A DNA stretch of 64,000 nt, taken from positions 2,394 to 66,393 of IMG/VR virus record IMGVR_UViG_3300047362_000301; one strand, 5' to 3'. The translations under genes were made by a program, and so were the position numbers. The stretch is from a virus. The notes under the pieces are model-generated. The model was not told the DNA's origin, did not search any database, and saw only the letters and a program-made list of their open reading frames with translations. Shown piece by piece: positions 1 through 64,000 of this stretch (position 1 is the stretch's first letter; every line of letters starts with the position of its first letter).

Positions 1-122
1 TTTTTAGGCTTCCTATCATGTGAACACAGGGGACAAATCCCCTGCGTCTTTCCTACATCTAGTTTATGTTGGTTAAACTGGTCGATTAAAAATCCATTAA
101 TCTCCGTGTTGTTTACTTGCAT
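1..122 (-). CDS. Primase/helicase (Twinkle/T7 gp4-like), N-terminus only; runs off the window edge
   Basis: Hand translation from ATG at 122: MQVNNTEINGFLIDQFNQHKLDVGKTQGICPLCSHDRKPK. CPxCSxxRK zinc-finger start; lies downstream of the SSB/ERF operon. Confidence 0.65.
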   Translation of the reverse strand, partial: MQVNNTEINGFLIDQFNQHKLDVGKTQGICPLCSHDRKPK

Positions 123-138
123 GTATTTAATTTAATTA

Positions 139-225
139 TTAATCACCGTCTCTACAATCTGGACATATGTCGCAGAACATATATTCGTCCTGCGTCATAC
201 CTTGTCCACACATTTCACATTCCAT
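139..225 (-). CDS. Small Cys4 zinc-finger protein (28 aa)
   Basis: MECEMCGQGMTQDEYMFCDICPDCRDGD; TAATG-coupled to the upstream SSB ORF; below the ORF-track size cutoff. Confidence 0.55.
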   Translation of the reverse strand: MECEMCGQGMTQDEYMFCDICPDCRDGD

Positions 226-536
226 TAAAATGGAAGATCATCTTCAATAGCTGCCGGAGCTGCTACAGGCGGTGCCGCTTGTTGTTGCGGGTTATCAAAC
301 TTCTTAACTTCTCCGTTGGTCCATACTAATTTTACATTACCTAAGTATGTCTTTGCTTGTTTCGCTTCACGTTCTTCTTTACTTTGCGATACAATGACTG
401 GACCCTGATTACCGAACTGATCAAGCTCATCGTTAAGAGTAATACTGATAGGTAAGTATTTACCCTTCTTACCAACAATGATTTTGTCTTTAGGTATTTC
501 ATTTAGATTAATGCTTGCTGCTAATATTAATGCCAT
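225..536 (-). CDS. Putative single-stranded DNA-binding protein
   Basis: Small beta-rich ORF with flexible Q/A/P linker and acidic EDDLPF tail typical of SSBs; adjacent to ERF and exonuclease. Confidence 0.7.
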   Translation of the reverse strand: MALILAASINLNEIPKDKIIVGKKGKYLPISITLNDELDQFGNQGPVIVSQSKEEREAKQAKTYLGNVKLVWTNGEVKKFDNPQQQAAPPVAAPAAIEDDLPF

Positions 537-739
537 TATGCTGTTGTATTAAATAGGTTTGTGAACATAGTTCTAAGATCTGCTGCGTTTACACCAGTTC
601 TTCTTCTGAAATTATCTGCTTTTTTAGCGTATGGGTGCAAACCATCTGCAGTTGTATTGTTCTTGTAAAATTCAGTTACAGGAAAATTCATTCCAGTCAT
701 TGCACATTGTTTTGTTGTTACTTTTCTTGCTCTTGCCAT
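536..739 (-). CDS. Hypothetical protein (degenerate zinc-ribbon-like KQC...EFYKN...DGL motif)
   Basis: 67 aa ORF translationally coupled within the operon. Confidence 0.5.
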   Translation of the reverse strand: MARARKVTTKQCAMTGMNFPVTEFYKNNTTADGLHPYAKKADNFRRRTGVNAADLRTMFTNLFNTTA

Positions 740-751
740 AATAAAATAAAA

Positions 752-1480
752 TTAAAGGGTTTTACTAATAAAATATTGTTTCGGATCGAAACTGTCTGTC
801 TTATAAAACAGATCGTAAGCCTCACAGGCTCTTTTAACCTTGTCCTGCCCAGTTTCATAAAACTGAGGTGAACAGTCATAAATACCTATTTGATGTGTCT
901 TTTTGTCTATAACAATAAACATAAATTCATAACCAAATAAACTACTATAAATAAAAGCTTGACTATCGTAATTGTATTTAGAAGCTGAATACTTAAATTT
1001 AGTAAGATCTGCTGTAGTCTTCAAATCAATGATTAACTTTTCATCGTGATTAACTATGTCAGCTTTACCTTTCCACATTTGTCCTTCAAGTTCTACAATA
1101 CCAGGTTGTTCATATTCAACATTACCTGTTATTAAACTTTTACATACGTCATTGCTCATGATTTTTTCTCTCATTAATTCTATAGAGTCAACCTCATGTT
1201 GCAGTAGACATAACTCTCCTCCAGCTATGTCTTTATAAGCTTTAGTATTTCTAGTAGACGATTTCACAACTTTATACTTATCAAGCTTATTAGGCTCTAG
1301 TATAGCTGTGTGAAAATAACCACCGACTAAAAATGCAGCCGATGGTGGTGACTGTTGTCCAAGTGCTAAAGGGTTGTTTAACAAAGCTGATATATCTGAG
1401 TTACTAAGGTATTGTTTACCAAAGTCTCCGTAGTAATGCTCATCAATTTTAAGCTTATCTAACACCTCTTGTTTAGTCAT
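752..1480 (-). CDS. PD-(D/E)XK exonuclease, RecE/DUF3799-like
   Basis: LSNS, GxxFHxAILEP, KGKAD, IIDLKTT and YDSQAFIY motifs. Confidence 0.8.
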   Translation of the reverse strand: MTKQEVLDKLKIDEHYYGDFGKQYLSNSDISALLNNPLALGQQSPPSAAFLVGGYFHTAILEPNKLDKYKVVKSSTRNTKAYKDIAGGELCLLQHEVDSIELMREKIMSNDVCKSLITGNVEYEQPGIVELEGQMWKGKADIVNHDEKLIIDLKTTADLTKFKYSASKYNYDSQAFIYSSLFGYEFMFIVIDKKTHQIGIYDCSPQFYETGQDKVKRACEAYDLFYKTDSFDPKQYFISKTL

Positions 1481-1481
1481 A

Positions 1482-1988
1482 CTATAATGTTATTTGTTTT
1501 TCAATTTCAGGAGTTACATTATATTTCTTTTTGATAGCATCGAGCTTTCCACCGGCTTGTACAAAGTCTTTAGCTTTTTGTATAGCTGCTTTGTTCATTG
1601 GTAAACCATTGGTTGCATCAGCATCTTTGGTATCATCAATTAGGAATAAGTTACCTAATGCGTATTTCTTCCCATAACTTGAAGCAGTACCGAACTGTTG
1701 TGGTGTCTGCATACCTTTTTGATTAAGATCAACACCAACTAATGCTGTAGCAGGTATTGTATTTTCTCCATCAGATATAGTAGCACAACTTTCAATAATA
1801 GGCACAGGACTAGTCTCAACTAAGTTTTCATTAATTGTTACTGTTACTCCTAATTCTAATAAATAGGGTTTTGTTGCTTCAAGGATGTCTTCGGCTGAGC
1901 GGAAGTAGTATTTGCCGAATGAATTAAATCTACTTTTCTTCGATTTAAATTTGGTCTGGATTGTGGCCAGCTTTTGGTTTAAGGTCAT
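1482..1988 (-). CDS. ERF-family ssDNA annealing recombinase
   Basis: NSFGKYYFRSAEDIL and QQFGTASSYGKKYALGNLFLIDD...DAD ERF signatures. Confidence 0.85.
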   Translation of the reverse strand: MTLNQKLATIQTKFKSKKSRFNSFGKYYFRSAEDILEATKPYLLELGVTVTINENLVETSPVPIIESCATISDGENTIPATALVGVDLNQKGMQTPQQFGTASSYGKKYALGNLFLIDDTKDADATNGLPMNKAAIQKAKDFVQAGGKLDAIKKKYNVTPEIEKQITL

Positions 1989-1993
1989 AGTTA

Positions 1994-2022
1994 TATAATT
2001 ACATGTTAAAATTAAGTTTTAC
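1994..2022 (-). promoter_or_regulatory. Class II phage promoter-like motif GTAA-N11-AAY-N2-GTRAT-N2-TA (copy D)
   Basis: GTAAAACTTAATTTTAACATGTAATTATA, ending 5 nt before the ERF ATG; same spacing as three plus-strand copies. Confidence 0.55.
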
Positions 2023-2031
2023 AAAAGTAAA

Positions 2032-2799
2032 CTACAGATAATCAAGTACTTGCGAGTGATCTACATTATCAATTAGTTTATCTACAGCTTGCTTTTTAAG
2101 CTCTGAAACACGTACATAAGCACTGCTTCCTTCGATGTTTAATATCTCTGCTATTTTATTAGCTGAATGTTTTTCACAGTCTAATCCATAGCTTAATCTT
2201 AACACCTCATATTCTTTTTCATTTAAATGAGTTTTTAATAAACCAGTTAAATAAACGTTTAATAAACCTATATTATATGGCTCTGATTTATCAGCAATTT
2301 GATAGATCATAGACTCTTCATCATCAGTATTTTTAGGTTTATCATCAATAGATAAAAACATACTATTAAAAAACATAGCAACCATCTTTTGATCTTTACC
2401 ATTGTTTTTACGTATTTCATTAAGTTTATGCTCAGGTATTCTTATATCGCCTCTGTTTATATCAACAGCACGTCTTATACCACCTTTAATACGTTTAGAT
2501 AAAAAAGACTTTAATGTTTTTTCTTGATCATCTGATTCACTTAATCTAACCCAGTCTATTTTTCTAATAGCTTTAGTTAAACTTAAATTACCTTCTTGTA
2601 TAAGATCATTAATACTCATAACACCTGATGCTTGCTGTGTTGTAGAGAATTTACGAGCTATGTTTTCTACTAATAGCATAAATTTCCATTGCAATTGTTC
2701 CTGACTTAAATATTGAACATCAATATCTTCTATTAGTTTTAGTTTAATTATTAAATCGTTTTTATAACGAATATAATTAGGTATATTATATTTTTTCAT
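2032..2799 (-). CDS. Phage-encoded sigma-70 family RNA polymerase sigma factor
   Basis: Region 2 DLIQEGNLSLTKAI...RIKGGIRRAVD...IRIP; region 4 LNEKEYEVLRLSYGLD...IAEILN...RVSELKKQA. Confidence 0.85.
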   Translation of the reverse strand: MKKYNIPNYIRYKNDLIIKLKLIEDIDVQYLSQEQLQWKFMLLVENIARKFSTTQQASGVMSINDLIQEGNLSLTKAIRKIDWVRLSESDDQEKTLKSFLSKRIKGGIRRAVDINRGDIRIPEHKLNEIRKNNGKDQKMVAMFFNSMFLSIDDKPKNTDDEESMIYQIADKSEPYNIGLLNVYLTGLLKTHLNEKEYEVLRLSYGLDCEKHSANKIAEILNIEGSSAYVRVSELKKQAVDKLIDNVDHSQVLDYL

Positions 2800-3427
2800 T
2801 TGATTGATTTAAAAGTTCTTTTTCTTTTTTAAGTTCATAACTCATGTTTCTATGTATAGTTCTAGCAGAGCAATTTAACAAACCTGCAAGTCTGTTTATA
2901 GTTATTCTTTTACCCATGTCATTTATATCTAGCATACATTGGTAAATATCATCTTCGTGTATTCTTTTTGATCTACCTATTAATTGACCCACGATCGTTA
3001 GTTTTTGTGACAGATCTAAAGGGCAATTGTCATTAAATATAACTTTTCTTAGTTTATTTTTAGGTGGTTCTTCAAGATCACACATGCTCACATCATATAT
3101 TATTCTTTTAAGTAATTCTGGAGGTATATCAAACGCAATAAATCCATACTTATAATTAGCTATAGTTTCAGATAGCTTTGTAAACTCGTTCATGTCTAAT
3201 TGTGGGTTTAAATACCACAAGACTAACAGATGCCATTTTAATGATTTGTATGTAGTAATTTTAGCTTTACTACGAAACAGATCATAACATTCATAAGTAC
3301 CTTCTTCATAAAATTTACCGTACTCAAACTCTAATGTAGGTTTATCTGTTATTGGATTACGTCTGTATACAATCCGCCTTTTGTTTAAATAATATAAATG
3401 ACGCGGTATTGATACGTAATGTGACAT
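2786..3427 (-). CDS. DNA-binding protein with C-terminal helix-turn-helix
   Basis: C-terminal ITINRLAGLLNCSARTIHRN HTH signature. Confidence 0.65.
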   Translation of the reverse strand: MSHYVSIPRHLYYLNKRRIVYRRNPITDKPTLEFEYGKFYEEGTYECYDLFRSKAKITTYKSLKWHLLVLWYLNPQLDMNEFTKLSETIANYKYGFIAFDIPPELLKRIIYDVSMCDLEEPPKNKLRKVIFNDNCPLDLSQKLTIVGQLIGRSKRIHEDDIYQCMLDINDMGKRITINRLAGLLNCSARTIHRNMSYELKKEKELLNQSNEKI

Positions 3428-3464
3428 TAGCCTCTTACTCTCTTATTCTTAGACCTATTGTCAC
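3421..3464. promoter_or_regulatory. GTGACA...TGTCAC inverted-repeat site overlapping the HTH gene start
   Basis: GTGACATTAGCCTCTTA...ACCTATTGTCAC; left arm 15/17 identical to the left arm at 10437. Confidence 0.5.
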
Positions 3465-3552
3465 GTCTAGGTTTTTGAAATGATTTAACTTTTGTTTTTA
3501 TTTTAAAAACATCAGTTGACATTAAATGTTTTATTTGTTTAGTTGTACTCAT
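3427..3552 (-). CDS. Small basic hypothetical protein (41 aa)
   Basis: MSTTKQIKHLMSTDVFKIKTKVKSFQKPRRDNRSKNKRVRG; TAATG-coupled to the HTH gene. Confidence 0.4.
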   Translation of the reverse strand: MSTTKQIKHLMSTDVFKIKTKVKSFQKPRRDNRSKNKRVRG

Positions 3553-3913
3553 ATAATTTAATTTTTACGTTATTCCATTTACCTCCCTTCAATGTCTCGT
3601 CGACCAGGAAGTCTATTCTATTAGTCCATCGTTTGTTCATTCGATCTCTTATGACCCAAAGGCCATTCATTTTACCTGCATTACTAACAACCACTAACTT
3701 GTTCATAGTGAAGCCTTTACCTTCAAGATCCCGAGACACAGCAATTATTCTGTGTGACTCAGGATTGTTCATATTGATTTTAAAGTTTGTAGCTGTTCTA
3801 TCAGGCGTACTGTCTGTTTGCTTGATGGTAGCGTGATATATAGTTGCCGTTACTGTCAAGTCTGACGTCGAGATCGTCGACATCAAAAGGGTACTCAGTA
3901 TAAGGTTTTTCAT
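3539..3913 (-). CDS. 3D/RlpA-like double-psi-barrel putative lytic transglycosylase with signal peptide
   Basis: VTATIY, QTDSTP..TA, IAVSRDL and DRMNKRWTNRIDFL motifs; hydrophobic N-terminus. Confidence 0.7.
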   Translation of the reverse strand: MKNLILSTLLMSTISTSDLTVTATIYHATIKQTDSTPDRTATNFKINMNNPESHRIIAVSRDLEGKGFTMNKLVVVSNAGKMNGLWVIRDRMNKRWTNRIDFLVDETLKGGKWNNVKIKLYEYN

Positions 3914-4370
3914 CTTTATTAATTATAGATTTTTTATCGTTAATATAATAATTCCAATAAGCTTTTAAACTGTTCCAAGTTACTTTATATTCATCAGGCA
4001 TACATTGTGGAGGCATTGTAAAATGACCATTTTGCATACCCTCAGGAGGATTTAACAATACTTTAGCACATTTAGTTATACTTAAATGCTTTTTATTGTA
4101 ACGTTTAGTATATTCCTCACCAAGCGCCATCATATAATCATATAACCAAAAATACGTTTGCATATTTTCTCTTGCCCATTTTGTTGAGGGATGATTATAA
4201 TGTGCTTTACGGTAAGGAATATAACTACCGTCATACTCATACAACTCAGCATAATGATGATGAGCTGTACAGAGCATTTGTGCTGCTTCGAGTATCATCT
4301 TAACTTTATGTTTGTCATAATGATAAGCGGCAGCTTTATTCGGGTCAGGGTGTAAATAAAATATATTCAT
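3801..4370 (-). CDS. Pyrimidine-dimer DNA glycosylase/endonuclease V-like protein
   Basis: MNIFYL..DP...DKHKVKMILEAAQML, HYNHPSTKW and PPQCMPDEYK family motifs. Confidence 0.75.
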   Translation of the reverse strand: MNIFYLHPDPNKAAAYHYDKHKVKMILEAAQMLCTAHHHYAELYEYDGSYIPYRKAHYNHPSTKWARENMQTYFWLYDYMMALGEEYTKRYNKKHLSITKCAKVLLNPPEGMQNGHFTMPPQCMPDEYKVTWNSLKAYWNYYINDKKSIINKDEKPYTEYPFDVDDLDVRLDSNGNYISRYHQANRQYA

Positions 4371-4460
4371 GTCTTATTTACTCTGTTATAATGTTGATCA
4401 AGTAGCATGTTGGCAACTTCCATGCTGATCATATTGTCGTGATATAATTGCCAAACTAGT

Positions 4461-5303
4461 TTACTCATAGTTACGAATAGTTTTAAACAATGGATGTCTG
4501 TAACTACCGTATTGAGTACGTTCGAAATATGTGAACGTAGCTGTTTTACCTATGTAGTCATGAATGTTTTTAAGCATATCAGCTAGAGCCTTGTAATTGT
4601 AGCCTTTACCTGGAGGACAACCAAACTTGTTGCCATCATCATCTTGCATTAAGAATTTGCCAAGAGTACCTTCACGCTTGCCTTTACCTTCTTCATAGCC
4701 AATAATTGTAGCTTCGGTGTCACTAAAGTCTTTAAACTTTTGTAAGTTGTAAGATCTTTTGCATTGATAAGGAGCATCTAGACGTAATATAGAGCCTTCG
4801 TAGCCATTATTTAGATTGTATTGATGTCTTATCTGTGCAGCTTCTTTAGAATTAACTAAAGTAGTTTCTACATATTTAACACAATCAGAATACATATCAC
4901 TTGTAACAAGTTGATTCATTCTAGTACTGTAATCATGCATTTGATCTATGTAGTCATAACAATGAAATTGTACTAATTCTGCAGCTTCTAGCTTATCAGA
5001 TTCAGTTGGTTTTTGTTTTCTGACTAATGATATAATCTTTTCGAAATTATCTCTTAGATCATGGTTATACAATTCACCGTCTAGTATTACATCATCATGA
5101 AACTCAAACCAAGGTTTTAATGAGTCTTTAATGTGATCAAGGTTGTGAAACTCTTTACCTGTTCTAGAAAAACATCTAATGTTTTCTTTTTCATCGAAAG
5201 TTATAACACAACGTACGCCGTCAAGCTTAGGTTGAATGTATACTTTCTCGGACCAGTCGACAGGTTTTTTGTCTACTTTGTATGCGAGCATTGGTTTAAT
5301 CAT
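4461..5303 (-). CDS. ATP-dependent DNA ligase
   Basis: PMLA, motif I QPKLDGVR, ILDGELY, GYEGSILR, KRS..LQKFK, OB domain ending in RHP. Confidence 0.9.
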   Translation of the reverse strand: MIKPMLAYKVDKKPVDWSEKVYIQPKLDGVRCVITFDEKENIRCFSRTGKEFHNLDHIKDSLKPWFEFHDDVILDGELYNHDLRDNFEKIISLVRKQKPTESDKLEAAELVQFHCYDYIDQMHDYSTRMNQLVTSDMYSDCVKYVETTLVNSKEAAQIRHQYNLNNGYEGSILRLDAPYQCKRSYNLQKFKDFSDTEATIIGYEEGKGKREGTLGKFLMQDDDGNKFGCPPGKGYNYKALADMLKNIHDYIGKTATFTYFERTQYGSYRHPLFKTIRNYE

Positions 5304-5572
5304 AATTTATCTATTTTATTTTGAATTAATATTATTTTTTGTTTGTATATTTCAGCTTTTTCGTATTGCTCGTCTTCAATAAATTTGTTTTGTAACAAGC
5401 ATAATCTACTAAGCTCATCTTGTAATACTTCGCGTTCTGACAACTTACCTTCATATATAGGTTTGTCTTCTACGTATTTAATACCATAAGATGCTGTTTC
5501 AGGATTAATAAACTCTTGATATAGATCGAATTTAATTCTATCTAATAATTCTTCGTATTCTTTGTCTGTCAT
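5300..5572 (-). CDS. Hypothetical protein with UvrB/C-like coiled-coil motif
   Basis: C-terminal IEDEQYEKAEIYKQKI resembles the UVR motif. Confidence 0.5.
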   Translation of the reverse strand: MTDKEYEELLDRIKFDLYQEFINPETASYGIKYVEDKPIYEGKLSEREVLQDELSRLCLLQNKFIEDEQYEKAEIYKQKIILIQNKIDKL

Positions 5573-5757
5573 TAGTATAATCCTAGTTTAGAAGGGTTAT
5601 TTAAAAAGTATTTTATGTCAGATTGTTTAGCTTCTAAAGCTTCAATTCTTTCTAACATTTCTTTGAGAGTGTGTAACTCTCCATCTTCGTGAGATTTTAT
5701 ACCTCCGTAGATGTTTTGTGCGTTGATCGTTAGATCTTCTTTAAACATATTATCCAT
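5572..5757 (-). CDS. Hypothetical protein (start may be ATG at 5748)
   Basis: ORF track; TAATG-coupled to the next gene; begins within a class I repeat. Confidence 0.5.
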   Translation of the reverse strand: MDNMFKEDLTINAQNIYGGIKSHEDGELHTLKEMLERIEALEAKQSDIKYFLNNPSKLGLY

Positions 5758-5779
5758 ATTTTATCGTATTTAGTTTGTA
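5747..5779 (-). promoter_or_regulatory. Class I repeat/promoter TACAAACTAAATACGA-N8-GGATAATA (copy 1)
   Basis: One of 7 copies with a near-invariant 16-nt box, a fixed 8-nt spacer and a GGATAATA box. Confidence 0.8.
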
Positions 5780-6264
5780 ATTTTAGTTCTATTTACCGCG
5801 TTAGTTTCTACTAAAAACTTTTCAGTCCAGTCTGTATAACCCATGTTTTTTTGTTTATACCTGTGTATAAGTTTATCAGGTGTGCCAACAAATTCACATA
5901 CATTATTGTACTGATTATAAGCACTTAACCACACGTCGGGTTTACCTACCCATATAATCCATGTATATTCATGATCTACAGAGTCAACATTAGGATATAG
6001 GTATTGACTATTGTAATGAAAGTCATGTACTAAATGTGATGCTATTCTTGATCCATCACCAAAGTTGTTAAAACCTTTGTATTCTTGCATGTGATTAATC
6101 CAGTTAGCAAGCTCTATACCTCTCCACTCAGGATAACCATCGTGGTGCAGATACATGTGAACATTAGCTTTATCACTAACCAATTGAGGTTTAAGTGCAA
6201 AGCCAGCTTCATGTTCTTCTGCGTGTGATCTATCGACCACCATTGTTACGCTTCTAGTACTCAT
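5770..6264 (-). CDS. Conserved phage hypothetical protein (MSTRS...YxHHDGYP...EY)
   Basis: Recognisable M(S/G)TR, HxDGYP and EY motif family; stop codon lies inside repeat copy 1. Confidence 0.65.
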   Translation of the reverse strand: MSTRSVTMVVDRSHAEEHEAGFALKPQLVSDKANVHMYLHHDGYPEWRGIELANWINHMQEYKGFNNFGDGSRIASHLVHDFHYNSQYLYPNVDSVDHEYTWIIWVGKPDVWLSAYNQYNNVCEFVGTPDKLIHRYKQKNMGYTDWTEKFLVETNAVNRTKITN

Positions 6265-6437
6265 TATACTAATTCTTCTACTATACTGACTACTTCAGCA
6301 ATTATTAATATTGTAACACCTATAGAAATAGATGACATTAGCAGTATAAAACCGCCTACTCTAAGCACAGATTTAACTACGCTTGCTGCAAAATGAGGAG
6401 TAAATTTACATCTCATTTGATCATAAAAATTATTCAT
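6264..6437 (-). CDS. Small membrane protein (57 aa)
   Basis: Hand translation MNNFYDQMRCKFTPHFAASVVKSVLRVGGFILLMSSISIGVTILIIAEVVSIVEELV; TAATG-coupled. Confidence 0.55.
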   Translation of the reverse strand: MNNFYDQMRCKFTPHFAASVVKSVLRVGGFILLMSSISIGVTILIIAEVVSIVEELV

Positions 6438-6458
6438 ATTATTATTATTTAATGTTAG

Positions 6459-6531
6459 TTGACTCGCTAGGGCTCGAACCTAGACTCTTCTGGACCAAAA
6501 CCAGACGTGTTGCCAGTTACACCACGAGTCA
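6459..6531 (-). tRNA. tRNA-Gln(TTG), no encoded CCA
   Basis: Acceptor TGACTCG/CGAGTCA, D arm GTGT/ACAC, anticodon arm TCTGG-TTTTGGT-CCAGA, T arm CTAGG-TTCGAGC-CCTAG, followed by A-CTAAC. Confidence 0.92.
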
Positions 6532-6536
6532 TTATT

Positions 6537-6785
6537 TTAAGACAATTGTTGTTGTATATCAAGATAATCTACTCTTTCGTGATCTTTTTCTATTAATGAA
6601 GCTATGTAATCCCACACGTCTCGTTGTTTTTTTGTGTGATCTAACACGCCTTGAAGTTGTTCTATCGTAATAAAAGGAGTTTGATTATCTTTTATTTCTT
6701 GCTTTAACCTGCTAATGTCATTGTCTAGTGAATATATAGTAGCAAAAGCTTTGTCATGCGCTCTGTTTTGTATATCTTTTTCCAT
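6537..6785 (-). CDS. Hypothetical protein
   Basis: 82 aa ORF in a tightly packed minus-strand array. Confidence 0.55.
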   Translation of the reverse strand: MEKDIQNRAHDKAFATIYSLDNDISRLKQEIKDNQTPFITIEQLQGVLDHTKKQRDVWDYIASLIEKDHERVDYLDIQQQLS

Positions 6786-6786
6786 A

Positions 6787-7020
6787 TTATTTGTTAATTA
6801 TAGAGTTACCATACATTATATCTTGAGCAGATAAATTGTAAGTTTTTATGTCACAGTATACTGATATATCAGATATTTGACTTACAGTTAAGTCATACCA
6901 TGATGTTTCAGACATAAGCGCATACTTAAGTCTTTTAGCGCTAGAATATTTTCTAGCATTTTCTTGTAGTGACAACTTAAAACCTGGTTTTAGTTTGTCA
7001 TAAATTGTTTTTAATTTCAT
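6787..7020 (-). CDS. Hypothetical protein
   Basis: 77 aa ORF whose ATG is 5 nt after the GGATAATA box of repeat copy 2. Confidence 0.6.
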   Translation of the reverse strand: MKLKTIYDKLKPGFKLSLQENARKYSSAKRLKYALMSETSWYDLTVSQISDISVYCDIKTYNLSAQDIMYGNSIINK

Positions 7021-7024
7021 ATTT

Positions 7025-7057
7025 ATATTATCCGTTTTAATTCGTATTTAGTTTGTA
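7025..7057 (-). promoter_or_regulatory. Class I repeat/promoter (copy 2)
   Basis: Plus strand atattatcc-gttttaat-tcgtatttagtttgta. Confidence 0.8.
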
Positions 7058-7260
7058 ACAAATCTTTCTTTATTACTATCGATTATTTCACCGATTTCGT
7101 CTTGCATAGCTACTACATCCATAGCAAGTAGTTGTAGTTCTGCTAATCCATCAACTTCATAGGTACTTAAATCATTGACTTCATTATCTTGTATAGCGTT
7201 TACACAGTCTCTTAACGCTCTTGCAGTATTCTCAAACCTGCAGTAACTCATGTTAGGCAT
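7048..7260 (-). CDS. Conserved phage hypothetical protein (NMSYCRFENT family)
   Basis: MPNMSYCRFENT..L.DC motif; stop codon inside repeat copy 2. Confidence 0.65.
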   Translation of the reverse strand: MPNMSYCRFENTARALRDCVNAIQDNEVNDLSTYEVDGLAELQLLAMDVVAMQDEIGEIIDSNKERFVTN

Positions 7261-7280
7261 ATTTAATTATTTAATGTTAG

Positions 7281-7353
7281 TTGCGGCGGAAGGATTCGAA
7301 CCCCCGACCTTCGGGTTATGAGCCCGACGAGCTGGCCACTGCTCTACGCCGCA
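7281..7353 (-). tRNA. tRNA-Met(CAT), initiator type
   Basis: Acceptor TGCGGCG/CGCCGCA; D stem GAGC/GCTC (A11-U24); anticodon arm TCGGG-CTCATAA-CCCGA with three consecutive G-C pairs; T loop TTCGAAT. Confidence 0.92.
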
Positions 7354-7358
7354 TTTAG

Positions 7359-7436
7359 TGGAAGTGGGCGGAGTCGAACCGCCGTTTACTATACGACCAT
7401 GTATTTATGGGTATTAGTACTTACCTTATCACTCCC
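7359..7436 (-). ncRNA. Minimal tmRNA-like RNA (tRNA-like domain only, Ala identity G3-U70)
   Basis: GGGAGTG/CACTTCC-A acceptor with G3-U70; stemless D loop ATAAGGTAAG; long imperfect helix; 3-nt linker AAC; T arm GGCGG-TTCGACT-CCGCC. Confidence 0.7.
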
Positions 7437-7439
7437 ATT

Positions 7440-7582
7440 TCGAGGCACCAGTTGTGGACAGGTAGTTAACTAGTATTGTCATTTATCCACACTTTCTGTT
7501 TTGTACTGGCACAGTCGTATCCATCCGTTTGGTTCATAACTGCGCCGATCTACCTAACGTGACCTGTATGCCGCCGCCTCGA
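7440..7582 (-). ncRNA. Putative structured rod-like ncRNA (143 nt)
   Basis: Closing stem TCGAGGCG/TGCCTCGA; ACAGGT/ACCTGT; GTTA/TAAC; terminal hairpin GGCGCAGTT/GACTGTGCC. G-U wobbles favour the minus strand; GC-rich and ORF-free. Confidence 0.55.
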
Positions 7583-7586
7583 TTGT

Positions 7587-7661
7587 AACAAGCATTGGAG
7601 GATCTTCGTTAGCTTAACAGTTTAAATTACCACTGCCATACTAAGCCCTCTACCGCTTGCT
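7587..7661 (-). ncRNA. Putative long-hairpin ncRNA (75 nt)
   Basis: Nested stems AGCAAGCG/TGCTTGTT, GAGGG/TCCTC and TGGCAGT/ACTGTTA with G-U pairs. Confidence 0.45.
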
Positions 7662-7663
7662 AT

Positions 7664-7852
7664 TTATTTTCTACGCCAAGCTTTGTGTACTTGATCGCTT
7701 AGCTCTTGGCTTACTATTTGTAATTCAAGAACTTGTTTGTTGGCAATAATAGGAATATAACTATATTGCTGTGTTGCGCTGCAGTTTACACAATTTGAAT
7801 AACCTAATGCTATTCTGCCTGCCGGTATTTTGTTGTTACATTTACATCTCAT
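7664..7852 (-). CDS. DksA/TraR-type C4 zinc-finger protein
   Basis: MRCKCNNKIPAGRIALGYSNCVNC matches C..C..IP..R......CV.C; ATG at 7852 is 5 nt after the repeat box (ORF track extends to TTG at 7867). Confidence 0.6.
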   Translation of the reverse strand: MRCKCNNKIPAGRIALGYSNCVNCSATQQYSYIPIIANKQVLELQIVSQELSDQVHKAWRRK

Positions 7853-7856
7853 ATTT

Positions 7857-7889
7857 ATATTATCCAATTATGTTCGTATTTAGTTTGTA
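7857..7889 (-). promoter_or_regulatory. Class I repeat/promoter (copy 3)
   Basis: atattatcc-aattatgt-tcgtatttagtttgta. Confidence 0.8.
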
Positions 7890-7890
7890 A

Positions 7891-8094
7891 TTAGTCTTCA
7901 TCTAAACCCGCATGTAATTTTTCTATTGTAGCAGACATAATCATGTGCATTAATTGATTGTACTCGTCACCTTCTAGTTTGTTATGATCTAGTTCTGAAC
8001 CATCAATAGCCCACTGAACAGAATCATACAATGTTTCTTTGATGTAAGAGACTTGAGCGTCTGCTATTTCATCTATAATTTTCATTTTACTCAT
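7891..8094 (-). CDS. Hypothetical acidic protein
   Basis: 67 aa ORF overlapping the upstream ORF by 4 nt. Confidence 0.55.
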   Translation of the reverse strand: MSKMKIIDEIADAQVSYIKETLYDSVQWAIDGSELDHNKLEGDEYNQLMHMIMSATIEKLHAGLDED

Positions 8095-8348
8095 AATATT
8101 GCTTTTTTTACTTGTTTTAAATCGTATTTTTCATGTGAATCACGCCACATTTTGTGCATTGTGTACTTACTTACTTGACTATAAGATGATTTACCTCGTA
8201 GTTTTACTTGTTTGTACTCGCGATCAGTAAATGGTTGGCATTCACCATGCACTTTGTTGATCTGATAGTGCTGAAATGCACGCTTTTTTCTGTTAGAAGC
8301 AACGTATTGCTTCAGCTCTTGCATATTACTACACATAGATTCTATCAT
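8091..8348 (-). CDS. Hypothetical basic protein
   Basis: ORF track; true start may be the downstream MQELKQY. Confidence 0.5.
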   Translation of the reverse strand: MIESMCSNMQELKQYVASNRKKRAFQHYQINKVHGECQPFTDREYKQVKLRGKSSYSQVSKYTMHKMWRDSHEKYDLKQVKKAIL

Positions 8349-8475
8349 TTATAGTATACCAGTTTAAGTAATCTGTGTATTCTGTGTTTTGATGTAGTCT
8401 AGTTAGAGCTTTGTAGCCATTATCTGTTTCGATAATAGCATTGCCAGTTTCTTGATTGAATTTGATTTTTTTCAT
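8329..8475 (-). CDS. Small hypothetical protein (48 aa)
   Basis: MKKIKFNQETGNAIIETDNGYKALTRLHQNTEYTDYLNWYTINDRIYV, immediately after repeat copy 4. Confidence 0.5.
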   Translation of the reverse strand: MKKIKFNQETGNAIIETDNGYKALTRLHQNTEYTDYLNWYTINDRIYV

Positions 8476-8481
8476 ATATAA

Positions 8482-8514
8482 TTATTATCCTTTATTATTC
8501 GTATTTAGTTTGTA
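8482..8514 (-). promoter_or_regulatory. Class I repeat/promoter (copy 4)
   Basis: ttattatcc-tttattat-tcgtatttagtttgta. Confidence 0.8.
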
Positions 8515-8925
8515 TTATAATTTACCATAATAGTGGTTTTTTAAGTAGAAGTCTAGCATAAATTTCATTCTAGCCATAGTATTCCATATTGGAACTCTAG
8601 TGACACCTTCGTAAATATATGTTTTAAGTGTGCCTTCGTCTGTTAGAAACATTTGTCTACGCTCTGATTTGTACACTGGATTTAGTTGATAGTTAGATGA
8701 GCAACTGTTACAGTTTCTTACATAACCAGATTTATACACTGCTAGTCTTAGTCGTTTGCCATTTGGCCATCTTTTTCTTGATGGTACAGGAAATTCAAAT
8801 TCTCTTGTACCATTTTTAGCTTGACGCTGTGTTGTGACTTCTTTGATATTATACTCGACTAGTAGTCGTCTAGCGAACGCATTTTCTAATGCTTCTTGTT
8901 CGAGTTTCCATTGTTTATACGCCAT
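8515..8925 (-). CDS. Hypothetical protein
   Basis: 136 aa ORF whose stop abuts repeat copy 4. Confidence 0.6.
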   Translation of the reverse strand: MAYKQWKLEQEALENAFARRLLVEYNIKEVTTQRQAKNGTREFEFPVPSRKRWPNGKRLRLAVYKSGYVRNCNSCSSNYQLNPVYKSERRQMFLTDEGTLKTYIYEGVTRVPIWNTMARMKFMLDFYLKNHYYGKL

Positions 8926-9109
8926 ATTTAATTGTTTTTACTATATTTTGTCGCCATTCCCACTCACGTTTACGAAATTCATAGCTGTTACACCATTTTT
9001 TCCATGAAGTGACTGTCATGCACTCACCGTATTTTGCTTCGTAGTCAAGACATTGTTGTAATTTGTCTTGTATTTGTGAAGCGGGATAGTCTTCAAATTG
9101 TTCTTTCAT
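8915..9109 (-). CDS. Hypothetical protein
   Basis: MKEQFEDY... ATG at 9109 is 5 nt after the repeat box (track start 9124). Confidence 0.55.
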   Translation of the reverse strand: MKEQFEDYPASQIQDKLQQCLDYEAKYGECMTVTSWKKWCNSYEFRKREWEWRQNIVKTIKYGV

Positions 9110-9113
9110 ATTA

Positions 9114-9146
9114 TTATTATCCATTAGTAATCGTATTTAGTTTGTG
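9114..9146 (-). promoter_or_regulatory. Class I repeat/promoter (copy 5)
   Basis: ttattatcc-attagtaa-tcgtatttagtttgtg (one terminal mismatch). Confidence 0.8.
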
Positions 9147-9517
9147 TGTAAGTATAATACCTTCTACGTCTGCTCTTGTAAGCTCGCCAGTCATTTGTCT
9201 GAGTATAGCCCAAGTGAGATTTATTTCTTTACTGTAATGTGTATTTAAAGTGTAGATCATAGTATTACATTTGTTAGTATGATTATTAAAGCGATAGTAA
9301 GTATTAAGTTACCTTTTTGCATTTGAGTTAATTTTCTGTTATTGTTCATATTATTAAATTTTATTTATTAGTTTTGTTAAAGATTTTTTTAAAATGGTTT
9401 TAGTAATATTACCATTTAAGTATTGATTTAGTTCGGAAATAGTATTTTTTATTGAAATACTAGTGTGTACATTAAAGAAATATTCATTATTTTCCATTTT
9501 ATTTTATTTAAGATTAG

Positions 9518-9560
9518 TTGTCACAGTGTGAATCGAACACACTTGTATACCATAGTGACA
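9518..9560 (-). ncRNA. Mini tRNA-like element (acceptor stem plus T arm, no anticodon arm)
   Basis: TGTCACT-ATGGTATACAA-GTGTG-TTCGATT-CACAC-TGTGACA-A, then CTAA as after the real tRNAs. Confidence 0.55.
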
Positions 9561-9616
9561 TTTTACTTGTTCGCATTTTTATACTTATAGAAACAAGTGG
9601 AACTTAAAGTTGTAGA

Positions 9617-9844
9617 TTATACTAATTCTACATTTCTTAGTACTACTGGAATATTATTAGTAGCAGTATAACTTTTGTACTTTATGAAGCAAGCCATTTT
9701 TTCTAAGTTTGCTTTCATGATATTGTACGCTTTATCATGATTGTAAGTGTGCTTGACACCTTTTTTGTTAGTAAATTCGATAGTTACATTTTTTCCGATT
9801 AGTGATTTTCTGATTACAAATCTTTTTGAAGTTAATTTAGTCAT
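9617..9844 (-). CDS. Conserved phage hypothetical protein (KRFVIRKSLIGK family)
   Basis: 75 aa basic ORF. Confidence 0.6.
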   Translation of the reverse strand: MTKLTSKRFVIRKSLIGKNVTIEFTNKKGVKHTYNHDKAYNIMKANLEKMACFIKYKSYTATNNIPVVLRNVELV

Positions 9845-9888
9845 AGTATTATATTTTATTTATTATTATTAGTTTATTAGTTACATTT

Positions 9889-9921
9889 ATATTATCCAAT
9901 TGTTGTCGTATTTAGTTTGTA
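9889..9921 (-). promoter_or_regulatory. Class I repeat/promoter (copy 6)
   Basis: atattatcc-aattgttg-tcgtatttagtttgta. Confidence 0.8.
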
Positions 9922-9992
9922 TGTTAGTGTAATATTGTTTATTGTATTATATTTGTTTGTATGTATACCACACTGTCACTATATATATATTA

Positions 9993-10184
9993 TTATATTA
10001 ATATAGTATCTAAATTTAATTCATCAGTTTCTATTATATATTTAATATTATTATTATTTAATATTTCAATTGTGTTATAGAAATCATCAATTGTATTTTC
10101 ATATAGTATAAATTCTGATTTGTTATTATCATTGTAGTGAATTTCATCATTTGGTAGTAGTGATTGTAATTTTGTAAAAGTCAT
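9993..10184 (-). CDS. Hypothetical acidic protein
   Basis: 63 aa ORF, first gene of the minus arm. Confidence 0.45.
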   Translation of the reverse strand: MTFTKLQSLLPNDEIHYNDNNKSEFILYENTIDDFYNTIEILNNNNIKYIIETDELNLDTILI

Positions 10185-10211
10185 ATTGTATATTGTTTTT
10201 GTTATTCATAT

Positions 10212-10244
10212 ATATTATCCAAGTGAAGTCGTATTTAGTTTGTA
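10212..10244 (-). promoter_or_regulatory. Class I repeat/promoter (copy 7)
   Basis: atattatcc-aagtgaag-tcgtatttagtttgta. Confidence 0.8.
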
Positions 10245-10436
10245 TAATAAGTTAGTTAGTTTATAATATGTAAAACATAAACATGTATTTATAAAATAAG
10301 AAAAAAGGTAAAACATTTTTGTAAAATTAAAAAAAACATTGGGGGGCCCCATAATTTAAAATCATTTTGCGTAACACGTTGGTAGTCAGTAGTATAGGGG
10401 TAACACCATACTTCTATATAACTAACAACTTTTATA

Positions 10437-10481
10437 GTGACATAAGCCTATTAAGGTAGTATAGTAACAGGCTAGTGTCAC
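10437..10481. repeat. 17-11-17 inverted repeat GTGACATAAGCCTATTA / TAACAGGCTAGTGTCAC
   Basis: Arms 14/17 complementary; in the divergent non-coding region; related to the sites at 3421 and 21793. Confidence 0.65.
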
Positions 10482-10510
10482 ACTTTTAAAATATGCATCT
10501 ATATATAAGA

Positions 10511-10539
10511 GTAAACCTAGTTAAAAACGTGTGATATTA
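10511..10539 (+). promoter_or_regulatory. Class II promoter-like motif (copy A), head of the late arm
   Basis: GTAAACCTAGTTAAAAACGTGTGATATTA. Confidence 0.55.
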
Positions 10540-10629
10540 CTAAGCATAGCGCGCTTCACAAAAGCCCGTTAGAGAAAAACTCATAAATTCACATGTTTAC
10601 ACGGTAGACAGAATATAAATAAAAAAAAT

Positions 10630-11253
10630 ATGGCACAAATCTCTTCATATCCCTTACTAACACCACAGCTTGGTGACAAAGTACTAGGATCTAATGTATT
10701 TGACAGTTCGGGTAATGCAGTATTAAACAACCCAACGTGTCAATTCAACTTCACAGACGTAAAATCTCTTATCGATCAACAATACACACAAAAGCTATCA
10801 GCTTCCAACACAGGAACGATCACTCCGGGTAACAATAATACCGGTTTAATCCTAACTTTTGGTGCAGCACAGGGTACTTCATCCGATGATGTCATGATTG
10901 ATGTTAATGGTAAGGTAACATTTAACACAATGGGTAGCTATGTTGTACAGCAAATTTACTATGCACAAGCTACTAGTGGAAACAACATCATATTAAACTT
11001 TAAAACAGTACAGGATGGCGCCACTCAGGTTGGTCCTACCTCTATGGTTAAGTTTTTATCTAATTCTACAACAGCAAGAGAGAGAATTAATATAACATCT
11101 TATATAAGTGTGTTGCAATCTTCTGTATATTACAATTTTTGGGTACAAAACCCAACATCAGGGGCTGCAGCAACACTACAACCTGAATCAACAGCTGCTT
11201 CGTGGGGAACAGACGTACCCTCTGCACAATTAATCATTACAAAACTAATATAA
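10630..11253 (+). CDS. Tail fibre/spike-associated protein with BclA/C1q-like C-terminus
   Basis: MAQISSYP...GDKVLGSN N-terminus similar to the next gene; ends PSAQLIITKL. Confidence 0.55.
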   Translation: MAQISSYPLLTPQLGDKVLGSNVFDSSGNAVLNNPTCQFNFTDVKSLIDQQYTQKLSASNTGTITPGNNNTGLILTFGAAQGTSSDDVMIDVNGKVTFNTMGSYVVQQIYYAQATSGNNIILNFKTVQDGATQVGPTSMVKFLSNSTTARERINITSYISVLQSSVYYNFWVQNPTSGAAATLQPESTAASWGTDVPSAQLIITKLI

Positions 11254-11254
11254 C

Positions 11255-14200
11255 ATGGCAATAATATACTCATACCCTACAGTAACGCCTACATCTGATG
11301 ATTTAGTTTTAGGTACAGACGTAAATGGAGAGGGTAAACCAACAAAAAACTTTACGATACAAAGTATTGTAGACATCGTACAGGGTGGAGCCACTGGTTT
11401 AGGTGCAGTACTTACTATTAGTAGTGATGCCCTTCAACAACCTGCTACAAACTTTACAAATGTACAAGGTACAGGAACATCTACCTTTGGATCATTTACC
11501 GATGGTACAATGACAATATCAAATGGTGTCGGTACTGGGTTCACAGCTTTTACATCCACAGCTATAACCGGTACATTACAAACAGCTGCTCAGCCAAACA
11601 TTACATCCCTTGGTAATTTAACTGGTTTAGTAATAAACGGGGCAGTCTCTGGAACAAACGTAATAACAAGTACCACGCTTGCTGGTGCTTCTAATACAAA
11701 CATAGCAAGTACCCTTGCAATTAAAACATATGTAGACAGTAACCCATCAGGTGCTGAATCACTAGCCGCAACATTACTTATTGGTAATATAACAAATGGT
11801 AGAGATATAGCTGTATCCGCAGGTGATGACATTACTTTTACAAATACATCTAAAATATTAATGGGTACAACAGCTGTTGATAATTTAGAAATATACAGTG
11901 ATAGTGCTAATAGTATAATAATAGACAGAAGCCCTGGTGCTTTAAAACTACAAACAAGTTTATTGTCTGTAAGAAACGAAGCAGATACAACTCAAACAAT
12001 AAGTGCTAGTGCTGCTGGTGCCGTAGAATTATACCACGGAGGAACAAAAAAATTCGAAACAACATCATCTGGTGTTAAAACAGACGGTATAGTAGAAAAC
12101 CCAGCTGGTACATCAGGTGCACCTACTTTTACTTTTACAGGTGATACCAGTACTGGTATGTATCGATCAGGTGCTGGTTTTGTTGCTTTTAGTTCAAATG
12201 GTAATATAACTGCTAGAATAAGTGAATCAGATTTTGAATCTGAAAGTACTGATTTTACAGTTAATGGTGTGTTTAGAGCATTTTCAACTGCTCAAGCTTC
12301 TTTTGGTGGTAAACTTACAGTAGCTACTCCAACAGCTTCATCAGATGCAGCAACTAAAGGATATGTTGATTTAAACAATGCAGGTCAAACATTGGAATAT
12401 GCTGGTGATGCTACAGGACCATTTGCTTTAAATTTAGCTGATGATGATTTAGAATTTAATGGTGATTCAAACATAACAGTTACCGCAGCTGCAGTTGCTA
12501 CTAACAAAGGTATTGTAACTATTGGTTTAAATAATAGTGTCGGTATATCCGGTACAATGACTGCTGGTACATTTACAGATGGAACTTTCACAGGATCTTC
12601 TGGTACATACACGGGTTATGTAAGTATTACATCAGCTGCGTTTGTTGGGCCTTTAACAGGCAATGCAACTACAGCAACTGCTTTAGCCACTGCTGGTACA
12701 ATACAATTGTTGTCTGGCTCTGGTGCAACACAAGGTGTAGCAAGTAATGCTGTAACTTATACAAGTGGAGGTGATATTCAATTAACTACAACTCTTGCTG
12801 ACACAACGGTTACTGCAAAAGCTTTAACTAATTTACCAACCCCTACGTCTAGTGCAATTTCAGCTTCTGATACGATACTTGCTGCGATGGCAAAATTACA
12901 AGGACAAATAACTTCAACAACAGGTTTATCTTACGAAGGAACATGGGATGCTAGAAACTCTGCTGAAGGTGGTTCAAGTGATGGTGGTAACCCTGATTTA
13001 ACACAATCTGGCAAAAAAGTAAATGGGCATTTTTATATAGTAAATACCCCTGGTAATGCAGAGCCTAACGGTGGTAGTGGTACTCAATTATCTCCTTGGG
13101 CTGTAGGTGACTGGGTTATATATGTTGCTAGTTCTGGTACGACTGAATGGCAAAAGCTAGATCAATCAAATGAGGTGTTAGGATCTGGTGCTGCAACTAA
13201 ACTAGCCTTATGGACATCTACAAATACTTTAGGTACAGGTCTTATATCTGATGATGGTGCAACAGTGACTATAGGTACTAACGGTAATTTAGTAGTACAA
13301 GGCGATACAACATTAGGTGATAATGCTGCACTTGACACGGTTACATTAAACGGTCCAACTACTTTTGAGTCAACAGGTATATTTAAAAAAGGTATTGCTT
13401 TAGGTGCTGGAGGAACTGATTATGGTGATGGAACAAAAGTATTAACATCAAGTGGTGCTGCAGGAACTCCACCTACTTGGGAAACACCTACTACAGGTAT
13501 AGTTACAAGCATAACAGGTGACTATGGTATAACGGTAGCTGGTACAGCCGCTGTTCCTACAATAGCTGTTACCACTGATACAAATAATTTAATAAATCAA
13601 GCCACTACAAAAGCCACACCAGTAGGCGCGGACACTATATTAATAAATGACAGTGCGGCTAGTGATGTTCTTAAAAAAGCTACATTAACTTCTATAAAAA
13701 CATTTACAGCTGAAAGCTGGTTATTAGATGTAGATGGTGGTACTGCTGCAACTATATCAGATGGTAATCAAGTAGGTTTTAATAGTGGAACTGGTATTGT
13801 ACAAACTTTATCAACTAAAGATGTTTCAACAGCTTTAAGATATGATGATAGTGATAATTCTGGTACAATTAAAAACTTTATAGAGGCTGCAACAACCGCA
13901 GCTCCTGGAACTGGTGACTTCTTAATATTTGGTGATCAAGCAGGTGGTAGTGCTATAAACAGTGTTAAAAAAGCTACTATAGAAGATATTGTAGATTTAG
14001 GTAATGAAACCTTAAAACAAGTATTAGAGAATGGCAATATAACTGATGGTACTAATATTGCAGTAAGTTCAGGAGATAATATAACTTTTGCAAATAATAG
14101 TAAAGCGTTTTTTGGTAATAGTAATGATTTACAAATATTTCATAATGGAACAGGCGCTCGTATAGAGAATACTACTGGATCGTCAACTATTTTATCAGAC

Positions 14201-15022
14201 ACTCTTAGTATAAACAATGCAGCTGATAGTGAGACTATGGCTCAGTTTGTTCATAATGGTGCTGTAGATCTTTATCATAATGGATTGTCAAGGTTTAAAA
14301 CTACAACGACAGGTGTTGAGGTAGTCAACACAGATGCTAATGTTCCACCAACCATATTATTAAATCAAGATTCTAATAATTTTACAATAACGCAAAATGT
14401 AGGCGGTGGTGGTGAAATAATAAACAGCTTTGGATCGTTGACTTTAAAAAACGATGGTAGTATTAATTTAAAAAATAAAGCTGGAAGTTATACTAAAGCT
14501 AGTTTTGATAGTAATATAAGTTTTAGCCCTGATAATTTAGCTGGAACAGCTACAGTACCAGGTGTTACTATTTATCAATCTACAGATGCTACAGCCGACG
14601 GAACTAGAACTAGAGTGTATGGTAATTTACAAGTTGATGGCAATATAATTCACGCTGATGCTGGAAACAGTGGTACATATAACTTTGATGATACAGTTAA
14701 TGCTAGTTCAAATGAAAATATATTTTCAATAACTGGAGGTGATGGTGCTTGTGCTTTTACAGTATATTTCACTTGTAACACTGCTTCTTATTCGGTAGCA
14801 AAAGTTTATACGGTAGTTCATTCATACGGTACAACGGTAGTTTACAATAAATTAGTAGATTCAGGACCTTATGGTGGTCATGACTTTACCCCTACTTTTA
14901 CGGGAGCTACTAATGTATTAACGTGCAACATTGCAAACGGTTCTGGATCAATAAGTGCTAATATATCTACAACAGTTATATTAGGTGCATCTCCTCAAAA
15001 CTTAACAGTTGCAGCATTATAA
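11255..15022 (+). CDS. Long tail fibre protein
   Basis: 1255 aa G/T/S/A-rich; MAIIYSYP anchor; DAATKGYVD, YEGTWDA and GDWVIY fibre motifs; internal duplicated domain. Confidence 0.8.
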   Translation: MAIIYSYPTVTPTSDDLVLGTDVNGEGKPTKNFTIQSIVDIVQGGATGLGAVLTISSDALQQPATNFTNVQGTGTSTFGSFTDGTMTISNGVGTGFTAFTSTAITGTLQTAAQPNITSLGNLTGLVINGAVSGTNVITSTTLAGASNTNIASTLAIKTYVDSNPSGAESLAATLLIGNITNGRDIAVSAGDDITFTNTSKILMGTTAVDNLEIYSDSANSIIIDRSPGALKLQTSLLSVRNEADTTQTISASAAGAVELYHGGTKKFETTSSGVKTDGIVENPAGTSGAPTFTFTGDTSTGMYRSGAGFVAFSSNGNITARISESDFESESTDFTVNGVFRAFSTAQASFGGKLTVATPTASSDAATKGYVDLNNAGQTLEYAGDATGPFALNLADDDLEFNGDSNITVTAAAVATNKGIVTIGLNNSVGISGTMTAGTFTDGTFTGSSGTYTGYVSITSAAFVGPLTGNATTATALATAGTIQLLSGSGATQGVASNAVTYTSGGDIQLTTTLADTTVTAKALTNLPTPTSSAISASDTILAAMAKLQGQITSTTGLSYEGTWDARNSAEGGSSDGGNPDLTQSGKKVNGHFYIVNTPGNAEPNGGSGTQLSPWAVGDWVIYVASSGTTEWQKLDQSNEVLGSGAATKLALWTSTNTLGTGLISDDGATVTIGTNGNLVVQGDTTLGDNAALDTVTLNGPTTFESTGIFKKGIALGAGGTDYGDGTKVLTSSGAAGTPPTWETPTTGIVTSITGDYGITVAGTAAVPTIAVTTDTNNLINQATTKATPVGADTILINDSAASDVLKKATLTSIKTFTAESWLLDVDGGTAATISDGNQVGFNSGTGIVQTLSTKDVSTALRYDDSDNSGTIKNFIEAATTAAPGTGDFLIFGDQAGGSAINSVKKATIEDIVDLGNETLKQVLENGNITDGTNIAVSSGDNITFANNSKAFFGNSNDLQIFHNGTGARIENTTGSSTILSDTLSINNAADSETMAQFVHNGAVDLYHNGLSRFKTTTTGVEVVNTDANVPPTILLNQDSNNFTITQNVGGGGEIINSFGSLTLKNDGSINLKNKAGSYTKASFDSNISFSPDNLAGTATVPGVTIYQSTDATADGTRTRVYGNLQVDGNIIHADAGNSGTYNFDDTVNASSNENIFSITGGDGACAFTVYFTCNTASYSVAKVYTVVHSYGTTVVYNKLVDSGPYGGHDFTPTFTGATNVLTCNIANGSGSISANISTTVILGASPQNLTVAAL

Positions 15023-15030
15023 AATAAAAT

Positions 15031-17079
15031 ATGGCTAATTTATCTAATATAAATAATAAGTTCATCGTCACTGACGGAGGTAATGTTTTAATTGGTCAAA
15101 CAAATAATTCTTCTGGTATACTACAAATTAAAGACACTCAAACTAGTAGTTTCAATGATGGTTTAGCTATTACTAGAAATAATGCCGCTCAAACAGGTTA
15201 TATAAACATGGTTGGTGGAGCTTTTAATTTTAATAGTCCTGGACTTTCTTATAAGTTTAGAAATAATGGAACGCAAACTTTAGAGTTAGACAGTTCTGGA
15301 AACGTCGGAATCGGAATAACGCCAAATGTTAATTCTAATGTTGTAAATGTAATACAGCTTGGTAAAGGTATGACTTTACTGGGTAACGTGAATGACGACA
15401 GAGCAACTATGGCTGCAAATTTATATCTTGATACTGGAACTGCTTTTAGATATGTAATGGATGGTTTAGCAGGTAGATTTAGTATAGAAGATGGGAATAT
15501 GGTTTGGGGTACTGCAAGTTCAGGAACAGCAGGTACAGTTGCCACAGTAGAGACTAAAATGACTTTATTAAATAATGGATTTTTAGGAATAAACAGAAAC
15601 TCCCCAAATGGGTTGTTACATCAACAAAGTGAAGCAGGAAGTAATTCTGAATACTATATCCAAACAGGTGATACAACTACTAACTCAACTATTTATTTTG
15701 GTGATTCCGATTCATCAATTCATGGTGGAATAGATTATGACCATAATGACGATAGTATGTCATTTAAAGTAAACAATAGCACTAGAATGCGTATAAAATC
15801 TGACGGTGTAATTACTTTTTCTACAACAGCAGTCACAAGTACTCCAGCTGGTAGCATAAATCATGGAAGTAATAACTTTCTTTACGTTACAGGAGGTACA
15901 GGAGGTGCTTCTTTTGGAGATGATGCACACGCTACGCGTATGATAGTGTTTGATAATAATTATGTAAGGTTTGATACTGGTGGTACAGAAAGAATGCGTA
16001 TTACAAATGCAGGGCAAGTACAAGTAGGTTATTATAATACCGCAAGGGGCGGAAGTAATACTACTTTTATGACAGGTAAATCTGGCACAACATATCTTGA
16101 ATTAAATGGAGGTGATGTTAATGGAGAAGGAGGAATATTGTTTGCTGATGGTTCTGGTGGAAACTATGGTTTAATTAATTATAGTCACGTTAGCGATATA
16201 ATGCAATTTTATACTGCTTCTGGAGAAAAAATGCGTATTACAAATGCAGGGCAAGTTAATATTTATCCTGTAAATGATACAAGTGAAGCGTTTAGAGTTT
16301 TTAGAGGAACTGGTGCGTATGCAAGTCAATCAATTTCTATTGATGCAAAAGGTGGAGATGCAAATATTAGATTACTTGCAACTGATACCGCAAGATCAAC
16401 TGTATTTTATAGGTCATCGGATGGAGGCGGTAATTTTGCAGAAAGTATGCGTATAGACAATAATGGTAGTATCGGAATGGGTGCAAATAGTGCTCCATAT
16501 AGATTAAGGGTAAAATCTGACGCAACGGTAGATAATGGTATTTATCTAAGTGCAGGGTCATCAAGTGCAAATCATATTTTATATGTAGAAAATCAAGATA
16601 GTAGTGCTGAATATTTTGCGGTAAGAGGTGATGGAGAAATTAGATTAAATGCAACAAGCGGTCATACATTTGCAAACAAAGGAATTAGATTTGGAACTAA
16701 TGCTTCAGCTAATAACTTAGATGATTATGAAGAAGGAACTTTTACTGCTACAACTAACAATGATGGAGTAGGTCTTCCAGTTACTGCTAATTACAGAAAA
16801 ATTGGACAATTAGTTACATACACAGTTTATATTCCAAATTGGAGTCCTACTTCTGCAGGAACAGCAGTTATTGCAGGGTTTCCTTTTACTGCTATAACTT
16901 CTAATGGATATGGAGTTGGAAATGTTACTCATTCAACAGGAGTTTTAAATTGTTCTGGTGGGTATCACGATGGTACAAATTGGAATGGAACACAAAATAA
17001 TAGTACAGGCAGGTCATCTTGGGTAGTTGCAAGTGCAAGGTCAATAATGGTATCAGGATTCTATTATACTACATCATAA
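15031..17079 (+). CDS. Tail fibre/receptor-binding protein 1 (LDDYEEGT C-terminal type)
   Basis: Repeated RMRI..SGNVGIG units; C-terminal NLDDYEEGTFT domain; MANLSNIN anchor. Confidence 0.8.
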   Translation: MANLSNINNKFIVTDGGNVLIGQTNNSSGILQIKDTQTSSFNDGLAITRNNAAQTGYINMVGGAFNFNSPGLSYKFRNNGTQTLELDSSGNVGIGITPNVNSNVVNVIQLGKGMTLLGNVNDDRATMAANLYLDTGTAFRYVMDGLAGRFSIEDGNMVWGTASSGTAGTVATVETKMTLLNNGFLGINRNSPNGLLHQQSEAGSNSEYYIQTGDTTTNSTIYFGDSDSSIHGGIDYDHNDDSMSFKVNNSTRMRIKSDGVITFSTTAVTSTPAGSINHGSNNFLYVTGGTGGASFGDDAHATRMIVFDNNYVRFDTGGTERMRITNAGQVQVGYYNTARGGSNTTFMTGKSGTTYLELNGGDVNGEGGILFADGSGGNYGLINYSHVSDIMQFYTASGEKMRITNAGQVNIYPVNDTSEAFRVFRGTGAYASQSISIDAKGGDANIRLLATDTARSTVFYRSSDGGGNFAESMRIDNNGSIGMGANSAPYRLRVKSDATVDNGIYLSAGSSSANHILYVENQDSSAEYFAVRGDGEIRLNATSGHTFANKGIRFGTNASANNLDDYEEGTFTATTNNDGVGLPVTANYRKIGQLVTYTVYIPNWSPTSAGTAVIAGFPFTAITSNGYGVGNVTHSTGVLNCSGGYHDGTNWNGTQNNSTGRSSWVVASARSIMVSGFYYTTS

Positions 17080-17101
17080 TTAATAATTAAAAATAAACAA
17101 A

Positions 17102-17350
17102 ATGAGTTTATCTAAAAAAAGAATACAAGACAAAATTGAAATAGTAGGAGAATTTAAAACTATACAAGTTAGATATGCTGACCAGATTATTGAAGATGGT
17201 CAAGTTTTATCTCAAACTTACCATAGAGAAAGTATAGAATGTGACAATGAAGCAAAAGCTATTGAACACAATGTAAAAGCTTTAGCTGATATATACTGGA
17301 CAGATGAAATAAAAGAAGCTTATACAAAAAGTTTAGAAATAGTAGGTTAA
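17102..17350 (+). CDS. Putative tail fibre assembly/chaperone protein
   Basis: DKIEIVG...IQVR..IIEDG....YHR...WTDEIK family that typically follows LDDYEEG fibres. Confidence 0.55.
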   Translation: MSLSKKRIQDKIEIVGEFKTIQVRYADQIIEDGQVLSQTYHRESIECDNEAKAIEHNVKALADIYWTDEIKEAYTKSLEIVG

Positions 17351-17359
17351 ATAAAATAA

Positions 17360-19606
17360 ATGGCAAAATTATCTAATATTAATGGTAAATTTGCGGTTGA
17401 AGATACCGGTGCTATAAGATTTAGTGATCAAACTGGTACCACAGGCCAGATATTAAAATCAAATGGTAATTCAGCCCCAACCTGGGTTGATCCAAACACT
17501 GTTGGTACAGGGCCTTGGTTACCTTTAGCTGGTGGTGTAGTTTCTGGCCCTACAACTTTTCAAAGTAGTTTAACCGTTGGTGGGTTATTAACAGGAGCTA
17601 ACGCAACGTTTAATGGTTTAATGAAGCTTGATGCTGGAGGTATTTTGCAATTTGCCGCAAATACTGCTACACCATCAATGGGTGTTGCTATTCATAGATC
17701 AGCAGCTGACACTTTAAATTTTGTTACAGCTTCAACAAACAGGTTAACCATAAATGGTTCAGGTACAGTTGATATAACCGCTACCGTATCGGATGCTGTA
17801 TTTTTAAGAAGTTCACAAGCTACAACTACAAACGTATACATAACAAACACAAATGCTACTTCAAATAATACTGCTAACTTATATTTTGCACCCGCTAATA
17901 ACATAGCTGGTTCTTACATACAATCAACAGCAATAGAAGATTTTTCAAGTTCGGCAAATAGAACATCAGATTTGAGGTTTGCAGTTAGAAAAGATGGTAC
18001 ATTTAATGAAGCTGTTATTATAGATAGTTCTGGAAACGTAGGAATTGGAGTAACACCTTTTGCGCATACATTATCGACGTCTGCTTCATTGGATTTAAAA
18101 GGTAATGGTGGAATATGGGGTTATGCTGGTGCAACTTATGTAAATTCAAATGCTTATTACGATAGTGGATGGAAATATAAAACAACAGCTCCAGCAGCGG
18201 TTTTACAAGTAGGTGGTTCATCACAGGAATTAACTTTTAGACAAGCGGTAAGCGGAACAGCGGGTAATGCTATAACATATACTCAACCTTTTACAATAGA
18301 TACTTCAGGCAAAGTCGGAATCGGAACAACTTCACCTACTGCTCGTTTTAATGTTAAGGCTAGTGGCTCTACTGTAGATCAAATAGCGGTTACACATTCT
18401 GGTAACACAGTTGAAATTGCTCAATTAGGACAAAGCGCTAATGGTAATTCAGCAGGTGCTTTACTGTTAAAAACCAATGGTGGAACTGATAAAATATATT
18501 TAGATGCAGCAGGAACTTCTTATTTTAATGGCGGCAACGTAGGAATAAATGCAACTGACCCAGTAAAAACTTTAGACGTTCGAGGTAGTTTAGCAATATC
18601 AAATAGTACAGGTTCATATTGGTATATGGACAGAAATGATACTACAGGTAATTTTGATTTAAATGAAAATGTTAATGGTACTCTTTTTACTGTTACTCCA
18701 AATGGAAACGTAGGAATAGGAACGACTGCTATACCATCAGATCTTTATACTGCTTCAGGTGGTGGATGGAAAGTGTTACAAATAGGACAGTCAAGTCAAA
18801 TAGCCGCTTATGGAACAGATGATGAAATAGCAATATGTCAAAATACTTATTTAAATTCATCTGGTGTATTTCAAGCTATTACAAGTAATGTAGCGGGTTC
18901 ATCTATAATTTTAGTAGATGGAAAAATATATTTTAAAAACGCAAGTACTAGTGGCACGGCTCAAACTACTTCTACAAGTATGTTTATTGATACAACTGGA
19001 AATGTAACTGTTAATGAAGGGAATTTATTTTTAGGAGTTACTTCATCAAAACAAGGAACTGCATATTTTTGGTCAAATGCAAATGATTCAAGAATGTCTA
19101 TTGCAAATACTGGTAGTGCTTTTGAATTAAGAGCAACATATTTAAGTACTGCAGGATATAAACCTATTGATTTTTATACAAGTGATTCTTTAAGTATGCG
19201 TATAACATCTGGGGGTCAAATAGAATTTGCTGCCACTTATAACAATACTACTGCGTCTGCTGCAAATATGCACATAAGTAGTGCAGGAGGTCAAATTTTT
19301 AGGTCAACTTCATCTTTAAAATACAAAACAGATGTTAGAGATTATGACAAAGGATTAAATGAAGTAATGCAATTACAACCTAAATACTATAAAGGTAAAG
19401 ATGATGGCGATACTCAATTTGCAGGTTTAATAGCAGAAGATGTTAACGATTTAGGATTGACTGAATTTGTACAATATGCAGAAGACGGAACTCCAGATGC
19501 TTTGGCTTATACTCATATGGTGGCATTATTAGTTAAGTCAATACAAGAACTAAAAGCAGATAACGATATACTAAAAGCTAGAATAAAAATATTAGAAAAT
19601 AAATAA
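17360..19606 (+). CDS. Tail fibre/RBP 2 with Peptidase S74 intramolecular chaperone
   Basis: GNVGIG repeats; STSSLKYKTDV...GLIAEDV...LVKSIQELK. Confidence 0.85.
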   Translation: MAKLSNINGKFAVEDTGAIRFSDQTGTTGQILKSNGNSAPTWVDPNTVGTGPWLPLAGGVVSGPTTFQSSLTVGGLLTGANATFNGLMKLDAGGILQFAANTATPSMGVAIHRSAADTLNFVTASTNRLTINGSGTVDITATVSDAVFLRSSQATTTNVYITNTNATSNNTANLYFAPANNIAGSYIQSTAIEDFSSSANRTSDLRFAVRKDGTFNEAVIIDSSGNVGIGVTPFAHTLSTSASLDLKGNGGIWGYAGATYVNSNAYYDSGWKYKTTAPAAVLQVGGSSQELTFRQAVSGTAGNAITYTQPFTIDTSGKVGIGTTSPTARFNVKASGSTVDQIAVTHSGNTVEIAQLGQSANGNSAGALLLKTNGGTDKIYLDAAGTSYFNGGNVGINATDPVKTLDVRGSLAISNSTGSYWYMDRNDTTGNFDLNENVNGTLFTVTPNGNVGIGTTAIPSDLYTASGGGWKVLQIGQSSQIAAYGTDDEIAICQNTYLNSSGVFQAITSNVAGSSIILVDGKIYFKNASTSGTAQTTSTSMFIDTTGNVTVNEGNLFLGVTSSKQGTAYFWSNANDSRMSIANTGSAFELRATYLSTAGYKPIDFYTSDSLSMRITSGGQIEFAATYNNTTASAANMHISSAGGQIFRSTSSLKYKTDVRDYDKGLNEVMQLQPKYYKGKDDGDTQFAGLIAEDVNDLGLTEFVQYAEDGTPDALAYTHMVALLVKSIQELKADNDILKARIKILENK

Positions 19607-21379
19607 ATGGCAAACTTATCAAATATAAATAACGTATTACGAGTTTCATCAAATCTTAGAGTTGGTATAAATACAGATGCAGCTTCTTATGCTTTAGAAA
19701 TAGGTGGAACTAATTCAGGTATTAAATTAAAAAATTCAGGTGGTAGTGGTAAAGTTTACTCTATTTTATCAGATACATCTGGTAATTTTCAAATATATGA
19801 TGATGCGGCTGGAGATGGAAGATTAGTTATAAATGATATTGGAAATGCAACTTTTGCAAAAAATGTATTATTAAATGGATATTTAAGTGTTGAAGGTACT
19901 ACAGGAAATACAGGTGGTGCAACAGATAGATGGATAGGTGGAGATGGAACAGCAGGAACTTGGTTTTATAATGTTCCAACAGGTTCAAGTCATTTATTTG
20001 GAATAAATAATTCTAATGTTTTAACTTTAAATGGAACAGGAGCAGCTTTTACAGGAATCGTAACAACAGATAAAATATTTGTTGCTAAAGGTCAAAACTT
20101 AACACACACAGCAAGTTCTGTTAAAATTTCACAAGAAAATACAACTAAAAGTCAAATTAGATGTTATGGTGCAGACGTAAATACAGCAGGAACCTTTGAG
20201 CTTATTCTTAGCTCTACTGATGGAACCCCTAGTTATACAGCGTTAGCTTTCGATAATACTGCAAATGCAACTTTTGCAGGAAATATTTATAGTGGACTTA
20301 ATGGAATGATGGAGTTTCGTTCATCTAGCTATAATAATAGACAAATTGGAATTGATTCTCAAGGTTTTTACGTTTTTAATCCAGTTGCGGTTAGTGGAGG
20401 TAGATACGATTTAAAAATGAATGATAGTGGAAACGCAATTTTTGCAGGAAATGTAAATGTAGGTGGTTCTGTTAGTTCGCCTGCAAGCGTAGGAACAGTT
20501 TTAGGTGTAGTTGGTAGAAATGGAATAGGTGCAGGAACAGCAGGAATTGTATTAAAAGATTATGATAATGCAGCTTGGGATATATGGAATAGTGGAGGAA
20601 TATTAAATTTTAGATATAATAATGGTGCAAGTGGAGCAGGAAATGGGGTTAATATAGATACAACTGGTAACGTAAGTGTGTATGGAAGAATGCGTATTTT
20701 TGCAGGCTCTAATAGTAGTTGTTTAATAAAATTTGGCACAGATGATTCTGATCCATCAAATAGTGGTATTGGTCGTATAGAATATTTAAATTCGGATAAT
20801 TCTATGAGATTTAGAACTAACAATACGGATAGAATGCGTATAACATCTGGAGGACATATTTTATTTGGAAATACAAGTGCTTCTTTAACGTCTGGTCTTG
20901 GTTTTAAATATATCGATGATGCAATTGCTCCTTATATAGGTTTAGTAGGAAATAGTTCGTCATCTACAGGTAATACAAATTATCATTATTATAACACGAA
21001 TGCTTCGTATAATGGTTTTAGATTTTATATAGCTAACAATGGAGGTATATATAATTTTGCAGCTAACAATGTAAATCTATCAGATGAAAGAGTAAAACAC
21101 AATATTGAAAACTCTGGAAAATATTTAGATAAAATATGTTCTATCCCAGTAAGATTATTTAATTACAAAGATGAACCAGAAGGAACTAACAAAAATCTTG
21201 GTGTTATTGCACAGGAAGTCGAAGCTATAGCACCCGAACTTGTAAACAATGATGGTTTTGGAGAAACTCCAGAAGATGGAATAGAATTAAAAACTGTTTA
21301 TTCAACTGATATGATGTATGCTTTGATGAAATCAATACAAGAACTAAAAGCAGAAATAGAAATATTAAAAAACAAATAA
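19607..21379 (+). CDS. Tail fibre/RBP 3 with Peptidase S74 intramolecular chaperone
   Basis: LSDERVKHNI...GVIAQEVE...LMKSIQELKAEIE. Confidence 0.85.
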   Translation: MANLSNINNVLRVSSNLRVGINTDAASYALEIGGTNSGIKLKNSGGSGKVYSILSDTSGNFQIYDDAAGDGRLVINDIGNATFAKNVLLNGYLSVEGTTGNTGGATDRWIGGDGTAGTWFYNVPTGSSHLFGINNSNVLTLNGTGAAFTGIVTTDKIFVAKGQNLTHTASSVKISQENTTKSQIRCYGADVNTAGTFELILSSTDGTPSYTALAFDNTANATFAGNIYSGLNGMMEFRSSSYNNRQIGIDSQGFYVFNPVAVSGGRYDLKMNDSGNAIFAGNVNVGGSVSSPASVGTVLGVVGRNGIGAGTAGIVLKDYDNAAWDIWNSGGILNFRYNNGASGAGNGVNIDTTGNVSVYGRMRIFAGSNSSCLIKFGTDDSDPSNSGIGRIEYLNSDNSMRFRTNNTDRMRITSGGHILFGNTSASLTSGLGFKYIDDAIAPYIGLVGNSSSSTGNTNYHYYNTNASYNGFRFYIANNGGIYNFAANNVNLSDERVKHNIENSGKYLDKICSIPVRLFNYKDEPEGTNKNLGVIAQEVEAIAPELVNNDGFGETPEDGIELKTVYSTDMMYALMKSIQELKAEIEILKNK

Positions 21380-21380
21380 A

Positions 21381-21752
21381 ATGGCAATAACTTACAAATG
21401 GACAATTAACCAAATGAATGCACATATCCAAGCTGAAGGCGAGGACAATGTGATTTTTACAGTACACTGGACGTATTCTGGATCAGAAGATGTTAGTGGA
21501 AAAATTTACTCAGCAAGTCAAATAGGTGCTACAAGTTTTACTTATGTAAAAGGAGATCCTTTTATACCTTACGAAGACACTGAAGCTTTTGAAAACGTAG
21601 TAATTGGATGGCTTGAAGGTGTGCTAAACGTACCGTCTATGCAATCCAGTATTGAAGCTACTATTCAAAAAGAAATTACACCTGTTAACGAAGATTTATA
21701 CTTTACGTGGCAAAACCCACCCGCACCACCGGTACCACCTGTGGAAGAATAG
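21381..21752 (+). CDS. Tail-fibre-associated protein
   Basis: MAITYKWTI...VHW...FIPYED...VIGW family commonly downstream of S74 fibres. Confidence 0.55.
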   Translation: MAITYKWTINQMNAHIQAEGEDNVIFTVHWTYSGSEDVSGKIYSASQIGATSFTYVKGDPFIPYEDTEAFENVVIGWLEGVLNVPSMQSSIEATIQKEITPVNEDLYFTWQNPPAPPVPPVEE

Positions 21753-21753
21753 T

Positions 21754-21782
21754 GTAAGTTTGTAAAAAAACAAGTGATAGTA
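21754..21782 (+). promoter_or_regulatory. Class II promoter-like motif (copy B)
   Basis: GTAAGTTTGTAAAAAAACAAGTGATAGTA upstream of the GroEL/head operon. Confidence 0.55.
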
Positions 21783-21792
21783 TAACTAAACC

Positions 21793-21815
21793 TATGTCAC
21801 TGTGGTAGTGACATA
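21793..21815. repeat. Palindrome TATGTCACT-GTGGT-AGTGACATA
   Basis: 9-bp perfect inverted repeat containing GTGACA half-sites, 10 nt downstream of promoter B. Confidence 0.6.
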
Positions 21816-21855
21816 AACCTATAAAATAATGTTTAACCCTTAAAACCTAAAAACA

Positions 21856-22182
21856 ATGACTTATTTTTATTCGTTGAGCTCAAGTATGGGCCAACCCCAA
21901 CAACCACAGATTACCGAAGAAACTATTAAATATTGGAAGCATTTAGCTGAAAAGAAAAACTGGAGAATTGTTCAGTTACCTAATGGTTATTTTCAAACCG
22001 AGTACAAAGACCCAAATTGCACGTGTGATCCCGAAAAAGATCCGTGTTGCGAAAAATGGATAGACGTAACGAGGCGTGAAACTATGAAAGCCGCTGAAAC
22101 TGCTATTGATGGTAGTGTTGATCACTACGGTAAAAAAGTAGATTTCTTAAAAGGACCTAAAGTAGTTAAGACGTTTAAATAA
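21856..22182 (+). CDS. Conserved phage hypothetical protein
   Basis: 108 aa; NWRIVQLPNGYFQTE...W.DVTRRET motif. Confidence 0.6.
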   Translation: MTYFYSLSSSMGQPQQPQITEETIKYWKHLAEKKNWRIVQLPNGYFQTEYKDPNCTCDPEKDPCCEKWIDVTRRETMKAAETAIDGSVDHYGKKVDFLKGPKVVKTFK

Positions 22183-22214
22183 TATCAATCAATCAAATCA
22201 AATTAAATTAAATT

Positions 22215-23771
22215 ATGTCAAATGCAATTGTAAAAAATCTGAACTTTGGTTCGGATGCTAAAAACAATGTGTTTGCTGGTATTACAAAACTTACACAAGC
22301 CGTTAGCTCCACACTAGGAGCTAGTGGCAAATGTGTTATGTTAGAAGATAGTACTGGTCAACCTATTATTACAAAAGATGGTGTAACTGTAGCTGAAGCT
22401 ATTACACTTCTTGATCCTGTTGAAAACATGGGAGCAACATTACTTAAACAAGCCGCAAAAAAAACTGTTAGTGAAGCAGGTGATGGAACCACTACAGCAA
22501 CCGTATTGGCTCATGCTATACTAAGTGAAGCATACAAAGTAATAACAAAAGAAAACTCAAGAGAAGTAAAAGAAAGTATACTTACGGCTACAAACAAAGT
22601 AGTTGATTACTTAGATTCTATAGTAACACCAGTAGATGGTGATATGATAGATCAAGTTGCTACAATATCTACAAATAATGATCCTATACTTGGTAAAATT
22701 ATTGCAGATGCTTTTAGATCAGTTGATCAAACAGGTGTAGTGATGCTAGAGGTTTCTGATTTACCAGAAACTAATTTTGAAACTATTGATGGTGTACAAT
22801 ATGATAGAGGATTAAAAAATATACATTTTGTAACTAATCAAGATACTAAAACAGCTGAACTAGATAAACCTTTAGTTTTAATTGTAGAGTCAGAGGTTGA
22901 AAATGTAAGAAAAATACAAAGTGTTTTAGAGTATGCTATAAAGAATAAAAGAGCATTGCTTATTATTGCTGATGTTGATCAACAAGTTATGTCAGCTTTA
23001 GCAATGAACAAAATAAAAGGTAATATTAAAGTAAATGTTATCGATGCACCTATTTATGGTGTAAATAAAAAAGAAACACTAGAAGATTTAGCGTTACTTA
23101 CAGGTGCTACAGTTATCAATGAAGATCTTGGAGATGATATTGATTTAATACAACCTGAACAACTTGGTGAATGTAAGAAAACAATAACTAGTGAGCATGA
23201 AACCATATTGCAAGTTCATGAGGTGAATAAAGAAGTCAAAGATTTAATTGAAGATATAAAAGCTAAACTTAAAACAGCTAAACACCCAGGTATTGTAGTT
23301 AATAATGAAAAAAGATTAGCTAGGTTATCAGGTAAAGTTGCTGTTGTAAAAGTTGGTGCTAATTCCGAAGTTGAATTAAAAGAAAAACGTGATAGAGTTG
23401 AAGATGCTATCTGTGCTACTAAAGCTGCTATTAAAGAAGGTATTGTACCTGGTGGTGGTATTGCTTTATTAAATGCATCACAAGAAATAGATACTTCAAA
23501 CTCTTTAGAAAAAATACTTTTAAGAGCTATTAAATCTCCTTTCAATACAATACTTGCTAATGCTGGTATTAAAAATGAAAAGTTTTTTAATCAAGAAGGT
23601 AAAGGTCTAAACGTTGTTACAGGAAATATGGTAAATATGATTGAGTCAGGGATTATTGATCCTTTACTTGTCACAAAAAGTGCATTAAAAAATGCTAGCT
23701 CTGTGGCTAGAACTATTTTATCAACCGATTGTGTAATCAATAATCTTAGAATTAATGAAAGCAATAGGTAA
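22215..23771 (+). CDS. groEL: Phage chaperonin GroEL
   Basis: ITKDGVTVA, GDGTTTATVLA, ERLARLSG-like KRLARLSGKVAVVKVGA, EGIVPGGG, GIIDP; no GGM tail. Confidence 0.95.
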   Translation: MSNAIVKNLNFGSDAKNNVFAGITKLTQAVSSTLGASGKCVMLEDSTGQPIITKDGVTVAEAITLLDPVENMGATLLKQAAKKTVSEAGDGTTTATVLAHAILSEAYKVITKENSREVKESILTATNKVVDYLDSIVTPVDGDMIDQVATISTNNDPILGKIIADAFRSVDQTGVVMLEVSDLPETNFETIDGVQYDRGLKNIHFVTNQDTKTAELDKPLVLIVESEVENVRKIQSVLEYAIKNKRALLIIADVDQQVMSALAMNKIKGNIKVNVIDAPIYGVNKKETLEDLALLTGATVINEDLGDDIDLIQPEQLGECKKTITSEHETILQVHEVNKEVKDLIEDIKAKLKTAKHPGIVVNNEKRLARLSGKVAVVKVGANSEVELKEKRDRVEDAICATKAAIKEGIVPGGGIALLNASQEIDTSNSLEKILLRAIKSPFNTILANAGIKNEKFFNQEGKGLNVVTGNMVNMIESGIIDPLLVTKSALKNASSVARTILSTDCVINNLRINESNR

Positions 23772-24015
23772 TAATTTAATAGTGGACATGACAAAACAAG
23801 GTGTCTCTGAAACCAAAGGCGGTTTGTTTTTAGCAGAAAAACAACGAGAAGATATAAGATATGCTGAGGGTACTGTGTTGTCAGTAGGCTCTAGTGTTGT
23901 AGGGATTAAAGAAAATGATGTTATTTATTTTGATAAAAACAACGCACATCAAATAGAAATTAAAAAAGAAATATATCAAGTTGTTAACATAGCACACGTA
24001 GTTGTTGTGTTATGA
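23755..24015 (+). CDS. groES: Co-chaperonin GroES
   Basis: ETKGGLFL mobile loop, GTVLSVG, IKENDVIYF; overlaps the groEL end. Confidence 0.85.
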   Translation: MKAIGNNLIVDMTKQGVSETKGGLFLAEKQREDIRYAEGTVLSVGSSVVGIKENDVIYFDKNNAHQIEIKKEIYQVVNIAHVVVVL

Positions 24016-24455
24016 GATTAGAACCAAGTGATATTCGAGATCAAAATATTTTAAAACATTACAGGATCATAAGAAAATGGGCTTGTAAGAACAATGATTT
24101 AAACGATGCTGATTTAGAATTACTAATTTATTTCGATTGCATGGATCTTTTTACTAGAGAAGATTTTAAAATCGGTACATATTCTTATAGTTGGGATAAC
24201 AGACGCTGGAACAGATTACTTAAAGAAGGTTGGATAACGGTTTGGAGAAAACACAACCGCACAACACAAAAGTATAATATTTATAAAGTTTCCTTTAAGT
24301 GTAAACAACTAATAAGTCGCATGTACCGTATCATGCTTGGTAAAGAAGATATACCAACTTCTACCGCTAGAAATAAAATAATGAAAGGTAAAACTTATAT
24401 AGACAAGGTTATGATTACGTCTATAAACCACGTTAATAAAGATAAAAACAGATAA
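24012..24455 (+). CDS. Hypothetical protein, possible winged-helix
   Basis: LNDADLELLIYF...RLLKEGWI pattern reminiscent of wHTH proteins. Confidence 0.45.
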   Translation: MRLEPSDIRDQNILKHYRIIRKWACKNNDLNDADLELLIYFDCMDLFTREDFKIGTYSYSWDNRRWNRLLKEGWITVWRKHNRTTQKYNIYKVSFKCKQLISRMYRIMLGKEDIPTSTARNKIMKGKTYIDKVMITSINHVNKDKNR

Positions 24456-24552
24456 TCATGGGAAAAAAAGAAAAAGAAGTTGTAAAAAAAGAATCTTCTT
24501 ACAACAAAATTATTCACAAAAAAATTGAAAAGCTTAAAGCTAGACTAAAATA

Positions 24553-24915
24553 ATGGGATTACTTTCTAATATAGGTTCAGACTTGATTAAAAAAGCTATG
24601 GATGCCAGAAAAGATACGTCTAAACCTGGTCACACTCATTCTTCTGAAAAAGAAAAACCTGTTTATGATAAACCGCCTGAAGTAGGAGGAGTGTCTTCTG
24701 ATCCTGCACCTAGTTTTATGGGTAAGAATCAAGTTGATGATTTTAAAATATTAACTGATCCTTTATCTGTAGATAGAGGTGGTAGAACAGTTGCTCAACC
24801 AGATGGTTTAGATAAAGTAGGTATATTACCAGCCATGAACCCTCCAATGGCTGTACCAACATCACCAAATATAGATGAACAAGGTGTTAATAGCTTGTAC
24901 TCTGATAAAATGTAA
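24553..24915 (+). CDS. Hypothetical low-complexity protein
   Basis: 120 aa Pro-rich ORF. Confidence 0.5.
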   Translation: MGLLSNIGSDLIKKAMDARKDTSKPGHTHSSEKEKPVYDKPPEVGGVSSDPAPSFMGKNQVDDFKILTDPLSVDRGGRTVAQPDGLDKVGILPAMNPPMAVPTSPNIDEQGVNSLYSDKM

Positions 24916-25103
24916 ATATTATGATAAAAAAACCAGGACAAAACGGACAAAACGCTATATGGGACTCAGGTTTAGCAAAAGAAGGTAGAACGCTTGTAAA
25001 AGGTAATTCAAGATACGGTGACAACTGTATGGAGGTTATGAAAGCTGATGTACCTTATAAAGCAGGACCAATCAGTTCTTTAGCAAAGTAAAAACTCACT
25101 AAA

Positions 25104-25568
25104 ATGAGTGATAGAATAAGTGAACACATCTCGCTTAAAGAAGGGATTAAATCTAACACAGCCACTAGGTTAAATATTGATAATACACCTCGTGATTTAG
25201 ACTTGATTAACATGAAAACTATTGCTGAAAAAGTTTTTGAACCATTACGTAAATTTGTAGGTGGTCCAATCGCTATTAATAGTTTCTATCGCTCACCCAA
25301 ATTAAATTCTGCTATTGGCGGAAGTACAACCTCACAACATTGTATAGGATGTGCAATTGACATAGATGATAAATACGGTCATAAAACTAATGCAGAAATG
25401 TACGAGTATATTAAAAATAATTTAGATTATGATCAGATGATTTGGGAGTTTGGAACAGAAAATAATCCAGACTGGGTACATGTAAGTTATGTTTCAGAAG
25501 ACGTTAATAGAAGACGATGTTTACAAGCTTACAAAGAAAATAGTAAAACAAAATATAAAGTAATATAA
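25104..25568 (+). CDS. Peptidase M15 family endolysin
   Basis: SFYRS..LN.AIGGS..SQH..G.AIDI and WVHVS zinc-peptidase motifs. Confidence 0.85.
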   Translation: MSDRISEHISLKEGIKSNTATRLNIDNTPRDLDLINMKTIAEKVFEPLRKFVGGPIAINSFYRSPKLNSAIGGSTTSQHCIGCAIDIDDKYGHKTNAEMYEYIKNNLDYDQMIWEFGTENNPDWVHVSYVSEDVNRRRCLQAYKENSKTKYKVI

Positions 25569-25846
25569 TGGCATACGTACAGCATGGATCTCCTTTTACA
25601 AGACTTAGAAAAACAACTAAAGGTAAAGGAAGAAATTTTAGAAGTGCTGATGAAGGTGCTGGTATGACTGATAAGGGTGTTAAAGAGTATAGAAAACAAA
25701 ACCCAGGTAGTAAATTAAAAACTGCAGTAACAGGTAAAGTTAAACCTGGTAGTAAAGCTGCTAAAAGAAGAAAATCATTTTGCGCTAGATCAAAAGGTTG
25801 GACCGGTGAAAGAGGTAAAGCCGCTAGACGTAGATGGAAATGTTAA
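25568..25846 (+). CDS. Small basic protein (RRKSFCAR family, DUF6321-like)
   Basis: GMT.KGV..YR..NPGSKLKTAVT...RRKSFCAR...RRWKC; N-terminal GSPF. Confidence 0.65.
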   Translation: MAYVQHGSPFTRLRKTTKGKGRNFRSADEGAGMTDKGVKEYRKQNPGSKLKTAVTGKVKPGSKAAKRRKSFCARSKGWTGERGKAARRRWKC

Positions 25847-25869
25847 ATAAAAAAAAAAAATAAAACATT

Positions 25870-26634
25870 ATGATTAGAAATTATTATACTGAAGCTTTTA
25901 AAGGTGGTGTTACACCAGTTGTCAGTGGTACTCAATTGATTGACGGTACAGTTAAAATAACAGAATCAACAACAGCAACATCAGTTACTAATGCGGCTAC
26001 ATCTGTAACTATAGTATTAACACTTAATGCTTCTATAAAAAGAGGTATGTATATCACAGGACCCACAGTAGCTCCTAGCCCAATAACTATAAATGATAAT
26101 CTTATAGTTGAGCAAGTTGTACATGCAACTAATACTACTATAACATTAAACAAACCTGTTCAAATGAATGCTGGTCAAACATTAACATTTTTTAATGTAA
26201 ATCAGAATAGTTGGAAAGAATATAGTTTGTATGTAGGTATCTCACCAGAACAAGGTAACAATTTTGGATCAGTAACTAGTGCAACAGCAAATCTATCAGC
26301 TGCTGCTCAAAAAGTTGTAACTTATAAAGTTTCTAATCCATATATTCAGTCAGGGATGAATGTTTATGATGATGGCGTTTTAGTTGGAGTTGTTGATGTA
26401 GTAAATACTGCTAACCAACTAACGTTAGTAGCTAATTTAGCTGCTCTTATAGCTAATGATTCAGTTTTAACCTTTTCATTCAGTGTATTACCTAGTGTGT
26501 CTGTTTTAACTGTTGATAACCAAACAATGACATTTACAAATCCTGCTCAAGGTTTTGTATTGCCAGTTTCAGTTGTTCAGGTAACTGCAGTAGCAGGAGG
26601 TATAACAGCAGCAAGTTTAATCGCATTACATTAA
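25870..26634 (+). CDS. Putative virion structural protein with duplicated small beta domain
   Basis: Two I..GM.(I/V) units (IKRGMYITG, IQSGMNVYD); T/V-rich. Confidence 0.55.
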   Translation: MIRNYYTEAFKGGVTPVVSGTQLIDGTVKITESTTATSVTNAATSVTIVLTLNASIKRGMYITGPTVAPSPITINDNLIVEQVVHATNTTITLNKPVQMNAGQTLTFFNVNQNSWKEYSLYVGISPEQGNNFGSVTSATANLSAAAQKVVTYKVSNPYIQSGMNVYDDGVLVGVVDVVNTANQLTLVANLAALIANDSVLTFSFSVLPSVSVLTVDNQTMTFTNPAQGFVLPVSVVQVTAVAGGITAASLIALH

Positions 26635-26638
26635 TATT

Positions 26639-26845
26639 ATGGCTTATATACAATCTCCATTATTAAAAAAATTTCCTGAAATAAAGGAAAGTAATAAAGG
26701 TAAATTTACAGCTTGGGCTAAAAAGAACGGTTTTAAAGACGCTTGTTCTGCTGCTAGTGCTGTAATGTCAAAACAAAAAGAATATTCACCAGCGGTGGTC
26801 AAAATGGCTAACTACGCTAAAAACTTCGGATGTAAATCCAAATAA
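26639..26845 (+). CDS. Small basic protein (NKGKFT...ANYAKN family)
   Basis: MAYIQSPL N-terminus; IK.SNKGKFT motif. Confidence 0.6.
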   Translation: MAYIQSPLLKKFPEIKESNKGKFTAWAKKNGFKDACSAASAVMSKQKEYSPAVVKMANYAKNFGCKSK

Positions 26846-26854
26846 AAAAAAACT

Positions 26855-27073
26855 ATGGATACAAAAATTACTAAAGGTAATGTGAAGTCTGCCATCAAAG
26901 ATGATAAAGCTCACATCGATTATTTAAAAAGAGATGTTTTAGATGATCAAAAAAAAGGAGGTAAATACAAAGATATTAATCAAACAGCTGACGAAAAACA
27001 TATTTCTAAACTAGCTGGAGACATAAAGCATGATCATACTTTTTTGTCTAAACATATGAAACACAATAAATAA
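26855..27073 (+). CDS. Small His/Lys/Asp-rich protein
   Basis: 72 aa ORF. Confidence 0.5.
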   Translation: MDTKITKGNVKSAIKDDKAHIDYLKRDVLDDQKKGGKYKDINQTADEKHISKLAGDIKHDHTFLSKHMKHNK

Positions 27074-27075
27074 TC

Positions 27076-27915
27076 ATGGGAAAATTTAAACATTACAAAG
27101 GAAGTATCGGCGGAGGTGTCGATGTTTCACACAAGTCAAAAATGAGTGGTAAAGCAAAAAGTTTAATGTCATTTCCAGGTGGTATGCCCGGACCTGGTGA
27201 GTATGGTAGTATGAACAATAAGGTTGTAGGAAAAGGTATGATGAAATATATGGCTGGAGAACCTGTAGGTATGGGTAAATACAAAAGCGATGCTCAAAGA
27301 AAAGCTGCACACGCTAGTATGGCTGAGCAAGGTGCTGCTAAATATGGTAAACACATGGGTCCTGAAAAAGAACTAGTTGGTAAACAAAAAAATTTACCAG
27401 AGGAACTTAAAGCTAAAATTGAAGCTGCTCCAGGAAAATACGGACATAAAAAAGGACCTGCGAAAAAAAAAAAATATATTCAAGATAAAGAAGGTAAAAT
27501 AGAAGGTAAAGCAAAAAGAATTATCGGTAGCGGATCTGGAACAGTTTTAGCTTCAAGAGATAAAAAAGAAGTAGGTAAAAAATATATAAGAAAAGGACCT
27601 GGAAATTTTTTCTCTACAACAGGTAGTGATAAACCAAAAGAAGAAGAAAATAAATCTATGTCTGATGGTGAAAAAATCAAAGCTTCAAAAGCTAAAAAAG
27701 AAGCTGCTGGAAATAAAAAGAAAGCAGAAGGACAAGCTGATTTAAAGAAAGCTAAAGAAATGAAATTTATCTCAAGAGGTAGTGGAGAAGATTCTGGTGT
27801 TGCGACTAGAGAAGAAAGAAGAAAAGCTATAAGAGCGGCTAGAGCTAAGAAAAGAGCTGGTAGAAAAGAAGCTAGAAAAGCTAGAAAGAAAACAGTTATT
27901 AAACAAAAAATTTAA
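27076..27915 (+). CDS. Lys/Gly-rich protein with repeated (G/A)-x-x-K-Y / GPxK units
   Basis: GPGEY, GMMKY, GMGKY, GAAKY, GPEKE, APGKY, GPAKK, GPGNF. Confidence 0.55.
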   Translation: MGKFKHYKGSIGGGVDVSHKSKMSGKAKSLMSFPGGMPGPGEYGSMNNKVVGKGMMKYMAGEPVGMGKYKSDAQRKAAHASMAEQGAAKYGKHMGPEKELVGKQKNLPEELKAKIEAAPGKYGHKKGPAKKKKYIQDKEGKIEGKAKRIIGSGSGTVLASRDKKEVGKKYIRKGPGNFFSTTGSDKPKEEENKSMSDGEKIKASKAKKEAAGNKKKAEGQADLKKAKEMKFISRGSGEDSGVATREERRKAIRAARAKKRAGRKEARKARKKTVIKQKI

Positions 27916-27985
27916 TAAAACCAATAAAACCATTAATTATACACCAATTAACAATTAATTATTAACAAAACAAAAAACAATTATT

Positions 27986-28330
27986 ATGGCTTATTTAGAA
28001 ATCCCAATTACGGGTGGATCAGGTGCAACATCAATTACAGACAAATTTGTTATCGACAAAGACAAGATTGTCTTAATTCATCAAGGAAGTGTAGGGGCGC
28101 CTCAAACTAACCCAACAACAGTATCATCTATCATTTGTGAAGGTGGTGTTGAATTACAAATTACTCACACGGCTGCTGCTACTGGATTTTCAGTACTAAA
28201 CGCACTTTTAGATGCTTACTCTGGATCTCCAGGAAATGGTGTGTCTAAAGTAGGAGGTGTTCCTGCAACAGTTAGTGCAACTGGACAAGCTCTTACTTTT
28301 GTAGTATTTTCACAAGTAGTAATTTCTTAA
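27986..28330 (+). CDS. Putative capsid auxiliary/decoration protein
   Basis: 114 aa small beta-rich structural-type ORF with a long A-rich leader. Confidence 0.45.
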   Translation: MAYLEIPITGGSGATSITDKFVIDKDKIVLIHQGSVGAPQTNPTTVSSIICEGGVELQITHTAAATGFSVLNALLDAYSGSPGNGVSKVGGVPATVSATGQALTFVVFSQVVIS

Positions 28331-28331
28331 C

Positions 28332-28481
28332 ATGAAACCTGGTTTAGGTGATAAAATAGAGTCTTTCACTAAGGCCACTGGTATCAAAAAAATCGTTGAC
28401 ACAGTTTCACAGGGTTTAAATATACCCTGTGGCTGTGAAAAACGTAAAAACGTATTAAATAAAATGTTTCCTGGAAAATGA
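28332..28481 (+). CDS. Small conserved phage protein (GLGD...TGIK...CGC..R..LN)
   Basis: Hand translation MKPGLGDKIESFTKATGIKKIVDTVSQGLNIPCGCEKRKNVLNKMFPGK; ATGA overlap. Confidence 0.6.
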   Translation: MKPGLGDKIESFTKATGIKKIVDTVSQGLNIPCGCEKRKNVLNKMFPGK

Positions 28482-28786
28482 GTTTTAAATTAAAATCACC
28501 TTTTACAAAACACGCTACTCCAATAGTTAATATGCCTATGGAAGAAAACGTTATGGGTAGAGCTGATAAACGAGGAAATATTTTACTAAATAAAGATTTA
28601 ACAGATCCAAAACAAATAGAAGATACTATTAATCATGAAAATGTTCACATCGAACAAATGAAGTCAGGTGAATTAGATTATGATGATAAAGCTGTTTATT
28701 TTAAAGGTAAAAAATTTTTAAGAAAAGAATTTAACGAATCAAATAAGAATTTACCTTGGGAGGTGGAAGCTTATAAAGCAGGATAA
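28478..28786 (+). CDS. Zincin-like metallopeptidase
   Basis: HENVH (HExxH) plus downstream LPWEVEAY; N-terminal KSPF. Confidence 0.7.
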   Translation: MSFKLKSPFTKHATPIVNMPMEENVMGRADKRGNILLNKDLTDPKQIEDTINHENVHIEQMKSGELDYDDKAVYFKGKKFLRKEFNESNKNLPWEVEAYKAG

Positions 28787-28788
28787 TT

Positions 28789-29241
28789 ATGTCTAAACCT
28801 AAAAAAAAATTTAAAGATACTAAGGTAGGAAAATTTCTACTAGGTAAATCAGGTATTATAAATGTAATAGGAGATATATTGCCTGATCAAGGTGCACTAG
28901 GTATGGTTAAAAACCTTATAGACAAAGATGAAGACTTACCACCACAAGACAAAGAAATAGCTCTTAAATTATTAGAGCAAGATATGACTGAACTACAAGA
29001 AATTTCAAAACGTTGGGAAAGCGATATGAAATCAGATAGTTGGTTATCTAAAAACACACGACCAATGACATTGATATTTTTAACAACATCTCTTGTTATT
29101 TTTATTTTGTTAGATGGTTTTGATATAGCATTCAGTATTGATACTGGGTGGATTGATCTTTTAAAATCACTTCTAATAACCGTTTATGTTGCCTATTTCG
29201 GTTCAAGAGGTGCAGAGAAATTTAAATCAATAGGCAAATAA
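28789..29241 (+). CDS. Putative holin (GTA 3TM holin-like)
   Basis: RWESDM.SDSWLSKN.RP, two TM helices, AYFGSRG.EK. Confidence 0.7.
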   Translation: MSKPKKKFKDTKVGKFLLGKSGIINVIGDILPDQGALGMVKNLIDKDEDLPPQDKEIALKLLEQDMTELQEISKRWESDMKSDSWLSKNTRPMTLIFLTTSLVIFILLDGFDIAFSIDTGWIDLLKSLLITVYVAYFGSRGAEKFKSIGK

Positions 29242-29255
29242 TTAAATTTAATAAA

Positions 29256-29513
29256 ATGAGTGAAGCTAAACAAATGATTACCGAAGACCAACTGAAAAAA
29301 ATCCAAGGCTTTCAAAAAGACTTAAACAAGTTGTTAAATGAAGTTGGATTTTTAGAAGCCCAAAAATCCCAAGTATTAGGAAAATTTGGTGAAGTCAACA
29401 AACAAACTGAAGATTTCAAAAAAGAGTTAGAAAAAGAATACGGATCGATTAACATTAATCTTGAAGACGGATCTTTTGAACCTATCGAAAAAGAAGAAGA
29501 CAAGAAAGAGTAA
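29256..29513 (+). CDS. Coiled-coil hypothetical protein (prefoldin-like size and pattern)
   Basis: Heptad helix ending LEKEYG.ININLEDG. Confidence 0.55.
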   Translation: MSEAKQMITEDQLKKIQGFQKDLNKLLNEVGFLEAQKSQVLGKFGEVNKQTEDFKKELEKEYGSININLEDGSFEPIEKEEDKKE

Positions 29514-29740
29514 TGTCATCTGTTATTAGAAAAATTAGCATTGGTTCTGATTATAAAACCGATGCAATGCATTATTCTTTGACCCAGTCAGTATATGGAG
29601 GTCATACTATATCTCATATACTCTTTGATACAAAAGATAATTCTTATAACATTTACATTAAAAAAAACAACGAGGTATTGCCGTGGAAGAAATTTAATTC
29701 TAACATGGCTATATCTGTTGAGTATGATTTAGAGTATTAA
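29513..29740 (+). CDS. Conserved phage hypothetical protein
   Basis: IRKISIG.DYK.DAMHY...WK.FN.NM.ISVEY. Confidence 0.6.
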   Translation: MSSVIRKISIGSDYKTDAMHYSLTQSVYGGHTISHILFDTKDNSYNIYIKKNNEVLPWKKFNSNMAISVEYDLEY

Positions 29741-30345
29741 TGAAAAGTTTATTTGATTTTATCGTTGAGCCCTACGGCCAGCGATATAATAATAAAGTAA
29801 AGGTAGGTGACAAAAGCCTTATAATTAACACTCAAGTCGAAACTTTTAAAGCTGTAAATAATATAGCAAAAGTTATAGAAGTGCCTTTATCATATAAAAC
29901 ACCAGTTAAAAAAGGTGATTTAATAATGATTCATCATAATGTATTTAGAAGATGGTATAATATGAGAGGTGAAGAAAAAAATAGTAAATCGTATTTTAAA
30001 GACGGTTTATATTTTGTACAACAAGATCAAGTTTATTTATACAAAAATAAAGACAAATGGTTGTCATTTGGTGATAGATGTTTTGTTGCACCACTCAAAG
30101 ATAAAATTGAAATACATAACGTTTTAGAACAAAATCTTATTGGTGTATTAAAATATGGTAATAGTGCGTTAGAAGCGCTAGAAATAAGCGAGGAAGATGT
30201 TGTAGGTTATAAACCTTTTGGTGAGTATGAATTTATTGTAGATGGTAAGCGCTTATATTGTATGAAATCAAATGATATTGTAATTAAGTATGAACGTCAA
30301 GGAAACGAAACAGAATATAATCCTAGCTGGGCACAAAGCAGTTGA
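29740..30345 (+). CDS. Tandem GroES-like domain protein
   Basis: Two GroES-like halves: FIVEP...VKKGDLIMIH and GDRCFVAP...G.LKY...EDVVGY...EYEFIVDGKRLYCMKSNDI. Confidence 0.55.
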   Translation: MKSLFDFIVEPYGQRYNNKVKVGDKSLIINTQVETFKAVNNIAKVIEVPLSYKTPVKKGDLIMIHHNVFRRWYNMRGEEKNSKSYFKDGLYFVQQDQVYLYKNKDKWLSFGDRCFVAPLKDKIEIHNVLEQNLIGVLKYGNSALEALEISEEDVVGYKPFGEYEFIVDGKRLYCMKSNDIVIKYERQGNETEYNPSWAQSS

Positions 30346-30565
30346 GGAATTAATAAAAGTTGCTAAAGAAGCTATTGTTGATTCTGATGATGATATATCA
30401 GCTGATAGATTAAAAAATGCTGCAGCTACAAAAAAGCTAGCTATATTTGATGCTTTTGAAATACTTAATCGTATTAAAGAAGAAGAAGATATGTTAAACG
30501 ATAAACCAAAAGAAGAAAAGAAGAAAGAAGCTTTTGGAGGTTTTGCAGAAAGACGATCTAAATAA
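30290..30565 (+). CDS. Putative terminase small subunit
   Basis: Helical 91 aa ORF TAATG-coupled to the large terminase. Confidence 0.5.
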   Translation: MNVKETKQNIILAGHKAVEELIKVAKEAIVDSDDDISADRLKNAAATKKLAIFDAFEILNRIKEEEDMLNDKPKEEKKKEAFGGFAERRSK

Positions 30566-32772
30566 TGTATAAACAAACATTATACCAAATAATTGATCAT
30601 ATAAAACCACATGTAATACAAAGATTAAACAAATCTAAAAAGTGGGAGTATGGTTATAACAAAGAACACGATGTTATTGTTATATCTAAAACTGGTCAAA
30701 TAGGTGATATATACGAGATACAAAACTTAAAAATAGCGTTACCAAAAGAAAAAGATGTTGATAAAGAACATGATAGGTGGAAACCACATGAGTACCCTAA
30801 GACATTAAAAAAGATTAAAACAATATTTGACTGGAAACAATATCCAGATGATTTTAAAGATAAATGGTATGCGTACATTGATAGAGAATTTGCCAGGCGC
30901 CACGAAGGTTATTGGTTCACTAATAAAGGTAAAGCTACTTATATTACTGGTACTCATTATATGTACTTGCAGTGGTCCAAGATTGATGTTGGGCAAGCAG
31001 ACTTTAGAGAAGCAAACAGATTATTCTATATATTCTGGGAAGCTTGCAAGGCAGATACAAGATGTTACGGAATGTGCTACCTCAAAAACAGACGGTCTGG
31101 TTTTTCATTCATGGCATCAGGCGAAACTGTCAACCTTGCAACCATCTCTAGTGATGCTAGATACGGTGTGTTATCAAAATCTGGATCTGATGCAAAAAAA
31201 ATGTTTACCGATAAAATCGTACCCATATCAGTTAACTACCCTTTTTTCTTTAAACCAATACAAGACGGTATGGACAGGCCAAAAACTGAGCTTGCATACA
31301 GGGTTCCAGCTAGTAGGTTTACAAGAAAAAAATTAGATACTAACGAGCAGTTAGAAGAGCTTGAAGGATTAGATACAACTATTGACTGGAAAAATACAGG
31401 GGATAACAGTTATGATGGTGAAAAATTAAAACTACTTGTACACGATGAATCTGGTAAGTGGGAAAAACCTGACAACATATTAAACAACTGGAGGGTTACA
31501 AAAACTTGTTTACGATTAGGTTCTAGAATTATAGGTAAGTGTATGATGGGATCAACGAGCAACGCTCTTGACAAAGGTGGTAGAAACTATAAAAAAATAT
31601 ATGATGACTCAGACGTTACCAGAAGAAACCGCAATGGACAGACTAGCTCGGGATTATATAGCTTGTTCATACCTATGGAATGGAACTACGAAGGATACAT
31701 TGACTCTTATGGGTTACCTGTCTTCGAGACGCCAGAAAAACCAAAAAAAGGTCCAGACGGTTTCCCAATTGAAATCGGTGTTATCGAGCACTGGGAAAAT
31801 GAAGTAGATGGCCTTAAGGATGATCCTGATGCACTTAATGAATTATACAGACAGTTTCCACGTACAGAGAAACATGCATTCAGAGATGAAACAAAACAAT
31901 CTTTATTTAATCTAACTAAGATTTACGAACAAATAGATTATAATGAAGATTTAAAACATTCAAACGTTGTAACTAAAGGTAATTTTCAATGGCAAGATGG
32001 TGTTCAAGATACAAGTGTTATGTTTGTTCCTAGTAATCAAGGTAGATTTTTAATTTCTTGGGTGCCAAACATAAATCAACAAAATAGAATTATTGTTAAA
32101 AACGGTAGAAAATATCCTGGTAACGAACACATGGGTGCTTTTGGTTGTGACTCATACGATATATCAGGTACTGTAGATGGTAGAGGATCAAAAGGTTCTT
32201 TACATGGTTTAACTAAGTTTAGCATGGAAGATGCTCCTGCTAATTTATTTTTTTTAGAATATATAGCTCGACCTCAGACCGCAGAAATATTTTTTGAAGA
32301 TGTACTCATGGCTTGCATATTTTATGGTATGCCAATACTTGCAGAAAACAATAAACCAAGGTTGTTATATCATTTTAAACGAAGAGGTTATAGAGCTTTT
32401 TCTATGAATCGGCCAGATAAAACAGCACATAAATTATCTGTAACAGAAAAAGAAATAGGTGGTATACCTAATTCAAGTGAAGATGTTAAACAAGCACACG
32501 CTGCTGCTATTGAAGCTTATATTGAAGATTTTGTAGGTTATAATAATGAACAGTATGGCACAATGTATTTACAAAAAACATTAGAAGACTGGGCGGCATT
32601 TGATATAAACAATAGAACTAAACATGATGCGTCGATTAGTTCTGGCTTAGCTATTATGGCTTGTAATAAAAACAAATATAGACCCGTTGCTGAGGTTGTA
32701 AAACAACCAGTTAATTTGAGTTTTTCAAAATATGATAATAGAGGCAATGAATCAAAAATAATTAATAGATGA
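30565..32772 (+). CDS. terL: Terminase large subunit
   Basis: Walker A-like KNRRSGFS, Walker B LLVHDE, MGST coupling motif, nuclease GCDSYD, ENN, HD. Confidence 0.9.
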   Translation: MYKQTLYQIIDHIKPHVIQRLNKSKKWEYGYNKEHDVIVISKTGQIGDIYEIQNLKIALPKEKDVDKEHDRWKPHEYPKTLKKIKTIFDWKQYPDDFKDKWYAYIDREFARRHEGYWFTNKGKATYITGTHYMYLQWSKIDVGQADFREANRLFYIFWEACKADTRCYGMCYLKNRRSGFSFMASGETVNLATISSDARYGVLSKSGSDAKKMFTDKIVPISVNYPFFFKPIQDGMDRPKTELAYRVPASRFTRKKLDTNEQLEELEGLDTTIDWKNTGDNSYDGEKLKLLVHDESGKWEKPDNILNNWRVTKTCLRLGSRIIGKCMMGSTSNALDKGGRNYKKIYDDSDVTRRNRNGQTSSGLYSLFIPMEWNYEGYIDSYGLPVFETPEKPKKGPDGFPIEIGVIEHWENEVDGLKDDPDALNELYRQFPRTEKHAFRDETKQSLFNLTKIYEQIDYNEDLKHSNVVTKGNFQWQDGVQDTSVMFVPSNQGRFLISWVPNINQQNRIIVKNGRKYPGNEHMGAFGCDSYDISGTVDGRGSKGSLHGLTKFSMEDAPANLFFLEYIARPQTAEIFFEDVLMACIFYGMPILAENNKPRLLYHFKRRGYRAFSMNRPDKTAHKLSVTEKEIGGIPNSSEDVKQAHAAAIEAYIEDFVGYNNEQYGTMYLQKTLEDWAAFDINNRTKHDASISSGLAIMACNKNKYRPVAEVVKQPVNLSFSKYDNRGNESKIINR

Positions 32773-35177
32773 AATTAAACACTGGTATTAATAGTGCATT
32801 TCCAAGTCAGATGGTATCTGAGGAAGAAAAGAAATCTTTAGAATATGGTTTGCTAGTTGGTCAAGCTATTGAATATGAATGGTTTAGAGGTGGTAGAGTA
32901 AATGGTAGCAGATGGAATACAGGTTATCAAAATTTTCACAATTTAAGATTATACGCTAGAGGTGAACAAAATGTACAAAAATATAAAGATGAGTTATCTA
33001 TTAATGGTGATTTGTCTTATTTAAATTTAGACTGGAAACCAGTTCCTATTATACCTAAATTTTTAGATATAGTGGTAAATGGTATTGCCTCTAAAAATTA
33101 CGATATAAAAGCTTTTTCTCAAGATCCTTTTTCATTAAGACAAAGAACTCAATACGCAACTAATTTAGTTGAAGATATGTATGGCCAAGAACTTATTGCT
33201 CAGGCTAAACAGACTACAGGTGAAGACTTTTCAAGATCTAATATTGCAACAAGTGAATTACCTAGGAATAAAGAAGAATTAGAACTTCACATGCAACTTA
33301 GTTATAAACAAGGTATTGAAATAGCAGAAGAAGAAGTTATTGATAACGTTTTAGCTAATAATAAATATAATTTAACTAAAAAAAGAGTTATTGAAGATAT
33401 AGCTACAATAGGTATAGGAGCTACTAAAACTAGTTTTAATAAATCAAACGGTGTTGTTGTTGATTATGTTGATCCTGCTAATTTAGTTTATTCATATACA
33501 AATGACCCTAATTTTGAAGACATATATTATGTTGGTGAAATTAAATCGATGACTTTAGCTGAAATAAAAAAACAATTTCCATATCTTACAGACAAAGAAT
33601 TAGAGCAAATGGTAAGATACCCAGGGCGTGATGGTTATATAGCAAATCCTAATTACGATAATGATTTAGTTCAAATATTATTTTTTGAGTATAAAACGTT
33701 TATTGATCAAGTTTTTAAAATTAAAAAAACAGATACTGGTTTAGAAAAAACATTACAAAAATCAGATAGTTTTAATCCACCTGAAAGCGACAATTTTAGT
33801 AGAGTTTCAAGAACAATAGAAGTTTTGTTTAGTGGTGCAAAAGTTATGGGTGTCCCTCAAATGCTAGAGTGGAAGCTAGCAAAAAACATGACAAGACCTG
33901 TATCTGATACAACTAAAGTTAATATGAATTATACTATATGTGCCCCTAATTTATATCAAGGCCGTATAGAATCATTAGTTAGTAGATGTACAAGTTTTGC
34001 TGATATGATACAACTTACATCTTTAAAACTTCAACAAGTTATTCAACGTATGGTTCCAGATGGTGTATTTGTAGATGTTGATGGTTTAGCAGAAGTTGAT
34101 TTAGGCAATGGCACTAATTATAATCCTCAAGAAGCTTTAAATATGTATTTCCAAACTGGTAGTATCGTTGGTAGAAGCTTAACACAAGATGGCGATCCTA
34201 ATAGAGGTAAAGTCCCAATACAAGAATTACAAACATCAGCATCTAATGCTAAAATACAGTCTTTAATAGCCACATATCAGTATTACTTACAAATGATACG
34301 TGATGTAACCGGTTTGAATGAAGCTAGAGATGGTAGTCAACCTGATCCTAATGCTTTAGTTGGATTACAAAAAATGGCGGCAAATGCTTCTAACATAGCA
34401 ACTAAACATATATTAGAGTCTAGTTTATATTTAACATTAAGAATATGTGAAAACATTTCGCTTAGAGTTGCTGATGCTTTAGAGTTTCCATTAACAGCAA
34501 ACTCATTAAAAGAAAGTATATCTGTTTTTAATGTTGAAACATTAAAGGAAATAGATACATTAAATCTTCACGATTTTGGTATATATTTAGAATTAGAACC
34601 AGATGAAGAAGAAAAAGCTCAATTAGAACAAAATATTCAAGTAGCTTTACAGTCTCAAGGAATTGATTTAGAAGATGCTATTGATATAAGGCAAATAAAA
34701 AACCTTAAGTTGGCTAATCAAATGTTAAAGCTTAAAAGAAAACAAAAACAAATTCAAGATCAAGCTAATCAAAAAGCTATGATTCAAGCCCAATCAGAAG
34801 CTAACGCTAAAACAGCTGAGTCAGCAGCTATGAATGAAGTTGAAAAACAACAAGCTTTAGCTCAAACAGAAATACAAATAGAACAAGCCAAGTCTCAATT
34901 TGAAATACAAAGAATGGAACAAGAGGCTTTAATTAAAAAACAATTGATGGCTGAAGAATTTCAATATCAATTACAATTAGCAAAAGCTAAAATAAATACT
35001 GATAGAGAAAAAGAACAATTTATAGAAGATCGTAAAGACAAAAGAACTAAAATACAAGCAACACAACAATCAAAAATGATTGATCAACGTAAAAATGATT
35101 TATTACCTACAGATTTTGAATCAGCTGGTAATGATAATTTAGACGGATTTGGTTTAGAGCAGTTTATGCCTCAATAA
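32769..35177 (+). CDS. Portal protein
   Basis: 802 aa directly after TerL; IIPKF.DIVVNG and TG.NEARDG motifs; C-terminal Q-rich coiled coil. Confidence 0.85.
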   Translation: MKLNTGINSAFPSQMVSEEEKKSLEYGLLVGQAIEYEWFRGGRVNGSRWNTGYQNFHNLRLYARGEQNVQKYKDELSINGDLSYLNLDWKPVPIIPKFLDIVVNGIASKNYDIKAFSQDPFSLRQRTQYATNLVEDMYGQELIAQAKQTTGEDFSRSNIATSELPRNKEELELHMQLSYKQGIEIAEEEVIDNVLANNKYNLTKKRVIEDIATIGIGATKTSFNKSNGVVVDYVDPANLVYSYTNDPNFEDIYYVGEIKSMTLAEIKKQFPYLTDKELEQMVRYPGRDGYIANPNYDNDLVQILFFEYKTFIDQVFKIKKTDTGLEKTLQKSDSFNPPESDNFSRVSRTIEVLFSGAKVMGVPQMLEWKLAKNMTRPVSDTTKVNMNYTICAPNLYQGRIESLVSRCTSFADMIQLTSLKLQQVIQRMVPDGVFVDVDGLAEVDLGNGTNYNPQEALNMYFQTGSIVGRSLTQDGDPNRGKVPIQELQTSASNAKIQSLIATYQYYLQMIRDVTGLNEARDGSQPDPNALVGLQKMAANASNIATKHILESSLYLTLRICENISLRVADALEFPLTANSLKESISVFNVETLKEIDTLNLHDFGIYLELEPDEEEKAQLEQNIQVALQSQGIDLEDAIDIRQIKNLKLANQMLKLKRKQKQIQDQANQKAMIQAQSEANAKTAESAAMNEVEKQQALAQTEIQIEQAKSQFEIQRMEQEALIKKQLMAEEFQYQLQLAKAKINTDREKEQFIEDRKDKRTKIQATQQSKMIDQRKNDLLPTDFESAGNDNLDGFGLEQFMPQ

Positions 35178-35208
35178 ACCTATTTATTAATTTTTATTAT
35201 ATTATATT

Positions 35209-36396
35209 ATGTCAGAAGAAGTAAAACAAGAAGGTACTTTTAAAATTAAAAGTAAACCTAAACAATTAGTTAAAAAAGATATTGTTAAAATCGATTTATC
35301 AAAAACTAAAAAACAAGAAAAAGATGCCGTTCAAGTCGGAGAAACAAAGAAGGTGGCTGTGGAAGAACAAGCCGGAAATAGCCCTCAAATGGACAAACCA
35401 GTATCAGAGCCCAAAGAAGTTTCTGAAACTAAAGAAGAACAACCAATAATACAAGAGGTTGTTGAAAAAGAAAAACCTAATGAAGAAAAAGTTGAAGAAG
35501 AAATAGTACAATTAGGTGAAAAAATAGAAGAAAAAGTTATTGCTCCTACGCCTGAAGAGGCAAGAGAAGTAGCTAAATTACCTGAAAACATCGAAAAAGT
35601 CGTAGACTTTATGAAAGAAACAGGTGGAACATTAGAAGATTATGTAAGATTAAATGCAGATTATTCTAATGTAGATAATGATACTCTATTAAGAGAGTAT
35701 TATAAACAAGCCAAATCACACTTGGATTCGAATGAAATTAACTTTATGATTGAAGATAATTTTTCATTTGATGAAGAAGTAGATGAGGAGCGAGATATTC
35801 GTAAGAAAAAACTCGCTTATAAAGAAGAGGTTGCTAAAGCCCGAAAGCATTTAGATGGTTTAAAAAGTCAATATTACGAGGAGATCAAGTTGAGACCTGG
35901 TACGACACAAGACCAACAAAAAGCTATGGACTTTTTCAATCGCTATAATGAAGAGCAAAACACAGCTCAACAACAGCATGAGGCTTTTAAGTCTGATACT
36001 AAACAGTATTTTTCTAATGATTTCAAAGGTTTTGACATCAACGTTGGAGAAAAAAAGTTTAGATATGGAGTTAAAAATCCTAATGAAGTTGCAACTAAAC
36101 AATCAAATGTTTCTAATATAATTAAGAAGTTCTTAAATAATGACGGAAGTGTTAAAGATGTTAAAGGTTATCACAAAGCTATGTATGCCGCTGACAATGT
36201 TGATTCAATTGCAAAACATTTTTATGAGCAAGGTAAATCCGATGCTACAAAAGATCTTATTGCAAAATCTAAAAACATTACAGATGATGTAAGGTCTAAA
36301 CCTACAGGAGATGTATTTGTTGGAGGATTTAAAGTTAAATCAATCAGTGGTCTTGATTCTTCTAAATTGAAGATAAAATCAAAAAAGTTTAACTAA
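35209..36396 (+). CDS. Putative capsid scaffolding protein
   Basis: Acidic E/K-rich N-terminus, helical C-terminus, between portal and capsid genes. Confidence 0.65.
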   Translation: MSEEVKQEGTFKIKSKPKQLVKKDIVKIDLSKTKKQEKDAVQVGETKKVAVEEQAGNSPQMDKPVSEPKEVSETKEEQPIIQEVVEKEKPNEEKVEEEIVQLGEKIEEKVIAPTPEEAREVAKLPENIEKVVDFMKETGGTLEDYVRLNADYSNVDNDTLLREYYKQAKSHLDSNEINFMIEDNFSFDEEVDEERDIRKKKLAYKEEVAKARKHLDGLKSQYYEEIKLRPGTTQDQQKAMDFFNRYNEEQNTAQQQHEAFKSDTKQYFSNDFKGFDINVGEKKFRYGVKNPNEVATKQSNVSNIIKKFLNNDGSVKDVKGYHKAMYAADNVDSIAKHFYEQGKSDATKDLIAKSKNITDDVRSKPTGDVFVGGFKVKSISGLDSSKLKIKSKKFN

Positions 36397-36413
36397 AAAC
36401 AAAATTAATTATT

Positions 36414-37895
36414 ATGGGACAAATGACTCCTGTGTTTGGAAGTATTATACCTTCTCAACAACAACTAGCGCTACAGAATAACTACTTAGCGTTTAATACT
36501 GGTGGTGCAAATGACTTTGCTCAGCAGTACCTACCTGAAGTTTACGAAGCTGAGGTAGAAAGATATGGAAACAGAACTTTAAATGGTTTCCTTAGAATGG
36601 TTGGCGCTGAAATGCCAATGACGTCTGATCAAGTGATTTGGTCAGAACAAAATAGATTACACGTTTCTTACAACAATGTAAACCAAACTGGTGGTGCAGG
36701 TGTTGCACAATTAGAATTTGCTTTAGGTGGTAACCCAGCTGTATCAAATGCTATTTTTCCAAATGATACAATCGTTGTAATGAACCCGACTACTGGTGTT
36801 ACACTAAAAGGTGTGGTAAGAACAAGTTTACCAGGTGGTATTGGACAAAGAGTTATTGCTTATCCATTTACTGCAGCTAACTGGGATGCTTTAGGAGTTG
36901 GAGCTACAAACCTTAAAATGTTTGTATACGGTTCTATCTTTGCTAAAGGATCTGTTGGACCTGTAGATAATGGCCTAGCGGCTGGATCTTATAAGTCTAT
37001 TCAACCTTCATTTACTCAATATGCAAATAACCCGATTATCATAAAAGATTCATTCCAAATTAATGGTTCTGATATGGCTCAAATCGGTTGGGTAGAAGTT
37101 GCTACAGAAGATGGTACATCAGGATACTTATGGTATCTAAAGTCTGAGTCTGAAACAAGACTAAGATTTGATGACTATTTAGAAATGGCAATGGTTGAAG
37201 GTGAATTAGCTACTGGTGCTGGTGGACAAAGTTTTGCTGCTCAACAAGCTAATATCCAAGGATTTGGAGGCGGTATCAACGCTTACGGATCTGAAGGTCT
37301 TTTTGCTGCTATTCAATCAAGAGGTAATATCATGTCTGGATTCTCAGCTGGTACTGGTCTTTCTGATTTTGATCAAGTACTTAAAAATCTAGATACTCAA
37401 GGAGCTATCGAAGAAAACATGCTTTTCTTAAATAGAGGTCTTGATTTAGATTTTGATGACATGCTAGGACAAATTTCAGGTGGATCTGTAGGCGGAACAG
37501 CTTACGGTTTATTTGAAAACTCTGAAGACATGGCGCTTAATTTAGGTTTCTCTGGTTTTAGAAGAGGTTCTTATGACTTCTATAAAACTAGCTGGAAATA
37601 CTTAAACGATGCTTCTACAAGAGGTGGAGTTGCAGTAAGTGGAATAGAAGGTGTATTAATACCTGCTGGAACATCAACTGTGTATGACCAACAATTAGGT
37701 ACTAACATAAGAAGACCATTCTTACATGTTAGATATAGAGCTTCACAAACTGAAGACAGACGTTACAAAAACTGGATCACAGGATCTGCTGGTGGTGCTT
37801 ACACTACTAACTTAGATGCTATGCAAGTTAACTGGTTGTCTGAAAGATGTTTGGTTACTCAAGCTGCGAATAATTTCGTATTATTCCAAAACTAA
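36414..37895 (+). CDS. Major capsid protein
   Basis: 493 aa after the scaffold; QYLP...ERYGNRT and WSEQNRLH motifs; followed by a strong terminator. Confidence 0.85.
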   Translation: MGQMTPVFGSIIPSQQQLALQNNYLAFNTGGANDFAQQYLPEVYEAEVERYGNRTLNGFLRMVGAEMPMTSDQVIWSEQNRLHVSYNNVNQTGGAGVAQLEFALGGNPAVSNAIFPNDTIVVMNPTTGVTLKGVVRTSLPGGIGQRVIAYPFTAANWDALGVGATNLKMFVYGSIFAKGSVGPVDNGLAAGSYKSIQPSFTQYANNPIIIKDSFQINGSDMAQIGWVEVATEDGTSGYLWYLKSESETRLRFDDYLEMAMVEGELATGAGGQSFAAQQANIQGFGGGINAYGSEGLFAAIQSRGNIMSGFSAGTGLSDFDQVLKNLDTQGAIEENMLFLNRGLDLDFDDMLGQISGGSVGGTAYGLFENSEDMALNLGFSGFRRGSYDFYKTSWKYLNDASTRGGVAVSGIEGVLIPAGTSTVYDQQLGTNIRRPFLHVRYRASQTEDRRYKNWITGSAGGAYTTNLDAMQVNWLSERCLVTQAANNFVLFQN

Positions 37896-37910
37896 GATTG
37901 CTTTAAAGTT

Positions 37911-37946
37911 TATCTCCGTCTTCGGGCGGAGATACTCTTTATTTTA
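37911..37946 (+). terminator. Intrinsic terminator after the capsid gene
   Basis: TATCTCCGTC-TTCG-GGCGGAGATA hairpin (UUCG loop) followed by a T-rich tail. Confidence 0.8.
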
Positions 37947-37967
37947 TTAATTATATTATATTATATC

Positions 37968-38732
37968 ATGTCAAAAACAAAAGAAATAAAAGCCCCTAAA
38001 TGGGAGATAAAAGATAGAAGATACTATCTACTACACGGTAAAGAACCTTTAACATATACTTTAAATTCTAAAAATAGTCTTAGACATCCTTTACTATATT
38101 TTAATGAAGAAGTAGGGGAACAACAAGAATTAAGATATGCAACTAATCAAAATTCTCCACTTGTAAAAGATCAAAAAGGAGAAGTAACACTAGGTCATAT
38201 TATATTTGAAGATGGTGTGTTAGCTGTTTCAAAACAAAAACAAAACTTACAAAAACTATTATCATTATATCATCCAAAAAAAAACATTATATATGCTGAA
38301 TGGGAAGCTGATGTTGTTGCTGAAGATGAATTAGATGATATTAATATTCAACTAGATGCTATGATGGCGGCAAAAGAAATGGATATTGATCACGCTGAAG
38401 CTGTATTACGAGTAGAAGTTGGATCTTCTGTATCTTCTTTAAGTTCTAAAGAATTAAAAAGAGATATTTTGCTTATGGCAAAGAAAAATCCAAAAGCTTT
38501 CTTAGAAATAGCTTCTGATGATAATGTAGGTTTAAGAAATATAGGTATTAGAGCTGTAGAACAAAACATACTTAAACTAGCTCAAGACCAAAGAACTTTT
38601 CACTGGGCATCAAATGATAGAAAGCTAATGACCATACCTTTTGATGAAAATCCATACTCAGCATTAGCTGCATGGTTTAAAACTGATGAAGGTGTTCAAG
38701 TTTTTAAAACAATTAAGAAAAAGTTACAATAA
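37968..38732 (+). CDS. Conserved structural-module protein
   Basis: 254 aa directly after the capsid gene; ELRYATNQ.S motif. Confidence 0.6.
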   Translation: MSKTKEIKAPKWEIKDRRYYLLHGKEPLTYTLNSKNSLRHPLLYFNEEVGEQQELRYATNQNSPLVKDQKGEVTLGHIIFEDGVLAVSKQKQNLQKLLSLYHPKKNIIYAEWEADVVAEDELDDINIQLDAMMAAKEMDIDHAEAVLRVEVGSSVSSLSSKELKRDILLMAKKNPKAFLEIASDDNVGLRNIGIRAVEQNILKLAQDQRTFHWASNDRKLMTIPFDENPYSALAAWFKTDEGVQVFKTIKKKLQ

Positions 38733-38746
38733 TATGTAACTATAAT

Positions 38747-38782
38747 ATAGTGAAGGGTCACTTATGTGGCCCTAATCACTAT
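38747..38782. terminator. Intergenic hairpin
   Basis: ATAGTGA.GGGTCAC-TTAT-GTGGCCC..TCACTAT stem-loop between ORFs. Confidence 0.45.
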
Positions 38783-38798
38783 TAATTAAAATATAAAA

Positions 38799-39785
38799 AT
38801 GGCAATAAACGTAAATACTGTATATCAAACCGTTTTATTAATATTAAACAAAGAACAGAGGGGTTACATGACACCTGTTGAATTTAATAAAATAGGTGCT
38901 CAATGTCAACTAGAAATATTTGAAACATATTTTGATAGTTTAAATCAGCAGATACGTATTCCACAAACAAATACAGATTATGCAGATAGAGTCGTAAATC
39001 TTGATGAAAAAATCTCTATATTTAAAGAATTTATAAACGTTACATCTATTTCTTCAAGTAACGTTTTTAACTTACCACAACAAATAGGTCATAACAATGG
39101 TAAATCATCTGTTATAGGTATGGTTACAGTACCAGCTGCAACCGCAGGTGCTACTACTCAATACGCTATTGGCACAGTAGGAGGTGTAGTAGGAGCAGAT
39201 ACTATAACTGCAGCGCAAGCTCAAAATGGTATAATACAAATATTTGGAAATGGTAGTTTAATAACTGATGCAGAATATGCTATAAATGGAATTAATATTG
39301 ATTTTTATTCTCAACCAACAACAGGTTTAACTCTTTTAACTAATTATTATCCTAAACAATTTTATAGATTAGGACAAGTACTTTACAACGCTGGTGGAAC
39401 TAAACCCACAGAAGAACTTCAAAGAGTTGATAGAGGGGAATTATATCATTTGCTTAGTTCTAAACTAACAGCACCAACAGCTTCTTACCCAATATATACT
39501 TACGAAAACAATCAAATAACAGTTTATCCAACTACTATAACCAGTGGTTTATCGTTAAGTTATATAAGAAAACCTATAAATCCTTCTTGGAATTTTACAT
39601 TAGGAAGCGGTCAATCGTATTCTTTTAACGAATCTTCATCATTTAATTTTGAATTGCATTCAGCTGATCAAACAGAGTTAATATTAAAAATATTATTATA
39701 CGCTGGTGTTGTAATTAAAAGTCCTGAAATAGTGCAAGTAGCCGCACAACAGGTTGCACAAGAAAATATAAATCAACAAAGATAA
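38799..39785 (+). CDS. Head-tail adaptor/ring protein
   Basis: VY..VL.ILNKEQRGY.TP.EFN and YIRKP..P.W motifs; position in the tail module. Confidence 0.65.
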   Translation: MAINVNTVYQTVLLILNKEQRGYMTPVEFNKIGAQCQLEIFETYFDSLNQQIRIPQTNTDYADRVVNLDEKISIFKEFINVTSISSSNVFNLPQQIGHNNGKSSVIGMVTVPAATAGATTQYAIGTVGGVVGADTITAAQAQNGIIQIFGNGSLITDAEYAINGINIDFYSQPTTGLTLLTNYYPKQFYRLGQVLYNAGGTKPTEELQRVDRGELYHLLSSKLTAPTASYPIYTYENNQITVYPTTITSGLSLSYIRKPINPSWNFTLGSGQSYSFNESSSFNFELHSADQTELILKILLYAGVVIKSPEIVQVAAQQVAQENINQQR

Positions 39786-39791
39786 TAAATT

Positions 39792-41225
39792 ATGCCTATA
39801 CCTAATGGTGGTTTAATAACCGAAACTAACAGACAATATTACGCTGGATCACAGCAGTTTACATCAGATGGTAATGCTAATCAAACATTTACTAGCACAT
39901 TTAATACTGATCTAGTTGTTGGAACTGGTAATTATTCTGATCCAGCAACAAATGGTTATAATTTAAATAATTTTAAAATATTCACTAGCACTAACGCTAG
40001 TTTGTGGACAGAGTTAACGCCAGCTAATACAGATGTAGACGCTTTATCAAGTGGTGCTAGTGCAGCTGGTCAAACTAATTTAACTATTGTAGCTAATACA
40101 GCGGCTACTGGAGGCAATGTTTTTGCTGTTGTAAATAAATCAACTGGTTTTAATTATGGAACTATAGTTTCAAAAACAAATAACCTTGGTGTAGATACAC
40201 TTGTAATGAGTCAAAATTTACCAGTTGGCGGTGTACCAAACAATACTCAATTAAGTATTAGAAGAGTTACAACGTGGACAATGTCAAGTCCTAATGTAAT
40301 CACAATACCTCAGCTTTTAGCTTTAAATAGTTATGTAAAAATACAATTAAACGAAAATACATTAGATAATGTACATGGTGATTATGAATATACTAGACTT
40401 GATGATGTTATTAATAACTTTTTAATTGCTTACGTTGGGCCTGGTAAACTTATATCTAGTGTAAAAAGAACCGATGTAATTTTTCACGCTAGAAGAGGAT
40501 TACAAGAATTTAGTTATGATACATTAAAAAGTGTTAAGTCATCAGAGCTTACAGTGCCTAACAGTTTGAGTTTAACAATACCTCAAGACTATGTTAATTA
40601 TGTGAAATTATCATGGGTTGATGAATTAGGTGTTTTACATACTATATACCCTACTAATAATTTAAATCAAAGCCCTTATTATACATTTTCTCAAGACGGT
40701 GATGGTAACCCTATACAAGACAGTAATGACAGTAACACAGAGGTTACTTCACAAATAGATGCTACATGGGATAAAACTGATCCTAGATACATAAGTGGTG
40801 GTTTTAAAAATGATTTAAACAACGCAAATGTTTTAGACAGAAGTGTTTATAGTAGTGCATTAGGTCAAAGATACGGTTTAGAACCACAAACAAGTCAAAA
40901 GAATGGTTGGTTTAAAATAGATCAAAGAACTGGTACATTTAATTTTACTAGCAACTTAGCTAACAAATTAATATTATTACAATATATATCAGATGGTAAT
41001 GCTTATGATCTTGACGCAAGAATACCTAAGTTAGCAGAGGAAGCTTTATATTCTTATATAACACATGCTATATTATCTGTTTCGTCAGGTGTTCAAGAAT
41101 ATATTGTAAGAAGATTTAAACAAGAAAAAAGTGCTAAATTAAGAAATGCAAAAATTAGATTATCTAATCTTAAACTTGATCAAGTTATTCAAGTAATGAG
41201 AGGTAAATCTAAATGGATTAAATAA
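39792..41225 (+). CDS. Tail ring/tubular protein
   Basis: FHARRGLQEFSYD, PQDYVNYVK, YISDG, PKLAEEALY; N-terminal inserted beta domain. Confidence 0.65.
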   Translation: MPIPNGGLITETNRQYYAGSQQFTSDGNANQTFTSTFNTDLVVGTGNYSDPATNGYNLNNFKIFTSTNASLWTELTPANTDVDALSSGASAAGQTNLTIVANTAATGGNVFAVVNKSTGFNYGTIVSKTNNLGVDTLVMSQNLPVGGVPNNTQLSIRRVTTWTMSSPNVITIPQLLALNSYVKIQLNENTLDNVHGDYEYTRLDDVINNFLIAYVGPGKLISSVKRTDVIFHARRGLQEFSYDTLKSVKSSELTVPNSLSLTIPQDYVNYVKLSWVDELGVLHTIYPTNNLNQSPYYTFSQDGDGNPIQDSNDSNTEVTSQIDATWDKTDPRYISGGFKNDLNNANVLDRSVYSSALGQRYGLEPQTSQKNGWFKIDQRTGTFNFTSNLANKLILLQYISDGNAYDLDARIPKLAEEALYSYITHAILSVSSGVQEYIVRRFKQEKSAKLRNAKIRLSNLKLDQVIQVMRGKSKWIK

Positions 41226-41231
41226 TAATAC

Positions 41232-44200
41232 ATGGCAGAAATTAAAAATAGTTTTCTAAGATCCAAGATGAATAAAGACTTGGATGATAGATTAATACCT
41301 AACGGTGAATATAGAGATGCGCAGAATATATCTGTAGGTAAATCTGAAGCTGATGACATAGGTGCTTTAGAAACTGTTTTAGGTAATACTCTTGCAACTA
41401 ATTTTGGTTTAAGTGGTTTTGAAGTTATAGGTTATAAAACTATTGACAATACAAACACTATTATAGTTTTTTTAACAAATAACACTGATCATTATATTTA
41501 TAGCTATACACCTAATACTACGCCTGTTTTATTAGTTAGTGGAGCTTTTTTAAATTTCTCAACAAGTTATCCAATAAGTGGTATAAGCGTAATAGAGGAA
41601 TTATTATTTTGGACAGATAATTTTAATCAACCAAGAAAAATAAATATAACTACAGCCACTACCTTTCCAAATACATATTATAGAGAAGAAAATCATATTT
41701 CTGTAGCTAAATACAATCCCTACCAACCAATAGGTTTGTTAAGTAAATTATCAAAAACAACATCTGGACTTGCTAGTGACGTATTAACTCTTTCTGATAC
41801 TACAGGTATAACTAAAGGGATGTCAGTTGTAGATTACACTAACAGTACTTTAGGACCAGAAGATTATGTATATGTTTTAGACGTTACTTCAGCAACTACA
41901 GTTCAAATAAAAATACCTACAGGTCACACTATATCTGGTGTTTCAAATGGTGATACAATATATTTTTTACAAACAACAATGACTGGTGAAGATATTACTT
42001 TTGATTTTAACGGAGGTAATGATTGGCCTGGTGATCCAGATTACTTAGAAAGTAGATTTGTAAGATTAAGTTATAGATTTGAATTTGATGACGGAGAATA
42101 TTCTTTAATAGCACCATTTACTCAAATAGCTTTTATTCCAAAGCAAAAGGGTTATTATCTTGGTAGTGGTGGTGTTTCAGCTACCGCTGAAGACGAAAAT
42201 GAAGCTTATAGAAGTACTATAGTAGAATTTATGGAAAATGGTGTTCAAAACATAGAACTTTTAATTCCTTTTCCAGATACATTAAATAATGTTCAACCAA
42301 CACAAGATGCGTCTTATAAAATAAAGTCAATAGATATATTATACAAAGAATCTGATGCTCTAGCTATAAAAGTCGTTGATTCTATAGAATATAACGAACT
42401 TAATGAAAATGGAAACGCTTGGACATCTACAAGCGATACTAATATTTATACTTATAATTATCAATCAAGAAAACCTTTTAGAACACTTCCAACAGTTCAA
42501 ACAACTAGAGTATATGATAAAGTCCCTGTTACTGCTTTAGCCCAAGAAACAGCTGGTAATAGAATAATATATGGTAATTTTAAAGACAAGTATACGTCAC
42601 CTGAAGTTATTGACTATATAGTCGGTGTAGGTCCTAAATCATTAGCTAAAGACTATGATAATTGGATAGAATACCCTACTCACTCTGTAAAACAAAATAG
42701 AAATTATCAAGTAGGTTTTGTTCTTGTAGATAAATTTGGTAGACAATCAGACGTTGTTTTATCAGGTGTAAAAACAGAATCTACAACAGCTTCTGACGGT
42801 ACAGTTTATGGTGGTGATACTATTTATAATCCATACAATAGTACGACAACAAATATTAAAGAATTATTTGGTGATTCTTTAAAAATAGATATAGTTCAGC
42901 CTATAAGTGTAAATGTAGATACAGAATTAGGTACACCTGGTTTATATGCTAACACTGGTACTGGTTATAATACATATAACGCTAATATAATATATCAACC
43001 GACTATAAATAACAATACATATGTTTTTAATCAAGGAACAGGTCAAAATGAAATACCAACAGTCGGTTCTTTTTTAGAAGGTGAATTCACGGATTATGTA
43101 AAAGTTTTAAATGTAGCTAGCTCTGTTGAAAGCACTACTAGTTCTGATAACACTGCTGGTGGATCAACAACAGCATTAGTATTAGTAACCGGTAACGCTA
43201 ATATAAAAGTGGGAATGATTGTAACTGGTGGTGGTTTACCCGCTGGAGTTACTATTACTACAGTAACAGATTCTCAAAATTTTGTATTAAGCTCAACTCA
43301 AAATATTCCAATAAATTCTTCTTTAACTTATTCTATTACTGAATATACTATTACAACAGATGGTCAAGTAAGTTCTATATATTTACAACAATCTCCTACT
43401 AATCCTGATGTAAAATATAAATACAGCATCAACCCTACTGGTTGGTATTCTTATAAAATAGTTGTAAAACAACAAGAGCAAGATTATTATAATGTATATT
43501 TACCTGGTATATTAAATGGTTATCCTGAAATAAAACCAGGTAGTGGTGTGCCTTTTCCTTTAAACGAAGACAATAAAACAGCTAACATTGTTTTAATAAA
43601 TGATAATATAAATAAAGTTCCTAGAGATTTATCTGAAGTTGGTCCTGATCAAAAACAATTTAGAAGTTCAGTACAGTTATACGGTAGAGTAGAAAATGCT
43701 TTTGATACGAATAACGTGCCATCTAATAGACAGTATTTTCCTGGAATAAAATCTAATACAGCCATAAGTATAAGTACAGCAGATGATTCTAATATGGAGT
43801 TTAACAATCTAAGTGCTGAAGGTCAAGCTAATTTATATCAAATAGATACTAATCCTTTGATAGCTAGGCTTTCTACTCTTACACCAATAGGTGTTGGTAG
43901 CAGTACTGTTGTTGCATCAAACATGACACCATTTTTAGCTATATACGAAACAGAACCTCAAGATTCTTTGCTAGATATATTTTGGGAAACACCCACTGTA
44001 GGCTTAATATCAACTTTAAATGATGCAATAAACTCTGAGTATGATGGTGCTGTTGGATGGTCTACGTATAATTCAAATAATTTTAACGAACTTGATTCAG
44101 GTGATTTTTTAACAGGGTTATCTCCAACCGATCAATCAGGAGCTAATCTAACTAATACTTCTACTGTTATTAATCAAGTTGTAGATGGTAATGGAAACGA

Positions 44201-45026
44201 TGTTACAGGGCAATTTAGTATTACAAGAACTGGAGCTGGAACGCTAGGTAATCCTTATTTATATAACTTTGGAAAAGTAGGAACTAATTTTGTTTATAAT
44301 CATGATATTAATCCTAGAAATTATACAATAAAAACAGTTATAACTAATCTTACACCTAATCCCGATGTGGTTTCATCAATTGTAGATATTGATATTTCTT
44401 TACAAAATAAACCACCTATTATAAATGGTGGTAGTGCTTTACCGGCTATAAACAATGTTAATCAAGATTTTGAAGGAACTTTAGCGACTATAGCAGGTGA
44501 AAATGGAGCTGCAGATGCATCATTAAAATTACAAGAGTTAAAATGGAGTATTACAGCTGGTAACTCTGCAGGGTATTTTTCTATTAATGAAACAACTGGT
44601 ATTTTAAGCAAATCAGGAACTGGTGCGACGGCTGCAACATATACTTTAACAATAAAATTAGAAGATACATTTAACAACACTAATACAGCTAGCGGATCAC
44701 TAAGTGTTACAGCCACTCAACAAATAACAATAACCTCATCTATTATAGGAACAGCATTTCAAGCATCAGGAGTTACAGTGTTTAACGGTACTTGTAATGT
44801 AAATGGTCAAGTAAGCCCCGATTGTGGAACTGTTACTTATTATAATCAAACAAGCTCATCGCCTACAGTTGGTGATGAAATAAGAACAGGACCTAACGGT
44901 GCTAGTTCATCGCTTGCTTTGTCAGGTTTTTATTCTTATAACTGTAGCAACACAGGTGTTAATAATAGAAATTATTATCAAATAATAGGTAGCGATGGTG
45001 TAATAGATGTGGTAGGTACATGTTAG
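41232..45026 (+). CDS. Tail nozzle/stabilisation protein, N-terminal part, with C-terminal cadherin/Ig-like domains
   Basis: MNKDLDDRL.PNGEYRDA.N, LFWTDN.NQPRKIN, GNRIIYGN, DKFGRQS; WSITAGN..GYFSIN..TG cadherin-like repeat. Confidence 0.75.
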   Translation: MAEIKNSFLRSKMNKDLDDRLIPNGEYRDAQNISVGKSEADDIGALETVLGNTLATNFGLSGFEVIGYKTIDNTNTIIVFLTNNTDHYIYSYTPNTTPVLLVSGAFLNFSTSYPISGISVIEELLFWTDNFNQPRKINITTATTFPNTYYREENHISVAKYNPYQPIGLLSKLSKTTSGLASDVLTLSDTTGITKGMSVVDYTNSTLGPEDYVYVLDVTSATTVQIKIPTGHTISGVSNGDTIYFLQTTMTGEDITFDFNGGNDWPGDPDYLESRFVRLSYRFEFDDGEYSLIAPFTQIAFIPKQKGYYLGSGGVSATAEDENEAYRSTIVEFMENGVQNIELLIPFPDTLNNVQPTQDASYKIKSIDILYKESDALAIKVVDSIEYNELNENGNAWTSTSDTNIYTYNYQSRKPFRTLPTVQTTRVYDKVPVTALAQETAGNRIIYGNFKDKYTSPEVIDYIVGVGPKSLAKDYDNWIEYPTHSVKQNRNYQVGFVLVDKFGRQSDVVLSGVKTESTTASDGTVYGGDTIYNPYNSTTTNIKELFGDSLKIDIVQPISVNVDTELGTPGLYANTGTGYNTYNANIIYQPTINNNTYVFNQGTGQNEIPTVGSFLEGEFTDYVKVLNVASSVESTTSSDNTAGGSTTALVLVTGNANIKVGMIVTGGGLPAGVTITTVTDSQNFVLSSTQNIPINSSLTYSITEYTITTDGQVSSIYLQQSPTNPDVKYKYSINPTGWYSYKIVVKQQEQDYYNVYLPGILNGYPEIKPGSGVPFPLNEDNKTANIVLINDNINKVPRDLSEVGPDQKQFRSSVQLYGRVENAFDTNNVPSNRQYFPGIKSNTAISISTADDSNMEFNNLSAEGQANLYQIDTNPLIARLSTLTPIGVGSSTVVASNMTPFLAIYETEPQDSLLDIFWETPTVGLISTLNDAINSEYDGAVGWSTYNSNNFNELDSGDFLTGLSPTDQSGANLTNTSTVINQVVDGNGNDVTGQFSITRTGAGTLGNPYLYNFGKVGTNFVYNHDINPRNYTIKTVITNLTPNPDVVSSIVDIDISLQNKPPIINGGSALPAINNVNQDFEGTLATIAGENGAADASLKLQELKWSITAGNSAGYFSINETTGILSKSGTGATAATYTLTIKLEDTFNNTNTASGSLSVTATQQITITSSIIGTAFQASGVTVFNGTCNVNGQVSPDCGTVTYYNQTSSSPTVGDEIRTGPNGASSSLALSGFYSYNCSNTGVNNRNYYQIIGSDGVIDVVGTC

Positions 45027-45054
45027 TAATAATGTGATAAAATAAGTGATAATA
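45026..45054 (+). promoter_or_regulatory. Class II promoter-like motif (copy C)
   Basis: GTAATAATGTGATAAAATAAGTGATAATA, 5 nt before the ATG at 45060. Confidence 0.55.
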
Positions 45055-45059
45055 AAACC

Positions 45060-46631
45060 ATGGCAATAATAGAAGTAAAATATTTCAATACTTTTTTAAA
45101 TAAAAAGATTAAATCTATTGTAGATGCTACAACAAAACCTGTAGCGCCTTTTGCTAATGTACCAGGTGACTATACAACAAGTGCTGCAGATGATTGGTAT
45201 GTAGAAGAATCAAGAATTAGAGGAGGTTATAATAACACTACTGTTGATTTTGGTGTTAAAGCTTATTTAGATGAAGAAAATAATAAACAACAAAATAGAT
45301 TTAACGCATTAATATATTCTGGAGTATTTAACTCTAGAACTGGTGTTAATGACACTAATCAATTTTCTGTTGGTGAAGACATAACTAAAGCTACAGACCC
45401 TGCAAATGGATCAATACAAAAACTATACGCAGAAGACACTAATTTAATTATATTTCAAGAAAATAAAGTTAGTAAAGCATTAATAGATAAAGATGCTATA
45501 TACTCAGCAGAAGGTTCAGCTGCTGTAACATCTACACAACTAGTTATAGGCCAAATAGTATCATACGCAGGTGAATATGGTATATCAAAAGATCCTTTTA
45601 GTTTTGCTGTATATGGATATAGAAAATATTTTACAGATCAAAAAAGAGGTGTTGTTTTAAGATTATCAAGAGACGGTATAACAGAAATATCATCTTATGG
45701 TATGCATGATTACTTTAGAGATAAATTAAAAACGGCAGGTACTGGTAAAATAGTTGGTGCGTGGGATAATCATAATAAAAATTATATAGTATCTATATCA
45801 ACAGATCGAACTGGAACTGGACAAGTAGGTGAAAATGGACAAGCAGCTGCTCCTGTTGGTAATGATATTACCGTTACTTTAAACGCTCAGATTGGTAATA
45901 TTCAAGCTGGTGATAAAGTTTACAAGTACACAGCTTCTGGTCAAATAACAAGTGAGTACTATGCTACTATAACCTCTGTTATACAAACAACTAATCCAGC
46001 TAAATTTATAGCTAATGTTTATAATCAAATACCAGCTTTACAACCTATAATATGTTGGACTGAATCAACAGTAACCGCTAGCTTTGATGAAAGCGTTTTA
46101 GGTTGGACAAGTTTTTTTAGTTATGAACCTACGTTTATTACTAGTTTAATTAGTGATTTTTATAGCTTTTTTAGCGGTAGAGTTTATTTACATAACTACG
46201 GTAATTACGGTAAATATTATGGTATTAATAACGATTCTAACGTTACAGTAATATTAAACAGAGAGCCATCTATGGTTAAAAACTTTAAAACTATAAATTA
46301 TGAAGGTGCTGATGGTTGGGAATTACAAAGTTTTGAAGCTAGTTCTGGAGACATTTCTTTACCTATAAGTAAATATGTTTTTCAAACTAATTTAAGTGCA
46401 TTAGAATCAAATATATTTGCTAATAGTTTTAAAAGAAAAGAAAATAAGTTTTTTGCAAACTTAATAAATAATTCATCAGCTACAAGCGGTGAAATACTTT
46501 GGGGAGCATCATCTACTGGTTTAAAAGGTTTTTGGTCAACAGTAAAAGTTAAACTAGTAAACACTGATTATCCAACAACTAAAAAAGAATTATTTGCAGT
46601 ATCAACAGATATTGTAGAATCATCATATTAA
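45060..46631 (+). CDS. Tail nozzle/stabilisation protein, C-terminal part (beta-propeller-like)
   Basis: GSIQKL, GEYGIS..P.SFA.YG...YFTD..RG.VLRLS.DGITEIS, GWTSF.SY, K.FKTINYEG. Confidence 0.7.
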   Translation: MAIIEVKYFNTFLNKKIKSIVDATTKPVAPFANVPGDYTTSAADDWYVEESRIRGGYNNTTVDFGVKAYLDEENNKQQNRFNALIYSGVFNSRTGVNDTNQFSVGEDITKATDPANGSIQKLYAEDTNLIIFQENKVSKALIDKDAIYSAEGSAAVTSTQLVIGQIVSYAGEYGISKDPFSFAVYGYRKYFTDQKRGVVLRLSRDGITEISSYGMHDYFRDKLKTAGTGKIVGAWDNHNKNYIVSISTDRTGTGQVGENGQAAAPVGNDITVTLNAQIGNIQAGDKVYKYTASGQITSEYYATITSVIQTTNPAKFIANVYNQIPALQPIICWTESTVTASFDESVLGWTSFFSYEPTFITSLISDFYSFFSGRVYLHNYGNYGKYYGINNDSNVTVILNREPSMVKNFKTINYEGADGWELQSFEASSGDISLPISKYVFQTNLSALESNIFANSFKRKENKFFANLINNSSATSGEILWGASSTGLKGFWSTVKVKLVNTDYPTTKKELFAVSTDIVESSY

Positions 46632-46641
46632 ATTAAATTAA

Positions 46642-47064
46642 ATGAAATTAAATATACGTAAACTACAAGAATCTGATTGGGATACTTTAGTTGATTTATG
46701 GAAAATGTGGCCTGATTGGCAGGCTCACCCTACGCAGTCTATACTGCCAGAAAACGGAACAGGTGGTCTTATAGTTGAAAAAAATGGAAAACCTATTATT
46801 GCTGGTTTTATATATACTACAAATTCAAAAATAGGTTGGATGGAATGGATAGTTTCAAATGCAGATTATAGAGAAGATGATAGAAAAGAAGCTACTTCCC
46901 TTTTAATATCGGGCCTTGAGCATGTCGCTAAAATTAGTGGTTGTGAAGCCGTAATAAGTATAGGTAAAAATAAAAGTTTAATGAATATTCATGAGAGCTT
47001 AGGTTATACTATAGACAAAACACCTTCTTATGAAATTTCAAAAAAGATAACAAAAACAATATAA
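46642..47064 (+). CDS. GNAT-fold acetyltransferase-like protein preceding the ejection proteins
   Basis: IRKL.ESD, IIAGFIY, EWIVSN..YR, A...G, LGY; usual podovirus position. Confidence 0.65.
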   Translation: MKLNIRKLQESDWDTLVDLWKMWPDWQAHPTQSILPENGTGGLIVEKNGKPIIAGFIYTTNSKIGWMEWIVSNADYREDDRKEATSLLISGLEHVAKISGCEAVISIGKNKSLMNIHESLGYTIDKTPSYEISKKITKTI

Positions 47065-47065
47065 T

Positions 47066-47788
47066 ATGAGTTTAGTAACAGCAGCTATTATTGGCGCGGG
47101 TGCTTCTTTAGTTTCAACAGCTGTAGGCGCCGCAGGTGCATCTAAAAATGCAAGACGAGCTAGAAGTAAAGAAGAATTACAAAGAAGAGAAATAGAATCT
47201 TTAAAAAAATCAAGGCAAGCTATTGTAAATCCTTACGAAGGAACTAAAGACTTAAGTTCTATGGCTAAAGATTTGTCTGGTCAAATGTCAAATCCTTTTG
47301 CTAGCTTAGGCGTTGCAACATCTGCTGCTGAAATACAAATGGAGCAAACAGATATAGCTTTAGCAAATACATTAGATACATTAAGAGCTACAGGAGCTAG
47401 CGCTGGAGGTGCTACAGCTTTAGCTCAAGCCGCATTGCAAGGTAAAAAAGGAGTTGCTGCAAATATAGAACAACAAGAAGCTAGAAACGAAGAAATGAGA
47501 GCAAGAGGAGAACAAGCTTTACAACAACAAAAAGTATCAGAACAACAAAGATTACAAACTATAGCTATTTCAGAAGGTCAAAGGGTTCAAGCTGCAGATG
47601 CTGCTGGTAAAACTTTTGTGTTTCAACAACAAGAAGATAGAACTAATGCAGATCTTAATAGAGCAGCTGGTTTGCAACAGCAAGCTATGCAATCACAAGC
47701 TGATGCAAACTCTAATAAAGCTGCAATAATAGCTGGTGGAACAAGTGCTATTGGAAATATAGCTGGAGGTTATATGGCTAATGCATAA
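47066..47788 (+). CDS. Internal virion/DNA ejection protein
   Basis: Hydrophobic A/G-rich N-terminus and Q/A-rich coiled coil. Confidence 0.65.
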   Translation: MSLVTAAIIGAGASLVSTAVGAAGASKNARRARSKEELQRREIESLKKSRQAIVNPYEGTKDLSSMAKDLSGQMSNPFASLGVATSAAEIQMEQTDIALANTLDTLRATGASAGGATALAQAALQGKKGVAANIEQQEARNEEMRARGEQALQQQKVSEQQRLQTIAISEGQRVQAADAAGKTFVFQQQEDRTNADLNRAAGLQQQAMQSQADANSNKAAIIAGGTSAIGNIAGGYMANA

Positions 47789-47805
47789 TAATAAAAAAAT
47801 AAAAC

Positions 47806-49782
47806 ATGGGAGCATACGATAATCCAAGAATAATAAGAGACACGTCAGGCCAAATATATGGTCAAGCAATAGCTACGTTTGGAAAGCAATTTGGTGATAT
47901 GATGAAAAGTTATGCAGCCAATCAAAAAGCTGAGCAAGAAAAAGCTGATAAAGAAATAGAAAGAGTACAAAGAATAGCTAATCAAGTTGAAAGTAGGTTT
48001 TATGATCAAGCTAATAGAAATTATGCTTTAGTAGCAAGAGAAGATAAAACTTTGTTAAAAGGTTTTCAAAATGAAGTTGGAAATTTATTAAATGGTGTTG
48101 GTGTTGAAGGTGAAGAAGGTTATCAAATTGGTGCTATAAAAGCCCAAACATATTTAGATACTAAAAACGATTTAACAACAGAAGAAAGACAGTACTATAG
48201 AGAGGTTGTTCAAAGAGCTAAGATTTTTCAAAACAATGCTATAGCTGGTGGAGGTCAAATAATTAATGATCTTCAAGATATGAACAAAGTTAAACCTTCT
48301 GATATTGCCAGTACACATTATTGGACAGGCGCTAATGATACCGAAAGAGATACTACAATGTTAACCGCTTATGCTTTAGATGGAAAAGAAGTTGATGGAG
48401 TTGCTAGTGAAAAAAAAATCTACTCAGGGCGTAATGGTGAAATGATAGTAAAAGTTACTAGTAAAGTTAAGGAAGGTTCTAAAACTTGGAATAATTTAAG
48501 TGAAGAAACTCAAGAACACTTACGTAACAACAATTATGAATTAACTTGGGAAAAAGATATGAATAATTTTGAAGAACTTATAGGTGAAGTTCCTGAAGGA
48601 TTAGATTATAATCAAGTTGCTGAAAATTCTAAATTTCAAAAAGATGGTAAATTAAATTCTAATTTTATTGTTGGTGGTGACGAAGGATCTCAGTATACAA
48701 CTAAATCTGTTATTGGTGGTAAAAAAGAAGAAATAACATCATTAAGGTTTTTAAATATTAATAAGCTTTTGAATGATGAAACTTTTAAAGCAGATATTAA
48801 AGGTAAAGCTGAAGGATTTGTTAATATGGACAATGGTAAATTAAATGCTTTTATGAGATATACAATGAAAGATGGAAGTTTTAAAATTACAGAGTTTAGA
48901 GAAAAAACACCACAAGAGCAAGAAAAATACATACAAGAAGCATTGAGACAAAGTTTTATAAATGAAAAAACTTCAGGTAATAACATGGGTAGTAAACAAG
49001 CTGATCCAAGAGATGTAGCACATTTTGAAAAACTTGGTGTAGCTATTGAAGAAGGAGAAACAGTATATTATCAAATAACGGGAAGAAATGTTGTTAATAA
49101 GCAAAATAATAATAACAATAAAACAAATCCTCAAAATATAGCTTTAAACTTTGTTACAGAAGTTTTAACAAATCCAAAAGAAGTTATATCAAGAATAACT
49201 GGTAATAAAACTGGTGTTTACGATAAAGCTACTAGAACTTTTTCAATTAGAGGACAGAAAAAAGACCCTATAACTGGAGAAGTAGTTTTAGATAAAAACG
49301 AGAACCCAATTATTGTAGATAGACTATTTAAATTAGGAACAGCTAAAGGAAGAAAAGACTTTTTTGCCGAAGTCTTGCCACAACTACAACAAGGTGCATT
49401 AAGCGGTAATAGTGAAAATGCTAAAGCAGCTCAAGATTTTGTGCAACAAATTGCTGGAAGTAGCATGAAAGACTTTGACATGGAATATCCTGAAGGACCT
49501 ACCGTTAAAGATAAAGCACTAGCTCAAGAAAAATTAATTTTAAACGATGTTAAAGAAGCTAGTAATTTATTTAGTTTTATGGATAATAGTGATAGATTAG
49601 AAGCTGTAAAAAATAACTTAACAAAATATGTTGATGATAATCCTCAGTATAAAGGTAAAAAATTATCAGATGTTTTAATAGCAATAGCTGGTTTAACAGA
49701 AACAGCAGATTCAACAATTAACCTAATGATTCAAAAATTAAAAGAATCAGAACCACCTGAAAAAATGGAGGAAAATACATAA
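47806..49782 (+). CDS. Internal virion/ejection protein
   Basis: 658 aa helical ORF between the small ejection protein and the giant protein. Confidence 0.55.
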   Translation: MGAYDNPRIIRDTSGQIYGQAIATFGKQFGDMMKSYAANQKAEQEKADKEIERVQRIANQVESRFYDQANRNYALVAREDKTLLKGFQNEVGNLLNGVGVEGEEGYQIGAIKAQTYLDTKNDLTTEERQYYREVVQRAKIFQNNAIAGGGQIINDLQDMNKVKPSDIASTHYWTGANDTERDTTMLTAYALDGKEVDGVASEKKIYSGRNGEMIVKVTSKVKEGSKTWNNLSEETQEHLRNNNYELTWEKDMNNFEELIGEVPEGLDYNQVAENSKFQKDGKLNSNFIVGGDEGSQYTTKSVIGGKKEEITSLRFLNINKLLNDETFKADIKGKAEGFVNMDNGKLNAFMRYTMKDGSFKITEFREKTPQEQEKYIQEALRQSFINEKTSGNNMGSKQADPRDVAHFEKLGVAIEEGETVYYQITGRNVVNKQNNNNNKTNPQNIALNFVTEVLTNPKEVISRITGNKTGVYDKATRTFSIRGQKKDPITGEVVLDKNENPIIVDRLFKLGTAKGRKDFFAEVLPQLQQGALSGNSENAKAAQDFVQQIAGSSMKDFDMEYPEGPTVKDKALAQEKLILNDVKEASNLFSFMDNSDRLEAVKNNLTKYVDDNPQYKGKKLSDVLIAIAGLTETADSTINLMIQKLKESEPPEKMEENT

Positions 49783-49786
49783 GCAT

Positions 49787-52700
49787 ATGCCTTTTACAGA
49801 AGAAGAAATAGCAAACATGTTTACTGACACTGCGCTTGTAGAAGCTCAAGAAGAAAAATGTCCTGAAGGTTTTGAAAAAGATAATGTTACTGGAGAGTGT
49901 ATACCTACTGATTTAAAGATTTCGCCAGATTTTGATCCTCAAGAAGGTCTTCAAGACATGGTAAACTTAACAGACACATTAAAAAAAGGACCTGATGCGG
50001 TTGAATCTATAGAGATACAAGATGTAGAAAAACCTTTAGTTCCAGATATAAACTTTAGTGTTGCAACAGATTGGGGTTTAGATTTTATTAAAACAACGTT
50101 TGATAGACAATATAAAGAAGGATATATAACAAGCGATATAGGTTACGCTAACAATTTATTAAATACAGAATTAAAAGATTATACACCTGAAGTATTACAA
50201 GAATTTTTTGGTTTAGAAATTTTAACAGATGAAAATAATAAAGAAATTGAAAATATAGCTAAAACAAAAGGGTTAGCTGTTTTTAATAGCTTAATGAAAA
50301 ACAATCCTACAATAACAGATAAACTAATTCCTGCTACTTTTGAAAAAATATCACCATTATTAGAGGCTGAAAAATTAAGATTACAAAAACAATACACAGG
50401 AGAAAATGCTGCAAAAGCAATAGAAGAATATGGGGTGTTTTTTAATAAAACTTTAAATAACGAATTAAATAAAAACCCAGTTTTTAAACAAATACTAGAA
50501 GCTAATTTAAGTTTAGCTGAAAAAACAATAGCTGAAAGTATTAGTAAATTAGGAAAAGAAGCATTAGATATAGAGGATATAGGTGATTTAGAAACAGGCG
50601 TAAGAAGAATGTCTAGATATTTAAAAGAATATGCTTTAATGACTAAAGGTTCTATTTCAGCTGGTAAATTTAGAGCGTACAATGATCAAGTTGAAAAAGA
50701 TTTATCTAATGCGGAAAAATATGGTTGGACGGATGATACGGTTGTATATTTAAGAAAAGGAAAAGATCAAGGTAATCAAATAGATGGAGATGTTATTCCA
50801 GAAGTTTTAGAAGGTAAAAAGCAAAGAATACCAGGAGAACAAAACGCATATATAAAAACAACATGGAAAGAAGCTAGAGAATATCAAAAATCACTTGCTG
50901 ATCCTCAAATGCAAAAAGGAGTAAGTGAAATTAGCGAAGCACAAAGAATTAAAGATGCAACAACTTATTTTGATAAAGCTGATTTAACAGACGGAATAAC
51001 TTTTAAAGATTTTACTATTGGTTTAGGTGAATTTTTACCTCAAATACCTTTAGGTATTTTAACCGCTGGATCAGGAATTATATTACAAGAAACTGCAGGT
51101 AACTATGTAGATAATTTATATGCAATAGCTAAGCAAGACGGTTATGGAGATAATCCTACTGGCGATGAATTGTTTAAAATAATAGAAGAAAAAAGAGATA
51201 GAAAAGGTTTAGCTTTTTCTACCGGTATTCCACAGGGAGCTATGGAGCTTTTTGGTTTAAAGAAGTTAACTAAATTAAGTAAAGAACTTATTAAGAGTGT
51301 TCCTAAAGGAGCTTTAATAAGAGGTGGAATGAATAATTTTAAAAATGTTTTAAATGGTTTAGCAGGCTCTAAAGTTAGAAAACAACTTGCATATTCAGCT
51401 TTTTATGAAGGCTTAACTGAAACTGGACAAACGCTAGGTAGTCAAACATCTCAAACTATAGCTAGTGGTGGAGAAAGTTATTATAATTTTGACGAAATAT
51501 TAAATGCAGCTGGTATGGGTTTTGCTTTAGGAGGTTTTTTACCTTTTGCAGGCGGTGCAGCAAGACAATCTTTAACAGAATTTAAAAATACAGCTTCTAT
51601 TATAGCTGGTAAATTTAATCCTAATCATGTTGAAAATATATTTAACATGCAACAGTCTCAGGTTGAAAAAGATTTTAACGAGGGGCTTATATCTCCTGAA
51701 GAAAGAAGAGAAAGGCTTATAGCGTTAGGAGAAGTAAGAGCCGCTGGTGCTCAACTTCCTAAGTTTCAAATATTTAACCCTATTACTAATGCTTTTAGTA
51801 AGATGTTAGGAAGAGATGCTTCTTTAACAGGAAATATTGGGGAAAATTTAAGTCCAGAAGATAGAACTGAAGCTATAAAATTACTTATTGAACAGCAGAG
51901 ATTAAAAAATTCTAAGAAAAATATTAATCCTGATCTTGTTGATCCTAAAATAAACGAAAGATTAAAAGAAATACAACAACGTTTACAAAATATAGTTATA
52001 AAAGATGAAATAAATTTAGCCAAAGAAAAAGGTAAAAGCATGACGGCTAAAGAAGATTTAAAAATAACTAAAAAATTTGCTGAAATATTAGGTGTTGAAG
52101 TAAATGATAAGCTAGCAAATGACCCTGTAGCTTTTCAAAAATTTCTTGATGAAAATAAAATTGAGTTTAATATAGAAACCGATAGTGGATTTGTAGGTCC
52201 TGATGGTAACACTTTATATATTAATTTACCTACTATAAAAAAGAATGGTGTTAACTTTAAAACAGCTTCACATGAACTTCTTCATGTTATGCTTTATGAA
52301 GAAATACAAAAAAATCCTACAAAATTTCAAGCAGATGTAGATAGTTTAATTGATAGTTTAAGTCCTGCTCAAAAAGAAACTTTAAACTTATTAATGCAAC
52401 CGTATCTAGAGCAAACAATTGAAATAGAGGAAAATGGAAAAAAAGTACAAGCCCCTTATTTAGAAGTAAGGCCTGATGAATTTATTACTCAAATGTGGGA
52501 AGGTGGTTTGTTTGAAAAAGATCCTTCGTTATTACAAAAATTTATAGATTTTATAAAAAATATTTTTGGTAATGTTTTTGGTTCTAAAGTTGATGTAAAC
52601 ATTGATAACCCAAATGATTTAAAATCTTTTTTTAACGCTTATAAAGAAAGTTATAATACTGGTAAGTTATCTCAATTTATTATAAATAAAAATAACCAAA

Positions 52701-55700
52701 GAACAGGTGTAAAACCTAGTTCGATAGCTAAATCTAGCGACCAAACCGCATTTCAAGCTATGGATCAAATAGTTCCTTTAGGCACAACAAAAGATCAATA
52801 TTTAAAATTAAATATAAATGAAGCATTTAATGCTACTATGCCTGGCAATGTTATATCTAACTATATTAGCTCAAAATCAACAAGTCCACAACAATTTAAT
52901 GAAAATATAGCAACTATTAGAGATAGATTAGCTAATTTTAATCCTGACGCTAAAAGAAAAAATGACAAAAATTCAACTCCTATACAATTTAGTGAGTTTG
53001 TTGTTGCTAATACTAATTTTAGTAAACTTGTAGCTAATAAAAAATTAGCAATAGAAGCTGATAAAAAAGCACAAGAAGATAGAATAGATGATGGAACATT
53101 GCAAATAGCTAATCCTAAGTCTACTTCTTCTAGTAAACCAGAAATAGACAAGCGTATTATATATCCTGATGCTGTTTTACCTAAAGCAAATGAATTTAGT
53201 AATAAGTTTTTGACTGATACTAAGTTTAATTTAAGCACTTTATCAACAGAAGAGTTGTCTAATTTAACATATAAAACTTCTAAAATAATTGCGCCGCAGG
53301 CTTTTGCTGATATATGGGGATTACCTTTAAAAGTAATAACTCAGAAAAACTTTAATCTAAGTGACATTAAAAATATTAGAAGAGTACAATCTTGGATAAG
53401 AACCAATGCAATCACTCTTATTAAACTTTTACCAGAAGGTAATACTGATGTAAAAATTTCAGATTCTAAAATAAAAAACAAAGATGGTACTTTTAGAAAA
53501 ATAAAAAGAGGTGGAGAAAGCTTAGCTTTACCTGATAATATAAGAGACAATCCTGTTTTTTATACTCAACTATTTAAACCAGATGGAACACCTGTAAAAA
53601 TAGATAGTGAAACATTAAATGCTAAGGGTAAAAGTAAAAGTAAAAGTAATCAGTACAGAAAAAGACCTGACATAACTAGAACTCAATTTTTAAAAGCATT
53701 TGGTGTAACAGATAATAAATCTGATAAACAGTTTGATGTAAGAGAAAGCGAAGCTCAATCAATAAAAGGTTTGTTAGAAATTGTAGGCAGAAACATTACT
53801 AATTATTATGCAGAACAAGATTTAGATACTAGACCAGACATATCTGCAAGTAAAAAAGCTATTTCAAAAGTAAAAATGAGATCAGGAGCTAGTAAATTAG
53901 CTTTTAGTAGTGAATACCTTAAAGATTTTACTAATGATTTTCAGTTAATGAATGGTGTTTCACCAAAAGACGTTATTCCAATGTACGTTAACACTGGTAA
54001 AGAAGATTATTCTAAATACAAATATGGTACTAAAGATCGTGATGCTTACGCTGCTGATTTAATAAAATATGGAGGAGAATATATAGGAAATCTTTTTCAA
54101 GAAGATTTAGGTGGAAGAGCTTCTTTTTTTAATTCATCTAATTTTGCAGCAGGAAGTAAAAATAGACTTGGTTCTACTTATTTTTATAGCAATGAAAGAA
54201 AACAAATTATAAAAGAAATTAAAGAAAGACAAAAACAAAGAAAAAAAGAAGGTAAATTTGTAAAAGAATGGACTACAGAAGAAAAAGAAAAAATTAAAGT
54301 AGCTCTTAGTAATAAAGATTCTTATTTTGATACTCGTAAAAAAGGTTGGTTTGAAAATAAAACCAAAAATTATGAAGGTGGTTTATTAATTTTAAAAATG
54401 TTTTCAGATATAGTAAACGAAAATCCTGAAGCTATAAATATGGTAACTGCGTTTTTTAATTCTGCTGTTTCTTCAACTGGTCATTTTTGGAGACAGTTAT
54501 CTTTTCCTAGAATGTTAGATAATGATTATTTAAATTTTGTGAGACTAAAAAACAAAGCTAAAAGAGATTTTGAAAACAATGTTATAAGTGAAGAAAAATA
54601 CGAAGAATTAACAAATAGAACAAATGGAAAATATGCTGTTATAAAAGAACACATGTGGCAGCAAAATGCGGCTTTAGATTTTATTTTACCTGCAATGTTT
54701 GACGGTACACTAGAAGAAAATTACAAATTTCTAGAATTAAATTATTATCAAGCAGGTATTTCTTTAACAAATGACAACAAACTAAAAGATACAGAAGGTA
54801 AATACGGTCCTAAATACAATTATGGAGAAAAAGAAGTTGCTCCTTTTAAAGAAGGTTTAATTAAAGCTATTTTAAGTGGAAACCCTAATGATGCTATAGA
54901 ATCTGTAATTAGATATTTAATGGCTGAAGTTAGTAATAATAATGGTGGCTTTAATTTAAACACGCTTACTTTTGACAATAAATCTATAGCTGAAATATAT
55001 AATCTTCAGCTAAATTCAAACCAAATAAATAAACAAAGCATCGTTAATCAACAATTGTTAGCTAGACTTGTAGTTGAAAAAGCTATAACAAAAGAAAAAG
55101 CTAGACAATTGTTGCTAAATGGAATACCTTTAACTCCTGAAATAGCGCAAACTTCTGTTATAAACAACAATAAATTAAAAAGCACTCCAATACCTTTTAG
55201 TAAAGATATAGTTTTTACTAATAAAAATGTATTAGATAGGATGGCTTATTTAGATGATCAGGCTAATAAAGCTAGAGTAACTTTTAGTAAAGACCAAGAT
55301 TTAAATAAAGAATTTAACGAAATTATAGAAAAAGCAACCGGTATTGGTAAAGAAAAAAGATACGGTCAAACTAAAGCTAGAGCTGTTGGTGCGGATAAAG
55401 GTAGATTTGATTTGTTTGGCATACCACCGTCTGCTCAAGATTTTGTAGGTTTAACTAGATATTTTGCTGGTAAAGGAAAACAAGGCGATGCAACAATAGC
55501 TTGGGTTAAAAAGAATTTTTTAGATCCATTTGCAAGAGGAAATATAGATATATCTAACGCTAGGGTTGCTTTAAATAATGATTTTAAAACTTTAAAAAAA
55601 TTATTAAATATTAGTCCTAAAAATTTAAGTAAAAAAATAACTGGAGAACCTTACACTGTAGGTAATGCTGTTAGAGTTTACACGTGGGTTAAGCAGGGAA

Positions 55701-57286
55701 TGACTATTCCAGGATTATCTAAAGCTGATCAAAAATTATTGGTTGATTTTGTAGAAAACGACGCTAATCTTATTGTTTTTTCAGAACAATTAATTGCAAT
55801 AAATAAAGAAAATGGTTATCCTAAACCACAAAGTGGGTGGTTAGCGGGTACTATAAGTACAGATTTACTTGCTAGTTTAAATAATGTTGTAAGAGCTAAG
55901 TATTTAAAACAATGGCAAACAAATGTAGATAATGTGTTCACAGAAGAAAACATGAATAAACTAGAGGCGGCTTTTGGCACTGGTTATAGAGAAGCTTTAC
56001 AAGATATACTTGGTCGTATGAAAACTGGTAGTAACAGAGGTTTTAAAGGCGATACATTAACTGGTAGATTTATAGATTGGATCAATGGTTCTGTAGGAGC
56101 TATAATGTTCTTTAACAGTAGATCAGCTGTGCTACAAACTATATCAGCTGTTAATTTTATTAATTGGTCTGATAATAATATATTAGAAGCAGCTAAAGCT
56201 TTTGGTAATCAAAAACAATATTGGAAAGATGTCATGGAATTGATGAATTCTGATTATTTAATTGAAAGACGTAATGGTTTAAAAATAAATGTTGCTGAAG
56301 CTGATATTGCTGAAATTGCTGCTGAATCTAAAAATAAAGCAAAAGCTTTTATAAGTAAAATATTAAAATTAGGTTTTTTACCTACACAAATAGCAGATAG
56401 TTTTGCTATTGCATCTGGTGGCGCTACATTTTATAGAAATAGATTAAAATCATTATTAAAAACTGGTATGTCACAAAAAGAAGCTGAAGCACAGGCTTTT
56501 TTAGACTTTAGAGAAATAGCAGAAGAAAACCAACAGTCTAGTAGACCTGATAGAATTAGTAAACAACAGGCTGGTCCAATGGGACGTATTATATTAGCTT
56601 TTGCTAACACCCCGGCACAGTATGCAAGAATAATGCAAAAAGCTGCTAGTGATCTTAAGAATCGCCGAGGAGATGATAAAACAAATATATCTAAGATTAT
56701 ATATTATGGAGCAATACAAAATGTAATATTTAACGCTTTGCAACAGGCTTTATTTGCTATAGGTTTTGGAGATGATGAACCTGATGAAGAAAAGTTAAAC
56801 AAAAAATATACAGGCATTGTAAACGGTATGGCTGATTCATTACTAAGAGGGTTAGGCTTTCATGGTGCTGCTGTATCAACTTTAAAAAACACTATAATTA
56901 AATTAGCGGAAGGAGCTGAAGCTCAAGATGCCGCTATAGAATTATTAGATTTTTCACCACCTGTATCTTCTAAAATAGGAAAATTAAGATCTGCAGGTAG
57001 AACATGGGACTGGAATAAAAAAGAAATAAAAGAAAAGGGTTGGTCATTAGATAACCCTGCTTGGCTTGCTATTGGACAAGTTATTAGTGCTTCTACTAAT
57101 TTACCTTTAGATAGAGGGATAAGAAAATTACAAAATTTAAAAGATGCGTCTGACTCAGAAAATGCTGAATGGATGAGAATAGCAAACGTTTTAGGTTGGC
57201 AAAAATGGGAATTAGACTGGGCTAAAGATAAACCTAAAAAAAGAAAAACAAGAAAAAAATCTTCTAAAAAAAGAAAAACATTTTAA
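49787..57286 (+). CDS. Giant (2499 aa) internal virion/ejection polyvalent protein with zincin motif
   Basis: Hydrophobic EG.TE..Q / AAGMGFALGG segment; HELLH plus PDEFI metallopeptidase motif; conserved helical C-terminal domain. Confidence 0.65.
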   Translation: MPFTEEEIANMFTDTALVEAQEEKCPEGFEKDNVTGECIPTDLKISPDFDPQEGLQDMVNLTDTLKKGPDAVESIEIQDVEKPLVPDINFSVATDWGLDFIKTTFDRQYKEGYITSDIGYANNLLNTELKDYTPEVLQEFFGLEILTDENNKEIENIAKTKGLAVFNSLMKNNPTITDKLIPATFEKISPLLEAEKLRLQKQYTGENAAKAIEEYGVFFNKTLNNELNKNPVFKQILEANLSLAEKTIAESISKLGKEALDIEDIGDLETGVRRMSRYLKEYALMTKGSISAGKFRAYNDQVEKDLSNAEKYGWTDDTVVYLRKGKDQGNQIDGDVIPEVLEGKKQRIPGEQNAYIKTTWKEAREYQKSLADPQMQKGVSEISEAQRIKDATTYFDKADLTDGITFKDFTIGLGEFLPQIPLGILTAGSGIILQETAGNYVDNLYAIAKQDGYGDNPTGDELFKIIEEKRDRKGLAFSTGIPQGAMELFGLKKLTKLSKELIKSVPKGALIRGGMNNFKNVLNGLAGSKVRKQLAYSAFYEGLTETGQTLGSQTSQTIASGGESYYNFDEILNAAGMGFALGGFLPFAGGAARQSLTEFKNTASIIAGKFNPNHVENIFNMQQSQVEKDFNEGLISPEERRERLIALGEVRAAGAQLPKFQIFNPITNAFSKMLGRDASLTGNIGENLSPEDRTEAIKLLIEQQRLKNSKKNINPDLVDPKINERLKEIQQRLQNIVIKDEINLAKEKGKSMTAKEDLKITKKFAEILGVEVNDKLANDPVAFQKFLDENKIEFNIETDSGFVGPDGNTLYINLPTIKKNGVNFKTASHELLHVMLYEEIQKNPTKFQADVDSLIDSLSPAQKETLNLLMQPYLEQTIEIEENGKKVQAPYLEVRPDEFITQMWEGGLFEKDPSLLQKFIDFIKNIFGNVFGSKVDVNIDNPNDLKSFFNAYKESYNTGKLSQFIINKNNQRTGVKPSSIAKSSDQTAFQAMDQIVPLGTTKDQYLKLNINEAFNATMPGNVISNYISSKSTSPQQFNENIATIRDRLANFNPDAKRKNDKNSTPIQFSEFVVANTNFSKLVANKKLAIEADKKAQEDRIDDGTLQIANPKSTSSSKPEIDKRIIYPDAVLPKANEFSNKFLTDTKFNLSTLSTEELSNLTYKTSKIIAPQAFADIWGLPLKVITQKNFNLSDIKNIRRVQSWIRTNAITLIKLLPEGNTDVKISDSKIKNKDGTFRKIKRGGESLALPDNIRDNPVFYTQLFKPDGTPVKIDSETLNAKGKSKSKSNQYRKRPDITRTQFLKAFGVTDNKSDKQFDVRESEAQSIKGLLEIVGRNITNYYAEQDLDTRPDISASKKAISKVKMRSGASKLAFSSEYLKDFTNDFQLMNGVSPKDVIPMYVNTGKEDYSKYKYGTKDRDAYAADLIKYGGEYIGNLFQEDLGGRASFFNSSNFAAGSKNRLGSTYFYSNERKQIIKEIKERQKQRKKEGKFVKEWTTEEKEKIKVALSNKDSYFDTRKKGWFENKTKNYEGGLLILKMFSDIVNENPEAINMVTAFFNSAVSSTGHFWRQLSFPRMLDNDYLNFVRLKNKAKRDFENNVISEEKYEELTNRTNGKYAVIKEHMWQQNAALDFILPAMFDGTLEENYKFLELNYYQAGISLTNDNKLKDTEGKYGPKYNYGEKEVAPFKEGLIKAILSGNPNDAIESVIRYLMAEVSNNNGGFNLNTLTFDNKSIAEIYNLQLNSNQINKQSIVNQQLLARLVVEKAITKEKARQLLLNGIPLTPEIAQTSVINNNKLKSTPIPFSKDIVFTNKNVLDRMAYLDDQANKARVTFSKDQDLNKEFNEIIEKATGIGKEKRYGQTKARAVGADKGRFDLFGIPPSAQDFVGLTRYFAGKGKQGDATIAWVKKNFLDPFARGNIDISNARVALNNDFKTLKKLLNISPKNLSKKITGEPYTVGNAVRVYTWVKQGMTIPGLSKADQKLLVDFVENDANLIVFSEQLIAINKENGYPKPQSGWLAGTISTDLLASLNNVVRAKYLKQWQTNVDNVFTEENMNKLEAAFGTGYREALQDILGRMKTGSNRGFKGDTLTGRFIDWINGSVGAIMFFNSRSAVLQTISAVNFINWSDNNILEAAKAFGNQKQYWKDVMELMNSDYLIERRNGLKINVAEADIAEIAAESKNKAKAFISKILKLGFLPTQIADSFAIASGGATFYRNRLKSLLKTGMSQKEAEAQAFLDFREIAEENQQSSRPDRISKQQAGPMGRIILAFANTPAQYARIMQKAASDLKNRRGDDKTNISKIIYYGAIQNVIFNALQQALFAIGFGDDEPDEEKLNKKYTGIVNGMADSLLRGLGFHGAAVSTLKNTIIKLAEGAEAQDAAIELLDFSPPVSSKIGKLRSAGRTWDWNKKEIKEKGWSLDNPAWLAIGQVISASTNLPLDRGIRKLQNLKDASDSENAEWMRIANVLGWQKWELDWAKDKPKKRKTRKKSSKKRKTF

Positions 57287-57295
57287 AATAAAATT

Positions 57296-57427
57296 ATGAA
57301 TAAATCACCATTAACTAGAAAATTAAGCGCTGGTTGCAAGGCTGCAGCTAAGAGAAAATTTAAAGTATATCCATCGGCTTACGCTAATATGTGGGCTTCA
57401 AAACAACAAGGTAAAGGTAAGTGCTAA
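57296..57427 (+). CDS. Small basic protein (KFKVYPSAYAN family)
   Basis: Hand translation MNKSPLTRKLSAGCKAAAKRKFKVYPSAYANMWASKQQGKGKC; TAATG-coupled. Confidence 0.6.
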   Translation: MNKSPLTRKLSAGCKAAAKRKFKVYPSAYANMWASKQQGKGKC

Positions 57428-57786
57428 TGGAATATAAGTCACCATTAACCTGTTGGAAAGGTTACAAAAGAAAACCAGGTACTAGTAGATTTGCAAAAGG
57501 TAGTTGTGTTAAAAGTAGCGGACCTGCTAAAAAAAGTTGTGGTCCAGTAAAAGGTACTAAAGGTGGTGGAACTAGAAAGGTATGTTTACCTAAAGCTAAA
57601 ATTGCTAGTATGAGTGCTTCTGAAAAGCAAGCTGTTATCAGCGCTAAACAATCAGCGGCTAGTAAAGGTAAATATAAAAGAACTAGTAAAAGTAATGTTA
57701 GTGGTACTGCTAGTAAAAATTTAAAAGACTGGGTTAAGCAAGACTGGAGACAGGTTGGAGATCCTAGTAAAAAATGTGGAGAGTAA
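57427..57786 (+). CDS. Small basic Cys-containing protein (CWKGY...CV; CLPKAK; W.KQDW)
   Basis: ATG at 57427 overlaps the previous stop; MEYKSPL N-terminus. Confidence 0.6.
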   Translation: MEYKSPLTCWKGYKRKPGTSRFAKGSCVKSSGPAKKSCGPVKGTKGGGTRKVCLPKAKIASMSASEKQAVISAKQSAASKGKYKRTSKSNVSGTASKNLKDWVKQDWRQVGDPSKKCGE

Positions 57787-57804
57787 AACTTTAAATAAAT
57801 ATTT

Positions 57805-58104
57805 ATGAGTAACGAATTAGGTGTAGACATAGACGGCGATGGAAAGCCAGATTTAAGTTTAGATTTAAAAACTATTATATTAATAATAGGTGGTTTAATA
57901 TCTATAACAATGACTTATACTACTTTGACTGAGCAAATTCAGGTAAACAAAGCTGGTATTGAAGAGGCTAAAAAACTACCGCCTCAACAGTCGCATGAAG
58001 TTATAGATCAAAAGCTTTTATATCTTGAAGAAATGATGGATAAGCTTGCTGAAGATCATGATAAACGTTTAGATAAACTAGAAGATAAAATTTACAGACG
58101 ATGA
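57805..58104 (+). CDS. Single-TM coiled-coil membrane protein
   Basis: DIDGDGKPD (DxDxDG) then TM and coiled coil. Confidence 0.55.
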   Translation: MSNELGVDIDGDGKPDLSLDLKTIILIIGGLISITMTYTTLTEQIQVNKAGIEEAKKLPPQQSHEVIDQKLLYLEEMMDKLAEDHDKRLDKLEDKIYRR

Positions 58105-58403
58105 AACTAGATGAAACATCAAAAGTTCAACTAGATATTAAAACATTGATAGGTGTAGTTGCTGGTATTGTAACTATAGCTGGAATATGGTTTGATCTTA
58201 CTGCTGAAATATCTACGCTAGAAAAAGATGTTTCAAGGTTACAATATAATCAAACTTTAAATGATGAATTTAGAATTAAATGGCCTAGAGGTGAAATGGG
58301 TGCATTACCAGATGATGCAAAGCAAGATTTAAGAATAGAATACTTGCAAAAAGATGTAGAAAAATTACAACAATTAATTGAAGAATTAAAAGAAAAAAAA
58401 TAG
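58101..58403 (+). CDS. Single-TM coiled-coil membrane protein, probable paralog of the previous ORF
   Basis: LDIKTLIG vs LDLKTIIL; TM then LP...(I/L).YL...(M/V)(D/E)KL. Confidence 0.55.
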   Translation: MKLDETSKVQLDIKTLIGVVAGIVTIAGIWFDLTAEISTLEKDVSRLQYNQTLNDEFRIKWPRGEMGALPDDAKQDLRIEYLQKDVEKLQQLIEELKEKK

Positions 58404-58445
58404 GATAAGAAAAAATGGGCACCATACCCAAAAATCCTGTAACAA

Positions 58446-58478
58446 GAAAGGGCCCTCATTACGAGAGCCCTTTTTTTA
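58446..58478. terminator. Bidirectional intrinsic terminator at the convergence point
   Basis: GAAAGGGCCCTC-ATTAC-GAGAGCCCTTTTTTT between converging arms. Confidence 0.75.
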
Positions 58479-60212
58479 TTATCCATCACAACTAAGACAA
58501 CCGTCATCCATTGCTTGTTCAGCAATATCTCCACGTAATACTGACTCAGTCCGAGTGTAGTATAAGGTTTTAATACCTTTCTTCCAAGCTTCAAAATGTA
58601 CTTTATTTATCCACTTAGGCGTGGCAACGCTAGGAAAAGCTAAGTTTAAACTTACGCTTTGATCTATATACTGTTGCCTGATACCTGCTTGATTAATTAA
58701 TTCTAATTGATTAATCTCTTTAAATGTTTTAAATACATCTTTAGCTGGTATATCATTATAAGGACCAACCATAACTTTATTAAGTTCTTTTAGCCCTTGT
58801 ACTGATCCTCCGTCTTTTAAGATCTTAGACCAAGTAGTTTCATTATTGATTTTAAGTTTGCGAAAGAGCTTAACCAATGTGGGATTTTTGCGGATGAAAG
58901 TACCTTTAGCACTTTGCTCAGTAAATACATTAGCAGCCCAAGGCTCAATACCAGGAGATACATTACCGCTAAGCTTACTGTTACTAACGGTAGGAGCAAT
59001 AGCCCTAAGGTGAGTGTTACGCATCCCAGTGCCGACACACCAAAGAGGTTCGCCAAATTCTTCAGCAAGCGCCATAGAGGCTCTTTCCGATTCAATTTTA
59101 ATTTGTGAAAATATTTTACGTGTTTCATATTGTGCTAATAATCCTTCAAATGGTAGGCCCTTTTCTTGTAAATACGTGTGCCAACCTAAAACGCCTAATC
59201 CTAAAGCTCTACCTTTCTCAGCAGATCTTACAGAATTATGAAACCCAACTTTACCCTTGGATCTTTGTATGAACTCTTCTAATACACCGTCTAAAAACCA
59301 TATAGAATCATATATAACATTTGTATGTTTCCATTCATCATATTTAGCTAAGTTTAAACTAGATAAACAACATATAAAACTATGGGATTCATCAGTATGT
59401 AATGTAATCTCAGAGCATATGTTGGTCATATGTACTTTTAAACCATGCTTTTTGTATGCTGTTGGATTACTCTTGTTTGTATTTCCTTTAAATAAAATAT
59501 AAGGTTCTCCAGTTGCTTTACGCTTTTGTAAAAGCTTTCCCCATCGTTTTCTAGCTTTAACATCTCCTGTTTCAACTCGTCGCATGAACTTATCACCGAC
59601 CACAGCACACTGGTGGAGGTTGAGCGACTGACGGTTAACGTCTCCTTTAGGTTCTCTAATTTCGAGCCACTCTTCAAAATCGGGGTGTTCAATATTGATG
59701 TTAACTGATGCAGCTCCTCGTCGGACAGATCCTTGATTAGTGGCAAGTATTGTTGAATCGTATATCTTACAAAAAGGCACAACGCCGTCAGATGTTCCAT
59801 TTCCTTTAATTTTATCGCCAGCGGGTCTGATTTGATTTATACCGATGCCAACTCCACCGCCGTGTTTTGCGAGTAGCATCATCTCTAAGTTTTTAGTTCC
59901 TATGTCATGTATACTGTCAGCAACATCTATACCAAAACAACTGATCGGCAAACCTCTGTCTGTTCCTGTATTAGACAACACAGGGGATGCAAGACATAAC
60001 CAACCTGACCAAATGTATTCAAAGAATTTTTCAGCCATATCAGGACGTTCTAAACGTCTTGCTACAGTGTTACAAACCCTATGGTAAGCATCTTTAGGTG
60101 ATTCATCTTTTAAAAGATAACCACCACCTATAGTTTTTTTATACACATCAGTGTCACCCCAACTAGGGTAATCAACACCTTTTTTCCATTCATTATTCCA
60201 CATCTGTTTCAA
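58479..60212 (-). CDS. nrdA: Ribonucleotide reductase class I alpha subunit (no ATP cone)
   Basis: ISCF, GGGVG, RRGA, NICSEI, IAPT, IDQSVSLN, KTLYY, C-terminal CLSCDG. Confidence 0.95.
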   Translation of the reverse strand: MKQMWNNEWKKGVDYPSWGDTDVYKKTIGGGYLLKDESPKDAYHRVCNTVARRLERPDMAEKFFEYIWSGWLCLASPVLSNTGTDRGLPISCFGIDVADSIHDIGTKNLEMMLLAKHGGGVGIGINQIRPAGDKIKGNGTSDGVVPFCKIYDSTILATNQGSVRRGAASVNINIEHPDFEEWLEIREPKGDVNRQSLNLHQCAVVGDKFMRRVETGDVKARKRWGKLLQKRKATGEPYILFKGNTNKSNPTAYKKHGLKVHMTNICSEITLHTDESHSFICCLSSLNLAKYDEWKHTNVIYDSIWFLDGVLEEFIQRSKGKVGFHNSVRSAEKGRALGLGVLGWHTYLQEKGLPFEGLLAQYETRKIFSQIKIESERASMALAEEFGEPLWCVGTGMRNTHLRAIAPTVSNSKLSGNVSPGIEPWAANVFTEQSAKGTFIRKNPTLVKLFRKLKINNETTWSKILKDGGSVQGLKELNKVMVGPYNDIPAKDVFKTFKEINQLELINQAGIRQQYIDQSVSLNLAFPSVATPKWINKVHFEAWKKGIKTLYYTRTESVLRGDIAEQAMDDGCLSCDG

Positions 60213-60441
60213 ACTTTTTTTCTGGTTGAGCTCTTTTCTCTACATCTTGTAATTCTTCAACTAGCTTTTTCCAGGTATCTTCACCTATATGTAATTGAAA
60301 AGCAGTTAAAGTACCTTTAGACATTATATCTACTTGTTGTAGTTTTTGTATTAAACCATTAACTACATTAGTTAATTGTTCGATCTTTTTTTTCATTAAA
60401 ATTAATTCATTTTCTTTCATGATATAAAATGTTTTAGCCAA
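60193..60441 (-). CDS. Hypothetical coiled-coil protein
   Basis: 82 aa ORF between nrdB and nrdA. Confidence 0.5.
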   Translation of the reverse strand: MAKTFYIMKENELILMKKKIEQLTNVVNGLIQKLQQVDIMSKGTLTAFQLHIGEDTWKKLVEELQDVEKRAQPEKKFETDVE

Positions 60442-60668
60442 GCAATAAGGCCATTAATATTTAAAGCAACTAAGTTCCATTGCTTACGCGATGCTGTTTG
60501 TACTCCAACACAAATAAAACCAACTATATATAAAGCTGGTTCTATTGTCCATTGTGCTGCTACTAGAAAACCTGCTCCCATATAACCTATACGAGTAGCT
60601 AGTCTTTCACTAGCGTTTAGTTTTCTTTTTCTTTCGATTAAAAATCTTAGTATTTTGTATTTTACCAT
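60417..60668 (-). CDS. Small multi-pass membrane protein
   Basis: Three hydrophobic segments; KQWNLVALN. Confidence 0.55.
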   Translation of the reverse strand: MVKYKILRFLIERKRKLNASERLATRIGYMGAGFLVAAQWTIEPALYIVGFICVGVQTASRKQWNLVALNINGLIAWLKHFIS

Positions 60669-61639
60669 ACATCGTCGAAGTCTTCGCCTTCATTTGCTTT
60701 ACTATAGTCAGTCGGCCTAATAGCGAAAAAATCAGTGTGAGTGTGACCCCCAGTAAGATGGTCGAACCAAGCCATTTTGTCAATTGACTTTTGGTCATAT
60801 TCAAATTTAAATTTTCCTTCTGCTTTATAGCCCAGTTCTTTAAGTTTATCACCTGTACGTTTTTTAATAAAATGTTTTAGGTCATATTCTGTTATTCCTT
60901 CAATATCACCCATTTCAAATAACTTACTTATATAAGTCATTTCAGCATTATGCATAGTTAAAGCTGCATCGTATATATGCTCTTTACATTCTTCTTTTAA
61001 ACCTGGTACTTGCGAACACATGTGTCTGAATAATTGACAACCCATTTTACTATGTAATGATTCATCTCTTACAGACCATTTCATTTGTTGGCCAATACCT
61101 TTTAATAAGTTTCTCATTTGAAAACTATAAAGCACAGCAAATGCTGAATATAAACTAACGCCTTCTGCAAATGCAGAAAATGTAGCTAATGATTTACCTA
61201 TACCTACAGGATCATTACCTTCATAAGCTACAAGATTATCAAATCTAGCAGCTGTAGCTGGTTCATGTAAGAAAGCTTCATAGTCTTCAAGACCTAAGGT
61301 TTCATTTAAATAACTATATGCTACTGCGTGAATCGTCTCTTGCGATCCAAACATCATAGCCATCTGTTGTATCTCGTGTTTCGGAAACCAAGATACAACT
61401 TTTTGCGTCCAGTAGTCGGAGACAGCGCATTCGGTTTGTGCGAAGCCGAGTAGTATGTTTCCAACAAGGTTTTTTTCTTTATCATTTAATTGTTCGTTCC
61501 AGTCTTTAAGGTCGCCTGACATAGGTATCTCAGTATGTAACCAAAATGCTTGCGCTTGTTTTAACCAACCTTCAGTGTAATACTCAGGGTATTCAAAAGG
61601 CTTGTACGGTATTCTTTCTGTAAATAGTGGTATTCCCAT
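60662..61639 (-). CDS. nrdB: Ribonucleotide reductase class I beta subunit
   Basis: KPFEYP, AFW..E, ETIHAVAY, EGVSLYSAF, RDESLH, DFF..R.TDY. Confidence 0.95.
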   Translation of the reverse strand: MGIPLFTERIPYKPFEYPEYYTEGWLKQAQAFWLHTEIPMSGDLKDWNEQLNDKEKNLVGNILLGFAQTECAVSDYWTQKVVSWFPKHEIQQMAMMFGSQETIHAVAYSYLNETLGLEDYEAFLHEPATAARFDNLVAYEGNDPVGIGKSLATFSAFAEGVSLYSAFAVLYSFQMRNLLKGIGQQMKWSVRDESLHSKMGCQLFRHMCSQVPGLKEECKEHIYDAALTMHNAEMTYISKLFEMGDIEGITEYDLKHFIKKRTGDKLKELGYKAEGKFKFEYDQKSIDKMAWFDHLTGGHTHTDFFAIRPTDYSKANEGEDFDDVW

Positions 61640-61764
61640 TAGCGTCCTTGGCCTCTATATTGTTTTTTATAACCTGTCTGTCCTTTAGAGGCGTTTTTAG
61701 AATGAACACCAGGTCGTCTTGTTTTACTCTTTCTTGTATAATTTGCTAGTACTATTTTTGCCAT
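61639..61764 (-). CDS. Small basic protein ending YRGQGR
   Basis: Hand translation MAKIVLANYTRRVKTRRPGVHSKNASKGQTGYKKQYRGQGR; coupled to nrdB. Confidence 0.6.
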   Translation of the reverse strand: MAKIVLANYTRKSKTRRPGVHSKNASKGQTGYKKQYRGQGR

Positions 61765-62047
61765 TATTCTTCGTAATAAAAGCTTAAACAAATATCTATA
61801 AAACCTAAATAAAGTACGTGATCAACTTGATAATCACCATCTTCATAAGATCTTATGCCAAATAATATACCTGGAAAAAATCCTGTAGATAATTCCCATG
61901 ACGTATTTTTTTTAATCATAACATTTAATATTATATTTATTATGGATCTCTAAAAGATCTTTCCATTTTAAATAACCTCTTTTGTTTGTAGTCCATTTAA
62001 TATAAGTATCGATCTTACGTTCTTTATATTTAGTTCTAGCTATATGT

Positions 62048-62533
62048 TTAGAGGCCAGTTTGTTTTTTCTTTGCATTTGTTCTATGGTTTTTTCTCATCT
62101 CTTCAATATGTCTTATTGTAAAGTCACACTCAGATTGGTTTTGTGGTTTAAATAAAGCTATAGTGGGTGCGTGTAATGACATCCATGATTTAAACATCTT
62201 CCAACGTAATGGAAACGATTCATTTGGCCTACCTTTACATTCAATTACAAAATCTCTACCTACAAAATCTGGTTTGTATTTTATAGGTAGAATTTTTTTA
62301 TAACCTCTATCTTTGTATTCACCTTTACCGTTAGCTTGTCTTTCAAAACAAACATTTCCAAACTCAAAACCTTCAAGCAACGTGTAAGAGGCAGGTTCAT
62401 ATTCAGCAACTATCTTAGCTGCTTTTAAAGCTTTATACATATAAACTTCTAATCCTGAAGCAAATTTAATACCATCGTATGTTACTTTTTTACTTCTGAC
62501 TGGACCTTTTTTTTTAGAGTATTTCTTCTTCAT
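62048..62533 (-). CDS. T7 endonuclease I-like / DUF1064-like PD-(D/E)XK nuclease
   Basis: DGIKFASGLE, YKPDF, VIECKG. Confidence 0.75.
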   Translation of the reverse strand: MKKKYSKKKGPVRSKKVTYDGIKFASGLEVYMYKALKAAKIVAEYEPASYTLLEGFEFGNVCFERQANGKGEYKDRGYKKILPIKYKPDFVGRDFVIECKGRPNESFPLRWKMFKSWMSLHAPTIALFKPQNQSECDFTIRHIEEMRKNHRTNAKKKQTGL

Positions 62534-62789
62534 AAACGTTAATGTTTTTTAATAAAAGCTCTTCAGACATATCTTGCATTTCTTCTCTTGCTGCTTGTAT
62601 GTATAGTATTGCATCCATTAATTCTTCTTGTACGTCGTTTAAATAACCTGATAAGTCTTTTAAACCTTTAGTACGTTCGTCGTGTAGAGTTGAACCATAC
62701 TTTTTAAAGCCGACATTAGAACGATTAATAAATTTATCTACAACTCGTTCTACGACTGGATCTCTAAATTCTATATTTTTATTTTTCAT
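62514..62789 (-). CDS. All-alpha NTP pyrophosphohydrolase-like protein
   Basis: RS.VG.KKYG.TL...QEELMDAILY motif. Confidence 0.55.
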   Translation of the reverse strand: MKNKNIEFRDPVVERVVDKFINRSNVGFKKYGSTLHDERTKGLKDLSGYLNDVQEELMDAILYIQAAREEMQDMSEELLLKNINVYEEEIL

Positions 62790-63546
62790 CTTTTACAAAT
62801 GTTCCGTTAATCATTTTACCTGTTCTTTTACTAATAACCTTGTATGCTTCAGCTATACATGTTTCTATGTGTACGCCTCGTTGATGTGCTAAGTTTGTTA
62901 ACACAACAACCATATCACCAATAGCATCTATAACTTCTGGTTGATCATCTTTCAATAAAGCTTTAGCTAGCTCGCCAGCTTCTTCTTGTAGCTTAACATA
63001 TTGCACCATAGGGTTACCTTTGTCATATAAACCTCTGTCTTTAGCCCATTGTCTTATGTTCTCAAACATTTTTAAAGGTTTTTTACTACACGGTTTAAAG
63101 CTTTTAACTGCTTTAAAATATTCTGCAAAAGCTTTATTGTATACGTAAGATCTATTATCATTATACATAGAAACTTTAGCGTTGTCCATTATCCATTGTA
63201 TTGTTTGCATATCTATATAGAACTGACCATGAGATGTTTCCCATTTTAAATTCATATTGTCCATAAGATGTCCTTTCAGTTTGTTTAAAGGAACTGCAAA
63301 AGTTGAAGTCTGTTCTGTTACATTTATTTTCATTTTCTTAAAAAGGTTTTTATATTTTTTTCTATCGACCTTATAGCCATAAGACTTTTGAAGTTCTATC
63401 TCTTTGTCTGATATATAATTTATATCATCCGATTGATCAAGAACTTCATATTCACTAGAGCTATAGCCCTGAATTAATGTAACACGGGTATTAAGATCAC
63501 GTGTTACACCTATCTTTTTACCTGGTATGTGGTATAAATAATACAT
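62779..63546 (-). CDS. GIY-YIG-like N-terminal domain fused to a C-terminal MazG-like NTP pyrophosphohydrolase
   Basis: N-terminal YYLY...KIGVT..L..R...E; C-terminal WAKDRGL, KLQEEAGELA, DAIGD.VVVL, AY..I..RTG...NGTFVK. Confidence 0.7.
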   Translation of the reverse strand: MYYLYHIPGKKIGVTRDLNTRVTLIQGYSSSEYEVLDQSDDINYISDKEIELQKSYGYKVDRKKYKNLFKKMKINVTEQTSTFAVPLNKLKGHLMDNMNLKWETSHGQFYIDMQTIQWIMDNAKVSMYNDNRSYVYNKAFAEYFKAVKSFKPCSKKPLKMFENIRQWAKDRGLYDKGNPMVQYVKLQEEAGELAKALLKDDQPEVIDAIGDMVVVLTNLAHQRGVHIETCIAEAYKVISKRTGKMINGTFVKDEK

Positions 63547-64000
63547 TATTTTGTTATTTTATCGTTATACAAATGTAAGTTATGTGCGAAATGGTAATAC
63601 GTACCGATCTCATATCCTGTCCTCTCTGAGACTAATTCCTGTAGCTTTGAAAAACAATACTGATCATTACAGAAACCGTACCAGAGATCATTAGAACGCA
63701 TCACAACTGACATATTTAGTTTATTGTTTAATACTGTAAACTGAACCGCATAAGTACATGGTGTATCTTTAGCATAGTAATGATGTTCTTTACCATCATA
63801 TATACTTATTGCCGCGTGTCTAGTATTAGGATTATCCTTAAGCTTTGCGATTACATAATCTAATTGATAGTTACGTTCCCATTGCCAACCGTAATTAGAT
63901 CTTACTTCATTATTACCGTCGACCATTCGTTGCCATATCTCAGGCACTCTACCATATATCTCTCCTAACTTATCTACATTAGGATCACCTGATAAGTACC
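63546..64000 (-). CDS. Thymidylate synthase family enzyme, 5' truncated, with dCMP-type Asp
   Basis: Frame open to the window edge (WYLSGDP); YG.QW, TRHA, PCT, MRSNDLWYGFCND, HFAHNLHLY. Confidence 0.8.
   Translation of the reverse strand, partial: YLSGDPNVDKLGEIYGRVPEIWQRMVDGNNEVRSNYGWQWERNYQLDYVIAKLKDNPNTRHAAISIYDGKEHHYYAKDTPCTYAVQFTVLNNKLNMSVVMRSNDLWYGFCNDQYCFSKLQELVSERTGYEIGTYYHFAHNLHLYNDKITK

What the first reader, a model, noticed from the sequence alone, without database searches (positions are those of the whole stretch)
7359..7436. 78-nt mini-tmRNA: the Ala-chargeable tRNA-like domain with no mRNA domain
Seen on the minus strand: GGGAGTG-ATAAGGTAAG-[TACTA.TAC.CCAT-AAATAC-ATGG..GTA.TAGTA]-AAC-GGCGG-TTCGACT-CCGCC-CACTTCC-A. 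The acceptor stem has a G3-U70 wobble and A73. The D loop has GG but no stem, a long irregular helix replaces the anticodon arm, and a 3-nt linker precedes a canonical T arm. Established: this is the architecture of the tmRNA tRNA-like domain that binds SmpB and is charged by AlaRS, whereas bacterial tmRNAs carry a few hundred nt of pseudoknots and a tag ORF inside helix 2. Here helix 2 is simply capped by a 6-nt loop. Inference: the RNA may titrate SmpB and block host trans-translation tagging, rescue ribosomes without a degron, or act as a decoy for tRNA/tmRNA-cleaving defence toxins.
Basis: partly seen in the sequence, partly recalled or inferred. Interest (0 to 1): 0.85.

Follow-up and report, generated by a model that had tools for sequence, protein, structure and literature searches.

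The report
Phage mini-tmRNA lacking a tag
A marine phage carries a 78-base RNA gene that keeps only the alanine-accepting, tRNA-like end of the bacterial ribosome-rescue RNA (tmRNA); one such phage RNA was known before, and many related phage contigs carry it.

Summary
Window 7359-7436 (minus strand) folds as described: a 7-bp acceptor stem with G3-U70 and A73, an unpaired GG loop, a long hairpin, an AAC linker and a canonical T arm. ARAGORN and Rfam's gathering thresholds miss it. Rfam's tmRNA model nevertheless aligns to it end to end (35.9 bits), better than the tRNA model (23.6 bits).

It belongs to a family. I collected 72 distinct versions (68-185 nt) from 86 sources in IMG/VR. The tRNA-like core is nearly invariant. 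G3-U70 is kept while the neighbouring pair 4:69 takes all four Watson-Crick forms. T-stem pairs 2 and 3 and the base of the central hairpin covary. The hairpin itself is hypervariable, and most versions have no tag frame. A 244-nt phage tmRNA with a normal tag (ANKNQFALAA) shares the commonest (type-B) acceptor stem, one pair off the window's, so these are truncated tmRNAs, not decayed tRNAs.

The kind is already known. Mycobacteriophage DS6A has an 83-nt TLD-only tmRNA of the same design, and a similar molecule reportedly inhibits tmRNA in E. coli.

The likely mechanism is inferred, not shown. The RNA is charged with alanine, binds host SmpB and competes with host tmRNA, blocking or replacing tagging.

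Verdict: a new member of a known kind, of moderate interest.

The parts
7359..7436 (-). TLD-only mini-tmRNA gene, 78 nt up to the discriminator A
   Evidence: Sequence; fold; global RF00023 alignment at 35.9 bits; own model R1 at 82.2 bits and R2 at 76.3 bits.
7430..7436 (-). Acceptor stem 5' strand GGGAGUG; G3 lies at 7434
   Evidence: Pairs with 7360-7366. Pair 3 is G-U in 34 of 35 aligned homologues. Pair 4 is CG 22, AU 9, GC 3, UA 1.
7420..7429 (-). D-loop analogue AUAAGGUAAG, unpaired, with near-invariant GG
   Evidence: GG is at least 90% conserved in A4. It aligns to the GG of the tmRNA consensus 5' loop. No D stem appears in any fold.
7387..7419 (-). Helix 2 closed into a 33-nt irregular hairpin (6-nt loop); no tag frame
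   Evidence: The five basal pairs are 100% paired, with double changes at 5 of 5 pairs, in 15 type-A sequences. This stretch has no GC dinucleotide, so it has no GCN resume codon.
7384..7386 (-). AAC linker between helix 2 and the T arm
   Evidence: AC is invariant and the first A is at least 90% conserved in A4. It aligns to the AC before the T stem of the tmRNA model.
7367..7383 (-). T arm GGCGG-UUCGACU-CCGCC
   Evidence: All cells are paired. Stem pairs 2 and 3 covary across the family: CG/GC/UA and AU/CG/GC.
7359..7366 (-). Acceptor stem 3' strand CACUUCC plus discriminator A73; the U pairing with G3 lies at 7362
7354..7358 (-). 3' trailer CUAAA; CCA is not encoded
   Evidence: CUA follows A73 in 34 of 35 type-A sources where it was free to vary, and also in DS6A. 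Many bacterial tmRNA genes likewise lack an encoded CCA.
7280..7353 (-). tRNA-Met(CAU), 5 nt downstream, probably co-transcribed
   Evidence: ARAGORN; RF00005 at 66.9 bits. tRNA-Met starts within 6 nt in 10 of 35 type-A sources.
7437..7583 (-). Conserved pseudoknotted RNA of unknown family that abuts the 5' end of the mini-tmRNA (4-nt spacer)
   Evidence: 14 distinct homologues of 82-169 nt. P1, a pseudoknot helix and P3 each show compensatory changes by inspection. No Rfam match.
7586..7662 (-). Possible third structured RNA, starting right after the stop codon of ORF 7664-7867
   Evidence: An 8-bp closing helix and resemblance to a conserved element upstream of minis in other loci, by eye only. 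Not tested for covariation.

Best explanation
The element is a real gene for a truncated tmRNA. It keeps only the tRNA-like domain (TLD): an acceptor stem with G3-U70 and A73, a GG loop without a D stem, and a T arm. Helix 2 is closed into a hairpin. It has no resume codon, no tag frame and no pseudoknots.

It lies in a leftward non-coding RNA cluster: structured RNA(s), then the mini-tmRNA, then tRNA-Met.

Inferred mechanism. The precursor is cut by host RNase P at G1, trimmed at the 3' end and given CCA. Host AlaRS charges it through G3-U70/A73. It binds host SmpB, since the phage encodes none, and EF-Tu, and competes with host tmRNA for SmpB and for stalled ribosomes. Lacking a template, it cannot add the ssrA degron. 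The net effect in infected cells is that normal trans-translation tagging is blocked or diverted.

What is shown here: the identity as a TLD-only tmRNA homologue, its family-wide conservation and covariation, and the absence of a tag. What is inferred: processing, charging, SmpB binding and the effect on the host.
For: - **Model scores.** Global alignment to RF00023 scores 35.9 bits (E 1.4e-12) against 23.6 bits for tRNA RF00005.
- **Family size.** 72 distinct homologues of 68-185 nt come from 86 sources.
- **G3-U70.** It is kept in 34 of 35 aligned sequences and in 52 of 54 distinct rows. An A at position 3 would also pair, yet all 51 minis found through their 3' half have G3. U70 was free in the scan by the 5' motif, and all 16 new complete minis kept it. 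It was also free in the acceptor-free scan, where all 27 stretches lay in loci whose minis carry this acceptor stem.
- **Covariation.** Pair 4:69 takes all four Watson-Crick forms. T-stem pairs 2 and 3 and the helix-2 base covary. RNAalifold finds the same three helices on its own.
- **Link to tagged tmRNA.** A 244-nt viral tmRNA with tag ANKNQFALAA has the type-B acceptor stem and the same A-CUA end.
- **Known counterpart.** The DS6A TLD-only tmRNA has the same design and also ends in CUA.
- **Literature (passages read).** A TLD-only molecule strongly inhibits tmRNA in E. coli, perhaps by titrating SmpB (PMC4131195; PMC11915505; both cite Mao 2009, which I could not read). TLD fragments bind SmpB and, with it, support peptidyl transfer without mRNA (PMC3929946).
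- **Own genome.** No SmpB and no integrase.
- **Constraint.** In the 10 loci where tRNA-Met starts within 6 nt, the 45 TLD positions vary at 2 sites and tRNA-Met at 11 of 73 columns.
Against: - The score is below Rfam's tmRNA gathering cut-off (35.9 against 47). ARAGORN calls none of the minis in the loci it was run on.
- There is no direct evidence of a discrete transcript, of charging or of SmpB binding. Contigs from two RNA libraries cover the element, but contigs show no ends or strand, and DNA carry-over is possible.
- Several search patterns fixed parts of the TLD. In particular U70 was fixed. Part of the apparent invariance is therefore ascertainment.
- One tandem upstream copy (L020:79-158) has A3-U70.
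- According to PMC4131195, inhibition in E. coli did not depend on chargeability. Strict retention of G3-U70 therefore points to something beyond simple SmpB titration.
- Central hairpins form recurring modules that are shared between TLD types and with neighbouring RNAs. The hairpin may carry a function that this explanation ignores.
- None of the 7 cultured relatives searched carries it.
Confidence: 0.6

Rival explanations
1. Tag-less or alanine-tail rescue, a variant of the main explanation with the opposite outcome. The charged mini-tmRNA with host SmpB rescues ribosomes stalled on broken mRNAs during infection. It accepts the nascent chain on one or several alanines without adding the ssrA degron. 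The chain is then released by a release-factor-like protein, or by drop-off and Pth.
For: - Strict retention of G3-U70 and A73 across the family fits a need for charging, which mere SmpB titration reportedly does not require (PMC4131195).
- A TLD fragment with SmpB supports polyalanine synthesis without mRNA in vitro (PMC3929946 citing Shimizu and Ueda 2006).
- CDS-less mitochondrial and plastid tmRNAs persist together with SmpB (PMC11915505).
Against: - No release factor, ArfB or Pth homologue was sought or seen in the phage.
- The TLD-only molecule was reported as inhibitory in E. coli.
- Nothing computed here separates rescue from blockade.
Confidence: 0.22
2. A tRNA-like scaffold or processing handle. 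The TLD serves only to give RNase P and 3'-end processing, CCA and stability. The function lies in the variable central hairpin (cargo), or in releasing the neighbouring RNAs from the precursor.
For: - The hairpin is hypervariable while the core is fixed. It falls into 33 module clusters, and 4 of them are shared between TLD types.
- The same modules occur free-standing or inside other conserved RNAs nearby: the L011 centre matches the L020/L022 downstream element, and the L029 centre matches L008 upstream.
- The element sits between other structured RNAs and a tRNA.
Against: - A processing handle needs neither G3-U70 nor A73, nor the tmRNA-type GG loop, yet these are retained.
- The shortest members (68-74 nt) carry only a minimal hairpin.
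- One module tested as a CRISPR-repeat mimic matched 0 of 401 Bacteroidota genomes at up to 3 mismatches.
Confidence: 0.1
3. A decoy for host defence nucleases or toxins that attack tRNA or tmRNA acceptor ends.
For: Only the general position in a phage tRNA cluster. No specific evidence was found.
Against: - There is no anticodon loop, so it is not a decoy for anticodon nucleases.
- I did not meet a defence system aimed at the tmRNA TLD in the papers I read. No search was aimed at this.
Confidence: 0.04
4. A decayed tRNA-Ala pseudogene, or an attP-type fragment of a host tmRNA gene, with no function of its own.
For: It is not called by ARAGORN or at Rfam thresholds. Its 3' 25-mer equals the 3' end of some bacterial tmRNA genes.
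Against: - The 45 core positions vary at only 2 sites, against 11 of 73 columns for the neighbouring tRNA-Met.
- All three helices show compensatory changes.
- Both halves of the TLD are present and pair with each other.
- The genome has no integrase.
- The bacterial genomes with the identical 25-mer are Patescibacteria, Bacteroidales and Planctomycetota MAGs, not the expected flavobacterial hosts.
Confidence: 0.03

Closest known systems
TLD-only tmRNA of mycobacteriophage DS6A (tmRNA Website entry; Hudson, Lau and Williams 2014, PMC4131195; Mao et al. 2009, not readable here)
   Same: Phage-encoded. It has a 7-bp acceptor stem with G3-U70, A73, a 3' CUA, a GG loop without a D stem, helix 2 closed by a short hairpin, a canonical T arm and no tag. 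It is 83 nt against 78 nt here. RF00023 scores 43.2 against 35.9 bits, both below the cut-off.
   Different: - The host phylum differs: Actinomycetota against presumably Flavobacteriia.
- There is no sequence similarity beyond the tmRNA consensus.
- The 5' loop here is shorter (AUAAGGUAAG against CAAUGGUGGUCGAC).
- The element here belongs to a large family with swappable hairpins and sits in a tRNA/ncRNA cluster. The DS6A copy lies between protein genes.
Canonical bacterial and phage tmRNA (ssrA, RF00023)
   Same: Acceptor stem GGGNGUG/CACNUCC with G3-U70, A73, the GG loop, the AC linker and the T arm GGUUCGAnUCC. A 244-nt viral tmRNA shares the type-B family acceptor stem.
   Different: No resume codon, no tag frame and no pseudoknots. 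The central 326 model positions are replaced by 34 nt.
CDS-less organellar tmRNAs (jakobid and oomycete mitochondria, RF02544; ~65-bp Mallomonadaceae plastid forms, PMC11915505)
   Same: Natural tmRNAs reduced to little more than the TLD and apparently lacking a tag frame.
   Different: No match to RF02544. The organellar forms co-occur with a dedicated imported SmpB, whereas this phage encodes no SmpB.
Engineered TLD fragments used in structural and in-vitro work (for example T. thermophilus 5' 25 nt + 3' 34 nt joined by UUCG; PMC3929946)
   Same: The same idea: the two TLD halves joined by a hairpin. These fragments bind SmpB and take part in peptidyl transfer.
   Different: They are laboratory constructs. 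The natural hairpin here is longer and variable.
Ordinary tRNA (RF00005), in particular tRNA-Ala
   Same: Acceptor/T-arm minihelix with the alanine identity pair.
   Different: No D stem and no 5-bp/7-nt anticodon arm. It scores 23.6 bits against a cut-off of 29, and ARAGORN makes no call.

Membership tests
tmRNA (ssrA, RF00023) | 7-bp acceptor stem with G3-U70 and discriminator A73 | tested here: met
   Conserved in 34 of 35 homologues.
tmRNA (ssrA, RF00023) | T arm with a GGUUCGAnUCC-type loop, and a D-loop analogue with GG but no D stem | tested here: met
   Alignment to the model consensus; conservation; folds.
tmRNA (ssrA, RF00023) | Helix 2 in place of the anticodon arm | tested here: met
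   Basal pairs covary: 5 of 5 pairs show double changes and are 100% paired in A2; 87.7% paired in A5.
tmRNA (ssrA, RF00023) | Reaches Rfam's gathering score (47 bits) | tested here: not met
   35.9 bits.
tmRNA (ssrA, RF00023) | mRNA-like domain with a resume codon and a tag reading frame ending in a stop | tested here: not met
   The 33-nt centre has no GCN triplet. 49 of 72 family members have no GCN-to-stop frame of at least 2 codons, and frames are not conserved between related members. ARAGORN finds no tag.
tmRNA (ssrA, RF00023) | Pseudoknots PK1-PK4 | tested here: not met
   There is no room within 78 nt. A separate pseudoknotted RNA lies upstream, outside the acceptor helix.
tmRNA (ssrA, RF00023) | Alanylation by AlaRS and binding of SmpB | not testable with these tools
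   Needs biochemistry. The phage has no SmpB gene of its own.
TLD-only phage tmRNA (DS6A type) | Phage-encoded; both TLD halves joined by a short closed helix 2; no tag | tested here: met
   The window is an IMG/VR virus record. Architecture compared with DS6A 28478-28560. No tag.
TLD-only phage tmRNA (DS6A type) | Descent from tmRNA rather than from tRNA | tested here: met
   The tmRNA model beats the tRNA model by 12 bits. A tag-bearing viral tmRNA has the type-B family acceptor stem.
TLD-only phage tmRNA (DS6A type) | Inhibits host trans-translation | not testable with these tools
   Reported for a similar molecule in E. coli (passages of PMC4131195 and PMC11915505). Mao 2009 is not held.
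tRNA (RF00005) | Cloverleaf with a D stem and a 5-bp anticodon stem with a 7-nt loop; score of at least 29 bits | tested here: not met
   23.6 bits; no ARAGORN call; folds lack both arms.
mt-tmRNA (RF02544) and permuted tmRNA (RF04321) | Match to the family model | tested here: not met
   RF02544 gives no match at E up to 10. RF04321 scores 15.2 bits across the junction with tRNA-Met, which is spurious.

The most novel reading that the evidence does not exclude
The mini-tmRNA is not merely an SmpB sponge but an active, charged ribosome ligand. Together with host SmpB it would add template-free alanine, or short alanine tails, to chains on ribosomes stalled by infection-induced mRNA damage. Helix 2 would be a swappable slot that brings different RNA modules to SmpB or the stalled ribosome. 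This would make a widespread family of marine phage RNAs a viral takeover of ribosome rescue.
Probability: 0.15. Interest if true: 0.85.

Novelty: new member of a known kind. Interest (0 to 1): 0.55.

Why it matters
TLD-only tmRNAs in phages were, in the papers I could search and read, represented by a single case (DS6A). A few organellar forms are also known.

This window's element belongs to a family of at least 72 distinct sequences in marine-type viral contigs. The family supplies what one sequence cannot. The alanine identity pair is kept while its neighbour pair covaries, and a tag-bearing relative links the family to tmRNA.

That makes a long-standing question concrete and testable: what does a tag-less tmRNA do, and does it need to be charged? 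It also suggests that interference with, or takeover of, ribosome rescue may be a common phage strategy in Flavobacteriia-type phages.

On the practical side, standard annotators miss these genes. ARAGORN called none in the loci where I ran it, and the window's element scores below Rfam's cut-off.

Tried and rejected
- **Full or permuted tmRNA hidden around the element.** Rejected. Rfam at gathering threshold finds none in the window. The truncated and permuted hits were artefacts of the cut region and of the neighbouring tRNA-Met.
- **Similar DNA in GenBank phages.** blastn with the element plus its upstream region, and with a type-B member, gave only T-arm-sized hits to tRNAs and tmRNAs.
- **Cultured relatives.** Model R2 on 7 records (MW202828, elemoB 14-3B, Panino, phi19:3, phi38:1, Gundel_1, Calle_2) gave nothing above 28 bits, against 41-81 bits for the minis.
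- **Bacterial genomes.** R2 hit 7 of 151 Bacteroidota-phylum genomes at E up to 1e-4, all 65-nt pieces. I matched 4 of them to the 3' ends of tmRNA genes listed. The other 3 were not checked. No stand-alone mini was seen.
- **Host tmRNA mimicry by identity.** The 25-mer occurs in 12 bacterial contigs, all from Patescibacteria-type, Bacteroidales/Bacteroidaceae, Planctomycetota or unnamed MAGs. The host's own tmRNA could not be identified.
- **Expression.** Contigs of four metatranscriptome runs were laid on 6400-8400. Two cover the element. Contigs cannot show ends, strand or level, and DNA may be present, so this is no evidence either way.
- **CRISPR-repeat mimic idea for a hairpin module.** 0 of 401 genomes matched at up to 3 mismatches.
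- **Neighbouring ORFs.** Only PHROGs of unknown function, and nothing related to translation.
- **Tools and papers not available.** Mao et al. 2009 is not held.
- **Literature on such a family.** The searches found no description of it. Supplementary tables of PMC11915505 and the tmRNA Website were not visible and might list further phage TLD-only entries.

Full report
**1. The observation**

The minus strand of window 7436..7359 reads, in order:
- GGGAGUG
- AUAAGGUAAG
- a 33-nt irregular hairpin
- AAC
- GGCGG-UUCGACU-CCGCC
- CACUUCC
- A

The acceptor helix has seven pairs.

ARAGORN reports only tRNA-Gln (6458-6531) and tRNA-Met(CAU) (7280-7353), both on the minus strand. At gathering thresholds Rfam reports only those two tRNAs. 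The element is followed by CUAAA and then directly by tRNA-Met.

**2. Which model fits**

With permissive thresholds and enough flank, Rfam's tmRNA model RF00023 aligns globally to 7356-7436. The 5' GGGgUGAucuGGaUUCG and the 3' ACGcGGGUUCGAuUCCCgCCacCUCCACCA of the consensus are matched. The 326 central model positions are replaced by 34 nt. The score is 35.9 bits, E 1.4e-12, against a cut-off of 47.

The tRNA model scores 23.6 bits on the same stretch, against a cut-off of 29. The mitochondrial tmRNA model gives nothing. An earlier truncated tmRNA hit and a permuted-tmRNA hit were artefacts of the cut region and of the neighbouring tRNA.

**3. The genome**

The window is most of a 66,393-bp IMG/VR virus record that CheckV rates complete. 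Its GC content is about 32%. It encodes a large terminase, a portal, virion proteins and tail fibres, and a Cpn60 chaperonin.

Its large terminase is closest to:
- an uncultured podovirus, at 62%;
- Flavobacterium elemo phages, at 45%;
- Maribacter, Cellulophaga and Tenacibaculum phages, at 30-42%.

The host is therefore probably a marine flavobacterium. This is an inference. The genome has no SmpB and no tyrosine integrase. ORFs next to the element match only PHROGs of unknown function.

**4. A family**

*First scans.*
- The exact 3' 25-mer occurs in 21 IMG/VR loci. Nineteen of them have the 5' strand GGGAGTG close upstream and form minis. The other two look like full tmRNA 3' ends, and ARAGORN calls one of them as a tmRNA.
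- The 5' 17-mer occurs in 39 loci. Of the 21 new ones, 16 carry complete minis with the same 3' strand. The other 5 do not, and one of those is a fusion to the 3' half of tRNA-Met.
- A pattern that leaves both acceptor strands free found 27 stretches, all in loci already collected.
- Together this 'type A' set has 24 distinct sequences of 73-177 nt in 35 sources.

Of the 62 new loci:
- 51 carry minis of 68-185 nt;
- 8 carry longer elements of 189-430 nt, of which ARAGORN as tmRNAs with tags;
- 3 show no 5' strand within 520 nt.

*Totals.* In all there are 72 distinct minis from 86 sources, with a median length of 90 nt. Most are 'type B': GGGCGTG, AAATGGTTAG, hairpin, AAC, GCAGG-TTCGAWT-CCTGC, CACGTCC, A. 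ARAGORN called none of the minis in the loci where I ran it.

**5. Structure and selection**

*Helix 2.* In 15 type-A sequences the five basal pairs of the central helix are paired in every cell. All five pairs show changes on both sides. The covariation score is 0.387 against 0.074 in shuffles, and at most 0.080 when the partner is slid. By direct inspection there are 13 different basal helices. Each pairs with its own partner strand, at a mean of 5.6 bp against 2.1 bp when strands from different sequences are combined.

*The 35-sequence alignment across types*:

| Pair | Forms seen |
|---|---|
| 3:70 | GU 34, AU 1 |
| 4:69 | CG 22, AU 9, GC 3, UA 1 |
| T-stem pair 2 | CG, GC, UA |
| T-stem pair 3 | AU, CG, GC |

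RNAalifold predicts the same three helices without my input. A model-based alignment of 54 distinct rows gives GU in 52.

*Ascertainment.* Several scans fixed U70. The following observations were free of that bias:
- G3 was free in the scans by the 3' half, and A would pair as well. All 51 new minis and all 19 have G.
- U70 was free in the scan by the 5' motif, and all 16 new minis kept it.
- A second copy found only by the model (L142:341-434) also has G3-U70.

The one exception is a tandem upstream copy in L020 with A3-U70.

*Constraint.* In the 10 loci where tRNA-Met starts within 6 nt, the 45 TLD positions vary at 2 sites. The tRNA-Met varies at 11 of 73 columns.

**6. No tag**

The window's 33-nt centre has no GC dinucleotide and hence no GCN resume codon. 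Of 72 minis, 49 have no GCN-to-stop frame of two or more codons in the centre. Where such frames occur they are not conserved between related members and do not end like ssrA tags. Many hairpins are capped by GNRA-type tetraloops. None shows a 5-bp stem with a 7-nt loop.

**7. Descent from tmRNA**

A viral contig (L109) holds a 244-nt tmRNA that ARAGORN calls, with tag ANKNQFALAA. Its acceptor stem GGGCGUG/CACGUCC and its A-CUA end are those of the type-B minis. Its 5' loop GGUUUCGAC differs only slightly from the type-B GGUUAGAC.

Bacterial tmRNA genes sampled from the Bacteroidota phylum show the same frame: GGGGRUG, then a loop with GG, then UUCGAC, then GGAC, the T arm and CAYCUCCA. Many of them lack an encoded CCA.

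**8. What is known**

[quoted passage not shown] 2009).

PMC11915505 (passages) repeats this. It adds ~65-bp CDS-less plastid forms and tag-less mitochondrial forms. I could not read Mao et al. 2009.

I located the DS6A element at JN698994 28478-28560. It is 83 nt, scores 43.2 bits with RF00023 and is unannotated in the record. It has the same design and even the same CUA after A73.

PMC3929946 (passages) states that a TLD fragment bound to SmpB mimics a whole tRNA. It also states that such a fragment with SmpB supports polyalanine synthesis without mRNA in vitro.

Searches for a description of a flavobacterial or marine phage family of this kind found none. Supplements and the tmRNA Website were not visible to me.

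**9. Mechanism**

Shown here:
- it is a TLD-only tmRNA homologue under strong purifying selection;
- the alanine identity pair is preserved;
- helix 2 is constrained only to be a helix;
- there is no template.

Inferred from established knowledge of tmRNA (RNase P processing, G3-U70 recognition by AlaRS, SmpB binding to the TLD, delivery by EF-Tu):
- it is matured from a poly-RNA precursor;
- it is charged with alanine;
- it is bound by host SmpB;
- it competes with host tmRNA.

The outcome, blockade of tagging or tag-less or alanine-tail rescue, cannot be decided here. Inhibition in E. coli reportedly did not need charging. The strict retention of G3-U70 therefore suggests that the RNA acts on the ribosome and not only as an SmpB sponge.

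**10. Against, and open**

- The score is below Rfam's cut-off.
- There is no transcript evidence. Contigs of two metatranscriptome runs cover the element but show no ends or strand, and DNA may be present.
- None of 7 cultured relatives carries a member.
- No stand-alone mini was seen in 151 Bacteroidota-phylum genomes. There were 7 hits. I matched 4 to the ends of the genomes' own tmRNA genes, and 3 were not checked.
- Hairpins form recurring modules that are shared between TLD types and with neighbouring RNAs. This hints at a role for the hairpin that the main explanation does not cover.
- A test of one module as a CRISPR-repeat mimic was negative: 0 of 401 genomes.

**11. Surroundings**

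The element is the third unit of a dense non-coding stretch on the minus strand:
- a possible structured RNA at 7586-7662, right after the stop codon of ORF 7664-7867;
- a conserved pseudoknotted RNA at 7437-7583, with compensatory changes in three helices among 14 distinct homologues and no Rfam match;
- the mini-tmRNA;
- tRNA-Met.

**12. Verdict**

It is a new member, and evidence of a large unannotated family, of a known but barely studied kind: the TLD-only phage tmRNA. Function remains inferred.

Noticed in passing
window 7437-7583 (-): A conserved pseudoknotted RNA sits directly 5' of the mini-tmRNA. It has 14 distinct homologues of 82-169 nt. Three helices show compensatory changes: P1 (GAGGC/GCCUC, GAGAC/GUCUC, GAGGU/ACCUC), a pseudoknot helix (ACAGGU/ACCUGU, ACUGGU/ACCAGU, ACUGGU/ACCGGU) and P3 (GUGGA/UCCAC, GCGGA/UCCGC). 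It also accepts a variable hairpin insert. No Rfam match.
   Followed up: partly
window 7586-7662 (-): A possible further structured RNA starts right after the stop codon of ORF 7664-7867. It has an 8-bp closing helix (UAGCAAGC/GCUUGUUA). It resembles the element ...ACGAGUAGCUUAAUUAGG[variable hairpin]CACAUAAGUGAAU... found upstream of minis in other loci.
   Followed up: no
L005, L009, L010, L017, L023, L026, L029, L030, L034, L036, L037, L039, L041, directly 3' of the mini: A conserved RNA-like element of about 95 nt (CAGAGAGAUGGCAGAUAUGCAG...CACAUCUCUC) lies directly downstream in 13 of 35 type-A sources. Its closing helix covaries (AGAGAGAUG/CACAUCUCU against AGAGGGGUG/CACACCUCU). It is absent from the window.
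   Followed up: no
L011/L012 centre against L020/L022 downstream; L029 centre against L008 upstream: The same hairpin modules occur inside the mini-tmRNA helix 2 in some contigs, and free-standing or inside other conserved RNAs in others. RNA modules appear to be shuffled between scaffolds.
   Followed up: partly
L020:79-158 and 162-257; L015:388-482 and 550-624; L142:341-434 and 825-914: Some contigs carry two mini copies: 4 nt apart in L020, about 70 nt apart in L015 and about 390 nt apart, across an ORF and a tRNA-Thr, in L142. The upstream L020 copy has A3-U70, and one L015 copy has a decayed 5' acceptor strand.
   Followed up: partly
L035:2004-2092: The 5' half of a mini-tmRNA is fused to the 3' half of tRNA-Met, apparently by a deletion between the neighbouring genes.
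   Followed up: no
Tenacibaculum phage Gundel_1 NC_062747 73061-73129 (L197:1501-1569): A 69-nt tRNA-like element without D or anticodon arms, not called by ARAGORN, lies just upstream of that phage's tRNA cluster. It has G3-C70, so it lacks the alanine identity pair (R2 28 bits).
   Followed up: partly
MW202828 532-627 (L191): A tRNA-like gene with a normal D arm but a long hairpin in place of the anticodon arm, possibly an interrupted tRNA (R2 19 bits).
   Followed up: no
Maribacter phage Panino (L200:1498-1830): ARAGORN's permuted 'tmRNA*' call overlaps tRNA-Asp and tRNA-Thr genes, so it may be a false call. The published tmRNA count for that phage may rest on it.
   Followed up: no
window 22215-23771 (+) and 49787-57286 (+): The phage encodes a Cpn60/GroEL-type chaperonin. 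It also has a 2499-aa ORF with no Pfam match.
   Followed up: no
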